NCBI RefSeq assembly: GCF_000315625.1
Contig: NW_005434660.1
Coordinates: 531,911-595,910 of the forward strand
Direction of reading: 5' to 3'
Origin: Guillardia theta CCMP2712
Taxonomy: Eukaryota; Protista; Cryptophyta
DNA length: 64,000 nt
Both the position numbers and the translations under genes were made by a program. The notes under the pieces were generated by a model that was not told where the DNA came from, searched no databases, and saw nothing but the letters and a program-made list of their open reading frames with translations. This document shows, piece by piece, positions 1-64,000 of this stretch; position 1 is the stretch's first letter, and every line of letters starts with the position of its first letter.

Positions 1-29
1 GTGCCGCACGTTGTCAATCGTTGAACTTC

Positions 30-2977
30 AAATGTTATGAAAACAGGTCAGACCACTGGCAGTCTGCCGGGCCTCCTCGTCACCGTGACGACGGGGCGCT
101 ATGGCGGGGAATCTAGGGGGTGCTGCATGCCATGGCAGGTTGTCACGAGAAAATTCAAATCAAAGTTTTGGCGGGCAAAGCTAAGTTGCCCCACACCATG
201 GGCAGGCCCAGGCCTCCAGCCAAAAAAACATGCTCATCATGTCACAGACGAAGAGAGATGACCAGCATTCGAAAGTGGCATGGTGTGCCTTTGTGCACAA
301 CTTGTGTTGCAAGGTTAAAAAACCACAAGTATTGCAATGATCTTAAGCAGATCTTGCTCTCTAAATGGGATGATGCCTTGGTTTTCAAGCTGTTGGATTT
401 CTTGCAATGTCGTTGCGAATTGTCCTGAGCAAACCGCACGACCGTGAAGCTTTCAATGCACGGGATGGATCTGATAATGATGTTGAGCCAGAAAATAGCA
501 CGCAGAAGAACAAACGAAAGCGAGTTTAGGCTAAATCAGGGCAATGGCATGAAGGATTATCAGGTAATATGCAACGGTTCCGGGGATTGCGCAGCGTTGC
601 TGGTTGCAAGTCGAAAAAAGAGAAAACGTGTTGTTAAAAATATCGAATACTGCAACGATGACATTCGAATGATTGACACCATGATGAAGATCTCACAAAT
701 CCCTGATAGGCTCTGGTGGTTTCACGATTGTCATCATTGCACAGGCTGAGTTAACCATCCTTATTACCTGGTCGCCGCCTTGATGGGCTCCACCCTACCC
801 CTTTCGAACAGTTTCATACATTCCTTTAAATCTTGAAAACTACAGATCTAATCTTTAAATGTTCCAAGGAAAAAGTATTAGTATCTTTTAAAGTTGTCCT
901 CCGACAGCGTAGGACCCTCTATTCTACTATTTATCGAGCTTGCCTCAGCAAAGCCGGTGCCATGGCGATTTCCTGAAAAAAAAAATACTACCCCACCCCC
1001 ACCAAATAAAGCTGTACCCCTGATATGTAAGGGAAACAAACCGGTACTAGAAGCTTTTAAGAGCTTAATTGCGATTTCCCACCCCTGAGGCACTGCACCC
1101 CCAACCCCTGTTCCTAGGCCTGAAAGTACCGTACCCAAAACTAACCCCAGCGACAATGAACAAGAACATGGCAAACACAGCGAAGAAGGAGGAGGTGCAG
1201 CTGTTCGAGGAATTCATCGCACAAGACCTTCTGGATAACCAAGACGAGATCGTCAACGTTCCAATCTCCTCCTTGCTCTCACGCTCTCACACCATTCATT
1301 GCTGTAAATATGTACATGATCTCTGCTACCTCGAAGAATAAATACACACTTAAAATCTCCTCCGGAGTCTCCTCCGTCACGCCTCCATCCCCTCCTTGCT
1401 AAATCCTTTCGCCCCATGTATCCTCTTTCACGCAATGCCTCCAATAGCACTCTCCTGCCCCAATCCCACTCGGGCTCTCGCACCTACTCAACTACTTGCT
1501 CCCACGCCGACTTTCCTGCGCATCCCTGCGCATACGAAAGCATCTCCATCAAGCAAGCCAGCATTCGTTCATCACACTCAGACAATGTCAAAGTAGACAA
1601 ATGATCAACACAATCCTTCAGCTTCGCACTCCTCCTTGCACTCAAAACGTTGGTACATGTTCCCAACATTTACTCCCATCGACTGCATCTCATCGCTCCC
1701 TACCGCATGCAAAATGTAGAATGTCACATGCAAACTGGATCAAACATCAAGTAAACCTACTTCCCTAATCGTTCTATCCCCAACCTCCATCTTCCCTGTC
1801 CCCACCATGCATGCAAACGAAGTTGTCCAAGTTACACCCTCCTCACCTTCGTATCCCAAGTAGTCATGTTCCAACGCTGTCAGTCCTTGTCTCTCTCCAT
1901 CCTCTTTCTACGTCGCTGTGTCCATGCAATACACTACACAAATGAAGCATTCCTGTCTACAAAAAATCTTGCAGGCCTTCTATTCCCTCCACTGCCACCA
2001 ACTCGCCTTCCTCCACACACCAACACTGTCACGCCCCCTCATACCTCGTCCCCCTACATGCCATGGGCATTCAGCCTTTCCTTCTAGCTCTCAACACCAG
2101 TCTGCTGCATCTGCTCGTTCATCCCTTCACAATCTACCGCAAGCAAGTACAATCCTCTCGATCCTGCCTGCCCAACTTCTGCAGCTTCCAACGCCTCATA
2201 CGATCCCCTTTTCCCTGACCTCTCGCTACTTCGCTCCGTATCCTTTCCCGTCTCATCACAAACAAACAAACAAAACACTCCTGCATTGCTGCCTCCTCCT
2301 CACTCCATCATCACCGATCCTCCTCACCCCGACACCACCCCGTGCCCTCACACCCAAGCATGCTTCATCCCCCCTCATTCGCATTCCAGTCTCCCCTACC
2401 GCCCTTGTCCTCGCTGCCTAGGCCCCGTAGCTACCCAGACATACCGCATGCTCTCTCACCACCACCAAACCACACCAAACCCTCCTCACCCTCCAAAGCA
2501 ACCGACAATGCACCAGCCTCTCTCTTGTCCTACCTCCCTGTTTTGTATCACTCGCGTGCCCCTCCTCCTTCTCGCCCCTCTCCTCTATTCTCTGATCCTA
2601 CACTGCTACCATCCTGCCATCAAAGTCTATCAAAACATAAGGCAGGGTAGACAGCTACAGGCTTCCTGCTCTACTCGAATGCTTGCACTCTTACTTGCTT
2701 GGGCCGCTTCCTTTCAGCCAAACACGCTGCCTTGCAGCGGCCCCTTTCCGCCACACCTCTGCACACCTCGTTCCGCCCACAACCTCAGCATACCCCATCA
2801 AACCTGTCGCTACAGCAGGTGCAGAACCAAAACAGTTTCCCTTCTCCTCAAGCATTTCGAGTCTCAGACACAGCAAAGGGCGAAGCTAGACAGGGAGAGG
2901 AGACGGTGGAGGCAGCATCAAGCACAGAAGAACACACGAGAGCCATGAGAACAACCGCATGCGAACACAACAGCCCT
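30..2977. repeat. Left arm of a ~5.6-kb inverted repeat (palindrome)
   Basis: Reverse complement matches 3366-5651 with scattered SNPs and indels. The ORF track shows mirrored ORFs (120..428+ vs 5248..5556-; 1069..1341+ vs 4508..4783-; 2286..2948+ vs 3416..4213-). Confidence 0.95.
198..428 (+). CDS. Small GATA-type (C-x2-C-x17-C-x2-C) zinc-finger-like ORF, left-arm copy
   Basis: MGRPRPPAKKTCSSCHRRREMTSIRKWHGVPLCTTCVARLK has GATA-type cysteine spacing with W.G.PLC and a basic tail. The frame is intact in both arms. Expression is unknown. Confidence 0.4.
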   Translation: MGRPRPPAKKTCSSCHRRREMTSIRKWHGVPLCTTCVARLKNHKYCNDLKQILLSKWDDALVFKLLDFLQCRCELS

Positions 2978-4095
2978 CCTTGTCGCTTCTTCCTGCTTTT
3001 GTCCTATCCTCAATCGCACTCGCAGACGCTCAGCCGCGATCTTGCAGTTGAACTACGCCTTACTATGCCGTCAAACACTATCGATTTTATAAGTTAGGCA
3101 ATAAGTTCAAACCCCAACCCTCGGTAGTCTCACATGCGCCGAAAACGATTCCGCCGTGAACTTCTGGACCCCAAAAATAATAATTGTTGAGCCACAGGGG
3201 TTGAAATCCATGGGTAGACCAAATCGATTCATATGTACCGGTACATTTTACTGTAATTTGACCGGTGTTGTCATAACCCACCCCAACTTTGGCCAAGAAA
3301 TCGCTGAAAAAGCGGTGCCGCTGATCAGCTGCTCACGGAAGAGAAGAGAAGCAGGGATAGACATTAGGGCTGTTGTGTTCGCATGCGGTTGTTCTCATGG
3401 CTCTCATGGGTTCTTCTATGCTTGATGCTGCCTCAACCGTCTCCTCTCCCTGTCTAGCTTCGCCCTTTGCTGTGTCTGAGACTCGAAATGCTTGAGGAGA
3501 AGGGAAACTGTTTTGGTTCTGCACCTACTGTAGCGACAGGTTTGACGGGGTATGCTGAGGTTGTGGGCGGAACGAGGTGTGCAGAGGTGTGGCGGAAAGG
3601 GGCCGCTGCAAGGCAGCGTGTTTGGCTGAAAGGAAGCGGCCCAAGCAAGTAAGAGTGCAAGCATTCGAGTAGAGCAGGAAGCCTGTAGCTGTCTACCCTG
3701 CCTTATGTTTTGATAGACTTTGATGGCAGGATGGTAGCAGTGTAGGATCAGAGAATAGAGGAGAGGGGCGAGAAGGAGGAGGGGCACGCGAGTGATACAA
3801 AACAGGGAGGTAGGACAAGAGAGAGGCTGGTGCATTGTCGGTTGCTTTGGAGGGTGAGGAGGGTTTGGTGTGGTTTGGTGGTGGTGAGAGAGCATGCGGT
3901 ATGTCTGGGTAGCTACGGGGCCTAGGCAGCGAGGACAAGGGCGGTAGGGGAGACTGGAATGCGAATGAGGGGGGATGAAGCATGCTTGGGTGTGAGGGCA
4001 CGGGGTGGTGTCGGGGTGAGGAGGATCGGTGATGATGGAGTGAGGAGGAGGCAGCAATGCAGGAGTGTTTTGTTTGTTTGTTTGTGATGAGACGG

Positions 4096-4195
4096 NNNNN
4101 NNNNNNNNNNNNNNNNNNNNNNNNNNNNNNNNNNNNNNNNNNNNNNNNNNNNNNNNNNNNNNNNNNNNNNNNNNNNNNNNNNNNNNNNNNNNNNN
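4096..4195. other. Assembly gap (100 N)
   Basis: Run of N. Confidence 1.
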
Positions 4196-5247
4196 CCAAC
4201 GTTTTGAGTGCAAGGAGGAGTGCGAAGCTGAAGGATTGTGTTGATCATTTGTCTACTTTGACATTGTCTGAGTGTGATGAACGAATGCTGGCTTGCTTGA
4301 TGGAGATGCTTTCGTATGCGCAGGGATGCGCAGGAAAGTCGGCGTGGGAGCAAGTAGTTGAGTAGGTGCGAGAGCCCGAGTGGGATTGGGGCAGGAGAGT
4401 GCTATTGGAGGCATTGCGTGAAAGAGGATACATGGGGCGAAAGGATTTAGCAAGGAGGGGATGGAGGCGTGACGGAGGAGACTCCGGAGGAGATTTTAAG
4501 TGTGTATTTATTCTTCGAGGTAGCAGAGATCATGTACATATTTACAGCAATGAATGGTGTGAGAGCGTGAGAGCAAGGAGGAGATTGGGACGTTGACGAT
4601 CTCGTCTTGGTTATCCAGAAGGTCTTGTGCGATGAATTCCTCGAACAGCTGCACCTCCTCCTTCTTCGCTGTGTTTGCCATGTTCTTGTTCATTGTCGCT
4701 GGGGTTAGTTTTGGGTACGGTACTTTCAGGCCTAGGAACAGGGGTTGGGGGTGCAGTGCCTCAGGGGTGGGTGGAAATCGCAATTAAGCTCTTAAAAGCT
4801 TCTAGTACCGGTTTGTTTCCCTTACATATCAGGGGTACAGCTTTATTTGGTGGGGGTGGGGTAGTGGTTTTTTTCAGGAAATCGCCATGGCAGCAAGGGC
4901 GGCGACCAGGTTTAAGGGTGATTAACTCAGCCTGTGCAATGATGACAATCGTGAAACCACCAGAGCCTATCAGGGATTTGTGAGATCTTCATCATGGTGT
5001 CAATCATTCGAATGTCATCGTTGCAGTATTCGATATTTTAACAACACGTTTTCTCTTTTTTCGACTTGCAACCAGCAACGCTACGCAATCCCCGGAACCG
5101 TTGCATATTACCTGATAATCCTTTCATCCCATTGCCCTGATTTAGCCTAAACTCGCTTTCGTTTGTTCTTCTGCGTGCTATTTTCTGGCTCAACATCATT
5201 ATCAGATCCATCCCGTGCATTGAAAGCTTCACGGTCGTGCGGTTTGC

Positions 5248-5478
5248 TCAGGACAATTCGCAACGACATTGCAAGAAATCCAACAGCTTGAAAACCAAGG
5301 CATCATCCCATTTAGAGAGCAAGATCTGCTTAAGATTATTGCAATACTTGTGGTTTTTTAACCTTGCAACACAAGTTGTGCACAAAGGCACACCATGCCA
5401 CTTTCGAATGCTGGTCATCTCTCTTCGTCTGTGGCATGATGAGCATGTTTTTTTGGCTGGAGGCCTGGGCCTGCCCAT
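5248..5478 (-). CDS. Small GATA-type zinc-finger-like ORF, right-arm copy
   Basis: Same peptide as 198-428 with one D>N change (YCNDLK vs YCNNLK). A possible upstream exon lies at about 5640-5771. Confidence 0.4.
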   Translation of the reverse strand: MGRPRPPAKKTCSSCHRRREMTSIRKWHGVPLCTTCVARLKNHKYCNNLKQILLSKWDDALVFKLLDFLQCRCELS

Positions 5479-5843
5479 GGTGTGGGGCAACTTAGCTTTG
5501 CCCGCCAAAACTTTGATTTGAATTTTCTCGTGACAACCTGCCATGGCATGCAGCACCCCCTAGATTCCCCGCCATAGCGCCCCGTCGTCACGGTGACGAG
5601 GAGGTCCGGCAGACTCAGGCTGCCAGTGGTCTGACCTACTTTCATAACATTGACGATCTCGTCTTGGTTATCGAGATGGTCTTGTGCGATGAATTCCTCG
5701 AACAGCGGCTGCACCTCCTCCTCCAGTCCCTCGCCGCCGCCGTGTGTCCCAGGCTGCCGCTGCTTGGCCATCAGCCTGGCATGGTCTACTGAGTACTGTA
5801 GAACTTCGGAATACTATAGGGGAAGGGCCCCATATCCTCACTC

Positions 5844-5911
5844 GTACTAGCCTTGTTTCCATGAGCCGCCGGCAAGTGTACTAGCCTTGTTTCCATGAGC
5901 CGCCGGCAAGT
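5844..5911. repeat. Perfect 34-bp tandem duplication
   Basis: gtactagccttgtttccatgagccgccggcaagt x2. Confidence 0.95.
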
Positions 5912-6450
5912 CACACTGCCGGCCGGGCCGGGCGCGGCTTACGGACGGTAGTACAGCTAACTTAACCGTGTCCGATCAGTGTGGGCCCTAGTACAGCTAA
6001 CCGTTGAACCGTGTCAGTCACAGTGTGGCGTGGGCCGGGCCGGGCCGGCCGGGCCCGCGCGCCGCCGTCATCGTCCGACTCAGGCAGCCGCTGATCCCGG
6101 TCCCGGGAATGGGTTTCCGAACTTCAAGTGACTCAGTGAAGTTGACTGTAGCAAGCTCACGGCGGCGGGCCGGCGGCGGCTGGAGTCACGGTCACAGGCC
6201 GCTGGGATCGGACCGTACCGGCCGGGCGGGCCGGGCCCGGCCGGCGGCGCACTGATCCGGCCGCGCGGGCCGGGGCACGGGCCCCGGCGGTCGCAAAACG
6301 TCCGAGCCAGGTTACCGTACTTAACTTTCAGTGCTCGGAGGAGCCAGCCGCTGACAGTGAGTCACTCAGCCCGGCCCGGCCTCGGCTCACCGCTGGACCG
6401 CGCCCGGGCCGGGCCTCGGTCCCCTCGGAGTCCCGAGTCCACTGGCGCAT
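5900..6450. promoter_or_regulatory. CCGG/GGCC-rich intergenic island
   Basis: Very high GC with dense ccgg/ggcc, gagtc/gactc words and ttccgaacttc. No credible coding frame. It ends at the 31-bp element and lies upstream of the gene at 6832. Confidence 0.5.
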
Positions 6451-6481
6451 CTTTACTCAAAGTTAAGTTAAAGATCAGTAC
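6451..6481 (+). repeat. Dispersed 31-bp element, copy 1 (CTTTACTCAAAGTTAAGTTAAAGATCAGTAC)
   Basis: Identical to 57296-57326 and differs by one base from 31846-31876. Confidence 0.95.
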
Positions 6482-6831
6482 CCGGTTGCGCAGCATCAGT
6501 CCCGGGAAGTTTGTTGGTACACAATATGTAACAGGGTAGGGTGGTGTGGGTGGGGTAGGATGGTATTCACAGGGTAGGGTGATATGTGGAGGGTGTGGAG
6601 GCCTTGACAAATGTGGTACAGGTAGGGTAGGGGTAGTTGAATTCGACTGTTGAGTTCGCAATGTAAAGAAGGGGTAGGGTGGGAGGAGGTGGCTTGGAGC
6701 CGCCCATGGCCCAACTGCGCCTGCCTGTGCTGGCGGTGCCGAATAGAATTGGGGAAGGAGGAGGAGGAGGAGGAGGAGGAGGAGGAGGAGGAGGAGGAGG
6801 AGGGAGTGGTTTTCACACGGAAAGACAAGTG

Positions 6832-8174
6832 ATGAGAAAGAATGGAAGGGGGAAAGAATGGTGGACCAAACCTGAGGACTCTGCGTACGTGCCGTTAACC
6901 AGCAGGCGCGACGCGCCCGAGCGATCAGTCTATGCATTGAGCTTCCAAGATCAGCTGAAGGGCAGATACAACTTTCAACATGAAGCAGTTCCTCGATATG
7001 GGCAGAATACGGCGTTCAAAACAAGTGAAGATCTAGAGAAGGCGATCAAGCCTACCAGTGAACAACGCTCGCACTTTCGAGGGGACACGGACAGATATGT
7101 CACAAGCTATGGATACGACAGTAGATACATCAATGCACAGGCACAGGCATGAACCATTCTCGCTGCTGAAGCTAAGTTCTGGATCATAACATTCACTTGC
7201 AGGGCGGGGATGTCTACCAAGACAGCGCGAAGGACAACAGTATTTTCCTGTCTAGGCAGCAAATCAGGCAGGACAGAGTAAGGAGGAACCAGGAGCGCGT
7301 CCTCAAGGTCTGTATTGCTCACATTGGTAAACCCTTCATGATCTTTTTTGCGCTTCAGGAGTACGAAATGAAAGAGGCTTTGGATCATGCAAGAAAGGAG
7401 CAGAAATTATTGAAAATAGTTGCCAACCGAGACTACTTTGAGTCGTCAAGTCAGGTATGCATACTCACTCTCTCATGTGCATGACTGAAAATTGCTGTCT
7501 CCAGGACTTGCACGCGTACAACCAAGATCCCAAGAAAAGGAGCACCTACGAAAAGATCAAATTTCACATCAGCCCTCATATCGAGCAGCAACGCTTAGCT
7601 CGGAGGCAGCAAGATAGTTTTGAACGAGAGCAAAGAGTTCGAATGGTAAGAAGGATACTTTTTTGTTTCATCTTGTGTTTGGTTTCAAGTGTGGTGTTGC
7701 TAACATTCACGCTACAGTCCGAAGAGAAGAAATGGGAGGAGGAATATTTTCGAACTGACGTTCATCAGAAACGGGTTGAAAGATACCACGAGTTTGCTAA
7801 CAATGTGAGGGAACTTTATTGGCATGCTGCAATTTTGCTAAATTTTAGCTTGCATTGCAGCTTGAAGAAAAGAGAATGGCAGAAGCTTCGAGGAGGATTG
7901 AGGTGGTGAACAAACAGAACGCGCGATATACGGATTTTGCCGAGAGGGTGGGTCCATGAAATGGTTGCTGGCTCTCTTGGCTTCTGAACTCGAACTAGCT
8001 TCGCAGTAAGGAGGCAGAAGATGACGCGATCCGACTTCAAAAGCTACAAAGACACAAAGTGCGATACGATCGATTCATCGAGCAGGTTGACTGTTACGCT
8101 TGCCAGTGTGACATTTGCCACGGCCACTGACCCCTGCTGTTCATCAGGAGTCAAAGTTTCGAGAACGATTTTGA
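6832..8174 (+). CDS. Multi-exon hypothetical coiled-coil protein (E/R/Q-rich)
   Basis: Successive + ORF segments joined by short GT-AG introns (MRKNGRGKEWW...FQDQLKGRYNFQ...EYEMKEALDHARKEQ...ESKFRERF*). Confidence 0.65.
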
Positions 8175-8435
8175 AATGTGTTTGAGCTCTACTCTGATCC
8201 TGTCAACTTTACTTCCTCTTAAGATTTGCTTATGTTGCATCCATGTACGATTGAGTCAAATGTTATCATACGGTCCTTGTGTAACCTGGACGATTTCGAT
8301 AATTGTTAACAAGATTTAAAGTTCTTGACATAAAGAATGATTTAGATTTTCATTCAAATGTGTGTTTTCAACTATTACATTTACAGCTGCGCAATTTACA
8401 ACAGACGATGAGCCCCTGAGCTTTAAACAGCCTCT

Positions 8436-8974
8436 TCACCTCGATTGATTGGACAGCTCCCGATGCGACGCTTGCTCGGAGCTATTCGCAGGCGCCTCAG
8501 TGTCGTCAGAGTCGGCAAGGTACTTGATTTCCGGGTAGACAAACGAGTCCTTGCGGCAAAACTCATCCAGCAAGGAAATCATGCCGGACCTCCAGGCCTT
8601 GGCATCGAACTTCTGCATTTTGGTTTTACACTCCCTTTCAAGGCACTGCGGAGCAGTCAGATGGCCGCGAGACTGCTGGTGAGCGAGCACGAGAGAGCAA
8701 GCACCTTGAAGAAAGCTTGAGAGGTCAGGTTGCCATCGACAATCTCGGACAGCACGTCGAGGATCTCATCTTGGAGCTGCTCATCCCTCGCCACCTCATC
8801 TGCAAGGGCGGGAAGGGCCTCGGCCAGCAGCGCATTCAACGCCTTCCGTTGAACCTCAGATGTGCCTTTTGGGAACGGAGAGGATTGCGACAATGGCAGC
8901 TTTCGTTGCTGCAAGGAGACGACCCGTTCCCATACTTGCCGACGTCGACCTTCAAGGCCAGCTGCGTTGCTCAT
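8436..8974 (-). CDS. Two-exon hypothetical helical protein (weak TAFH/RST-like pattern)
   Basis: ORFs 8657..8974 and 8436..8690 join through an intron gtgctt...ccgcag, giving LLAEALPAL...EILDVLSEIVDGNLTSQAFFK|CLERECK. Confidence 0.55.
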
Positions 8975-9393
8975 GGCTGCAAGCGCGAGAAGCTAACACA
9001 GCAACAATCTCATCTTCTCCTCCTCTCAACCCTCACTACAGCTGCTTTCCCTTCTCCTCTCCTCTCCTCTCCTCTCCTCTCTCAATCTGTTCTCCTCATT
9101 CGCCTCTCTCAAGCGCAAACAAGCCTTCCTGTCGCCGCAGCCATTTCGCCCTCTAGTTACAAGCCTTGTACCCTACCCCGACTGACCGGTCAGTCTTCGA
9201 GATGTACCCCCTCATTAGTAACCTCACCATGTTCACAGCCAACCCCTACCCTATAAATTCATTATGTGCTGCTATCAAAGTCCCCATTCAAACAGTACCC
9301 CAACCCATCCAAGTTCATTACCCCACCTCGTTTCTCTGACCCACCCACCAACACCAAGTCACTCTAGCTAGGGTGGTGAGGGCGACGGCGGGA

Positions 9394-12300
9394 ATGCCAT
9401 GCGGGATCTGCGGAAGTGTCCGCCATGGCGACTGCATGGAGACCAGTGGGAAGAGTAGCAAGAAGAAGGAGAAGACATCGAAGAAGCCCGCCAAGCCTCT
9501 CAAGAAGATTGTGGTTCCCCAAGGATGCTCTCTCGCCGACATGTTGCGGCCTGTGAGGGAAGCGGTTCCCAACGCTACTGTCAGAATCCCAAGGAAGGTA
9601 ATAGACAGCGACTTCACCTGCGCGATCTGCATGAACATCATCAGCGAGACGACGATCATTACGGACTGTCTCCACCGCTTCTGTGCCGACTGCATCACAC
9701 AATGCTTGAGGCACAGCAAGCGAGAATGCCCTTCTTGCCGCACGCCAGTGGCCAGCCAGAGGAAGCTAGTGAGAGACGCGGACTTCGACACGATGATCTG
9801 TAAGATGTACAGAGACGTCTCTGAGCTGCGAGAGATCCAGGACGTCAAGGCGGCTGAATTCGCCTTCAGCGACAATATCAAAGTACTCTCAGAGGACCTC
9901 AAGGAGCGGCTGGAACAGCAGGAGCAGCTTGCAGCGGTGGGGGGCAGGAGCATCGAGGCAGATCCAACCGGTGACAAGAAAGGAAGAGGGAGGAAGAAGG
10001 CCAAGACCTCCCATGGGGACGATGACGGCAGTAGCGAGGACCAGATGCCGAGAATGGCCCCGGCGTTCATGTCGGAGAACGCTCAGCTCCGGCCGTCCTA
10101 CTTTGTGCGGCTGCAGGAGAACGAGTACCCGGGGGAAGCTCCTTCCAACTTCACGGAGCCGCCAGAGTGCGCTTGCTTCTACGTGGAAGGGACAGGAGGA
10201 TGCAAGGCCGACTGCGGGAACCGGAAGCTCCGGGTACAGTGCAACGCGGAGACTTGCCCTTGCGGGGAGAACTGTACCAACATCCTGTTCAGGGCCAACG
10301 TGAAGGGGCAGGTGGTGAAGCCGTTCCAGCGGGCCATCCGACTCGGCGTGTTCAACCACCCCAACAAGGGCTGGGCCCTCAAGACTCTGGAGGACGTGAG
10401 CAAGGGGCGGATGCTGGAGGAAGTCCTGGGAGAGGTGCTGACCCTTGCTGAATGTGCTTCACGGCTGCAAACGCCAAAGAGGAGGGCGGCAGCCAAGACG
10501 TCAGGCTCTCACTTCCTGATCTCCCTTGACAGGGAGCAGGTGGGAGAGGAGATGCTGTACCTAGACCTGACTGAGAAATCCTCGCTCTCGCGGTTCGCGA
10601 ATCATTCCTCTACCCCAAACTGCGAGTTGCAGATCTGGAATGTGTTTGGGGAGAAGCGAGTGGGGCTGTTTGCTCTTAAGGACATCAAGAAGGACTCGGA
10701 GATCACGCTTGACTACGGCGAAACTCACGTCGGAGACAAGGGCATCGAGAACCATTGTGATACACGGGGAAAGCAGCAGAAGGAAATTCCCTTTCGACAG
10801 TACGTGGAGGACGTGGTGGAGCTTGCAAGGCAGCGGGAGTGCAAGTTGGCGACTGATGAAGCTGTGATGGAGGTGCATCAGGAGGAGACTACGACGACTG
10901 CTCATAAGGACGCGAAGGATCTCGGACGAGCTGAGGAGTGCAAGGGCGAAACTGTTTCTGCCGCCGCTGCTGCTGTGGCTGCTGCTGCTGCTGATCAGGA
11001 CAAGTGCACTGCGAGCAAAGACCAGGAGTCTGAGTCCTCACAGCCTGTTGGGCTGCCCCAGCAGGAGAAGAGGGAGGCAGTTCAGAGCCTTGGGGTGAAA
11101 GGTGATGAGGAGAATGAGGCAGGCACAAAGAAGCGAAGATCTCGGTGGGACATGGGGAGGTCAGATGCCAGCAAGGAGAGCAACGAGACAGGAAGCGCCT
11201 TGGAAGTGGGTAAGGAAGAGAAGCCGTCCATGGGTAAGAGTAAGGAAGAGAAGCCGTCCATGGGTTTGCATGATGCTCTGCTCTCGATGAAGATCCCGAC
11301 GTCCTCCAGCACCACTTTTCACCATCCCATGAGTGAGCGCTCGACAAGCAGCTACCACAGGAGGCAGCCCACCAGGGGGCCCAGCAGGGATGAGGTGAGA
11401 GACGATTATCTGATAAGGGACGGGAAGGCCATGTCGCTGGCGGAGATCTTGAAGCACTGGGGGCTGGTCAACGATGACCAGGTCGAAGAGGCCTATGAAT
11501 ACTCGAGGACGCATGACCTGCCCTTGTCTGAGGCCTTTCAGAAGCGCTTCAACACCCCGGTGGAGCTGATTGAACGAGCCTTCCGACGGCGAGACGCCGC
11601 GATACGGCATCTCGACTCGCTGGAGCACCCGATGAGGAGCGGCCGGTCGGAGTCGAAGCCAGGGGGTCATGATGGTGAAGGGAGTGAGGCCCTTAAGGCA
11701 AAACTCGAAGAGATGCAGAGAAAGGTTGAAGCGCTTGAGAGAGAGAAGAAGCAGCAACAACTGCAACAACAACAACTGCAACAACAACAACAGCTGCAAC
11801 AACATGACCAGTATCAGCAATATCAGATGCATCAGCAACAGTACCTCACACAGCAATATCCGTATCCGCAGCATTATCAGCCGCCCCTTCCACCTCCTTC
11901 CCACTTCCCCACCCCCTCCCTCCCTCCTTCGTATCCCCCTGCTTCCCTCCCTCCCCCACAGCATCCTCCTCCTGTATATTCGATGAATGGCGTTCCTTCT
12001 GGAGATACACCCTCTGGCTGGGTAGGAGGCGACACAGTCAGTTCTGCGAGCTACTCCAACTACTACAATGCCTCTGAAGGGGGGCAGGAGGCGCCGTTGC
12101 CTGCTGCTACTCCCTTACCTGCGAATGTAAATACTCCAACCCCAGTGAGTTGTCAGTTGGCCTTCTTTCCTCCCCTTGACTTGTTCGTTGCCGTTGACTT
12201 GGGAGGCAGGATATCTCTTCAAGGCAGCATCAGTCTCTTGCTGAGCAAGGCACCACAGTTTCTGGCGGTATCACTTTACCTCAACTTCCCTCCTTCCCTC

Positions 12301-13181
12301 CTTGTCTCCCTCCCATTGCCCTTTCCCACCTCCGCCCCCACCTCCACCACCTCCACCACCTCTTCAACCCCCTTCCCCCCCCCCTCCTCCTTCTTCCCAT
12401 AGTCGAGATACATGCCGATTTCTCCACTCTCACTCCACGGCACTGAGTTTCTCCTGCAGATCCTCCCCCTGTAGGGCCGGCAAACGCGCAGACTCCTCAG
12501 TCACAGACTGCAGAGGGCACTGCTGCCTCCTCCCAGCTGGCAGCTGCCAACTCTGCTCACTCCTCCATCGACACAACAGACAGAGACCTCAAGGCAAGAA
12601 ACCCGAGCACAGCCAAGGTGAAAAGAGAGGAGGACGCGACCGAGCAAGCAGCTCTCGTTCTCAGACCCTCACGTGTCTTGTGCAGAGGTCTTCTTCCTCT
12701 CGCGGCGATCATGGTGCACGGAAGATGGAGGAGATCAAGACTGTCCTCGGGCCTATTGTTTGCAAGTGGCTGAGCTTCAAGAAGAAGGAGCCAGAGTGCA
12801 CGTTCCTGCTGTACGTCTCCTCTCTTTCTCTCCTTCCTCGCTCTCCGCTTGTTCTCATGTCCTGGCAACCGCAGGGATAAGGATGAGTTCAAGACGATTG
12901 CTCGGCGACTGGTACATGAGCTGCTCCCAGGATCAGGTCACAAGGTGAGACTCTCTCCTCCCCTCTCCCCCTTCCTTCCCTGTCTTGTCTCCCTCTCTTG
13001 TCTACCTGTCTTGTCTCCCTCTCTCTGGGCACTCGTGATGGTGCGATGTCAGCGATCGCTCGGGAGCGACTGCACAGTAGAAGCGCTGGAGCAGCCGAGG
13101 CTTCAGGCTCAGGTCAAGGAGCATGTCGACATCTTCATCAAGCGCCGCCGACAAGCCGCCAAGACTGAACCTGCGTCCTGA
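9394..13181 (+). CDS. RING1/RNF2-type RING + AWS-SET + ULM-like motif + polyQ/Pro region + SRI-like domain chromatin protein (Set2-like architecture)
   Basis: RING: CAICMNIISETTIITDCLHRFCADCITQCLRHSKRECPSCR...DADFDTMICKMY (9619-9810). AWS: CAC...CKADCGNRKLRVQCNAETCPCGENCTN. SET: KGWALKT...RFANHSSTPNC...ITLDY (10342-10716). C-terminal exons: IVCKWLS...DEFKTIARRLVHEL...VKEHVDIFI (SRI-like). Confidence 0.9.
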
Positions 13182-13326
13182 TCCCTAGAATACTCAAGGG
13201 AAGCAGTACCCCTCCCATACTATATCACCCTACCCCCCTTCTCTCTTCTTTGATAGTGAAAGATAATTGAAGGACCCCCTACAAAAATACCCCACCCCCT
13301 CTGTTGGACTCTGATTCGGAGGGAAA

Positions 13327-14212
13327 ATGCGTGCGTGGCGGATTTTGCTGATAGCGATGGTGGCGGCGGTGGCGATGGCGGGAGAGGATCATTTCGTAGA
13401 GGAAGCGACATCTGTGAAGTTCCCTCTGGACATCCCAGGAGAGAAGAGCTCGCTCGTCCTCCTCGGTGCGACCGTCAGGGTCAAGAAAATCCTCTTCGTG
13501 AATGTGCAGGTAACTTGGCCATCCGACATGGCGGCAGAGGAGGATGAGGCCATGGCTTGCAGGTGTATGCTGTCGGTGTCTACACGGAGCCAGGCGTCGT
13601 CGAAGAGCTGAAGGGAAAGGAGCCGAACGACATGTCGGGCAGAGGAGACGCGGCCTCGTGTTGGAAAACTGACACCCGTGCACAGGTACAAGTATCTCAT
13701 GGAGCATCCCGTCCAGTCGTCGCTCAGACTCACGATGGTGAGGAGCGTCACGGGGGATCAGATGGGAGGAGCCCTCAAGGAGGCCGTGCAGCCCCGCCTG
13801 AAGCTCTTCGCCAGGGACGAGGTAGGACGAGCCGGAAGGGAGATGGGGGCTAACTGGTGGGAGCAAGGCCTCGACTGCAGGAGACATGTCAGCCTTCGAG
13901 AAGCAATTTGACATGAGCTCGCTGGCAGCTGGGACTGTCTTGACATTCTCTCGTCTGCAGGCAAGTGAAGGAACACAGGAGGGAGGGAGGGGGCTCGCAT
14001 GACATGCTTGCAGAATGGAAATCTTGTGACTGAGATTGACGGGAAGGACAAAGGAGAGATACAATCAGAGGCCCTCTCAAGATCTCTGTTCAGGTTGCTA
14101 AGAAATGAGATGGAGGAGGAGGATGACGGCTGTTGTTGCTTGCAGCGTGTTTCTCGACAACGATTCAGTTGTGGAACGATCGAAGCTGCTTCAGCGCCTG
14201 CCGGTGTTGTAA
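13327..14212 (+). CDS. Chalcone-isomerase-fold (CHI/FAP-like) protein with signal peptide
   Basis: EEATSVKFP...LVLLGATVRVKKILFVNVQ|VYAVGVY...SLRLTMVRSVTGDQMGGAL...GEIQSEALSRSLF|SVFLD, preceded by a hydrophobic N-terminus. Confidence 0.85.
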
Positions 14213-14329
14213 CAAGGGACTGGTGGGAAGCAAGAGATGGACGGAGTAAGATTCCATTGGAGCTAGGGACAGGAGGTAACTTTAAGGAGAGAACAAACTA
14301 CAACAGCACAAAGTGGTCGGCGTTGCTAA

Positions 14330-15315
14330 TCAGCAAACAGTTTCCGTCGAATCCTTGAAATATCTGAACCCTTGGCTTTCTGTGGGATCGGAGATAGTTA
14401 GAGAGCGCATGATGTCAACCATTCTCGTGCTCACATGATGCTGACGCTGATCTTTGTTTCTCTTCGCACTCTTACCATCATGGCGCGACTTCGGCTTCAC
14501 ACCTGCAGGGACGTCAGCGCCAGTAAGGTTGAGAAGCACGCTGGGGAACCTGCTGATGCTACTCTCTTCCATTCCTCATGCTTGGTCGCATTCTTGTCCA
14601 TCCACTCCCGCACATCCTCCTGCCGCGTCATGAGTCCTCCTCCAACAGGAGCTGCCGATCCTCCTCAACCTGGTTCCCATGCGCCGTCCACTTGTCAAAG
14701 AACCAACTCTCGATGTCCAAGTCCCTGGCGGCACGAGATCACAACCCATCAGTCGAGGCACAACCCTCACATCAGTCTTCCCGGATCCTCCAGGTCTATC
14801 GCACCGCTGAAGCACCATACGTCAACCCGCCGGCCACTCAAAGTCTCTCACCACCTTTTGTGAGCGTGGCCGAAGGCTCTCCAGACGCTGCTCAACCGTG
14901 AGAGGGGGAGGGGGAAGTGTCATGCTACTTGAAGGTTACGTCCTCGGGCTGCGACGACTCCGGGGGCAGGTCTGAGATCTCCTGCGGGGGGACGAGCCAC
15001 GTCAGTGGGCCATCAAGTCAGGCCCTCCTGTTCGCACGCCTGACCTCGCATTGAGAATCGACCTCCTTGTCCCAGTCAACGACAGAGATCCCTTTCAATC
15101 CGTAACGCTTCTTCGTGAAGTCAGGATCGTCGCGCACCAGCCGCGGCAGGCTGTCAAGATCAATGAGATCGAGTCAGCTCCTCCGTCTCTCACCCCAAGG
15201 AGTCTCTGTACGTAGGAACGCGAGCCTGCGGCTTGTTGCCAACGTTGTAATGGCAGTTTCCAGGTAGGAGAAGTAGACAGAACCAGCAGGATAATGTGAC
15301 AGAGATGGGCGACAT
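14330..15315 (-). CDS. Multi-exon hypothetical protein with predicted signal peptide
   Basis: MSPISVTLSCWFCLLLLPGNCHY...RDSLG|LPRLVRDDPDFTKKRYGLKG, with GT-AG introns. The 3' exons are uncertain. Confidence 0.45.
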
Positions 15316-15488
15316 CGATCACAACACTTGTAGATAGGATGAGGGGGTAGGAAGAGAGTGAAGAGTGAAAACAACACGATGAAGGAGAAAGAAACAGGAG
15401 GAGGCTGATGTGATGGTGGAGGGAGCGATGGCTGTTTCAGTGAGGTACGTGCTTCCTATAGAGGGAGGTTCAAAACTCTCGAATGGGA

Positions 15489-15489
<1 letters not shown>

Positions 15490-15541
<52 letters not shown>
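15490..15541. repeat. (GT)n microsatellite
   Basis: About 26 GT units. Confidence 0.95.
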
Positions 15542-15543
<2 letters not shown>

Positions 15544-15949
15544 GGAGGGGGGGTGGAAGGGGGGAAAGACAAGGAGGATGTAGCAAGGCAAAGAGTGGGA
15601 GAAGACGCAGGGAGGTTGGGGAAGAGGGAAGGAGGAAACAGGTGACAGGGGGGAGACAGAGGGAGGAGGGGAAGGGGGAGGAGTGAGAAGGAGGAGGGAG
15701 AGTGAAAGGATGATGGGATACTGTAGGGCACCACTAGGGAGGAGGGAGAGTGAGCGGTAGACGGCTGTGGCTAGTCGGCAAGCAGATCGGGTGATGATAT
15801 GAGCACGCCTACTTGAAATTTCAGATTTGTAAGTGCAGTTCTGAATTCAAAATCACTGCAGTTTCAAATTCAAAAGACGAAATGAATATTATTCCACTAC
15901 TAGTGCCGCTGAATTTTATAAACATTTGTACAGAATTATCGCCTTGCGG

Positions 15950-16155
15950 TATCGACTACCGTAGTACTATGATGTACAGTGACTTGGACCGGACCGTGAC
16001 CGGGGCCCGGCCCGGCCAGTCACGCCTGACGCCGGATCTCCGGCCGACGGTCGGACCGGCGCCGCTCAGGCTAGACCATCACATGGGAGTCCATGGCTGA
16101 GGGCCACTGATCGGCAGCAAGAAACTCACTGACCAGCGTCCGGTCGACTTCCGAG
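15950..16155. promoter_or_regulatory. CCGG-rich island next to an AT-rich tract
   Basis: gaccggaccgtgaccggggcccggcccggcc..., gtagtact and acttccgagt, following AT-rich 15810-15940. Confidence 0.4.
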
Positions 16156-16159
16156 TCCT

Positions 16160-18133
16160 CCGTTCTCTTCATCAGGTACGAAAACCTGTAGGGCTCCTGG
16201 AAAAAGTCCCACGAGTCAGCCAACAAAGTCCCACGGTTGTACTCGAGTCACTTCGCGCCAGGAAGGCGTGACAAGCCAGCAGGATCACAGGACTAATTCT
16301 ACCAGTAATTTACCTCAAGTGCGTTTGAGAAGACCTTCAAGTTCCAATGCAAGTCGAGTTTGTGTAAATGTTACAGTGTGGTCCCCCAAAAAAAAGCATA
16401 GTCTACGAGTCAGCAAACCATCGTCAAGTAACAAAATATCAGCACCTGCTCAACAAAGTCCGTCAGTGTCAAAATATAGCAATGTCCGAAGGATGTCCGT
16501 GTATTTACCTCTCCAAAGTTCGGCACGCCAAAGGAAGTAAAAATGAAGTTACGAGTATGAAAGCATATCCTGTCCCGACCACCGTCAAGCTGCTTTCCTC
16601 ATTTCACTCCCTCCCCTCACCCTGTCTTCCTCCAGAAATAAAGGAACGTCACATGACACCCCAACGTCCTCCTGTCTCCGTGCGCGTACCCGACCACCTG
16701 CTGCCTGCTGTCTGCAACTTTCTTCTCAGCGACCAGCGCCTCCTCGCTTCCTCGCGTACCGCTGAGCTCTTTGATCTCTGAGCCGTTCAGGGTCGCCTTG
16801 AACGTGCGCATCCAGCGGGTCTTGAAGCCTCCCAGGAACTGGCGCATCCGGCACAAGTGAAGAAGAGGAGTGAGAAGAAGATGACGACAAAGACGATGAG
16901 TGCAAAGACCTGAGGAAGGCGGAAACGTGCATGCCCAAGCAATCTCACAGGGCAATGTGCGGCCTCACTGTCAAAATCAAGCAAAAGATGGCTCTCAAGA
17001 TGACTTGTGACGATTGAAAACAGCTGCTTCGTCATGCCCTCTGCAGTGACAGATAATAGACAAGACTGTCAGCGATCGTCGTCTCTCACTCACACATCGC
17101 ATGTCTCTACCAAACGTCGAGTTCGACTTCGCCGCCATCTTCTCCATCAGCCCTCTCGACGTGTCGCAAGTGCCCATCCTGCTCGCCAGAACAGACATCA
17201 TCCCATGGGAGCTGTAGCAAGTCATCTCAGTGTCTCCACACGAGCATCATCATCATCATCAGCAACAACCTCCCCGACACTAGCTTCATCGCTCGGTCGG
17301 CAAGCAAAGGAGAAGAGGGGCTCTCTTGATCAAACGTCACGACCCCTCCCAGTCTGCGGAAGTCCAAATGCTTCAGCTCGATCTCGGCGCTGTCGGGCCC
17401 CAGAGGCTCCGGATAGATGATGGACATGCAGACGTCCTTCCTCACCACTCCTAGTAGCCGGAAGCGCTCCATCCTCATCCTCCCTCCCTCCAGCAGCCGC
17501 ATGCTCACAACCTCGTCCACCTGGAACTCAGGCGGGCACGTCACATCCCAAGCCTGTCGAGCGATGCCTCTGAGCGCGTCCATGTCCTGCATGCTCACAA
17601 GATGGAGCATGCACTGCCCTACCTACGATCGACTCATTCACCCCGCCTCCCTCCCCCCTCTCCATGCAAGCTTACCAGCCTCCCCCCGAAGCACGAACCC
17701 TCGTAATCGCCATGTACCGCTAGGCTCACGTCCCGTATTGTCCAGCTGGGTATGTCAGCGAGAATGATCCTCTCCCGTCGACTCAGCAGCATGCAGCTCA
17801 TCATATCGGTGTAGATCGCTCGCTTTTGTTCCTGCGCTCGCTGCCTTTCGTCGCAGGAGCGCAAGTAGGCGACGAGGTCATGGAGGAGGTTGAGGGCGGG
17901 GCGCTGCTTTTGTTGGTTCGCGGGGTCGATGGCGGGGGAGGACGGGGGTACCATGAGGTCGAGCTTGCTCATCAGGAGCTTCTGCTCGCTCCGCTGCTTG
18001 CTCTTGAGCTCCCGCTGCAGCCTCCTCCTCTTGTCCGCATCGGCGATGGGCATGTCGGGGAGGAGCGCTGCCTTCACGTCCGTTACATGAGCGTATAGCT
18101 GAGGGTGTAGATGTATGTTGCTGTCCTTCAGCT
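16160..18133. repeat. Left arm of a ~2-kb inverted repeat (partner 29464-31428)
   Basis: Near-identical reverse complement over 16540-18133, including introns. Similarity is patchy out to about 16160. Confidence 0.95.
16315..18053 (-). CDS. bHLH-PAS-like protein, paralog A
   Basis: Basic/HLH-like DKRRRLQRELKSKQRSEQKLLMSKLDLMVP...RPALNLLHDLVAYLRS. PAS-like IILADIPSWTIRDVS...GRL|VGQCMLHLVSMQDMDALRGI. Last exon GADILLLDDG...EGLLKRT*. Confidence 0.7.
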
Positions 18134-18299
18134 CCCCTAGGTATGTGTGGGTTCACAGTCGGATCTTCTGTACCATGCACCGTTTACCAGTAGAGTAAAG
18201 ATTCACTTAATTAAATTCTCATCAGGTGCATCCGGGTCCGCCCCGTTCCAAGGCTTCCTCAAGCACGGGATACTTCAGTGCCGCAGGCTGATGTGCTTG

Positions 18300-19806
18300 T
18301 CAAGTTGGCTTGCCGCTCTTGCTGCCCCATACTTGACCGTTGGGACCGAAGCCGCGCGTGTTTCTGAGGAACTGGAAGCCCTGAACACGATCATGGCCAT
18401 GAGACAGACAGACTCAACACTGAGGCGAGCACAAACCTCGTTGAGCATCTTCATGACGATCGCAGCAGTGTTGCGCGAGTCTACGAGCCCACTGGCGCTG
18501 CAGTCAGCATCCTCCCCTCTCCTTCTTGCTACCTATGAGCTCTTCCTTGGAACGAGATCCCGAGCCTCTCCACGCAGGCCTGACGGTCCTATCGGCATGA
18601 GGCTGCACAGCAGAGCACTAGAGTCACCTGCAGTCCTCCCACAGCATCCTTCTTGAAGTGACTCTTGTACAGTAGCTGCTGCCTGCTCAGCAGGGAGTGC
18701 GGGAGGGACGGTAGAGAGACCTTGAGATTGATCCAGTTGTTGAAGTAGGATGGGCGTGCAATCTTCAAGCTGAAGACCCCGACAAGTGAGAAAGGATTCA
18801 TGTGTCACTCCTGCCCAGTGGACGAACCGTGAAAACTCTGAATGCAGCGCAAACATGATGTCTGCATCCGACCACGTGACAAACGTGAAGGTGGAAGACG
18901 CTGCCCCCTCTGCCGGTAGCAAACCTGACGAGCGATGAGACCTGAGGGTCTGAAACGTCACAGCACTCATCGCACCATGCTGTTCCAGCCACTGCCGGTG
19001 CATCTCGATGGCGTCTTCGAGATGGACTCCAGCATCGACCATTTCCTGCGGGTCGTGTCTGAGAAACAACATACAGAGGTAGAGGAGCAGAGAGACAAGC
19101 TTGCCTGGCTGATGGCTGTTAGCTCCTTGCAGAAATCTGTCAACCTGGGGTTGACGCGGGGTTTGCAGTAAACCTTGACGAAGAAGAAAGAAATCAGACC
19201 AGATAAGGGATGCGATGCGGAGAACAAACACAAAGGTGTGAGAAACTTCAAGGCACACAGGTAGATGCATACTTGAAACTCAGAGACGATCTTGGGAGGA
19301 AAGGAGGTGCGGACTAGGACAGAGGGGAACTCGATGATTTCCAGTGGCTCAAGCTTCTTTCTGCGAGGAGGAGCTGTCAGCGATGAAGGAGCATCCCTTC
19401 CTGACACACTTGTTGTCACACGTCCATTCGAAGTCCAGAACCTGATCGCCATCGTGTCAACTCCCTGACCTCACGCCCCCCCCCGCCCCCCCTCCCCCCC
19501 TTCCTGTCATGAGCTGCTCACCACAAGGTAGTCGAATGGGCGCGCAGGAGCGTCCAGAGCTTTCCTGCTCCTCCGATTCCCTCGCACGTCCTTTTCCGTC
19601 GGCGGCTTCATGAAGTGCCATCCTTGACCTAGAGCTCGTGCGCCTGCATGCTCTTGCTCGGCAGGTTTCCTGCCCGCTGGGAATCCTTCAGGAGGCCGTC
19701 CTGCAGCTGCGCACTTGCTTCTCTTCCTCGCTGGAGGATCAGTAACAAGATCCTCCTCCTCCCCCATCCCTTCCCCTCCCTCTCCATGAGGCTGTGACTG
19801 CAACAT
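18300..19806 (-). CDS. ERI1/3'hExo-family DEDDh exoribonuclease
   Basis: FDYLV|VLDFEWTC...EIIEFPSVL...SEFQ|VYCKPRVNPRLTDFCKELTAISQ...FVTWSDAD...YFNNWINLK...FQGRAH..GLVDSRNTAAI. Confidence 0.9.
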
Positions 19807-20028
19807 CCACTGCTACTGCCTCCTACTCCCCGCTGCTGCTCCCCCTCCCCTCACGGTACCCCTCAATTGACTAAAATAACGATCCGCCACAAACTCGAGG
19901 AGGGGGAGGAGGACTGAAGGGGGAGGGGAAGGAGGAGGGAGAGGAGAAGGGAGGGAGGAGGGAAGGAAGAGGGAGTAGCAGGTGAAAGGAAGGCTCAGCA
20001 GCTGACTACATCTCCATCTTCATCGTCC

Positions 20029-20345
20029 CTTGCCTGACTTGAGCTCCAGCTGCCCCTGGACTGCATCCATCCCGTCACCTTCCAAGAGCTGCAGGTCTCC
20101 CTTCCCCCTTGGCTGCCTCGCTCAGTTGGTCTCTACAGGACGAGGGCGACGATGATGAGTCATCTTCGATGGCAGAGGTAACGCCATCCTATGAGCCGCC
20201 ATAGGACTCGCCTGGTCAGACCTGCGCAGGTGGCACGCCATGGCTGAGGCTTCTAGCACGAAGGAAGGCGAGGGAAGAGGTGAGGTGAGGGGGGCGAGGG
20301 GAGGAAGAAGTGAATGTTGGTGCAGAGCAAGGGAATTCTTGGTTT
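20029..20345 (+). pseudogene. Duplicated 3' fragment of the downstream DnaJ-Fer-type gene
   Basis: Direct repeat of about 23067-23475 with introns retained. It has a 1-nt deletion in the CPVDC codons (tgcccctggactgc vs tgccccgtcgactgc) and an internal deletion of about 90 bp. Confidence 0.8.
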
Positions 20346-20793
20346 TGGAGGATTTAGCTCGTATTAATCTTATGAGTGCAATAAAATCATCAAAGTTGAT
20401 ACAGGAGGCTGGAGGAGGAGGAGTGGGTAACAGCAGTCGCAGGAAAACGGGGACCCTCGTAGGAGAAAGCGGAGAGGCTGCAGTGATCAGTGTGAGAAAG
20501 CGGATCCATGGAGGTGAAACGATGATAGGAGAGCTGGAGGTATCTGCTTGAGGAGGCTGAATACTGACGCCATGCTCTAGCGGTGAAAGGCAACGAGGCT
20601 TGTCAGCGACACAAGGCACAGGGCCGTGCAAAAATGCCAAGTGGGGTGGGTAGTGGTGGTGTGCATTTCAAAAAAGTAGGTAGGGGTACCAAGATACAAA
20701 ATTGTGTGGTCTGAATGGAGGGTGGTAGACTGGAATTAGCAGGGGTGTCTTAAAAGATGGGTGGGTTGGGAGCTGTGATTCAGAACAGTTGCA

Positions 20794-23480
20794 ATGGCTT
20801 CGTTGCGACTGTTGGTTTGCATCGCGGTGGCGGTAAGAGAGGAGGAGGAGGAGGGCAAAGAGGACGGAAACGAGGCTAGAACAAAGCTGAAGATAGAACG
20901 AGGGCAGTTGGATATCATAGCATGCAGACATGGCAGGAAGGTGCGTGTAGGAAATGCATTGTTTTCATGTTTACAACGGAGAGAGCGGTCAAGGAGAATA
21001 CATAGAACATGGACATGAACATGTATAGGGAAGCAGATTTGCCCCTTCACTCATACCCACTATATTGATCAGTTCGTCTGTAAGCTGTCTTCCCAAATCA
21101 ACATGTTTGCAAGTCAATGGTCGACGTCGATAGTCATATATTTTGCAGAGCCAAGTGTCTTGCTTTCATTTACAGGCAAACCTTTACAGTCGTGTAAAGA
21201 TGAACTCTGAAAGGCGGTATGACCTGTGTGCCTTCCTGTCTCGCTCTGAACGAATGCACATCACAGTGATCCCATCGTGAATCGACACGTTCGCACACCT
21301 GAAGAGAGGTTGCAAATCCAAAAGTTTGAATGACATTCTCTTACCCACCGTTTCAAGAATACACGCCATGGGAAAGCCGATGGTAACTGGAATGCAAAGG
21401 TTTTCCCATCTGCAGGACTGCAGACTTGTTTGACACCTGCCAAAAGCACTGAAAAGGATACAAAAAGTGCAAATCAGAGATCATTCTTGTTGCAACGTAT
21501 GCTCCTGCGTGTTGAACAGGCTTTATGAGAATCACGTGCAGATACCAATGCTAAGGATCAGGTAACCGCAGCTTTAGAGAGTACAACAGCACAAGATATT
21601 GCAGATGTTGCAAACGGATGGGTTGAATCTCTCAATGTCTTGAATTAGACTGAACCGAGAGTACAGGTTAGAGAAATGCATCAAGACGGAAGAGTATTCT
21701 TTCGCAACATTGAGACGGGTAAATGAGATGTTAACATTGGTTCATGTCCTAACTTTTGCGATCAAGGTGCTGTATCGTACGAAGCTCCCCGCCAAACACA
21801 GAAACAACAGAAAACGAAGGATATAAAGGCATACAAAAAGAGTAATTGTCCTTGTGAATCAAGCCAATGGTCTCTTTGCAGGGACAGAATATCGACGATG
21901 CCAAAGAGACTATGATTCATGATATATACATGTATGACGATGATCAGCAAACTTCAAAACCGTATCTTCGTCTGTTTGTTTCAAGTCTACAACTGATTTG
22001 CTGCAGAGGGAGGATGTTGGAACTGGAAGATCACCTTTCAGAGGCAATCTGGAATTTTGATGAGCGTTGAAACTAGTTTGTTGTATTCTATAGAAATATC
22101 ACTTCATTTCCAGAAAGCTTGGAAAACGATAGAGGACCACGACTAGATGAACATCAGGAAATACTACCAGTGGTCAACATTGGTAGCGAGGAGCTCTCGG
22201 TGGATCCCTCAGAGGATTATTTCAGAAACAATATGATCGATGATGAAGCTAATTTTGCAATCCTTGAACATACTTCGGGAGAGCAGAGGTAGACCTTTTA
22301 TACTTGACCAAGGTCCTGACTGTGTTTTAGCATTGTCTCAAGCAACCTTTTTGAGAAGAAAAGGATTGATAACCAGGCACGACATTCTTCCTTGTAAAGA
22401 AAAGCCTGACCGAAACGTTTGAAACAGGGACCAGAAATGTTCGAATCCATTTACAATCACATGTACAAATTGAATCAATCATGCAAATCATCTGACCATA
22501 TTATTCCCTAGCGAAGAAGATGCGCATAACACAGAGAAGGCAACATGCTGCTTCTTTTTGTTCACGTGCATGCGCTGATCCCATTCGCCAAAACAGCACT
22601 CTTACAAGAAACTCAAAATGTGCATGGAATCCAATAGACCAATCCTTCGTAATGTGGTAAGTACACGACTCATGAGAACTTGGTACCTTCGATTCGTTCT
22701 ATGACGAAATACAATACAGCCAGTAGATCCTGTAGAACGTGAATTCTGCTACGTGGACGAGCACACTTGCATCGGTACAGGACGTGCGTACATATCTCTG
22801 TCTGATTTAGAACAAGGTTGTACAAACTGCGCCATGATAGCTCGAAGCACATTCTTTATGGAAGAAAGGTAGTCGTATTCCTTCGGATTGGATCAAAACT
22901 TGTGAATGAATGCCTGCAGCCATGGGAGGGCAAGAGTGTTTCTACAAGACGGGTGCTTCACAATCTGATCAATACAATCAAACTGATATACATGCAGGGA
23001 TTCTGCCTCAGCTGTGGAAGAGGCAATCAATAGGTTACCTTTCAAGACAAATATTTCTCTCTCCACCTTGCCTGACTTGAGCTCCAGCTGCCCCGTCGAC
23101 TGCATCCATCCCGTCACCTTCCAAGAGCTGCAGGTCTCCCTTCCCCCTTGGCTGCCTCGCTCAGTTGGTCTCTACAGGAGCTCGAAGACGAAGGCGACGA
23201 CGACACTATCAACAACAAGTCACGACTTGTGGTGAGGACGCTTCGTAGCTTGAGAGGATCTTGTGACGTGCACTGGGCAGGGCGGAGCCTATACTGCACA
23301 CGACAAAGGTAACGCCATCCTATGAGCCGCCATAGGGCTCGCCTGGTCAGACCTGCGCAGGTGGCACGCCATGGCTGAGGCTTCTAGCACGAAGGAAGGC
23401 GAGGGGAGAGGTGAGGTGAGGGGGGCGAGGGGAGGAGGAAGTGAATGTTGGTGCAGAGCAAGGGAATTCTTGGCTTTTGA
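20794..23480 (+). CDS. Signal-peptide protein with a C-terminal DnaJ-Fer-type [4Fe-4S] ferredoxin domain (many micro-exons)
   Basis: Spliced 3' exons give EFCYVDEHTCIG|CTNCAMIARSTFFMEE.|HGRARVFLQDG|DSASAVEEAINS|CPVDCIHPVTFQEL, the ferredoxin signature of CDJ3-5/DJC76-type proteins. N-terminus MASLRLLVCIAVA. Confidence 0.75.
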
Positions 23481-23600
23481 TGCAATCAGGATGGAGGGAG
23501 AGAGTCATGAGCGCGCTGAGCAAGGAGCACTCTGGTAGGACAAGGAGAGAAGACCATGTGAAAAATTCTATTTGGCTACACTGGTTTCGGATACAAAATG

Positions 23601-24941
23601 TTATGAGCATGGACTTTTTGTCTCTAGCTTTCGAACAATCACTTTCCGTGCCTTACCCTTTCCCTCTGACGCATGCAGCAACCCAAGTCGTTCTGCTTCG
23701 CCATGCACGAGCTTTCTCGCCTGAGATCCTTGAACGTCTTCCAACGTCAAACAACTTTGACTTGGATCGTCCTTGAAGGCAACGAGCTTCTGACGGATCT
23801 CGGCCAGCCCTGTGATCTTGCAATCATCGCAGGCCTTCATTTCAGTCCTGACGCTCGTGAAATTCTGGCTGGTCAACGGATCTTTGCTGAGTCGAAAGCT
23901 ATCGACGTCAACAGCCACAGACTGGGGCCAGGCAATCAGGATGTCGTTCTTGGGGGTCGCAGTGAGCGGCTCCATCTTGCATATCCGTCCATCGAATCTT
24001 GAGCCTGTGTTGGCACTGAGCTCACGAATGCCGTCCAGGCGATCTAGCTCGATCAAAAGCTTGGCAAACATGCGATGGATGGTGATAGATGTGAACTCAA
24101 CCTTACTGTAGTCCGCAGCCTTCGACAGTCGCACGAAGAGTGTGTGCTCGTTGTCTCCATCCTCACCATGCAGGCTGGCATATTCTCGCAACAGCTCTCT
24201 CATGCTCGACCCCTTGGCCTCGTCCCACACCGGCTGTTCCGACGGATCTCCAGGCATGCGCAGAGTTGCGAACGATGTTAGACCGATCTTCCCCACACAG
24301 CAAGAGCTAACAACCAGAGGCACCGAGTGCGTGAGGCACTTAGAAATGACCATGTCTGTCGCTGCTCCACAGGCATGAAGCGAGACCCCGACGTCGAAGG
24401 CCTCGTCGAACTCCATCACCTCGCCCTCCACCGTCCGGTAGTTGCTCAGACTCAGATCCTTGGCACGCTGCACCCCGAGTTCTAGGGCGCGAACATTCTT
24501 GTCGACACAAATGACCTCAACATCAGGAAACAGGAAAGCCAAGAGCAGACCGACATGCCCTCCCCCGCCACAGAAGTCCACCAGCTTAAGAGGATTCGAT
24601 TCCTTTCTCTCGCACAGCAGCAACGGCGCCACCGCCCTGAAGATGCTCATGAGCTGTTGTCTTTTTCGCAGCTTTCGACTCGCAGGTAGATGATACGCCG
24701 GGTCCACCAAAGAGGGGAGCCCGTCCCAGCTGCTCCCAACGAGGAACTTGCAGACTTTGCTGTTGGGACCGTACTTGAGCTTCAACTTCTCGTCGAGGTA
24801 CCGCACGTCAGGAAGCGCGTGATGGTTCATGGGCAGCCTGGAGCAGAGGAAGTCGACGAGTCGCTCTGACTTGGAGAACTCGAACATGGCCGCCTTGCTC
24901 GCCAAACTTCGCGACATGCACGAGCCTGCGGACGAGAGCAT
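23601..24941 (-). CDS. GSTCD-type class I methyltransferase with C-terminal R3H domain (intronless)
   Basis: RKRQQL, VDFCGGGGHVG, VGVSLHACGAATD, SSCCVG and TPKNDIL motifs; R3H QARKLVHGEAERLGLLHASEGKGKARKVIVRK. Confidence 0.88.
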   Translation of the reverse strand: MLSSAGSCMSRSLASKAAMFEFSKSERLVDFLCSRLPMNHHALPDVRYLDEKLKLKYGPNSKVCKFLVGSSWDGLPSLVDPAYHLPASRKLRKRQQLMSIFRAVAPLLLCERKESNPLKLVDFCGGGGHVGLLLAFLFPDVEVICVDKNVRALELGVQRAKDLSLSNYRTVEGEVMEFDEAFDVGVSLHACGAATDMVISKCLTHSVPLVVSSCCVGKIGLTSFATLRMPGDPSEQPVWDEAKGSSMRELLREYASLHGEDGDNEHTLFVRLSKAADYSKVEFTSITIHRMFAKLLIELDRLDGIRELSANTGSRFDGRICKMEPLTATPKNDILIAWPQSVAVDVDSFRLSKDPLTSQNFTSVRTEMKACDDCKITGLAEIRQKLVAFKDDPSQSCLTLEDVQGSQARKLVHGEAERLGLLHASEGKGKARKVIVRKLETKSPCS

Positions 24942-25265
24942 CTTTCCGATGTGCCAGGGTCCTCGTGTCAGCCCCGTGTTGTCAGTTCATAGGATTTCAA
25001 GTCCGCCTCAGATATCTTATAGTAAATATTGAGGAACATCAATCGTCCCTACCGGCAGAATTTCCTGCTGCCTCAAGCGAGTCACCTGACAATAGTTTCG
25101 GTAGGATTGACGACCCGCCTCAGCAAACGGGGCCGGGCGGCCGGCGAAGTAAAACGGTCGTAAACTTCAGGTGCGTTGTACGGCGAAGGGATCGTTATAT
25201 ATAAAATATCATAACAAGTGGTTGTTTTATATAATTTACGAGGAGAAGAAAGAGGAGCATCGGAG

Positions 25266-27442
25266 ATGGCAGGGCGAGCGGGAGGGCGCGAGCGGCGAGC
25301 GGTGCAGAGGATCCGATCGAGCGAACTCGTGGCGACGACGAGGAAGAGACAAGACTACGAGGACCAGCAGCAACACGCTGCTCCCTCCGAGGACAAGAGG
25401 CTCAAGAGCTCGGATTTGGCGAGCAGCGCAAGCATTGTTGCGAAGCGAGGAGGTGGAGCTCGGGGAAGAGGGAAGAAGGCGGAGGGTGGAGCGAATAGAA
25501 AGCAAGCTGTGTGCATGAACAATAACAAAGACCATCAAGAGGAACAGTTCTCGGAATCCGCATCCAAGCATTCAGACGATGATGACTTGGACTTGCCTCT
25601 TTCGAAGCGACGAAGAACCTCAGAGCGCGGCCAAGATGAAGAGATCAAGAAAGAGATCAAGAAAGATGAGAAAATAGATGTTGCTTTGGTCCGAAAGCAG
25701 CTGGCTTCCATGCTCGACAAATTGACGATTGAAGAAATAAGAGCTTTAACGTCAAAAGCTTGCCGCAGGTAACTCACAGAAGATCCTGGTGCAATGAAAC
25801 TGAATGCTTTATCTTCAAACCAGACAACTCGAGCAGCTGATGGAGCTAGAGGATGGAAGCTTGGAACGCATGAAGTCTCAGATCGATGAAGAGCTTCTGA
25901 AGGTTTATAACCAAAAGGAGCAAGCTGCCGTAGCAACGGTGAAGTTTTTGTCAGCCTGCTCATAATTATTCCCTCAACGATTTCGTGAGATGTTCTTTGC
26001 ACAGAGCGTGCACCATGGCAAGGATCATTCAGAAGGCGATCGGTCCACTCGCAAGGAAGGGAGGGGAAAGGTTTGTAGCTTCTTGCAAGCACGTTCTGCC
26101 GGGCCGGATGTTGACTCACGAAGGCAGGCAGAGAGAGGTGACAAACAGTCCAAAGAAAACCTTGAAGAGCGAGAAAACGACAAGAGCGCCACGAGCTCCA
26201 AGAGTAGAAGTGCAAAGACAAAGGAAGGACGAAAACCACAAACTGTTGACAAGGCTGACAAGGCTGAGAAGAAATCCATGGTGGACATGGTGGACCCAAA
26301 GCAGCAAGCGCTGATGAAGAAGAAAGACAAAGAGGAGTCAGCTGAAGATGCCAAATCGCGGCACAAGGAGCTCAAAGATACGAGGGAGAGCGAGAAAGGG
26401 AAGAAAATGACTTCATCGGACGTGAAGAGTGGGAGGAAGCCGAATGATGGGAAACCGAACCACCACGAGCCCACACAGGACCGAAAGCCAAGAGAGAAGG
26501 GGGGCAAACCAGATGATGAATTGAAGGAGGAAAAAGAGGCAAAGTCACAGGACAGAAGCGAGAGCAAGATAAGGGTCGACAAGAAAGGAGACATCGACGA
26601 AGAGGACGTGCCCCTGTCAACCTCCATTGACCCCACCAGTCAAAGTGTGCACGCGAGCTCCGATGAGGGCAAGGTAGCGAAGCAAGATCAGGAGGACGAC
26701 GATGCTGGAGCCGGTGCCAACTTGTTCACTAGAAGAGCAAGCTCAGGGGCCTCGCTTGCAGTCTCCCTCCCTCCTCTCATCCCCCCTTCCACCGATTCCT
26801 TCCGTTCTAACGATGCGAACCTCTTCGTCGCCTGCCCCATCAAGGACCTAGAGGAGCTGCAGAGCAGGGAGATCGAAAAATCGTCTGGGGGTGCCCAAGA
26901 AACTACCGCCAAGCCCTCGACGTTCGTCCCGTCGAAACCAGCGACTCTTCCTAGTATTCCAAAGAGGCACAAGGCCAACGCCCCCTCCCTGAGCAGTGGC
27001 GACGGGCCAGGCAAGACTGGGGACCTTGCTTCTGAGCTGGATCAGTACGCGTCCGCACGGTAGACACGAATGAAGATGGGACCAGGCTGTGATGGACTGG
27101 CTGCTTGCAGGCACTTCGGAGACATCCTCTGTCTGTGGAATGTTTTGTCGAAAGAACAGGTAGGTGTTGGAGATGAGGAGGGGAGGATGAGACTTGCTAC
27201 AGGTGGAGGAGTGCTGGAAGCTGAGCAGTGGGATGCCTGACAGGTTTTCTGAGCTTGTCATAGTTAAGCACGGAAAGGAGGTCAGGATCTTCATTGTCCT
27301 TAGCGATGCCTAAAGGTCTGCAGGGAGTCTCGAAGGAGATCGTCCAAAGAGCAATCAAACGATTCGAGGAGGCAAAGGGAGCACAAAGCAAGTCGAGCAG
27401 GGGAAGAGAAGCACAGAGATAGAGCGCTTTTCTCAATACTGA
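25266..27442 (+). CDS. Charged low-complexity nuclear protein with DEK-C-like domain
   Basis: VRKQLASMLDKLTIEEIRALTSKACR|RQLEQLMELEDGSLERMKSQIDEELLK, plus a long K/E/D-rich exon at 25990-27063. The 3' end is approximate. Confidence 0.65.
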
Positions 27443-27565
27443 CCGACAAGACTCAACAAGCTTCACAACTCAACATCAGGCTGATCTCTTCTGCTCCCCT
27501 TGCCTTGAAGCTTGCCTCGTCAAGTTCCATCAACCCTCCTCACACTGCTCTGCTTCTTGACATGT

Positions 27566-29175
27566 TCACGTATCGGCAACCACCGGCTTGATCATGAGGG
27601 CGCAGCTTGAACTTATTCCGCTCTCCTTGAGCTACAGCAAACTTCATCTCCTTAGCTGCATCGCCAGCAGACTCACCGTCTTTTCTCTTTCCGAGAGCAG
27701 AAGCTTGGGGATAGTCGAGACGAGGACATAATCCAAGTCCGCAAGCTCCTTCAGCTGCTCCTGCAATGAGAGTCAATGAGCTGCGTGAGGAGGAGAAGGT
27801 TTTCGAACCTCTGCGTTGTCAGCCTGCTCTGCCTTCTTGTACCGCTCGACATCCACGTAGTCGAACATCACCCTGCAAGCTTGTCATACTAGGAAGAAGA
27901 GGAGAAAGGCAAACGAGGAGACAAACCCACCCGACTTGATCTTCCAGTGAAAACCTTCTTGTGAGCTGCGACAGATATTAGCACCATAGCATCTATAACC
28001 CACAACAGCTCCAATCATCCCCGGCCAGCCTCTGTTCTTGATCCCTTTCTCCACCGCCTCCTCTGTTCTTCTACACTGTCTCGTGTCTTCTTGTCTCCTA
28101 TTTCTCTCCCTCTTCCTCTTTCCCCACATTTCTCGCTCTCCCTGCCATTCCATTCCCTTTCTCGCCCCCGGCCTTTCTCTACTTCCTCCTGTAGAGAATG
28201 AGTCCAACCTGCTGGCCATCGGGACACCTGAAGCGAAGCTGCACGACACCAGCTCCCTGCTCGGGCTCTGTTGGGAGGCGCGACACTTTCTCCTCAAACG
28301 CTTTCTGTGCCAGGGAGTCAGCTGGGGCAGCCAATTTTCGGCTGTGGCACCTTGCTGGAGTCGAACAGCTTCGCCTTTGCCTCTGCGGCCTCTGCAGTCC
28401 AATGTTAAAAGGAGAAGGGAGGGGAGAGGCAGGAGGCAGGAGGCAGGAGGCAGGAGGCAGGAGGCAGGAGGCAGGAGGCAGCTTCTTTGTCGTCAAGCAA
28501 CACATCACAGTATGCTCACCCTAGCCGCCCTCTCTGCTGCTTCTGCTTCCTCCTTCCTCTTCTTCTGCTCATTCTGCTTCATCTGGAGCATGCTGTGTTA
28601 CCCACGAGCCTCAGCCACAATAGACGAGGATCACCGAGTCCTCCATGAGGGACTTCTGGAACTCCTCCTCCTGCTCCTGCCGTATGCGGTTCCATTCCAT
28701 CCGCTCCTTCTCCGCCGCCTGCTCGGAACTGATCCTCAGGGTCGGCAAGGAAGGAAGCAACTTGCCGTCAGCTCTTTCTCCTTTTCTGGCACCTTGACCA
28801 AGTCCTGCAAGAGTGGGACGTACTCGGAGAAAGGAGCGCCGATGGCAACGTACGCCGCAAGGACCAGGGCTAGAAACCATTCGAGTTGATTTGCATGATC
28901 CGACCTGCTCTCATGTCAAAGGGGGTAAAAGGAAGGAAAGGAGCTCACGGGTTGAGGGATCGGTTGTTCTTGAGACGTGTGATCAACGTGTCCTTCTCTA
29001 CCTCTTCCTCCCCTCCTCGAAGTCGCAGGCTCGTAACGCCAGGGCATCGAGGTCGTTGGTGAAACTTCAAAGGCGCTGCACGAAACTTTGCCACCTCTAC
29101 TTGCAGGCCGACGGTACACGGGAGGGTCGCTAGCAAGCCCGCAATAGCTAAACTCACTTTGCCATGCGCAATCAT
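27566..29175 (-). CDS. UBX-domain protein with signal peptide and LRLRGG-containing presequence
   Basis: Coiled coil RIRQEQEEEFQKSLMED; UBX LPTEPEQGAGVVQLRFRCPDGQQ...RRFSLEDQV..VMFDYVD...LVSTIPK...T|LKESGISSSCALMI; N-terminus MIAHGKVSLAIAGLLATLPCTVG. Confidence 0.8.
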
Positions 29176-29463
29176 CGCCTCTGATCCCCTCGCCTCCTCG
29201 CCTCCAAGATGTTTCTTACGTCTACGCGCAACAGATGTGCTCGAGAGGATGTCCACTTGTCCTCTGCTCCTACTCACCGATGATCTCCTATCTGCCCTCT
29301 TGCATGCACCTTCCTGCTCTCCTCTCGTTCTTGCTCTCCTTCTTCCTCTCCCTCTCCCGCTCCCTCCAGGTGATCGTACGATCACTCCACTATTGCGAGT
29401 TTTTCGGCCTCCGTACCACATCCCCGCACACTCCCCATGGGCATGAGGAGGGAAGAGGTCTAT

Positions 29464-31428
29464 AGCTGAAGGACAGCAACATACATCTACACCCTCACCT
29501 TTACGCTCATGTGACGGACGTGAAGGCAGCACTCCTCCCCGACATGCCCATCGCCGATGCGGACAAGAGGAGGAGGCTGCAGCGGGAGCTCAAGAGCAAG
29601 CAGCGGAGCGAGCAGAAGCTCCTGATGAGCAAGCTCGACCTCATGGTACCCCCATCCTCCCCCGCCATCGAGCCCGCGAACCACCAAAAGCAGCGCCCCG
29701 CCCTCAACCTCCTCCATGACCTCGTCGCCTACTTGCGCTCCTGCGACGAAAGGCAGCGAGCGCAGGAACAAAAGCGAGCGATCTACACCGATATGATGAG
29801 CTGCATGCTGCTGAGTCGACAGGAGAGGATCATTCTCGCTGACATACCCAGCTGGACAATACGGGACGTGAGCGGAGCGGTACATGGCGATTACGAGGGT
29901 TCGTGCTTCGGGGGGAGGCTGGTAAGCTTGCATGGAGAGGGGGGAGGGAGGCGGGGTGAATGAGTCGATCGTAGGTAGGGCAGTGCATGCTCCATCTTGT
30001 GAGCATGCAGGACATGGACGCGCTCAGAGGCATCGCTCGACAGGCTTGGGATGTGACGTGCCCGCCTGAGTTCCAGGTGGACGAGGTTGTGAGCATGCGG
30101 CTGCTGGAGGGAGGGAGGATGAGGATGGAGCGCTTCCGGCTACTAGGGGTGGTGAGGAAGGACGTCTGCATGTCCATCATCTATCCGGAGCCTCTGGGGC
30201 CCGACAGCGCCGAGATCGAGCTGAAGCATTTGGACTTCCGCAGACTGGGAGGGGTCGCGACGTTTGATCAAGAGAGCCCCTCTTCTCCTTTGCTTGCCGA
30301 CCGAGCGATGAAGCTAGTGTCGGGGAGGTTGTTGCTGATGATGATGATGATGCTCGTGTGGAGACACTGAGATGACTTGCTACAGCTCCCATGGGATGAT
30401 GTCGGAATTCGTCGGCAGGATGGGCACTTGCGACACGTCGAGAGGGCTGATGGAGAAGATGGCGGCGAAGTCGAACTCGACGTTTGGTAGAGACATGTGA
30501 TGTGTGAGTGAGAGACGACGATCGCTAACAGTCTTGTTTATTATCTGTCACTGCAGAGGGCATGACGAAGCAGCTGTTTTCAATCGTCACAAGCCACCAC
30601 GAGGGCCATCTTTTGCTTGATTTTGACAGTGAGGCCGCACATTGCCCTGTGAGATTGCTTGGGCATGCACGTTTCCGCCTTCCTCAGGTCTTTGCACTCA
30701 TCGTCTTTGTCGTCATCTTCTTCTCACTCCTCTTCTTCACTTGTGCCGGATGCGCCAGTTCCTGGGAGGCTTCAAGACCCGCTGGATTCAAGTCATGAAG
30801 GCAACCTTTGATGGCTCAGAGATCAAAGAGCTCAGCGGTACGCGTGGAAGCGAGGAGGCGCTGGTCGCTGAGAAGAAAGTTGCAGACAGCAGGCAGCAGG
30901 TGGTCGGGTACGCGCACGGAGACAGGAGGACGATGGGGTGTCATGTGACGTTCCTTTATTTCTGGAGGCAGACAGGGTGAGGGGAGGGAGGTGAAATGAG
31001 GAAAGCAGCTTGACGGTGGTCGGGACAGGATATGCTTTCATACTCGTAACTTCATCATAAATCCTTTGGGGCTGGAACATAGTGGTCAGGTGACAGAACT
31101 AACTTTGTATAGTTTCAGTTGATTTGATTGGAAGTGTTGATACTGACGGACTTTGTTGAGCAGGTGCTGATATTTTGTTACTTGACGATAGCCTGCTGAT
31201 GAGGTTGTGTCTCATTGCCACTCTCTGGGACTATCCTGCCGCCGGTGTCTGCCTGGCATTGGAACCTGAAGGTCTTCTCAAACGCACTAGAGGTCAGTGA
31301 TGTGACTCGGAGTCCGAGTCGCGTTTCAGGCTCAGTGCCGCATATTAGCTTTTGGAGTCCGGGAACTCCTGAGTCACTGACTTGTTGGCAGGAGCCCTAC
31401 AGGTTTTTCTACGCCTTGAAGAGAACGG
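29464..31428. repeat. Right arm of the ~2-kb inverted repeat (partner 16160-18133)
   Basis: Mirrored ORFs: 29511..29963+ vs 17634..18077- and 29987..30370+ vs 17227..17610-. Confidence 0.95.
29544..31300 (+). CDS. bHLH-PAS-like protein, paralog B
   Basis: Same exon structure as paralog A. The last exon is divergent: GADILLLDDSLLMRLCLIATLWDYPAAGVCLALEPEGLLKRTRGQ*. Confidence 0.7.
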
Positions 31429-31519
31429 GAGAAGATGTTGATAGCAGTCTTGTAAGTGAATTTATGCTGAGTTGAGTGATTCGCAGTCTGCACTTCCGGG
31501 TAGTCTTCAACTTGCAAAA

Positions 31520-31845
31520 AGTTCGCCGCCTGGCGGCGGCCCACCGTTGCGCGCTGCGGCAGTGCCGCCACAACTTGCTAATGCCTGGGCTGTTCCCGGC
31601 GAACATCTTCCGAACTTCGGAAGTTCACCGTCAGTGTTCACAGAGTCAAGTTGCCGGGCCCGGGCCGCGGCGGGCCGCCCAGCCGGTCGGCCGGGGAAAG
31701 GGAAAGGAGGTGAGGGGGGGGGGGGGGGTTCACGGTTGCCGGCGTACGGCCGCGCGGTACGGCCCGGCCGGGGCCGGCCGGCCGGGCGGGACCGAGTCGT
31801 CGGCGCCGGGCGTGACCGACGGTTCCGGTCCGGCGGTGGAACGAG
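31520..31845. promoter_or_regulatory. CCGG-rich island
   Basis: Dense ccgg/ggcc, palindrome GAACTTCGGAAGTTC, and ttcacagagtcaagtt shared with 40874. Confidence 0.5.
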
Positions 31846-31940
31846 CTTTACTCAAAGTTAAGTTAAACATCAGTACGAGACTCAAAGTTAAGTTAAAGAT
31901 CAGTACGAGAGTCAAAGTTGAGCTAAAGATCAGTACGAGA
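31846..31940 (+). repeat. Dispersed 31-bp element, copy 2, expanded as 3 tandem 30-bp units
   Basis: ctcaaagttaagttaaa(c/g)atcagtacgaga x2 plus the degenerate gtcaaagttgagctaaagatcagtacgaga. Confidence 0.95.
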
Positions 31941-33276
31941 GTCAGTCAATTGCGTCCTCATGTCGCACTCGTTCTAGCCTGTTGACTGGCTGGAATGCTC
32001 GCGCTCTGCCAGGTCATGTCAGCACCATGGAGATCACGTTACTTCCGACGCATAAATAATCGAAACGGTGTTGTTTCGTATCGCAAACAGTTGCTTTACG
32101 ACGATCATGGAGCATCTTCAGAGTCAGTACTTCATGGGGCGCAACCATTGCATTTTCGTTTGGGGGTACTTTGGTTCTACTTCTGTGCCACAAGGTCGGT
32201 GTAAGACTACGATGTCAGCAGATATTTGGGGTCAGACGCTCATTTCAGACGGAAATGTCTACCCTCCATCAGAACTCGGAGGTTGTCTCCTTGTTATCTA
32301 AAACATATTTTAAAACGAGGGGTCGATTGTGGTAAAGACTTGTCTCGAAAGGGCCGTTGAGGCCAAGGAAACGATAACGACTTGTTTCGGAATTAGCATT
32401 CAATCACTTCGCATCGCTTCGTTTCCTAAACTGCATCTTTTGAGTTTTACGTCTTGTGAAACAACTTCGACCCCCATCAAGGCATAACGCAACCCAACCC
32501 ACCTCCCACCCCTTGCGGGTCCTCAAAACAACCCACCCCTGAATTTGAGAGGTCAGAACCACCCACCCCTGATTCTTACAGCAGATTCCCCGCTCTTCAT
32601 CCCTACCCCTTCCCTCTCGGCCCCCCTTTTTCATAGGTGTAAACCACCTAGAAGGTCACACATTGAATCGGGGGGTCAAAGTAGCTGAATGAGGGGGTGA
32701 TGGGGTGGTTCTGTGACGCAACCATGGGAGGTGCTTTGGATCGTGACTCGGGTATTTAACTGTAGCAGGGTAGTCAGCAAAGGTACCACAGGGTCATTAG
32801 AGTGCATTAGGGGGTGGGGGTGGACTCCGCTTCTGACCCTGCTGATGTATCCGTGAAGGGGGTTAAAGCACCTCTACCGCTGCAACCCCACTACCCCACC
32901 CTACCTCTCCAGGTAGTTGAATCCGACATTGATTGCAGGCTCAGATTTCTTGCTCAGTGTATAGCCTACTACGTTGTCTGTCAATTTATTAAGTATGCCC
33001 ATAATTGAAAATGGTCATCCCATTTGCTTCCAGCCAGTTGGTTTCCGCCTGGATAACCTGAAAGGAGAGGACCCCACCCCTTTAGGGTAGTTTTACTCCC
33101 CCAGGCCTTTTCTTTCCTCCTCCCAACCTCCCCTTCGCAATTTCCTCCTCCTCTTGTTGGTAGCCACGCTCGCAGCACTTCCCCTCCCGCCCCGCAGCTC
33201 ATCCTGAGACAAACGATTCTGAGGGCGCTCTCCCTCTCTCCCCCTTATCCTCCTCTTCCTCCCTCAACAGTCCAAC

Positions 33277-34428
33277 ATGCATTCACAATCCTCCATGAAC
33301 TCGCCTCCTTGGCTGTCTGCTAAGCATAAACGGGTCGCTCGCGACTCCTTCTTGCGACTTAAGAGTCTTCCCAGGGCATCGTCTTCCTGCTCATTGGATG
33401 GCATGGATATTGAACAATGGGATGTCACAGACTCGGATATACTCGGTGAAGGATCGCACTCAGTTGTGTTCAAGTACCAAACTCCGTCGGGGAGTATTTA
33501 CGCGGTCAAGGAACCTCGTTCCCCTGTTGGTCTAGACTCTCCCAAGTCCTCGGACTGCAGCCAACATCTCCGTCATGCCAACATCGTCAGCCACAAGGTC
33601 TTTGGATCCAAGGGGAGGACGGTGATGGAATACATCGATGGTGGTTCTGTACATGAGGTTATGGAATCCGAGGGCGCGTTTGATGAGGAGAGGACGAAAG
33701 AGGCTCTGTATGACGTGTTGCTGGGACTCTCCTATCTCCACCGCCACGGAATCGTTCACAAGGACATCAAGCCTGCCAACATACTGTATGATACCACCAC
33801 TGACAGCTACAAGCTCTGCGATTGGGTGGGAGACTGCGACCAAGTCAGCAGCGCCAATCGTGGAGTGTCTTGCCCAGTGGGGTCGCCATCGTTTTTGGCT
33901 CCTGAGGTGATCAGGACGCAGCATCACTCAGAGGCCTCGGACATCTGGGGCGTTGGTTGCACTGCCTTGAACATGCTGACTGGCAAGGTGCCTTGGGAGA
34001 AGGAAGACAACGTCTTTGCGATAATGTTCAAGGTGTCGCAGGGTCACCACCCTGAGTTTCCCTCCGACAAGATATCAGACAACATGAGAGATTTCCTCGA
34101 GCTTTGCTTCAAGGCCGATGCAGAGGAACGTCCATCTGCAGTCGAGCTCCTCAACCACCCTCTTTTCATTGTCGACGAATCGTTCAGCAGTCTGTTCCGG
34201 TTGAACGAGGACAACGAGTCAGGGACTGAGTTTGTGGATGTCATCGAATCAAAGTTCGAGGACAGCTTGAAATTCTCAGCTCCAGCTTCCAAAAGCAGAG
34301 GGAGGGTCGATGGCATCCTCGAGAGGCTTCAGGCGCAGATCATCGGCGACAAAGCTTCCAAGTGCTCGGCTAAGATTGATTCTAAGCTTGCGATGTTCTC
34401 TTCTATCCTTCGAATTTTATTGTTTTGA
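33277..34428 (+). CDS. Intronless STE/MAP3K-like Ser/Thr kinase with atypical motifs
   Basis: LGEGSHSVV, YAVK, HKDIKPANIL, KLCDWVG, GSPSFLAPEV, SDIWGVGC, RPSAVELLNHP. Confidence 0.92.
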   Translation: MHSQSSMNSPPWLSAKHKRVARDSFLRLKSLPRASSSCSLDGMDIEQWDVTDSDILGEGSHSVVFKYQTPSGSIYAVKEPRSPVGLDSPKSSDCSQHLRHANIVSHKVFGSKGRTVMEYIDGGSVHEVMESEGAFDEERTKEALYDVLLGLSYLHRHGIVHKDIKPANILYDTTTDSYKLCDWVGDCDQVSSANRGVSCPVGSPSFLAPEVIRTQHHSEASDIWGVGCTALNMLTGKVPWEKEDNVFAIMFKVSQGHHPEFPSDKISDNMRDFLELCFKADAEERPSAVELLNHPLFIVDESFSSLFRLNEDNESGTEFVDVIESKFEDSLKFSAPASKSRGRVDGILERLQAQIIGDKASKCSAKIDSKLAMFSSILRILLF

Positions 34429-34639
34429 ATTTTCCCCATAAAGTCTTTTTGCATTCTAATAAAGCTTAAACATAACACGTCCTCGATTGTCAAGTTTCAT
34501 TCTAACCCCACATCCGATTCTTCTGCTTGCACATTTATCAGATCACCTCCTTGAGTGTTCTCGTTCTACCTTTTCTCTTGACCAATTGTGATCGTCATAC
34601 TCATACTCTTCATCGTCCCCCTCCTGCTCGCCCTCCCAT

Positions 34640-36417
34640 TCAGCATCTGTACATGAGGTCAATGTTCATGCAGTCTCCCATTGTTGCTCCACCTGCAGCA
34701 GACAGGCGGCTGGCGGGCGTATTGGTTTGAAAGGTGCTGGTCAGGTCATTGATGGGAGCACCACTCTGAATCTGATTAACAACTTCTTGCATCTGTCTCA
34801 GCACATCAACAGAATTGCAAATGGCATCAAGCAAAGCTGATTAGGAGGGGCGCGATAGGACGGGACTCGTGGGGAAGGTGAGAGGGAGGTACATGGTACA
34901 AGTCCGCCATGACTTCTGATGCGTCAAAGTTGGATGTGATGTGCTGATAGGCGGCCGTTACCACATTGCGATACCTTCACCTCGTTCCAACAGTACCTGG
35001 AACTGTCGCCTCCGAGCCTCGAGCCTGATCTCGAGTTCTGACAGGAGCTGGCGAGCAACGTCAACCCGAGCCTCACGATTTGAGCTTCTCTCTCAACACT
35101 CACCTGTACACGCACGTGCCCATCGCCGCGCTTGCCAAAAGATCTGTCGCGCAGAAAGTTGTTCTTTGCCCTGCAAGTCAACCCACGGCAGGTCACCCGT
35201 CCGCCCACAGACAGTTCAACAAGGACAAGGCACCCGCGGATTTGAGTTTCTAGCCTGTCGATCTCTGACAAGAAGAACTGCCAGTCCAGGCAATCCAAGT
35301 TGGTCTCATCAGGATCCACCAGCCTCATCGTCTTCCCCTGAGCGTCGGCTTTCCGATATTCTCCGGTTATCTGGTTCTTAGTGAGGGACAAGCTTGACGG
35401 CTCGACATCGACTTGCCTTATCCTTTACCAGCTCGCCGTTCTTCTCAAGATCGCTCAGTTCGTCTGGGGTGACAGTCTCCCACATCACGGTCCAAACCAT
35501 CTCCGCATCCTGAGACTGCAGGTCACGACAATGAGTCGCAACCATGAGAACGAACAACCTTGTCCGTCACGTGCTGCCATGTAAGAGGAAGCCTTTGATC
35601 TCTCGCCAACCATCTTGCGAGCGCTACGGCATCATACCCATGCACAATACTCGCCGCGTCATCGTTGACTTTGACATCTTGCGTACAAGACGTCAACGAG
35701 CAGTCGATCTCGACCTAGCCAACCTGCTGGCAGTGGCAACTCCGAAGCCGTGGCGTTGCTGCGGTGACGTCACTCTCCTTGAAGCAACTTGAAGCATCTC
35801 CCAACCTCCCCTCGGACCCGGCTGACGATACTCGGAACCTCACAACCCGGGACGGATGGATTTCCTTGAGCTGGGACACACTGTCAGACTATCGGATGGG
35901 CAGCTGCGCGCTGACGACGCACGTGCATGCCCGTGATGGATTCTTCTTCGTTGTGACATTGTTCGTGCCTGTAAGGACCAGAGGCGATCATCGAGAGCAG
36001 GAGCAGCCATCAACATCCATACCCTCTCCCCAGGAAAACCGCGTAATCCTTCTTCGCTTGTTGAGCCGAATCTTCTTGTCTCACGTCGCTCATGCGCCTC
36101 TCGCATGCCGTCGCCATCTGCTCCGCTGAAGACGTTCGATGAGGCTCGACGATCTTGTCTCGATATGAGACCTTGCTGCTTGACCCCTCCGACATCTGAC
36201 CCTCCTGCCCCTCCTGCGCCTCCTGCGCCTCCTGCGCCTCCTGAGCACGACTGATCGATTTTGAGCAGTCTATTCCAGCAGCAGCATGAGCGCTCGAAAC
36301 GTCACTGTCATGCTTCAGGTGATCCTTCTGCTGAGATTCAGAAAGCGACACCGCCATGGCGATCGCTAGCATCTCCTCCTCCCCGAGATCTTCAACAGAT
36401 TCAAGAGGCCAGCTCAT
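34640..36417 (-). CDS. Multi-exon hypothetical protein with N-terminal ubiquitin-interacting motif (UIM)
   Basis: EEEMLAIAMAVSLSESQ fits the UIM pattern. Several downstream spliced segments follow; boundaries are approximate. Confidence 0.55.
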
Positions 36418-37132
36418 TGCAACGCCTCCCCGGTCTGGTTCCCGCACGCAAGGCCACCTGCTAGATGCCTCTCACCCTTCAAGAGCAGAAAGACTTCCTC
36501 CCAGAGTCTCTCTCAGTCTCCTCCTCATCTTCCACGCTCCTCATCTCGCCTCCTTTCCGCATCGCCATGCCCCGCGTAGGCCGTGTCACCCCTTCTACGA
36601 GGGGCGCGACAGGGGGAGGGAGGAGGAGGGAGAAGGTAACAGGATACCCATAATTAATTAGAGCTTTCATTATGAAATGTCGAAACATGCAGCCTTGGCC
36701 ATGAACACTGTCAACAGCTGAGCCCGGCCCGAATTTCCGGGCCCGGGCCCGCCACGAAGGTCTTCAGTCCGGTGTGCGGCGACAAAACGACCACATGTAA
36801 CGGAAATAACGTTTTGATAACCGCTATTTCCGCACGTGAGGATCAGAATCCTTGAACGCGTGCCCCACGCTTCCTCCTCCTCCTCCTCCTCCTCCTCCAC
36901 CTCCTCCCGCCTCGCTGCTGTTCCAGCCACACATCAACCTCCTCCACCTCTTCATCTGACCCTGGACCTTCCCTGTCTGTGTGTTTCCGCATCGGCCCCC
37001 TCCTGTTTCACCTTGAAAGTAGCTCCAAGACTCTTGTACCGACCTCCCTCGCTCCCCTCTCCCTTTTTCAGATCCTTGGTTCTCCCACCCAGCCACTGTA
37101 TCTCAAAAGCGCTTCCATCCCTCCACTAGAAC

Positions 37133-38814
37133 ATGCTCGTCCTCTACGAAACTCCAGCGGGCTATGCGCTGTTCAAAGTCACCGACGAGAAGAAGCTCAA
37201 GGATGTAGACGACATACAGGAGGTCTTCGCGGATCCAGACAAGGCCAGCAAGGCGATGAAGCTTAAGGCATTCCAGAAGTTCGAGGACACTTCTGAGGCG
37301 CTCGTTGCAGCAACTGCTATGCTTGAGAGCAGCTTGAGCAAAGGGCTGAAGAAATTCTTGGAGAAGAACATAGTGAAGAAGGGTCTCAACGAAGAGTTGG
37401 CGGTGTACGAGACGAAGCTGGGGAAAGTGATCAAGGAGAAGCTGGAAGTCCCGTGCATCTATGATGACAAGGTGCTTGAAATCATGAGAGGTGTGAGAGC
37501 AAACCTTGAGGTGCTCCTCGGAGGCACCACCGAACAAGATCTCAAGACAATGAGGCTCGGTCTGGCTCACAGCCTCGGACGCCACAAGCTCAAGTTCAGC
37601 CCTGACAAGGTGGACACTATGGTTGTGCAAGCAATCGGCCTGCTCGACGAGCTTGACAAGGAGCTCAACACCTACGCCATGCGCGTGAGGGAGTGGTACG
37701 GATGGCACTTCCCCGAGATGGGGAAGATTGTGACCGAGAACGTGCCGTACGCCAAGGTTGTGAAGCTGATGGGCATGCGAACTAACTGCGTGAGCTGCGA
37801 TTTCTCGTCCATCCTTGACGAGGAAACAGAGCAAGAGCTGAAGGAGGCGGTGCAGATCTCCATGGGAACGGAGATCTCTGATGACGATATCAACAACATC
37901 CAGTCCCTCTGCGATCAAGTGATCCAACTCTCCGAGTACAGAGTGCAACTTTACGAGTATCTTCTCAATCGCATGCGAGCCATCGCACCCAATCTCACCA
38001 CCATGGTCGGAGAACTCGTTGGTGCTCGCCTCATCGCGCATGCTGGCTCCCTGATGAATCTTGCCAAGCATCCTGCCTCCACCGTGCAGATCTTGGGAGC
38101 AGAGAAAGCGCTGTTCAGAGCGTTGAAGAGCAAGCACGACACTCCCAAGTACGGTCTGATCTATCACGCGTCGCTCATCGGTCAAGCTGCTCCCAAGCAC
38201 AAGGGCAAGATCTCACGTGTGCTCGCGGCCAAGTGTGCGCTCTCGATCCGTGTGGACGCCCTGAGTCAAGGTGACATCCCTCAAGTCGGAGTGGAACACA
38301 GACTAGCGGTAGAGAACAGACTGAGACAACTCGAGGGAGGAACGATCACCAACCTGAGCGGCTCCGCCAAGGGAAAGCCTAACGCCAAGAAGTATGAGAG
38401 CAAGGCAGACGAAGACGGGATGGCCAAGTCATCTTCCAAGTACAACGATGCTGAAGACATGACTATGAGTGCAAAGTCGAAGAAGTCGAAGCGCAAGGCA
38501 GACAGCGACGAGGAGGAGGAGGAGGAGGTGAAGAAGAAGAAGGACAAGTCGGAGAAGAAGAAGGCCAAGAAGAAGGTGTGGCAGGCCGTTGCCCTCCTGC
38601 ATCATCTGATTTGCTTGTGTAGGAGGAATCTGAGGAGGAGGAGGAGGAGGAGGAGGAGAAACCAAAGAAGAAGAAGAAGAAGACTGAGGTACAACAACCA
38701 TAGGCTGCCCTCCCGATATTTGCTGACGTTGTGTCTTTCAAACAGGACGACGAAGGCGAGAAGAAGGACAAGAAGGATAAGAAGGACAAGAAGAAGAAGA
38801 AGAAAGACGAGTAG
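37133..38814 (+). CDS. NOP58: Nucleolar protein 58 (box C/D snoRNP core)
   Basis: MLVLYETPAGYALFKV, LGLAHSLGRHKLKFSPDKVDTM, REWYGWHFPE, PASTVQILGAEKALFRALK, and a KKE/D tail split by two short introns. Confidence 0.95.
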
Positions 38815-39146
38815 ACTTCTTGCTCGACAGTTTTCCTCCAAGTCGTCGGGTTCCACCTTGTTCCACTGGTCTCTCTCCTGATTGCTCCTCCATGAGTTGA
38901 GCTCCATCCTTTCCCCCCCCTCCCCCCCTCCCCTTTCGTGCTGTATGTGCCTCACGCTGCACCGCACGCCTGTAACACCATCACCTATTGTGAATCGCAA
39001 TATTAGCATCTCATTAGATCGATTAAACTTGAATCGCCAAATACTTCCCGGGCATGAAGCGATAACAGCAGACAAGGGAGTAGAACGAGTGAGAGGGGAC
39101 AAGGAAAAAGAGGAGGTCTTGGTTCCTAAATATAACTTCATTGTCG

Positions 39147-40607
39147 TCATCGAAATGATCGCAGAGGATCGTAACGAGTCAACACCGCGGGTACCGTCAC
39201 TCCCTCCCTCATCACTTTGAGTGAGACTTTGGTGCCTGGAGGCCCAAGAACCAGATCGCGAGCCTGAGAAAGACGGGAGATGAAACTCAAGGGAGGACGA
39301 GATGAGTAGCGAAGAAGGAAAATCAAAGGAAAGAAGACGGAGGTACCTGGTCCGGGCTCAGGCCTTGCATCTCGACTCCGTTGACCTCTACTAGCACGTC
39401 GCCGACCCTGCAGGAGAGGCTGAGATGAAAGAGCAGAACAAAGAGTGAAGGAGGAGGCAGATAGTGGGAGACAGATCGTCGTTGCTCCCACCTGATGATT
39501 CCTGATTGCGCTGCCGGCATGTCCTGAGCGACATGGTTGACGACCAGCCGGTGAGGAGGTTTGCCGGTCACCATGACGCTGATCCCGATGCCTCCCACGT
39601 TTCTCTTAATCTTCTCTTCCGTCTCAAGCTCCTCCTTGCTCATCCTCCGAGCCTGCAGCTTCGGCTCCTGCTGCTCCTCTGAGGTCGCCAGGCTCGTGCC
39701 AAGACGAACTTGTGCTCCGCTCTTGGAAGGCTGCAGGAGGTGAGTGACGGCAACAAGAGAGAGGAAGGAGAAGAGAGACCGTGAAGGGAAAGACAATCTG
39801 TGAGGTAGTCTTGGTCGACACGATGATATCTTCCTGCGCTCTCCATCATCTCAAGCTCGTCCAGCAGTCTGCGTGTCTCACGTCCATGGCTCTCTTGCTC
39901 GACTTAGAGTGATCTTTGATGGTGCTGACGAACCCTGGAGCTGCAGCAACGTCATCTCATCCTCCCTGCTCTCCCCACTTGACCCTACGAGGATTTTGAG
40001 AGCCCTCGGCCCGAGCCTGGAGTAGAAGATGGGATGAGACTGAAGGAGGTCGAGCAAGCAGCATCACCCGACGTGTCAAAGTCGTCCTGATGTATTCTTG
40101 GTCGTAAGGGTTGTCGTCGTTCTGACCCGCACACAAGTCAATTGCCTCTCTCCTCTCCCCGTTCCTCCTACAAATCTCTTGAACGTCAGGTCGACTTTCG
40201 TCCCAGGTTTGCCCTGCCGACGGCGTCATCAGCCCTCCTTGTTCTCTCCCCCCTCTCACCTTGACGAGGTTAAACACGAAGCCGATGGACTTGCCGTACA
40301 CGTTAACGCCATCGACCTCATAGAGCACGTCCCCTTGTCGTAGCACTGCCGACATGCTGTCAGCATCGCCATGCCAGGCGTGGAGGAGGCTCCACCGTCA
40401 GAGGCCTCTGGCAGGTCGGAATCGATCGAGCGAACTTCGAGAACTCCCATGGAGTTGTAACTAACTGTGACTTGCGGTGAGATGGAGCGAGCAAGCAGCA
40501 ACCAAGACGAGAGACTGTGAGGAGAGGAAAGTGTCTCAAAAGGTTGGTGGCGGAAGCGACTCACGTTTCAGACCCAGGTTTGCCTCCTCTCCTCCTGCTC
40601 CAGCCAT
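39147..40607 (-). CDS. Protein with two PDZ domains
   Basis: LRQGDVLYEVDGVNV...GKPGTKVDLTFKR and GGIGISV...PAAQSGIIR|VGDVLVEVNGVEM...LGPPGTKVSLKVMR. Confidence 0.85.
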
Positions 40608-40789
40608 GTCGCAGTCGACACATGACGCTGGGGTTTGGCACCATGCCAGCATTCTGACTGTGCTGACGCCGGACTAGTGACTCCCGATGATCGCTACTAC
40701 AGCACAGCCCCTCCCGCCGTGAACCGCTCCTTCAAACTCACGATGATGAGCGAGCGAGTCAAATGCTTGTCAAACTCTGATCGGCGGTC

Positions 40790-41320
40790 AGCCTCCTCAC
40801 GGTGGCAGTGGCCCGGCCTCAGCGCCGGGCTCAGTACTCCGAACTGAGTTACCCGGTGACCTGGCACCGTGGCTTCACAGAGTCAAGTTCCGAAGTTCGA
40901 GTCGAATTCCGAACCCTCAGCCGTTGGCACTGCGGCATCCCGATCCCGCGGCGATGATCGGAACCGGACTCTTCAGACTCCTCACCGTCGGGCCCGCCGG
41001 GGCGGGGCCCGCCGCCGGACCGTACCGCGTGGGATTCCTCCGACTCACTGCGGCGCAGCCCCGCCGCCCACTGGGCCGCCCGGCCGCTGAGTACGGTCCG
41101 CCGGACTGAGTCCGTCACGGTACTATCGTGACGGTCCCGCCTCCACCCGCACGGTGACAGGCCCGGCCGCTGCTGACTCCGGCGGTGACCGTCGGCGTCA
41201 TTGCCATTCGGACTCGCCGGAACTTCCGAGCCCGGCCAGTGGCGGCTTGAGACTCGTCGGACTCACTGAGTCAGGCCCCGGCGGCCGGCCGCAGTCACCC
41301 GACTCACCGGCCGCTCGATG
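40790..41320. promoter_or_regulatory. CCGG-rich island in a divergent intergenic region
   Basis: Dense ccgg/ggcc, gactca/tgagtc and ttccgaa words, between the PDZ (-) and C2H2 (+) genes. Confidence 0.5.
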
Positions 41321-42014
41321 ATCTTGAATTTAATCGAATCAGATCAGAGCATCACCTTCTTTACTATCTTTCAGCACACGATCGAGTATTAGTGAGGGGT
41401 ACCTGCCGATGGGTGGGTAGTTTGGAGGGGTAGGGATAATAATGCACGGGTACCACCCTAAAGAAGTACCCCACCCTATCGAGAACCGTATGTTTGCCAA
41501 AGGGCAGAGAGTTCAATATGGCAAGTGAGGGGGAATTTTTCAAGAGATGATGAGGGTGGGTGGTGGACGAATTGGAAGGCCAGGAAGACAAAGGGGTGGG
41601 TGGGTTGATAAATGGTGGGGTGGAATAGATAGAAGTGATGCGGAGGGATGGAGAAGTGGGGTGGGGTGATAGAGGAACGAAGGGGTCCTTGTAGAGGGAT
41701 GAAGGGGGGGTAGAGTAGGGTGGGGGCAAAAAGCGGTGATCACATGCTGGCGCATCAGAATGCGGAGGGAGGGGAGGGAGGGGAGAAGATGAGATGCGAG
41801 AGGTTGTAGAGGAGACGACGATGCAGAGAGAATGGTAAGGAAGATAATGAGAGAGAAGCACTTGCTCAGAGAAGATGGTCATACTGGGAAGGGAAGGAAA
41901 ACAGAAGGCGGGAGCAAAAATAATGAGGGAAGACAAGGAGGGGCAGGGACGTAGGAAGCGAAGTGAAGGTGAGGGAGAAAAAGATGTGAAAATGAAAAAG
42001 ATACAACCAGAAAA

Positions 42015-45000
42015 ATGATGGCGGAGCATTATATAGAAGATGCTCCTGACAGGAGACATCGGAAAGAAAGAGTGTTCAAGACGCCGTCACCATTGCTGGA
42101 ATTGAATGGGCTATTGAGAACCCCGGCAGTTGCAGAGATAAACTATGAAAGAGCAAGCTGTAGAATCCAATCTGAGATTGTGATGAGGTGTTGCTTGTTT
42201 CTGCAGATGCTCGGCTCGTGCATGAACGCTGCCACGTCTGATGGCTGAGGGATCAACAGAGAGGTCCCACATGTCTCAAGGTCCCCGCGTTGCTCTTGCG
42301 AGCCCAACCCCTTCCCTGTGGCTGAATCGCCTGTACAGATATGATCGAGGTGGAAGGAAGCGGGGGGATGGAGGGATCTATGGTGGAGGATGAGGCGATT
42401 CTGTTGCTTGCTTCCCTGGCCGGGAACAAGTGCAAGAGAAGTTCTGAGGGCTGTGTCAAGACAGAAACTCAAGGCACAGACGACAGCGCAAGGAAGAACC
42501 AAGCCGTGAAAAGGAAGAGAAATGCAGAAACAGCCGCACGCGGAGCCATTCGTAAGAATAGAAATCGAGTTGAAGAGGTGAGTTGCCTCACTGCATTCAG
42601 TCATGTACCAGCCCCCCAAGTTTGAGCTTGCTAGCAGGTTGTGGCGCAGGTCAAAAGTTCCTCAGAGAGTGGGGAGGAGGAGAACACAGTTATCTTCCAG
42701 TACCTCACTCCTTCGGACCTGCGCTTGACACCAGAAGCTCTTGTTGCTACCAAGGTGCCTCATCGCCCTCATTTCGACGCAGCTGCTGACAGTGATGGAC
42801 GCGCAGGTCTCCCACTTCCGCTGCAACGTGAATGGTGGGTTGAAGCACTTTCCTTCTTCTCCTCCTCCTCGTCTCCCTCCTTTCCCTCTTCCTCCTTCAC
42901 CTCCTCCTCCTCGCCATCCTCCTCCTTCACCCCTTCCTTGACTTCCTCCTGTTTCACCTTCTCCTCTCTTCTCCCTTCACTCTCCTCGTCCTCCAGTTGA
43001 CGGCTTGCGATCAGGATGCCGGCGTGATTATCGTAGCCATACAGCGCTAGCAAGACACAGGAAGGACAAGCACAGCGAGGTAAACAGAAAGGACGTGTGT
43101 GCGTCGAGACTGAACGATGAGGCAGTGGGGGAAGCATCAAGCGCACAGCGCGAATGAAGATTGTTCTCTGCAGGCAGACTGCAAGGACGGGTGACAGCAA
43201 GCAATCTGAGTGTGGGGGTGTGACCAAGTCTGTTATGCAGTCATTGCGGTGCTGAGCATCCGTGCACTAGTGATTCAGACTGTGAGGAGACGGGAGGTAG
43301 TGATGTAGAGTCTCACTTGAAAACAGGTTCCGGCGCAATCCCGCACTGCCATGAAGGCATGGAATGGCCGCCTGACCGCAATCGAGTCTTCACGTGCCCT
43401 GAACCTTCTTGTGGTCATTCAGCTGGTCAAGTTCAGTCCTTGAGGTCTCAAATCCTTGTTAGATCGCCCTTCCGCTGTTTTCCCTCCCCTCCACCTCTTC
43501 CTTTGGTTCTCCTCCGGTGCTGCGCTCCACAACAACCCATGGCACCATCCGTTATGTTTTCATCTGCCTCTTCTCCGCCAGCTCTTGACAGCGTCATGGC
43601 TCCTTCCTTGACCTGAACAGTTTGTGCTTCCACTGATGTTCTCGTGTAACCTTCCTGTCTTTTACTTTCGGGATTGACTTTCCTCCTGAACGTTTTCTCA
43701 CACTCGCCCTCAGGTATCACTACCTGCGATCTCACGGCGACCAAGATCGATTTCGCTGTGATAGCTGTGGAAAGTGAGAGCTTTCGTTGACTTGTTTGTT
43801 ACACTTGACTAGCCTCACATTCTTTTCAGAACTTTTGCGATGAAAACAGACTTGAATCGACACGTGAGCTCCTGCTCGTTAGGATTCACTTGTGAAGTGA
43901 GGCTTTTGTCGCATCTTTCTCGCTCCCCTCACGACCTTGATTCGTCACAGTGCGGGAAGCTGCTTAGGACGGCAGAGGGTCTGGAGACACACAAAAGAAT
44001 CTTCCATCGGCAGGACGGTTTGCGATCAGAGCAACACCAACAGGACAGACATGAGGAGGAAGACGAAGGACCCAAATCAGCAACACGGGTGCATTCTCAC
44101 GCTCACCCCCACCACACGCATACAGCATCAAGCGCCTGTGCTGACAAGGAGTCGAGCAAGAGGAGCAGGCGAGTAGCGTACTGCTCATATGCAGACAAGG
44201 AGGAGGACGAGTCGGATGGAGAGGGCGAAATTCTTGCAGATCATATCCGTTTCCTGATGCCCTCGGACTTTGTGATATCTGAAGATCAGCTCTTCTCTAC
44301 CGCGTGAGACTTTGTTGATGTTCCTCATCCTGTCTTGAGCTTCTTTGTTCAGCAGCGAAGGAATCTTCACGTGCGGGTGGAAGGGCTGTCAAGCTCGATT
44401 GAAGAGCATCGCTGTATGTCTCTTCCATCTCCCTCGTCCTCCCTGACTTGTCGTGCAGATGCTTGCGAACCATCGCAAGGAGCACAGGGATTGGATCCCT
44501 TACAACCCTCGCAAGCACGTCGGAGAGAATGCGACATGCCCCTGCAGAGACTCTTCTTCTCCTCTCAGTCACACAGAGGACGAGAAGCATGTCTGCCGGC
44601 ATTCTCATGCCAAGGAGGGGCAGGAGGAGGAGGAGGCATGGCTCTCGTCGCGTCAATGCAGGTCTTGTCCCTCTGTCGCCTCTGCTGGTCGTCAGACGTT
44701 GCAGGTTCATGTGCACGCGAGTAGAGGAAGGATGCAGCGCGTCTTTCGAGGATCTTCCTCAGCTGAGTAAGTGGCGGAGGTTGCTGGGGAGTTGAGAGCA
44801 GAGGAGGTGGGAAGTTGGAAAGCCAGGAGAAGATGAAGGGAGGGAGGAGGAGGGGACCAAGAGCAGGAGCAGGAGGGGACAAAGACGGCGACGGCAAGTG
44901 GGAGAGGACGAGAGAAGGAGGAGGGGGTGCGGGCGAAAAGGTCGCGAGAGGGAGACAGGGAGGAGGAGGATCAGCGAGGAGTCTGACGTCTGTTGTCGTC

Positions 45001-45049
45001 AGAACTTCATGTCACCACCAAACATCCTTCGTCCACCATCCAAGCATGA
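42015..45049 (+). CDS. Multi-C2H2 zinc-finger protein (ATMIN/STOP1-like finger cluster)
   Basis: FTCPEPSC...LR|YHYLRSHGDQDRFRCDSCGK|TFAMKTDLNRHVSSCSLGFTCE|CGKLLRTAEGLETHKRIFH, with further fingers FTCGWKGC..HRKEH and FMCTRVEEGC..HVTTKH. The 5' exons are uncertain. Confidence 0.7.
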
Positions 45050-45240
45050 CCTAATCTAATGAGAGGGTTAAACGTATCCCTCGTGATACTCTTGTCAAAT
45101 AAACGCTCAGTCATGGTCATGATCACCCCACCTTTTCCCTTCCACCACCCCTCCTTCCTCTATCGCGAAAATGGAGTCAAGCAATGCAGATACAGCTACC
45201 TCCTCTCAACAAACTTGAAAAAATTTTTTTTTTTCTTTTT

Positions 45241-45340
45241 NNNNNNNNNNNNNNNNNNNNNNNNNNNNNNNNNNNNNNNNNNNNNNNNNNNNNNNNNNNN
45301 NNNNNNNNNNNNNNNNNNNNNNNNNNNNNNNNNNNNNNNN
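45241..45340. other. Assembly gap (100 N)
   Basis: Run of N. Confidence 1.
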
Positions 45341-45487
45341 CCCTCTTCCTCCTGCTCCTCCTCCTGCATCCTCCTCCTGATCCTCCTAATGCTCCTCCTG
45401 CTCCTCCCTCCTCCTCCTCCTCCTCTTCCCGCTTCTTCCCTCCTCCTCCCTCCTCCCTACCCTTCTTCCAGCCTCCTCCGTAATCAG

Positions 45488-47336
45488 CTCATCCTGAAGC
45501 AGGCGAAATGTGCAGGCGAAGCTCCAGGGAAGAAAGAAATGTGCGCATTCCGAGGTTGAGAACTTGCGCTTGGCCTTTGAGGTGAAGGAGGAGGGCGAAG
45601 GAGCGGGCTGAACGCTCCTCCAGGCTCTTGATCCCATGGGGACCGGCAGCATTGACATCGAGGTGACTTGCTCCTCTCAGACCATGTCTAAAAGCGTTCA
45701 GGCGTTCGTGCAGCAGTCAGGCATGGGAGGAGAAGACAAGGAGAGGAGGAGGGTGACCGCGTTACAGCCATGAGCAAACAGGTCGCTGAAGGATTCTTGC
45801 ACAAGTGTAACAATGCTGGTGTTTCAAATCCGATTACATTCCCCAAGGTGAGCAGCACCAGCACCAGCACCAGCACGAGCCTTTGTTCACCATGTTCACC
45901 TTCTTGTCAGCTCGTGAAGGTTCTGTACCCTCACCTCGCTCATCTCTACAAGACCCACGAGCTTGTAAGCGAACGCTTGTGTGATGTGCGAGTGACCTCC
46001 TTGCAGCCTCCGGCGACAGCTATGAGGATCAAAGAGAGAGAAGAAGCTGGTGAGGAAGAGGAAGAAGAGGAGGGAGAGATGAGAAAGAGGAAGAAGAGGT
46101 GGGAGTTGGAGGATCGAGAAATTGGGACAGGCAGGAATGACGGATCAGATGGGCAAGATGACAAGGTAGCAGGGAAACTCCCGACGCTTGAATCTCAACT
46201 GAAGAAGAAACATGTCAACGAGATCCAGGAGCTCTTCGACCTTCTCGACAGCGAGCGGTCGGGAAGCGTCAGCTTCGAGGTCTGCCGCTCCGTCAAGCTG
46301 CCCGGATCTGTACTCTGATGTTCCTCGAGGTGATGGAGAAACACTTCGCCTCCAATGGACTCTTCAAACCGAACGTAGGAGGAGGAGGAGGAGGAGGAGG
46401 AGGAGGAGGAGGAGGAGGAGGAGGGGGAGTAGGAGAAGGTGGTGGTGGTGGTGGTGGTGGTGGTGGTGGTGACGTGTCACAGGAGCTCATCGAGATGATG
46501 CAAGCTATCGTTGACAAGCACGCTGCTGCACATGGAGGTTCATCGGAGAGGAAGCTAACGATGGAACAATTCATGATGTTCGTGAAAGAGTGAGATCAGA
46601 GAAACTGACTTTGATTCGGTTTTCTCTTACTCGTCTGTGCTCAAGATTCTATCCAGCTGGAAGAACTTTGAAGCTCGAGGTATCAAAGCTTCCCGTCTCA
46701 AATCTCTGCCATCACCATCCTCTCCTCTGCCTTTCCTGTCCTCCCTGCCACTCATCGTCCCTCTCCTCTTCACTCCCCCCTCAATCCCCTCGCTCTCTTC
46801 TCTCCTATTCTCCTCTCCTTCCTCCCTTCCTCCTCTTGTCTCAATTGTTGGCGCAGGCCTTCATTCGGTACTCGAAAGAGATGATGGAGATGCAGAGCAA
46901 TCAGATGAAGAAGAAGTATTCGTCCTTCACTTTCTCCATCAGTCTAATGCATTCCCTCCAGGAAACAGGTGTCTCTGTCGCCAGGCACGTGATGGCCGAC
47001 GGCTCCCTCGCTTACCTCCACCACGAGCGTCTCACAGTCTCGCTGCCTGGCCCAAGGCTTCTCCCATCGTCCGATCACCTCCTCCTCTCCTCTTCCTTCC
47101 TCGCCTTCTCCTCTCCCTTTCCTCTTCTTCTGTCCCCTCCTCTCCTATCCTATCCCTTCCTCTCCTCGCCTCTCCCTGGCCTCCTCCCCTCCCCTCCTTC
47201 TCACCTTGTATCTGACCTGGTGCCGTTACTTGAAGTGGTTCAAAGCGATTCTGTCGCCGAATTAAAAGGATTCATTCGATTTAGATCATTTGTCGGGGCC
47301 TGGCATCGATTTTTTTTAAATGCAATACACCGTTAG
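45488..47336 (+). CDS. EF-hand protein (5' end probably in the gap)
   Basis: NLRLAFE|ALDPMGTGSIDIE and EIQELFDLLDSERSGSVSFE; KLTMEQFMMFV. Confidence 0.65.
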
Positions 47337-47671
47337 CAACTACACCACCACCCTACCCCTAAACCAACCCCGTGACTCGACAACCCTACCCTCTCCATTC
47401 CCACGACAACAAATAACCCCACCCTCAGTGCCGTCGCTAAACGAATGCTACTGCAAGTGATAGTACCCCACCAGAGTCACTCTCTGCGATGCTGAATGAC
47501 CGGTCCGATACAGTCGTATGCCACCCCTTTATCCATAACCCCACCTGTGAAGTGGCTGACCCTTTCACCCTACCCCCTATGCATTGCTCGTTTGACTACC
47601 CCTCATGAAACCCCTACCTAGGCAGACTACCCCTGCCTGCTGATCTCCCCGACTGTCTCCCTACCACTGCC

Positions 47672-50600
47672 ATGCCGGAAGCGACGGGTCGCGCTCCTCT
47701 CTGCGAGCTGCGGGAGAGCCGCCTGAACGTGCAGGGTCAGACAGAGATCAGGAAGAGAAGCAAGAGCGAAGCAACAGAGACGAACAAGAGCGAAGCGACA
47801 GAGACGAATAAGAGCGAAGCGACAGAGACGAACAAGAGCGAAGCAACAGAGACGAATAAGAGCGAAGCGACAGAGACGAACAAGAGCGAAGCGACAGAGA
47901 CGAACAAGAGCGAAGCGACAGAGACGAACAAGAGCGAAGCGACAGAGACGAGGGAGGTCACGGTCGAGCAGCTCCAAAGAGAAGTGCAGCATTTGAAAGG
48001 AGAGCTGGTGGAAGCCAACTTGAAGCGGAAGAAGGTGAGAGAGAGGAGAAGGCGCTTGAGGTGACTTGCAATCTTGATAGAACTCTTCACGAGTGCTAGA
48101 GCTTGCCGAGAGACTAGGCAAGGCGGACGAGAGGGAGAGCATTCTAAGAAGCAAGTTGTCAGCTGCGGTACCACACGGATGAAACTCGAGGCACTGAATG
48201 ATGTGAGATGCTGCAGAAAGATCAGCTCAAAGATCTCAAGAAGCAGCTCAAGTCCCATCAGGCGTTAGGATGCGGTACCGGTACTGCTGACTTGCATGCT
48301 ACGAGCTCACTTGTCTGAGGAGGTACCGGCCGCATGCACGCCCTGCATTCTGTGCCAGAAGGAAACGAAAGCTGCTGTGGTGAATCGCCACCCAAGTCTC
48401 AAGAGCAGAGCGAGGTGAGGAGAGAGGAGAGAGGAAAGGAAGACAGAGTTGGGATGATACGGAATGAGTTGTTCCCACAGGACGTCCAAGCAAGCCTCGT
48501 CTACGTCTACCTCCTCCGCTTCCCGCATACACATTCAGGTATCGAGTGAAGCTCAAAGACCAGATGTTGAGCTTGTGGTTCAGTTTGTCTTCCAGCTCAG
48601 AGTCCGTCGAGGAGGCAGCGGTGAGAGGCACCTCAGCTATCGACCGCCTGCTGATGTACTGCAGGGCCCACCTCATGGAGGCTGTCCTGACGCTCTTCTA
48701 CACCCTCCTCCTCCTGGCGTGCTTTGTGCTGGGCTCGGATACTGCACGACTGGTGTTGCCGTCTGAGAAAGACGGCGACCACGAGCATCTGATGATCGCG
48801 TCCTTCACTACCTCCTCCCTCCACTTCCTTTTGCAGCGAATGTAAATGCGTCCCCCCTGTAAAATTTGTAGTACAGAAACCATGGCAAGCTCCCTCCTTG
48901 TCTCTACTCTGTTCTGCTCTGCTCCCCCACGCTCCTCCTTCTCCCTTCTCCCTTCTCCCTTCTCCTCCTCCTCCTCCTCCTCCTCCTCCTCCTCCTCCTC
49001 CTCCTCCTCCTCCTCCTCCTCCTCGAGTTTTGTCGCTCCTGCAGTTTGTCGGGATCTCCTGGGAACCTTTCATGCCCACCCATGTACACGGAGACCACCC
49101 CTCCTTGTACCATGAAATACCCACCCCTGTGAGTCCTGCAAGGATTTCTTACGCATGGCGCTGCTTCCAGTGCTGTCGGTGATCATGTACGCGATGAGTG
49201 TGGAAGCTTTCAGCTCACCAACGGTGAATCATGACGTAGAGGATGATATCCTGACCTCTCCTCCTCCTCCTCCTCCTCCTCCTCCTCCTCCTCCTCCTCC
49301 TCCTCCTCCTCCTCCTCCTCTCTCACTCCTCCCCTCCCCCTCCCCTTCCTCCGCCCCTTCCTCTGCCTCTTCTCCTCCCCCTCTTCTCCATCCCCGAGAT
49401 GCCGTCTCCCTTGCTAAGACCATCTTCTTCAACACCACGTGAGGAGGTCTCGTCTGGAGCATCATACAGTCACGTGTCGCCCATCAGAACATGGTTCCTT
49501 GTCTGACCATTCAACACGACAGGTGGGGCGACTTGCTCTCGGGAGATGCTTCTGCGCCAAGCAGCTCCGACCGAGCTCGTGCATGACCAGCAGGAACCGG
49601 CGAGGTGAGGGACAGACGAGGAAGTGCGGCATGACGAAAGGTGCAGAAGCTCCGACAGCGAAATTGCTCACCAACTTTTTCGAGGAAACGAACATGCGAG
49701 CTGGGACAGGAACTCATCTTGCTCCTCACAGGCTGTCAGGCTCATTGAGAGCGGCGAGATGGCCAAGGCTGAAGCTGCGCTAACGCACGCAGAGAACGTC
49801 TGGAGGGAGGCGGATGTGGTGCGATACCTTGAGCACCTTGTCGTCGCTCATGGAGTTGCAGCTGAGGAGAGACGAGTCACCCTACACGGCGATGCTGGAG
49901 GAGGCGAGAAGCGCCATGGAGCAGTGAGAGTCTGTCGCATGCTCGCTCGTCCAGCTCACAGCGACGGCAGACCTGACAAGGTGACGTCGCTCGGGGCTCA
50001 TCTAGCTGGCAACATCACGCAGCGCTGCAAGGAGGTGGGAGGAGGAGGAGGAGGAGGAGGAGGAGGAGGAGGCTTCCTTTCTCACACTCGCTCCAGCTGC
50101 TTGCAGCAAGCAAAGCCATCCCGTCGAGCGATCGAGCAGCGACGATAGAAGAGGAAGGAGAAACGGAGGGCAAAGAGAAACTAATGCTGGAGGGTTGCAG
50201 GCGAAGAAATACGCAGAAGAAGCAGAGGAGGCGTACGAGGCCGCGGGGTTGCTTGAAATGTGTCTCACAGTCTCAACGGCCCAGCAGCACCTGACGGGTT
50301 GATAGACCGCAGTCAAGAAGCGCTTTGAGAGAGACGAAAATTCAAGTTCTCTTTGCCGAGTGGAAGTTAGGCGCTGAGCAGGTAAGCCGAACGAGAGACC
50401 GGAGCGAAGGAAGGGATGGGGAGGCACAGGAAGAGCGTTTGAGAGAAGGAGGAGAGCGACAGGAGGGAGGGAGAATGTAAATTTCTGTCCTGCTAGCGAT
50501 CGGAGAGGAGTGAGGCCTCGTGGATCGAGCGACATGTGATGAAGGTGGCACGCAAGCAAAAGATCCACGAGGAGGCCGGTGAGGGCGGAGAGCGAGAGGA

Positions 50601-53284
50601 TGAAGCAAGCTTGACCATTGGAGCTCAGAGAGTGAGCGAGGAGCGGACGAGCAGGTGGCACTTAAGGCTGGAGCGAAGGAGCGAGCAGACCAGGTGGAGG
50701 AGGAGGAGGAGGAGGAGGAGGAGGAGGAGGAGGAGGATGTGCTCATGGCGTGGCAGGGCTTCCTTGTAGCAGAACAATTGGTTGCGGACGGCAAGTTTGA
50801 TGAAGGTGACGTGTGGTGAGCTCGCGTCCTTTGATGACGTCAGTGTGCAGCTCGACAAGTGCTGGAGGAGGTGGAGGAAGGCTGGCGGGTCTCAGGCATG
50901 CTGGGGTTCCCTGGAAGACCGTGAGATCTCCCTCCCTCCCTCCCCCTTCTCTTCCACCTCAATACCCTCTCCCTCCCTCCCTCCCTCCCTCCCTCCTCCT
51001 TCCCATCTTTTCCACTTCCTCCCACCGCCTGCCTTCTCAATGCCCAGCAGATTCGAGAAGGCGATCGAGGATCTGCTGGCCAAGTGCGAGAGAACCGACA
51101 CTCGTCTAGGTCAACGAGGAGATGAAAGTTGCGAGCCTGACGCGACGGCAGGATAAACGAGAGAGACAAGGAGACCAAGCATCGTGTCCTCTCCTTCCTT
51201 TCCGTCCCCCTTCTCATTCCCCTTCCCTCTCCTCCTTCGGATTGAAAGCCCGACAACTTGGGTGTTGATAGCTCGCATGTAATGATCGAAACGTTAATTG
51301 ATGACAGTGCTACTGCTCAATCTGCTCTCCTCTCGCTCCCTCTGCTCTCTTGCGAGCAACTTGACGCCTCCTACAGCTTCGAGCGGTTCAGCGACGCGCT
51401 GCTGGTGATGTAACCCGACGGCCCGTCGATGGGGAAGAAGACCTGCGGAGGTGTGAGACGTTGAGAGCAAGCAGGTCTGCCTCACGTCATTGTTCGTGGC
51501 GTGCATGTGAGCAGGGACGTTGAGGGAGGACAGGGGCATGTAGTGCAGGTTGGGCGTGATGATCTTAATGTCCTGTGCGCACGTCAGACAAGAAGGAGGA
51601 GGAGGAGAAGGAGACAGTGATATGCGGCTTGCACGCTTCGATGGCCCCCAGACACATCTGGTGTTGGGTCAACTGGGCGGAGGGAGAAGGGACGCCTTCC
51701 TTAGCAGGACCTGCAACCATGACAAGGTCATGGCCCGGTGATGAACCAGCTGGACTCACCCGCAAAGTTCTTGATGAAAGCTGTCTTGACACGCTCGTAG
51801 CACTCGTTGAAAGGAGCTTTGTCGCTCGCATACTCCCACTCCGACTGAAACCTCACGTCAGTCCTCCGCCTTCCTCCCTCCCACCACTCTTGGCGTCTCC
51901 TCGGCGCCTCCCGACCTCTCGTCTTGCTCACCTCTACGGAGGTACTGAAGATGCGATCAGTCGATTCGCCGAGGGTCGTCCACTTGTCCTTCTCCATGAT
52001 GGAGCCTTTGTGGCCGACGAAGCCGGTGAAGCTGAAGCAACGTCAGCGCAGTCTTTCTTGACTCTGTCGCTCACGAGGATTGAGTCGACTTGAGCACGAT
52101 GAAGTTGAGGATTCCTCCTGCTCATCCGTTCACTCACACCCAGGCCTCGCATCCTTGTTGCTCTGTTCGCTCACGTACGGACCTCTCCCCTTCTTCCTCT
52201 CTCCTCCTCCTCCTTCCTCTCTCCTCCTCCTCCTTCCTCTCTCCTCCTCCTCCTTCCTCTCTCAGTGTCTCACCGGTGATCTTAGCTGGGGCTCCTCGAG
52301 ATTGCACGACCTGACGATCCCGTGAGCCCCATCCCCTCACAGCATGGTCATGCCAGCACCTTAGCGTATCTCCTCTCAGTCGTCGTCTTGGTGAAGGCGT
52401 GGTTGTGAGGCTCCTGGTCAATCTGCAGTGACGAGAATGAGCAAGGGGTGAGGCACCTCGGTAGGGAGCAGGGAAGGCGGTTGAGGGAAGACGTTGAGAG
52501 GACGAGGGACTGAGCGAGGAGGAAGAGGAATTTCAGAGAAAGGAGAAGGCGGAGGAGCGTGTGAAGGAGCTGACATGAATGCGGCCCCAGGGGTCCTCGA
52601 AGAGCGTGACTTGCACTTTGGTGATCCAGTGATAACTGGCGTGGACGTCAGGAGATCGAGCAGAGGGAGGAAGAATCTAGCTACGTGCTGAGGAAGTGAG
52701 AGGCAATCACTTTGCCGAATTCCTCCGGGCTGGACAGGTCATGGCTCTGGATCAACCAGGATCAGGAGGGTTGCACGTGAGAAGAGGAGGGAAGTACCCG
52801 AGCGAGTTGGTAGACAGTGTTCTTCTGCGTCTCTGTGGCAACGATCTTGGTGTTGCTTCCGGTGGTCCACGAATCTGCAAAGTCGCCCCACAGCAAAGTG
52901 TTGACCTGACCTCATTTCACCCCTCACTCAGCCTTTCCTCGCCATGATCCCCTCACCGTGAGCTCGTGGATTTCATGCCGTCCACTCCTGCCAGACAGAC
53001 AGAGGTCAATCAAGTAAGAGAGCACGAGCTCACTTACGATTGTCGGTTCAGTTTCATAACACGGATCTTGATTTTGCCGTATGCATGCTCTGATAGATGT
53101 CCGCTCATCTAACATATACGAGATCAGAAGCCGCAAAGGCAGTCCATCTGTTCCATCATCCCTCTCCTTCCCCTCCCTCTCTCCCTCCCTCTCCCTCTCT
53201 CATGCTCCTCCGCTCTCTTCGATGTGGCTGACTGCCAACATGGGGGATCCAGACGCTTCTTGGCAGGGGCCAATTAGGTGGTAG
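47672..53284 (+). CDS. Large multi-exon hypothetical membrane/coiled-coil protein (possibly more than one gene)
   Basis: ATG at 47672, KSEATETN repeat, coiled coil, hydrophobic segments (48680-48840, 49155-49210), TPR-like helices and many GT-AG introns. No family was recognised. Confidence 0.4.
47762..47951 (+). repeat. Coding 24-bp minisatellite x8 (KSEATETN)
   Basis: aagagcgaagc(a/g)acagagacgaa(c/t) tandem units; variation is only synonymous. Confidence 0.95.
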
Positions 53285-53646
53285 GGGTACCATCATGATC
53301 AATTGTAGGGGTGGATCTGGTGAAAGTACCGGTTCATTTCATAACACACAGAAGGGAATTCATGGGGCTCAGGAACAGGAGGAGGGGATATTGCGATAAA
53401 CCGGGATCAATATGGGGGGTGGGGTAGTAAGTACGTAGGACACGTTACAACGGTTGCAAGCTGGGAGCCCCTCAAAAGCAAAAAAAGAGAAAGAAAGAAA
53501 GAAAGAAAGAAAAAACAAGATCTTGTAAAATCAATTTTTTTCTTTTGTTGGAAGTTTTTTTACTTTTGGGCCTCCGGCCTTCACGGCCCGGCCTTAGGTA
53601 ATCCGTTATGAAGCGTAACGGTTTGATACGGAAATAGGTCAGGGGA

Positions 53647-54589
53647 ATGCAGTTCGAGGTGTATGCGAGGAGGGAGGGATCGAGGAGCGAGGGGGCGCGG
53701 TGGGGGAGAGCAGCGGCATCTGCTGTGTCTCTCTCATGTGTACTCATCCTTGCTGTGTACTTGGTCGCAATGCAAGGAGGCAGCAGCGACTCTTCCTCGC
53801 AGTCGCTCTCGCAGTCCCGTCAGGCGCTGGACTGGTCTGTCCCTAGGAAACTCAGAAGCCTCGCACAAGATCACGACGATCGCAACGATCTCGCACGCAT
53901 CCTTCGAGATGGGCAGAGTGCGATGAAAGATCGGGAGAGACCCGTCAATGGTGGGGAGGAAAGCTTCCGCAAAGCTGCTCTTCAGGACGAGAAGGTGACA
54001 ATCTAACTGGTGGCGCCAACGCTAAGCCTTTAATCTTTTTAGAGGAAGAAGGAGGAGAAGAAGGAACGAAGGGAAGAAGAGAAGACGAGGATGTTGACCA
54101 GGCAGGATAAGGACTTGATGCTTAAGACAAAGACCATGGTGCCTTGGGTGCGCTGGCCTCGGGACTCAGGTACAAGTTGGAGTGGCAGGCGCATCTCGCT
54201 GACAGGTTTGGCGGATGTTCAGATCACTTCTCGACGGCGAACAAGCAGATTTTACTTCAGGAGCCTGTTGAGCTCATGATGAAGGACAACGCGGCTCAAG
54301 TGATGCCGTTGAAGGAGATCATGAACAGTGAGGCATGCGATGAGCCCTGTCTTCGCTCACTGCATTTCAGGAATCGTAGTCGATCGCAAGCTCCACACAG
54401 GCGAAGTGAGCGACACTCAATTGGCCATGGCCGATATGAAGGCGAACAAGTGAGTTGAGTTGCCAAGTGATTCCGTCCTTTGCTGACGTTGGCCATCTAC
54501 AGAATGGGAGGACGAGTGGTGAACGGCAAGTCGTCGTTGGACTGCTCGCCGTTCTGCTGATCCAGCCAAGGCTCAAGTCTTATCTTTAA
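53647..54589 (+). CDS. Hypothetical type II membrane protein
   Basis: N-terminal TM segment AVSLSCVLILAVYLVAM followed by spliced hydrophilic exons. Confidence 0.55.
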
Positions 54590-54699
54590 CCCGTCGTGGT
54601 GTTAAACTACAGTAGACAAATTTATTTACTCGATGAAATGCATACAATGACTTTCATGATATCCAGTCATTTTCACAGCACAAGTCAGCTGGTTCTTAA

Positions 54700-56886
54700 T
54701 CATCCTCCTCCTCTTCCAGCAGCAACGGACATTTGCTCTTCCGCATGTCGAGCACGACGAAATATCCGGAGAAAGAGCGGGAAGAGCTCCAGCGTTAAAT
54801 CGAGGTTGACATCATACAGGGGACGAGGGGGTCCCGACTGGCGGTACCGGGGGTTTCTCTCTCTGCCTTGGGGCGTCTCCTCGAGGAAGTTCTGCCAAGT
54901 GTAGCTCTCATCAAAGCCGAGTAGCCAGAGGGCGGCAGGATTCTTGGCGCTTCTCTTGGGGAGGGCGAGAAGCCTGGACGGGTCCTTGGTGATCTGAGAC
55001 AAGAGATTCTTTGCCTGCTCCTCGATATCATACATCTGCTTCTTGTCTCTCAGCCACTCCTTCTTCTCCTGCCGCCATCTGTGTAGCTCCTCCGCAAAGG
55101 CCCTCCTCCTTCTGGTAAGAAGCATCTCGAGCTCGACCAGCACGAAGCTCTCAGACGAGTTGGGCATATGCTTGAAGTTTATCGAGTTCCAGCTGAGGGT
55201 GCCAGGCTTGGCGACGCGCGGAGACGAGGGGGCAGCGAGTAGATTTCTGCTGGAAGCAGCCTTGGACCTTGCTAAGAGACCCTTGACATTGAGAGGGTCG
55301 TTCAACTCGCGCTCTCGCTGCTGCTGCACTACGTCGTCGTACTGCTTCTGCGCCAGGCGGAGGTGAGCAGCTCTTAAAGCCATCATACGCCGAAGCTGCC
55401 GCTGGATGAGCAAGACCTTGTACTTGTACACCTTCAGCACTTGAGCGAATGCCGAATAACGCAGAGAGTCCTTCACGAACTCCACGACAAGTGCAACTGA
55501 TCTCCTCTTCTTTCGTATTCTGTGCGCCATCAGAGCTCTCCACATGTATTTTCGAAACATTTTCTTGAGAAAGCAATTGTTCTTGAACCTGAAGTACCAG
55601 AATTTCCATTTGACGAATCGTTGAAGCCTCTCGGCTGCTTCTTGCATCGCTTGGATGGTTCTTCTCAGATGGAAAACTTGCCGCAGATGGCAAAGTTGAT
55701 TCACAGCTATCATCGCAGGCAGCAGCAACTTTGCTATCATCTCTTCCTTCTGCTGTTTCTTGGCAAGTTCAGCTTCTCTTCGATACTCCACTCGTTTTTG
55801 CTCTTTAATCTGCAATACAGCGAGTGCGTCGTCGCTTGACTTCTGCAAATTTTCCCTGTGTGACTTCATTACGAGATCTCTTCGCTCCTTGTACTTTTGA
55901 CTTCGAATAGCACGAATAGCTTCGAGATTGTCTGGTTTGAAGCTCCGAGTCGACATGAAGAGCTTCATCGGGGCCTTACCCGACTTGAGGTGCTCTCTGT
56001 GCTTCGATACACGAGCTTGCAGCTCGTCCTCATTGCATCGCCAGCTGCTGATCTTCTCATCAAGTTCCTGCTCGATCATCTTGCGAGGCTTAGCCTTGAC
56101 CTTGCCGCTTGCATTGTTGTCCCGCGTGCCCGTCAGTCGCTCAGATACTTCAGTCACCTTTCGAGCTTCCGCCGCAGCAGCAGCTACTTCCTTGTACGTC
56201 AGCTCCCCTGATTCGATTCGTTTCATGTTCCTTTCTATCAGTGATGCTCGCGCTCGCTCCCCTACTTCGGACTCCAGGTTTGCATCGCTTCTGCTTCTTT
56301 CCACCTCCTTCACGTTGGCAGCTCTCAACATTCGCTCGCTCACGCTCCTGGTCAACGCCCCCGTGGAGTCGAGACGTTCAGGAAGTTTGGTTCGATGCAC
56401 CACGGACACGAGCAAAGGGAGCTCCCGCTGGTCTTTCCTGGAGTCTGCTCCATAGCTGAATGATGAGCTTCGAGGTAGTCCTTTCGTGTCACTGGCTGTG
56501 TGCAGATCAAGATCAATCTCCAAAGAGGAGTTCTTGCTGGCCAAGACGGCAAAGGGATCCAGAGAAGAATTGACCAAGTCCAACAGGCTGACTCGTCGCA
56601 GCAGTGGTTTCTTTACTTCGATGCCGATCGAACGACGCCTCAGAGCCCTGGACCTCGAGGCGGTCGAGGTCGTCGAGGTCACAGATCGAAGTGAATCTGA
56701 GAACATGAACGAGTGAACTCTCGATTTCAAATCAGTCCCTTGAAGGTTCTCAACCGCCGACATGCCGTCGCCTCCGACTCGTGGGGCTCCAATCAGATGC
56801 TTCCGAAGATCTGCGATGTGAAGAGTTCCGTACGAGCCTCCCTCTCCCTCCCTCCCTCCCTCCTCGCTTCGTGTCTGGGCGCTCAC
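54700..56886 (-). CDS. Long basic coiled-coil protein with IQ-like motifs (likely start Met at 56763)
   Basis: 728-codon open frame with AAERLQRFVK and VLLIQRQLRRMMALR. Confidence 0.8.
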   Translation of the reverse strand: MSAQTRSEEGGREGEGGSYGTLHIADLRKHLIGAPRVGGDGMSAVENLQGTDLKSRVHSFMFSDSLRSVTSTTSTASRSRALRRRSIGIEVKKPLLRRVSLLDLVNSSLDPFAVLASKNSSLEIDLDLHTASDTKGLPRSSSFSYGADSRKDQRELPLLVSVVHRTKLPERLDSTGALTRSVSERMLRAANVKEVERSRSDANLESEVGERARASLIERNMKRIESGELTYKEVAAAAAEARKVTEVSERLTGTRDNNASGKVKAKPRKMIEQELDEKISSWRCNEDELQARVSKHREHLKSGKAPMKLFMSTRSFKPDNLEAIRAIRSQKYKERRDLVMKSHRENLQKSSDDALAVLQIKEQKRVEYRREAELAKKQQKEEMIAKLLLPAMIAVNQLCHLRQVFHLRRTIQAMQEAAERLQRFVKWKFWYFRFKNNCFLKKMFRKYMWRALMAHRIRKKRRSVALVVEFVKDSLRYSAFAQVLKVYKYKVLLIQRQLRRMMALRAAHLRLAQKQYDDVVQQQRERELNDPLNVKGLLARSKAASSRNLLAAPSSPRVAKPGTLSWNSINFKHMPNSSESFVLVELEMLLTRRRRAFAEELHRWRQEKKEWLRDKKQMYDIEEQAKNLLSQITKDPSRLLALPKRSAKNPAALWLLGFDESYTWQNFLEETPQGRERNPRYRQSGPPRPLYDVNLDLTLELFPLFLRIFRRARHAEEQMSVAAGRGGG

Positions 56887-57295
56887 TTGTCAACTTAATA
56901 CAAGTTTTTAAATCCTTATAAATATCTTTTAGAGTTGAGTAGTAAGAGTTTGCAAGTCGCGGTAAAATAATGTGTAGCAGATTTACTATACTTATTCGAA
57001 TTTTTGTAAGGGATTCTCACTTTTAAAATTGAAAAAATAGGGAAAACATAAAAACATATAGAGTACACAAGTTGCCCGATCTGGTCTTTACAATTTCTAA
57101 AAGTGATATTGGTTGGTTTATTTTACATATATTGGCCTCTAAAACACTTGTAGAGTACAGAACCGTCCCGTGAAATTAAGTTTAGGAAGTTCACTTGTGG
57201 ACTCAAAGCTTCTTATGAGGGTCTAGGTATACTAGCACCCCGATACAAATCTACTAGGACAGCGGTTGAGAGCTATTTCGGAAGTGACTGTCTCG

Positions 57296-57326
57296 CTTTA
57301 CTCAAAGTTAAGTTAAAGATCAGTAC
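57296..57326 (+). repeat. Dispersed 31-bp element, copy 3
   Basis: Identical to 6451-6481. It is preceded by an AT-rich tract and followed by a CCGG island (57340-57480). Confidence 0.95.
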
Positions 57327-57687
57327 CTATCAGCCCCTGAGCTCACTGGCCGGGCCGCGTCCGACCGCTCCGAGTGTTCACTTGCCGTCCGAGTGCCACT
57401 GGGCGGCCCGGTAGCACCCGGCGGCGGGCAGTTCGGGAGTCCGCCGTCGGAGCCTCCGGCGATTTCGACTTGATGCGGCCATCGGAGAGTCACAGCTGGA
57501 CTCGAACAGCTTGCAGCGATCGCGCGGTGGGATGAAGGTAAAACTATCAAAGCTGATGTAAAGCGAGCACTGCTTGCGATCAGTTGAGTTGTCTAATCAT
57601 AATGATGCCGCTGGCGGCCGCTACTGACGTAAATATACAACAAAACTCCCGGGCCTAGACACGGCCCAGTCACTCTAGCCTTCCTTG

Positions 57688-59177
57688 TCAACTCCGAGGC
57701 CTTTCATGCTCTACTGCCTCGTCGTGCATCTTGCGCCATAGATCATGCTGGTGGGCCTCGTGCAACAACAACTTGGCCTTGAGAGACTTAGGATTCGCTT
57801 TCACAGCCTCTTGCAACTGCTCTTTGAAACGCTTGCTCACCTTCCACGTCAAAGGACCTTTCTGACCAATGATCTTCCAGTATGGCATCGGAGACCACGG
57901 CTTCATAGTCGCTTCCTGTCTTGCCAATGGCGGCATCCCCACGTTCCCTTGCTCGTGCTTCTCTGCATTGACGGGGCTTCCTCTTACAGCCAGGTGGAGC
58001 GCACCCCCCTCCTGCGGTCTCGGCAGATCCTCCTGCTCGTCCTCGTCCTTGGCGATAGACCCTCCCACCTCACGGCTCACCAGGTGCGTGAGAACGTCAC
58101 CGGCTGGAGTCTCTTCCAACTTGGAGCGTCCAAGCTTGTGCGTTAGGCCGTACTGGGTGTCGTATCCGTCCGCATGCCTCTCTTCCTCCGTTCCTGTCGG
58201 GGCATCAGGATCGGGCCCAGACGGGTCATTGAGAGCAGTCCAGTCTGTTCTCAGCTTGTTCCTCGACGAGTGACTCCTAGACTTCTTTGGAATAGTCACA
58301 GAAACCTCCAAGCTCGATCTTGTCTTTTCAGGAAATCCCGAATGTAAGGTCGGCTTAGAGGTAGCCGAGTGTTGCGTCAAACTGACTTGGTGATTCGACG
58401 TTGAGGCACTGCTAGATGCCTGCTGTCACGTCACGTCAGATGCGTCTTTGCTTGGGGGATTTCGACATCATCTACCTTCTCTATAGTTGTTGCTGGGTGC
58501 ATAACGGCAAGGTGTGTTTGTCTTGGCGAAGAGTTCAGCTCCTGCTTGATCTCAGCCGCGGGTTGATGAAACGCGTTGCCACCCCTCGTGGGAATGTTCT
58601 GAAAATAATCTCCAAGATCCTGAGAGGCTTTTTTGGCGCTGCATGGATGATTCAGTCGCACGACATCATCAAGACTTGCACGTCACCTGTAGGATGCGAA
58701 CGGAGGCTTGACGTGCCTCGTCCCCGACCTCGAGTGCAAGGCGTTGACATTGTGTGTTGGTACAGAGTCAAAGTACTCGCCAAGATCCTTGTAAGCAGCT
58801 CTTGACCCCAACTTGCGAGCTGTCGGGGGTAACTCCTTGTGACGAGCATCTCGGGGAAGGGGGCTGCTCGTTGGGAGCTGATCGTAAAAAGCAAGGAGGT
58901 CGTTGAGAGCTGCAGAGTCTCCGAGCACATGCTTCGTGACCTCTACTCTACTCCCATGAGCTCCTCGTGCCGGCACCTTCCGGTCGCCCAAGCTCAACTG
59001 GCTCAACTGGAATGCTTGGCGATGGTGAGGGCTCGTGCTGGCTTGCACAAGGATCGGCAGCCGCTTCCCCTCACCCTGCTCATCGACTAAACTCTTATGA
59101 ACCACCAGCATCGCTACCGCAATCACCATCCCTGCCGCCCCCACCACACTCGCGAGGCCTCGAGTAGGAGCAGCCAT
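57688..59177 (-). CDS. Hypothetical type II membrane protein with three A-x-x-D-L-x-x-[YF]-[FY]-x-x-[LVI]-P-T repeats
   Basis: TM segment GLASVVGAAGMVIAVAMLVV; repeats AALNDLLAFYDQLPT, AAYKDLGEYFDSVPT and KASQDLGDYFQNIPT; long terminal exon 57688-58380. Confidence 0.65.
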
Positions 59178-59463
59178 GGCGTCCTTTCGCACCCAAGCCC
59201 GCATCCCCTCATCTACCCATATTCTGCTGCACCTGACAGGCACCTGAGGCAGACCTGAGGCAGCACCTGAGGCCCTCATCCAGCACTCACATCATGGACG
59301 GATCCCTGGAGATCCGCACCTGGATGCGCAGCTAGAGATCAGCACCTCTCCTCCCCCTCCTCCCCCTCCCCCTCCTACTCCCTCACCCCCCTCCCCCTCC
59401 TCCCCCTCCCCCTCCTACTCCCTCTCCTCCCTCCCCCTCCTCCCCCTCCCCCTCTCTCGCAGG

Positions 59464-61293
59464 CATGCTGCTCTCTCGTTGGCCCTATATGCAGTCACGG
59501 TGACAAGAAGCAGCATGGACGTATGTCATGGTACCTCCTCCTTTTCGCGTGCCGTCCCATCGTTGTTCCTCATCTCTTGCTGGTTTATTCTCTCACTTTC
59601 CCCCTGTTTTCACTATCGCCCTCACTCTCACCATCACCCTCCCGCCCCCACTGCACCTGCTGGGAGAATGAGCTCCTTCTCCTCCTGGTGTCTCACTTGT
59701 GCATGCTCCTTGCCTCACTGCAGACTGACGAAAAGGGGAAGAGAGCGAGGAGGAGGAGAAGGTGAGGAAGTTGAGGGCCTGGTTTGAGCAAGTCGGTGTC
59801 AAGTTCGATGAGCGATCGGTTCTCATCGAGTATCAAGGTGCCTTGAGCTGCGGGCGAGGAGGAGGCGCTGACTCGCTAGCAGAGGCATCAGGCTTCCGGA
59901 TAGTGGCAAGGTAGGAAAGGAAGAAGTGTACGGGATGATGACGAGGAGGTAGGAGGGGAGTGAAAAAGAACCATGGCATAGCTCGCATTCCCAAGCGAGC
60001 ATGTCTGTCTGTGCTCAATGTGCCGGAGGTCTCCGATCGCCTCGACGAGTTTGGCATAGACAGGGCGGAGGACATCGCCCTTGCTGCCGCCATCATGCAT
60101 GAGATGCTGAAAGGAAGCGAATCGAGGTAGAAGCATCCTCATATCACCCCATCACCCCCTCGCAGGCTTGCTCTCTGTCCTCTCCCCTCCTCATCTCTCC
60201 TCTGCAGGTGGTCTGGTTATCTTTCGTCCCTCCCTCCAGCAGGCGTCGATCTTCCCCTGCTCTGGGAAGCAGAGGATCTGCTGTAGAGCTGCTGCTGCTT
60301 CATCGTGAGCTAACATCACGCAGGAGCCTCAGAGGAACCGACGCCCTTCCTCAAGTCCTACAGGCGAAACAGCAGTACGAGCTAGACTGGTGCCCTCCTC
60401 CCTCTCGTGCTCAGTCTCCTCTCTCCCCCCACCTACCACTACCCATCCCTCCTCTGCCCTCATCCTCTCCTCTCCTCTCCTCTCCTCTCCTCTCCTCTCC
60501 TCTCCTCTCCTCTCCTCTCCTCTCCTCTCCTGCCCACGTTCTCCCTCCCGTGCCATTGCTCTTCCCCCTCCATGCCGCCTCTACCCACCCTCCTTCCCTC
60601 GCTCCCTCCTGATCCTCTGTCTTGGTTCTTGCTGTGATGAGCTGGTAGGCAGCACCGGGTGCGACCGCTGCTGCATCGCATGCTGACCGTCGACTCGTCG
60701 CTCCTTCACTTTCGCTGCTTCCTGGTGGCGTTAAGTTACGCGAGCTCGCGCGGCTTCTTCGTGGACGAAAGACACGGCGAGGTGAGGGGCGAAGGAGAGG
60801 GACGCGAGGATTCCGCATGTGGCAAGGAAGAGGCGGAGGGAGGAGGAGGGGAGGAGACTTGACATGGATGGAGCAGGCTCTTGTTCCTTTTGCCGATCTG
60901 TTCAACCACAAGGTGGCACACTTGCCACGTGAGCATGAAGTGTGGAAGCAGTCAGAGAAGGAAGAGGAGATGCAAGAGATGGAGAGCATGATTCAACTCC
61001 ACGATAGATCTCATCCTCATGGGGAAGAAAGTAGGAGGGAAGAGGAAGAGGTCGAGGACACGCATTCAGCTGAGATGGTAATCTTTTGCTTGCGATGCCA
61101 TGCCCTTCTTTTTCCGAGTACTTGGTCACTCGACTTTACTCATCCTTTCCCACATCGCGTTCAAGATGTCAACCGTCTGCATTGCTGAATCTCCATTGTC
61201 ATTTTCTGTCCAGCTTGCTTTCACAATCATCGCCTTCTTCGTCTCCGTCGTCGTGCATCACTATGATCATCATCATCATCATCATCATCATCA

Positions 61294-61344
<51 letters not shown>

Positions 61345-62675
61345 ATGTCTGGATGTATCAATGTTGTCTTGTTCTTCTGCTGACGCGAGACCCCCAGGAG
61401 ATCGCACTGACCAGCTCGAGCGAGGAGCAAGTCAATTTTCTCTGTGTTGCGTCGCTGGTTGACCTGCAGCCTCATCGGGAGATCTTCAACACTTACGGGG
61501 AGCACAGCAACTCCTTCCTCCTCCTCGCCTACGGCTTCATCCTCTCGCCCAACCTCTACGATGAGGTTTTCTCTTTCATGCCTCGTCGTCCCGCCCCTCA
61601 CCCACCCCCATCCCTTGCTCCCTCCAACCATCCTCCCGATCCCTTTCTGCTCCTTCCTTCTTTCTCCCCTTCCTTCATGCATGTCCTGCTCCTTCCTTCT
61701 TTCTCCCCTTCCTTCATGCATGTCCTGCTCCTTCCTTCTTTCTCCCCTTCCTTCATGCATGTCCTGCTCCTTCATGGCCTCCTGTCTTCATCGCTCCACT
61801 TGTCTTCGTGCTCCTACTGTTCCTCTTCCATTCACTTTCACTCGTCTCTTGTGCTATTCTCATCCTCCCCCCTCTCGTCTTGCTGCCTCCTCTTCTCTCA
61901 CTTGTACTCCTCCAGGTTTTGCTTCCTCCCCTGCTTCCACATGCTCAACAGCTGGTCGGGGAGGAAAGGTGTCAAGCACGGTTGCAGTGGGTCTCTCGCG
62001 TGTACCAACAGCTATCCTCCTCCTCCTCCTCCTCCTGGCCATGCCTTGCCATCCTCCGAGCCGCTCTAACAGGCTTCGTGCTCGAGGCTCGACATCGTTG
62101 TAGAGCTCCGCAGGTACTTGTGAGATACGAGGAGAGGAAGTGAAGGCTAGAAAGCAAAAGGAAGAGCCGGGCAGGGGGAGGGATGGAGAGAAAGGATGGC
62201 GAACGAGGCGTTTGAAGAAATCCGGGGGGAGGGGGCGAGGAAGACGGGGCCACTGAAGCGATGGGTAGGGAGCGGTTCTTTTTGCGGAGCTTTGCTCGCT
62301 GGAGGAAGAAGAATTCGAGGAGATGAGAAGGAGGGGAAGCGAAGAGGCTCTGCTGAGCTTGCGGGAAGTTGCACAAGTCGATCAGCACCTGGTAGCCCGC
62401 GAGGTGAGAGGAGGAGGGGAGGAAGGGAAGAAGAGGTGGAGAATAGAGGTGTCGCAGAGACTAATTACAAGGCTTGTCCTAGATCCTTCGATCGTCCCTG
62501 GAAGCGAAGAAAGCGATGCTGGAAGAAGAGGAGGGCTGTGATGTTGAGCAGGAGGAGGAGGAGGAGGAGGAGGAGGAGGAGGAGGAGGAAAAGGCGAAGC
62601 GGCGGAGACGTGGCATGTGCAAGGCTTACAGAGTTGGACACGTGGAACTGTTGGAGACAGCAAGGAAGCAATTGA
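59464..62675 (+). CDS. SETD6/Rubisco-LSMT-type SET protein lysine methyltransferase
   Basis: IARIPKRACLS, HEMLKGSESR|WSGYLSSLP...LPLLW, ASSRGFFVD, ALVPFADLFNH, EIFNTYGEHSNSFLLLAYGF. Termini are approximate. Confidence 0.85.
61647..61775. repeat. Intronic 39-bp minisatellite x3.3
   Basis: ctgctccttccttctttctccccttccttcatgcatgtc units at 61647, 61686, 61725 and 61764 (partial). Confidence 0.9.
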
Positions 62676-62699
62676 TAAAATGTGAATGAAGAAGAATTT

Positions 62700-63574
62700 G
62701 AAATTGAAGAAATCAAAGAGAAGGGGGGGGGGGGGGATGAACGGCTTTCTTCCGTCTTTCATTCCAGTAGAAGCATGCACATCCATCATGTCCTGTTCTC
62801 CTTGTTTCTGGTTCTGAGATATTGTTCTTCCGCCTAGTAGAAACAGTTGAACTTGAAGATAATCAAACTTTTCTCACCTCTCGCCTCTTCATCCTCAACT
62901 CCTTCGAGAAGACACGACCTGATGCAGATGCTCATGCGTTTTGCATCATCTTACTTCCCTTCTATCATCTTACTTCCCTTCTATCATCTTACTTCCCTTC
63001 TATCATCTTACTTCTCTTCTATCATCTAACCTCTTTCATCGGTTGAGGCTTACCGGGTTCTTTGTCTTTTGCGTCTAACGTCTCATCCTCCCATCTACAT
63101 CCAAGTCATCGACCATCACCTCTCAACATCACGCTCGTACAAGCTCTTTGCTCGTCCGGGCGATGAACTTTTCTGCGAGGGGTGAGAAGAAGCAGCGCAA
63201 CGAGAGCAAGTGAACCCGCATGCCCTCGGGGCCTTTTCCTTTTCTGGAGCAAATCAGCGGCGACACCGAATAAGCTCCTCACACCCTAAACCCTCACCTC
63301 TTGTTAATGGCTCGCAGTCTCTCTCGCTTGGCTGATGCCCTGGTCAAGGTCAAGCACAGCCCTCACTCCCTCGCTCCCTCCAAGCCTACGCGCATCGCTT
63401 ATCATGCTTCTGCTTCGCCTCGTCAATCTTTTGATCATCAAGGTCAAACGAGTCAAAGACTGAGGCAAGCAGACCCGACTTAACTTCTTGTCCTTGAGCC
63501 AAGGCTTCCTTCCCTTCCAAGGCTGAGCTACAATGAGCGCAAGACAAGGCGTCGGCAACACAGGCGGCGGCGGC

Positions 63575-63613
<39 letters not shown>

Positions 63614-63961
63614 GACTTGAGGCAACAGTCGTGTGAGAGCTGGAGAGCGTGAGAAATGAAATGAGGGAACAAAGGAAGAGAAAAACGTCGAGCAGAGAAA
63701 ACAACACTTGATGGAAACATAACTGCGAACGAGAAAGCGAGGAGTAGACAAGCAGAGACGACAAGAGATTGTGGACTATGAAAGGTTCGGAAGCGACGCT
63801 CGTACCTTCTCCACTCCTTTATATTTGGGTCCCTTCACCTTTCCCGCCCACCCGCCCAGCAGTCGTAGGGTCAAGTGAGGTTGCCAGGGATTCAACAAGC
63901 TCGCAGCGCTCTCCTCCTTCACTTGGAACAACCCTGCAAACAAGACCTGCAGTCCTGTCAC
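62700..63961 (-). CDS. 3' part of a hypothetical gene entering from beyond the window end
   Basis: Minus-strand exon-like segments separated by microsatellite-filled introns (for example 63776..63961 and 63386..63751). No family was recognised. Confidence 0.35.
62945..63027. repeat. 19-bp minisatellite x4.4
   Basis: atcatcttacttcccttct units at 62945, 62964, 62983, 63002 and 63021 (partial). Confidence 0.9.
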
Positions 63962-64000
63962 TTCTCCTCCTCCTCCTCCTCCTCCTCCTCCTCCTCCTCC

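What the first reader, a model, noticed from the sequence alone, without database searches (positions are those of the whole stretch)
9394..13181. Polycomb RING1-type E3 domain fused to a Set2-like AWS-SET...SRI protein
Seen: the RING (9619-9810) and AWS-SET (10165-10716) lie in one uninterrupted ORF, so the fusion is not a gene-model artefact. The RING carries the RING1A/B signature (CLHRFC.DCI...LR....ECP.CR....S.R.L..D..FD..I.K.Y). The C-terminal exons resemble the SRI domain. Known: RING1 is the catalytic PRC1 subunit that ubiquitylates H2A and normally has a C-terminal RAWUL domain, which is not seen here. Set2/SETD2 writes H3K36me and binds phosphorylated Pol II CTD through SRI; these marks are usually antagonistic. 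Inference: a possibly undescribed chromatin enzyme that brings H2A ubiquitylation to elongating Pol II. I do not know of this architecture being described but cannot search.
Basis: partly seen in the sequence, partly recalled or inferred. Interest (0 to 1): 0.85.

Follow-up and report, generated by a model that had tools for sequence, protein, structure and literature searches.

The report
Cryptophyte RING1-like ligase fused to SET-SRI
A real, expressed gene of the alga Guillardia theta joins a Polycomb RING1-type ubiquitin-ligase domain to an altered Set2/NSD-type histone methyltransferase domain and a probable RNA-polymerase-II-binding SRI tail, a combination I found only in cryptophytes and nowhere described.

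Summary
A spliced transcript contig joins six exons (9394-13181, five GT..AG introns) into one 1096-aa reading frame. It carries a RING1B-like RING, an AWS-SET of the NSD/ASH1L/SETD2 class, a conserved helical module and a C-terminal SRI-like domain.

- **Distribution:** the RING+SET architecture recurs in Hanusia phi and in several marine environmental relatives. I found it nowhere else among 1.84 billion protein representatives.
- **Public annotation:** two short NCBI proteins, one RING-only and one SET-only, lie on this contig, which hides the fusion.
- **Not the cell's RING1:** a canonical RING1 with RAWUL (contig C108) and a PCGF (C91) exist separately, so this RING is a divergent paralogue.
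- **Derived SET:** the post-SET zinc cluster is lost and several otherwise invariant residues are changed (G328A, Y344V, Y374F, A392L, F439L). Methyltransferase activity is therefore uncertain.
- **SRI:** probable but below Pfam's threshold (20.1 bits against a cut-off of 23.5).

My best reading is a Pol II-tethered chromatin writer whose E3 module probably pairs with PCGF. No function has been tested. The scan also noted the post-SET loss separately on this window (s1-435641).

The parts
9394..12144 (+). Exon 1 (917 codons, no intron). It encodes the N-terminal basic stretch, RING, AWS-SET, linkers, the helical module and the Q/P-rich region.
   Evidence: ORF. Spliced contigs X1 and X2 end this exon at 12144 with a GT donor. 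An X2 contig reaches 9396.
9526..9840 (+). RING1-type N-terminal arm plus C3HC4 RING (aa 45-149; zinc core aa 76-115 = 9619-9738).
   Evidence: PDB phmmer: RING1B 83 bits against PCGF1 41 bits. Pfam zf-C3HC4_2. 73-75% identical to relatives P0001 and P0002. RING+RAWUL proteins P0044 and P0082 match here at 102 and 97 bits.
9829..9948 (+). Post-RING helix (aa 146-185), aligned to the matching RING1B region.
   Evidence: The alignment to RING1B runs to query residue 178. About 80% identical in relatives. Helical in the AF2 model.
10165..10284 (+). AWS (pre-SET) cysteine cluster, aa 258-297.
   Evidence: Pfam AWS 28.4 bits. All AWS cysteines are conserved.
10369..10719 (+). Derived SET domain (aa 326-442). 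It keeps R400, F401, N403, H404, E436 and Y441. It changes G328A, Y344V, Y374F, A392L, C406S and F439L.
   Evidence: Pfam SET 59.2 bits. PDB best matches NSD1, NSD3 and ASH1L. AF2 pLDDT about 90, Foldseek NSD1/SETD2/ASH1L E 1e-15. Column analysis against 43 homologues.
10720..10848 (+). Conserved segment that replaces the post-SET (aa 443-485). It has no CxCx4C zinc motif.
   Evidence: 55% identical to relatives. The G. theta paralogues on C8 and C35 keep canonical post-SET motifs.
11419..11628 (+). Conserved helical module of unknown function (aa 676-745; invariant AM..EIL..WG motif).
   Evidence: Alignment A2. AF2 pLDDT 77, four helices. No significant structural match. No Pfam hit.
12210..12267 (+). 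Exon 2 (low-complexity linker).
   Evidence: Joints 12144>12210 and 12266/7>12459/60 in X1 and X2. Frame check.
12460..12617 (+). Exon 3 (low-complexity linker).
12686..12810 (+). Exon 4: start of the SRI-like domain (helix 1, EIKTVLGPIVCKWLS...).
   Evidence: Helix 1 is conserved in Hanusia phi P0181.
12875..12944 (+). Exon 5: SRI-like helix 2 (DKDEFKTIARRLVHELL).
   Evidence: Pfam SRI fragment 15.5 bits. A near-identical exon lies in relative L002 at 6200-6340.
13053..13181 (+). Exon 6: SRI-like helix 3, basic tail and the TGA stop at 13179-13181.
   Evidence: Transcript contigs run on to 13226 and 13243.

Best explanation
This is a genuine, expressed gene of Guillardia theta CCMP2712. It is conserved in other cryptophytes and encodes a 1096-aa nuclear protein made of four constrained modules:
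- a RING1-family RING with its N-terminal arm and post-RING helix, a divergent paralogue of the canonical RING1;
- an AWS-SET of the H3K36-methyltransferase clade that has lost its post-SET zinc site and has a remodelled lysine channel;
- a lineage-specific helical module;
- an SRI-like three-helix tail.

Shown: the architecture, the splicing, expression, domain-specific conservation, and the separate existence of canonical RING1-RAWUL and PCGF genes.

Inferred mechanism: the SRI tail docks the protein on the phosphorylated CTD of elongating RNA polymerase II. The RING, probably as a heterodimer with the cell's PCGF, recruits an E2 and mono-ubiquitylates nucleosomal H2A on transcribed chromatin. 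In effect RAWUL-based Polycomb targeting is swapped for transcription-coupled targeting.

The SET domain could act in one of two ways. It may methylate H3K36 with altered product specificity: the Y344V and F439L changes sit at positions equivalent to EZH2 Y641 and the DIM-5 F/Y switch, where smaller residues favour higher methylation states. Alternatively it may serve mainly as a nucleosome or H3-tail docking module.
For: Organism:
- GUITHDRAFT_65244 lies on a contig of 1,194,225 bp, the length of C8.
- PCGF peptides on C91 are identical to GUITHE002902.

One transcript: a spliced contig links all six exons in two studies, and the CDS is in frame.

RING:
- RING1B 83 bits over 134 residues against PCGF 41 bits.
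- The nearest RING-only proteins carry RAWUL and hit this gene at 102 and 97 bits.
- Conserved relative to RING1B: all eight zinc ligands, the I53, P88 and R91 equivalents that I recall as E2-contact residues, and, in G. theta and Hanusia, the R98 equivalent.

SET: NSD1/SETD2/ASH1L fold. NH, Y441 and E436 are retained.

SRI.

Conservation: RING 73-75%, post-RING helix 80% and SET 70% identical, against 15-30% in linkers. The SRI helix-2 exon is nearly identical in relative L002.

A possible partner exists: PCGF with RING and RAWUL on C91.

Basic NLS-like stretches can be read directly in the sequence.
Against: - No biochemical or localisation data exist.
- The SET has lost residues that are 98-100% invariant in relatives (G328, Y344, Y374, A392, C406) and the whole post-SET zinc cluster, so it may be inactive.
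- The SRI scores below Pfam's gathering threshold.
- In the P0001/P0002 clade the R98-equivalent position reads H, with R one position earlier. RING1B-like acidic-patch docking is therefore not assured.
- A canonical RING1 exists, so PCGF already has its usual partner.
- Only 3 reads lay on the gene in the raw RNA run X19, of which about 6% was read.
Confidence: 0.45

Rival explanations
1. The protein is essentially a Set2-paralogue methyltransferase, or a methyl-lysine or nucleosome-binding pseudo-enzyme, that travels with Pol II. In this reading the RING1-like domain is not an H2A ligase. It serves as a structural zinc module, a nucleosome acidic-patch anchor that makes up for the lost post-SET, or an auto-regulatory or degradation element.
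For: - SET plus SRI is the classical Set2 logic.
- The SET domain is the best-modelled and a strongly conserved part.
- RING1B alone is a weak E3 without PCGF (established knowledge).
- The cell has a canonical RING1 to serve PCGF.
Against: - E2-contact residues and all zinc ligands of the RING are conserved.
- The RING1-specific arm and helix are the most conserved parts of the protein. This argues for a RING1-like partner or E2 function.
- The SET pocket is the more degenerate of the two catalytic sites.
Confidence: 0.22
2. The RING is an active E3, but its substrate is the transcription machinery (Rpb1 or elongation factors) rather than H2A. SRI places the ligase on the CTD, and the degenerate SET binds the nucleosome ahead of or behind the polymerase.
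For: - The SRI-like tail predicts proximity to the Pol II CTD.
- The R98-equivalent nucleosome anchor is not strictly conserved in position across the clade.
- RAWUL-mediated Polycomb partners are absent.
Against: - The RING is specifically RING1-like over 134 residues, including regions used for PCGF pairing.
- As far as I recall, no RING1-family member is known to target Pol II.
Confidence: 0.13
3. The fusion is an artefact: an assembly chimera, a read-through of two genes, or a decaying pseudogene.
For: Two short NCBI proteins lie on this contig, one covering only the RING (P0180, 117 aa) and one only the SET (P0007, 230 aa).
Against: - RING and SET share one stop-free 3-kb ORF.
- Spliced transcript contigs from two studies span RING to SRI.
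- Hanusia phi has a 1047-aa orthologue with the same order.
- Independent metagenome and Logan contigs carry RING+AWS+SET in one ORF.
- Conservation is domain-specific.
Confidence: 0.02

Closest known systems
RING1A/RING1B (RNF2), the catalytic subunit of PRC1
   Same: - C3HC4 RING with the CLHRFCADCI core.
- The N-terminal arm and post-RING helix align over 134 residues.
- The I53, P88, R91 and (in G. theta) R98 equivalents are kept.
- A PCGF partner gene exists in the same genome.
   Different: - No RAWUL domain.
- It is a divergent paralogue, about 40% identical, on a 1.1 substitutions/site stem.
- It sits beside a canonical RING1-RAWUL gene on C108.
- The C-terminal two thirds are AWS-SET, a helical module and SRI instead.
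Set2/SETD2 (with its clade mates NSD1-3 and ASH1L)
   Same: - AWS-SET fold.
- NHS..PNC and ..DY motifs.
- A C-terminal SRI-like three-helix domain at the very end of a long disordered region, as in Set2.
   Different: - The post-SET CxCx4C and its SET-domain cysteine partner are lost.
- G328A, Y344V, Y374F, A392L and F439L.
- No WW domain.
- An N-terminal RING.
- Subfamily placement is unresolved, with a stem of 1.65 substitutions/site.
- The G. theta paralogues on C8 and C35 keep canonical motifs.
EZH2 Y641 lymphoma mutants and the DIM-5 F281 'F/Y switch' (established knowledge, used as an analogy for the altered pocket)
   Same: - Y344 lies in the E-Y-x-G-E motif, the position of EZH2 Y641.
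- F439 lies in the (F)-D-Y motif, the position of the F/Y switch.
- Both are replaced by smaller aliphatic residues.
   Different: - Those cases are point changes in otherwise intact enzymes.
- Here they come with loss of the post-SET and with G328A in the SAM loop, so activity cannot be assumed.
RECQL5: the SRI domain used outside Set2
   Same: It shows that an SRI can tether a different enzymatic activity to elongating Pol II.
   Different: It is a helicase rather than a chromatin writer, and is unrelated in the rest of the protein.

Membership tests
RING1 (PRC1 catalytic RING) family | C3HC4 RING whose closest relatives are RING1A/B rather than PCGF or other RINGs | tested here: met
   - RING1B 83 bits (E 1.8e-22) against PCGF1 41 bits and BARD1 38 bits.
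- The nearest RING-only database proteins carry RAWUL.
- In the tree it sits with RING1-type sequences, with PCGF distant.
RING1 (PRC1 catalytic RING) family | RING1-specific N-terminal arm and post-RING helix | tested here: met
   The alignment to RING1B spans query residues 45-178. These regions are 73-80% identical among cryptophyte relatives.
RING1 (PRC1 catalytic RING) family | C-terminal RAWUL ubiquitin-like domain | tested here: not met
   No RAWUL at E<=1 in exon 1 or the downstream ORFs, nor in Hanusia P0181.
RING1 (PRC1 catalytic RING) family | Being the genome's RING1 orthologue | tested here: not met
   - A canonical RING1 lies at G000:C108, about 151.9-153.4 kb.
- Its exons are 60-76% identical to Geminigera RING1, against 41% for this gene.
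- Its RAWUL is collinear with the GEMCRY032109 RAWUL.
RING1 (PRC1 catalytic RING) family | Arginine anchor (RING1B R98) for the nucleosome acidic patch | tested here: inconclusive
   R is present at this position in G. theta and Hanusia. In P0001 and P0002 the loop is one residue shorter and reads TRHQL.
RING1 (PRC1 catalytic RING) family | Heterodimer with PCGF and H2A K119-type mono-ubiquitylation | not testable with these tools
   - A PCGF gene exists on C91.
- Its RING is split over small exons, so it could not be passed to the complex predictor by reference.
Set2/SETD2 (KMT3) family | AWS plus SET domain of the H3K36-methyltransferase clade | tested here: met
   Pfam AWS 28.4 bits and SET 59.2 bits. 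PDB best matches are NSD1, NSD3, ASH1L and SETD2. Foldseek E 1e-15.
Set2/SETD2 (KMT3) family | Post-SET zinc cluster (C of NHSC plus CxCx4C) | tested here: not met
   - NHSS in G. theta, NHSG and NHSP in P0001 and P0002, and NHSP in Hanusia.
- The post-SET cysteines are absent.
- The paralogues on C8 and C35 keep them.
Set2/SETD2 (KMT3) family | Invariant SAM-pocket and lysine-channel residues | tested here: not met
   - Kept: R400, F401, N403, H404, E436 and Y441.
- Changed: G328A, Y344V, Y374F, A392L and F439L. The usual residue is found at these positions in 91-100% of the 43 homologues.
Set2/SETD2 (KMT3) family | C-terminal SRI (Set2-Rpb1 interacting) domain | tested here: inconclusive
   - Pfam SRI 20.1 bits, E 8e-4, covering profile positions 9-73 of 78, below the cut-off of 23.5.
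- phmmer hits the Pfam-verified SRI domains of P0068 and P0035.
- Own profile: 22.4 bits against at most 9.0 for shuffles.
Set2/SETD2 (KMT3) family | Phylogenetic placement inside the SRI-bearing Set2 clade | tested here: inconclusive
   - In the quick ML tree of 137 SET domains the RING-SET clade has 100% support but sits on a 1.65 substitutions/site stem.
- It joins G. theta C35 only weakly (support 73), which may be long-branch attraction.

The most novel reading that the evidence does not exclude
Cryptophytes run a transcription-coupled H2A ubiquitylation pathway. A RING1 paralogue, freed from RAWUL and Polycomb targeting, rides elongating Pol II through an SRI domain. It ubiquitylates H2A in gene bodies, together with PCGF. 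Its rebuilt SET domain reads or completes H3K36 methylation on the same nucleosome face. That would be a natural single-polypeptide link between marks usually regarded as antagonistic.
Probability: 0.2. Interest if true: 0.85.

Novelty: new variant of a known kind. Interest (0 to 1): 0.62.

Why it matters
PRC1-type H2A ubiquitylation and Set2-type H3K36 methylation are textbook opposites: one marks repressed chromatin, the other transcribed chromatin. A conserved natural protein that joins a RING1-family ligase to an H3K36-clade SET domain and a Pol II-binding tail poses a direct question. Can RING1-type ligases work co-transcriptionally, outside Polycomb targeting?

It also offers a compact system for testing how the two activities interact on one nucleosome, because H2A K119 and H3K36 lie near each other at the DNA entry/exit side.

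There is a practical lesson for surveys of chromatin evolution:
- Two short public protein records on this contig cover the RING and the SET separately.
- The canonical G. theta RING1 has a RING split into tiny exons, and it is absent from the RING1 profile alignments of a recent Polycomb survey.
- Surveys based on annotated proteins can therefore miss both genes.

Tried and rejected
1. 'This gene is the only RING1 of the genome.'
   - I first inferred this from own-genome searches with this RING and with two RING+RAWUL proteins.
   - I rejected it after a search with the Geminigera RING1 sequence from de Potter et al. 2023 found a canonical RING1 on C108. Its RING is split into at least five small exons.
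2. The Pfam SRI matches on C159 and C18 are false. Both lie in C2-domain proteins.
3. A second SRI at the 3' end of the canonical AWS-SET gene on C8. A hand-spliced candidate scores 10.9 bits against a shuffle maximum of 9.0, which is inconclusive.
4. Synteny with the condensin Cnd1 gene that flanks the Tara relative. tblastn found no match in the first 20 kb of the window.
5. The conserved module at aa 676-745 as a UBA/CUE ubiquitin binder. The AF2 model is a four-helix unit with only weak resemblance to bacterial MshEN/GSPII-B domains (Foldseek E >= 0.4), so this has no support.
6. The SET and RING trees do not resolve the origin of either domain.
7. The search for homologous proteins with the RING alone returned only cryptophyte-type fragments and no named RING1.
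8. The ESM Atlas has no RING+SET cluster among its large clusters.
9. Complex prediction was not run. The PCGF and canonical RING1 sequences are spliced from small exons, so they could not be supplied unaltered by reference.
10. The spliced SRI tail found no SRI structure by sequence in the PDB. The only matches were chance hits to uL23 at E about 0.5.

Full report
**What is there**

The window is eukaryotic, intron-bearing DNA of about 53% GC. ORF 9373-12402 (+) is stop-free.

- Pfam finds a C3HC4 RING (aa 76-115), AWS (269-297) and SET (326-442) in it. There is no RAWUL.
- The first 199 residues align to human RING1B/RNF2 over 134 positions (E 1.8e-22, 83 bits). That alignment includes the N-terminal arm and the post-RING helix. 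The best PCGF chain scores 41 bits.
- The AWS-SET region is closest to NSD1, NSD3 and ASH1L (E 1e-26) and to SETD2 (1e-21).
- An AlphaFold2 model of aa 40-489 has pLDDT of about 90 over the SET domain. Foldseek matches it to NSD1, NSD2, SETD2 and ASH1L at E 1e-15.

**Gene model and expression**

Logan contigs of public runs were laid on 8900-13500.

- One 3268-nt contig (run X1) covers 9462-12144, 12210-12266, 12459-12615, 12684-12810, 12875-12942 and 13051-13226.
- Contigs of run X2, from another study, show the same five GT..AG joints.
- Joined with canonical splice sites, the CDS is in frame: 1096 aa, from the ATG at 9394 to the TGA at 13179-13181.
- RING, SET and the C-terminal exons therefore lie on one mRNA.
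- Raw RNA reads (X19) are sparse. Three reads were laid from about 6% of the run, so expression there seems low.

**The C-terminal domain**

- On genomic ORFs only exon 5 gave a Pfam SRI fragment (15.5 bits).
- The spliced tail gives SRI as the only Pfam family: E 8e-4, 20.1 bits, profile positions 9-73 of 78. This is below the curated cut-off of 23.5.
Pfam places the SRI domains of these AWS-SET-WW-SRI proteins at exactly those positions.
- A profile built from six such SRI domains scores the isolated tail at 22.4 bits, against at most 9.0 for 2000 shuffled controls (compare).
- I call it SRI-like: probable but not proven.

**Organism**

- The assembly has 87,145,349 bp in 669 contigs.
- P0147 is 100% identical to the C8 SET exons. 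It is GUITHDRAFT_65244 of Guillardia theta CCMP2712, on a contig of 1,194,225 bp, the length of C8.
- PCGF peptides on C91 are identical to GUITHE002902 in de Potter et al. 2023 (PMC10638273, supplementary files 32 and 34).

**Distribution**

- A word-indexed search of 5.8 billion clusters found only two RING+AWS+SET proteins at 65% identity. P0001 comes from a marine metagenome contig and P0002 from a Logan contig.
- An exhaustive HMMER search of 1.84 billion representatives found only fragments at 60-70% identity with this combination. All other hits were either SET-only or RING-only.
- Cluster look-up added a 1047-aa Hanusia phi protein (EukProt), 71.5% identical overall, with the same domain order. 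It also added further metagenome members of 853-913 aa.
- The ESM Atlas holds no RING+SET cluster among its large clusters.
- Two short NCBI proteins lie on a contig of the same length as C14 (1,021,266 bp). P0180 (117 aa) covers only the RING and P0007 (230 aa) only the SET. This would explain why the architecture is invisible in public domain databases.
- De Potter et al. 2023 and the Grau-Bové et al. chromatin-evolution preprint do not mention the fusion. Other literature searches found nothing.

**Selection**

Against P0001 and P0002, identity varies by region:

| Region | Identity |
|---|---|
| RING arm and RING | 73-75% |
| Post-RING helix | about 80% |
| AWS-SET | about 70% |
| Segment after SET | 55% |
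| Linkers | 15-30% |

The SRI helix-2 exon is almost identical in the relative's locus. All modules are therefore constrained.

**Is it the cell's RING1? No.**

- Own-genome searches with this RING and with two RING+RAWUL proteins at first suggested it was the only RING1-like gene.
- The RING1 profile alignment of de Potter et al. contains a canonical RING1 from the cryptophyte Geminigera (GEMCRY032109).
- Searching G. theta with that sequence found three exon-sized matches at 60-76% identity on C108. This gene matched at only 41%.
- Reading the C108 locus gives a RING split over at least five small exons. It also gives a RAWUL collinear with the Geminigera one. Pfam's RAWUL model does not reach E 0.1 on that exon alone.
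- A PCGF with a split RING and a RAWUL (35.9 bits) lies on C91.
- G. theta therefore has a canonical PRC1 core, and the RING-SET gene is an additional, divergent RING1-type paralogue.
- In a RING tree the cryptophyte RING-SET sequences form a clade (91/100) on a 1.1 substitutions/site stem. That clade sits in an unresolved polytomy with RING1-type sequences, and PCGF is far away.

**How normal is the SET domain?**

- Compared with 43 AWS-SET relatives, the AWS cysteines are kept, as are R400, F401, N403, H404, E436 and the catalytic-motif Y441.
- These residues differ: G328A (GWG loop), Y344V (E-Y-x-G-E), Y374F, A392L, C406S/G/P, F439L/V and the whole post-SET CxCx4C. The usual residue at each position is found in 91-100% of the relatives.
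- The changes are shared by the cryptophyte relatives.
- The two other G. theta AWS-SET genes (C8, C35) keep NHSC/NHCC and canonical post-SET motifs.
- In a tree of 137 SET domains the RING-SET clade sits on a 1.65 substitutions/site stem with no resolved sister.
- From established knowledge, Y344 corresponds to EZH2 Y641 and F439 to the F/Y-switch position. Smaller residues there widen the lysine channel and favour higher methylation states. With G328A and the post-SET loss, inactivity is equally possible.
- The scan's separate note s1-435641 reached the same post-SET observation.

**Interpretation**

Shown:
- a real, spliced, expressed and conserved gene with this architecture;
- it is restricted, as far as these searches reach, to cryptophyte-type sequences.

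Inferred:
- nuclear localisation, from basic NLS-like stretches;
- tethering to the Pol II CTD through the SRI;
- E3 activity of the RING, probably with PCGF. All eight zinc ligands are present. So are the I53, P88 and R91 equivalents of RING1B, which I recall as its E2-contact residues;
- H2A as the substrate, by analogy with RING1B.

The R98-type anchor is present in G. theta and Hanusia but shifted in the other clade.

Rivals are a SET-centred reading in which the RING is structural, an E3 aimed at the transcription machinery, and an artefact. The artefact reading is refuted.

The long intron-free exon 1 contrasts with the highly split canonical RING1, PCGF and paralogous SET genes. It hints at a retrocopy-mediated origin of the fusion, but I did not test this.

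**Verdict**

Two corrections apply:
- This is an extra RING1 paralogue beside a canonical PRC1 core.
- Its SET domain is strongly derived.

I rate it a new domain architecture built from known families, and of real interest to specialists in chromatin evolution.

Noticed in passing
G000:C108, about 151,900-153,400 (+) (L041/L045): This is a canonical RING1 gene of G. theta. Its RING is split into at least five small exons, and its RAWUL is collinear with that of Geminigera GEMCRY032109. No GUITHE sequence appears in the RING1 profile alignments of de Potter et al. 2023, so the gene may be missing or broken in the public annotation.
   Followed up: partly
G000:C91, about 181,100-182,300 (-) (L021 4100-5300): PCGF orthologue with a split RING and a RAWUL (Pfam 35.9 bits). 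Its peptides are identical to GUITHE002902 in the published PCGF alignments. It is the candidate partner for the fusion's RING.
   Followed up: partly
G000:C35, about 28,400-31,995 (-) (L038 5873-8995 and downstream exons): Another AWS-SET gene with canonical NHCC and post-SET motifs. The same 1041-aa exon carries an N-terminal ubiquitin-family domain (PF00240, E 8e-14), an unusual ubiquitin-like plus AWS-SET arrangement.
   Followed up: no
window 9526-10760, against public proteins P0180 (117 aa) and P0007 (230 aa): Two short NCBI proteins on a contig of the same length as C14 cover the RING only and the SET only. No public G. theta record with the whole architecture turned up in the searches.
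   Followed up: yes
window 11419-11628: Conserved four-helix module (invariant AM..EIL..WG motif) between SET and SRI. It has no Pfam hit and no significant structural match, so its function is unknown.
   Followed up: yes
G000:C8, about 934,780-935,240 (-) (L037 2787-3236): The canonical AWS-SET-postSET gene GUITHDRAFT_65244 may end in a degenerate SRI-like tail (FRTG..FILQL / NIEFKAITRKLIENLL). A hand-spliced candidate scores only 10.9 bits.
   Followed up: partly
G000:C16:322110-322205 (+) and G000:C23:120724-120810 (-): Two EZH-type preSET_CXC matches lie above Pfam's cut-off. The C23 match is about 1 kb from a weak SET match. E(z)-like genes therefore seem to be present in G. theta.
   Followed up: no
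P0181 (Hanusia phi) residues about 1005-1047: The transcriptome-derived orthologue reads through the intron that follows the SRI helix-1 exon, at the same junction as window 12810/12811. Its predicted C-terminus is therefore intron-derived.
   Followed up: partly
window 9394-12144 compared with C108, C91, C8 and C35: RING, AWS and SET of the fusion lie in one 2.75-kb intron-free exon. The canonical RING1, PCGF and paralogous SET genes are cut into many small exons. This is compatible with a retrocopy origin of the fused part.
   Followed up: no
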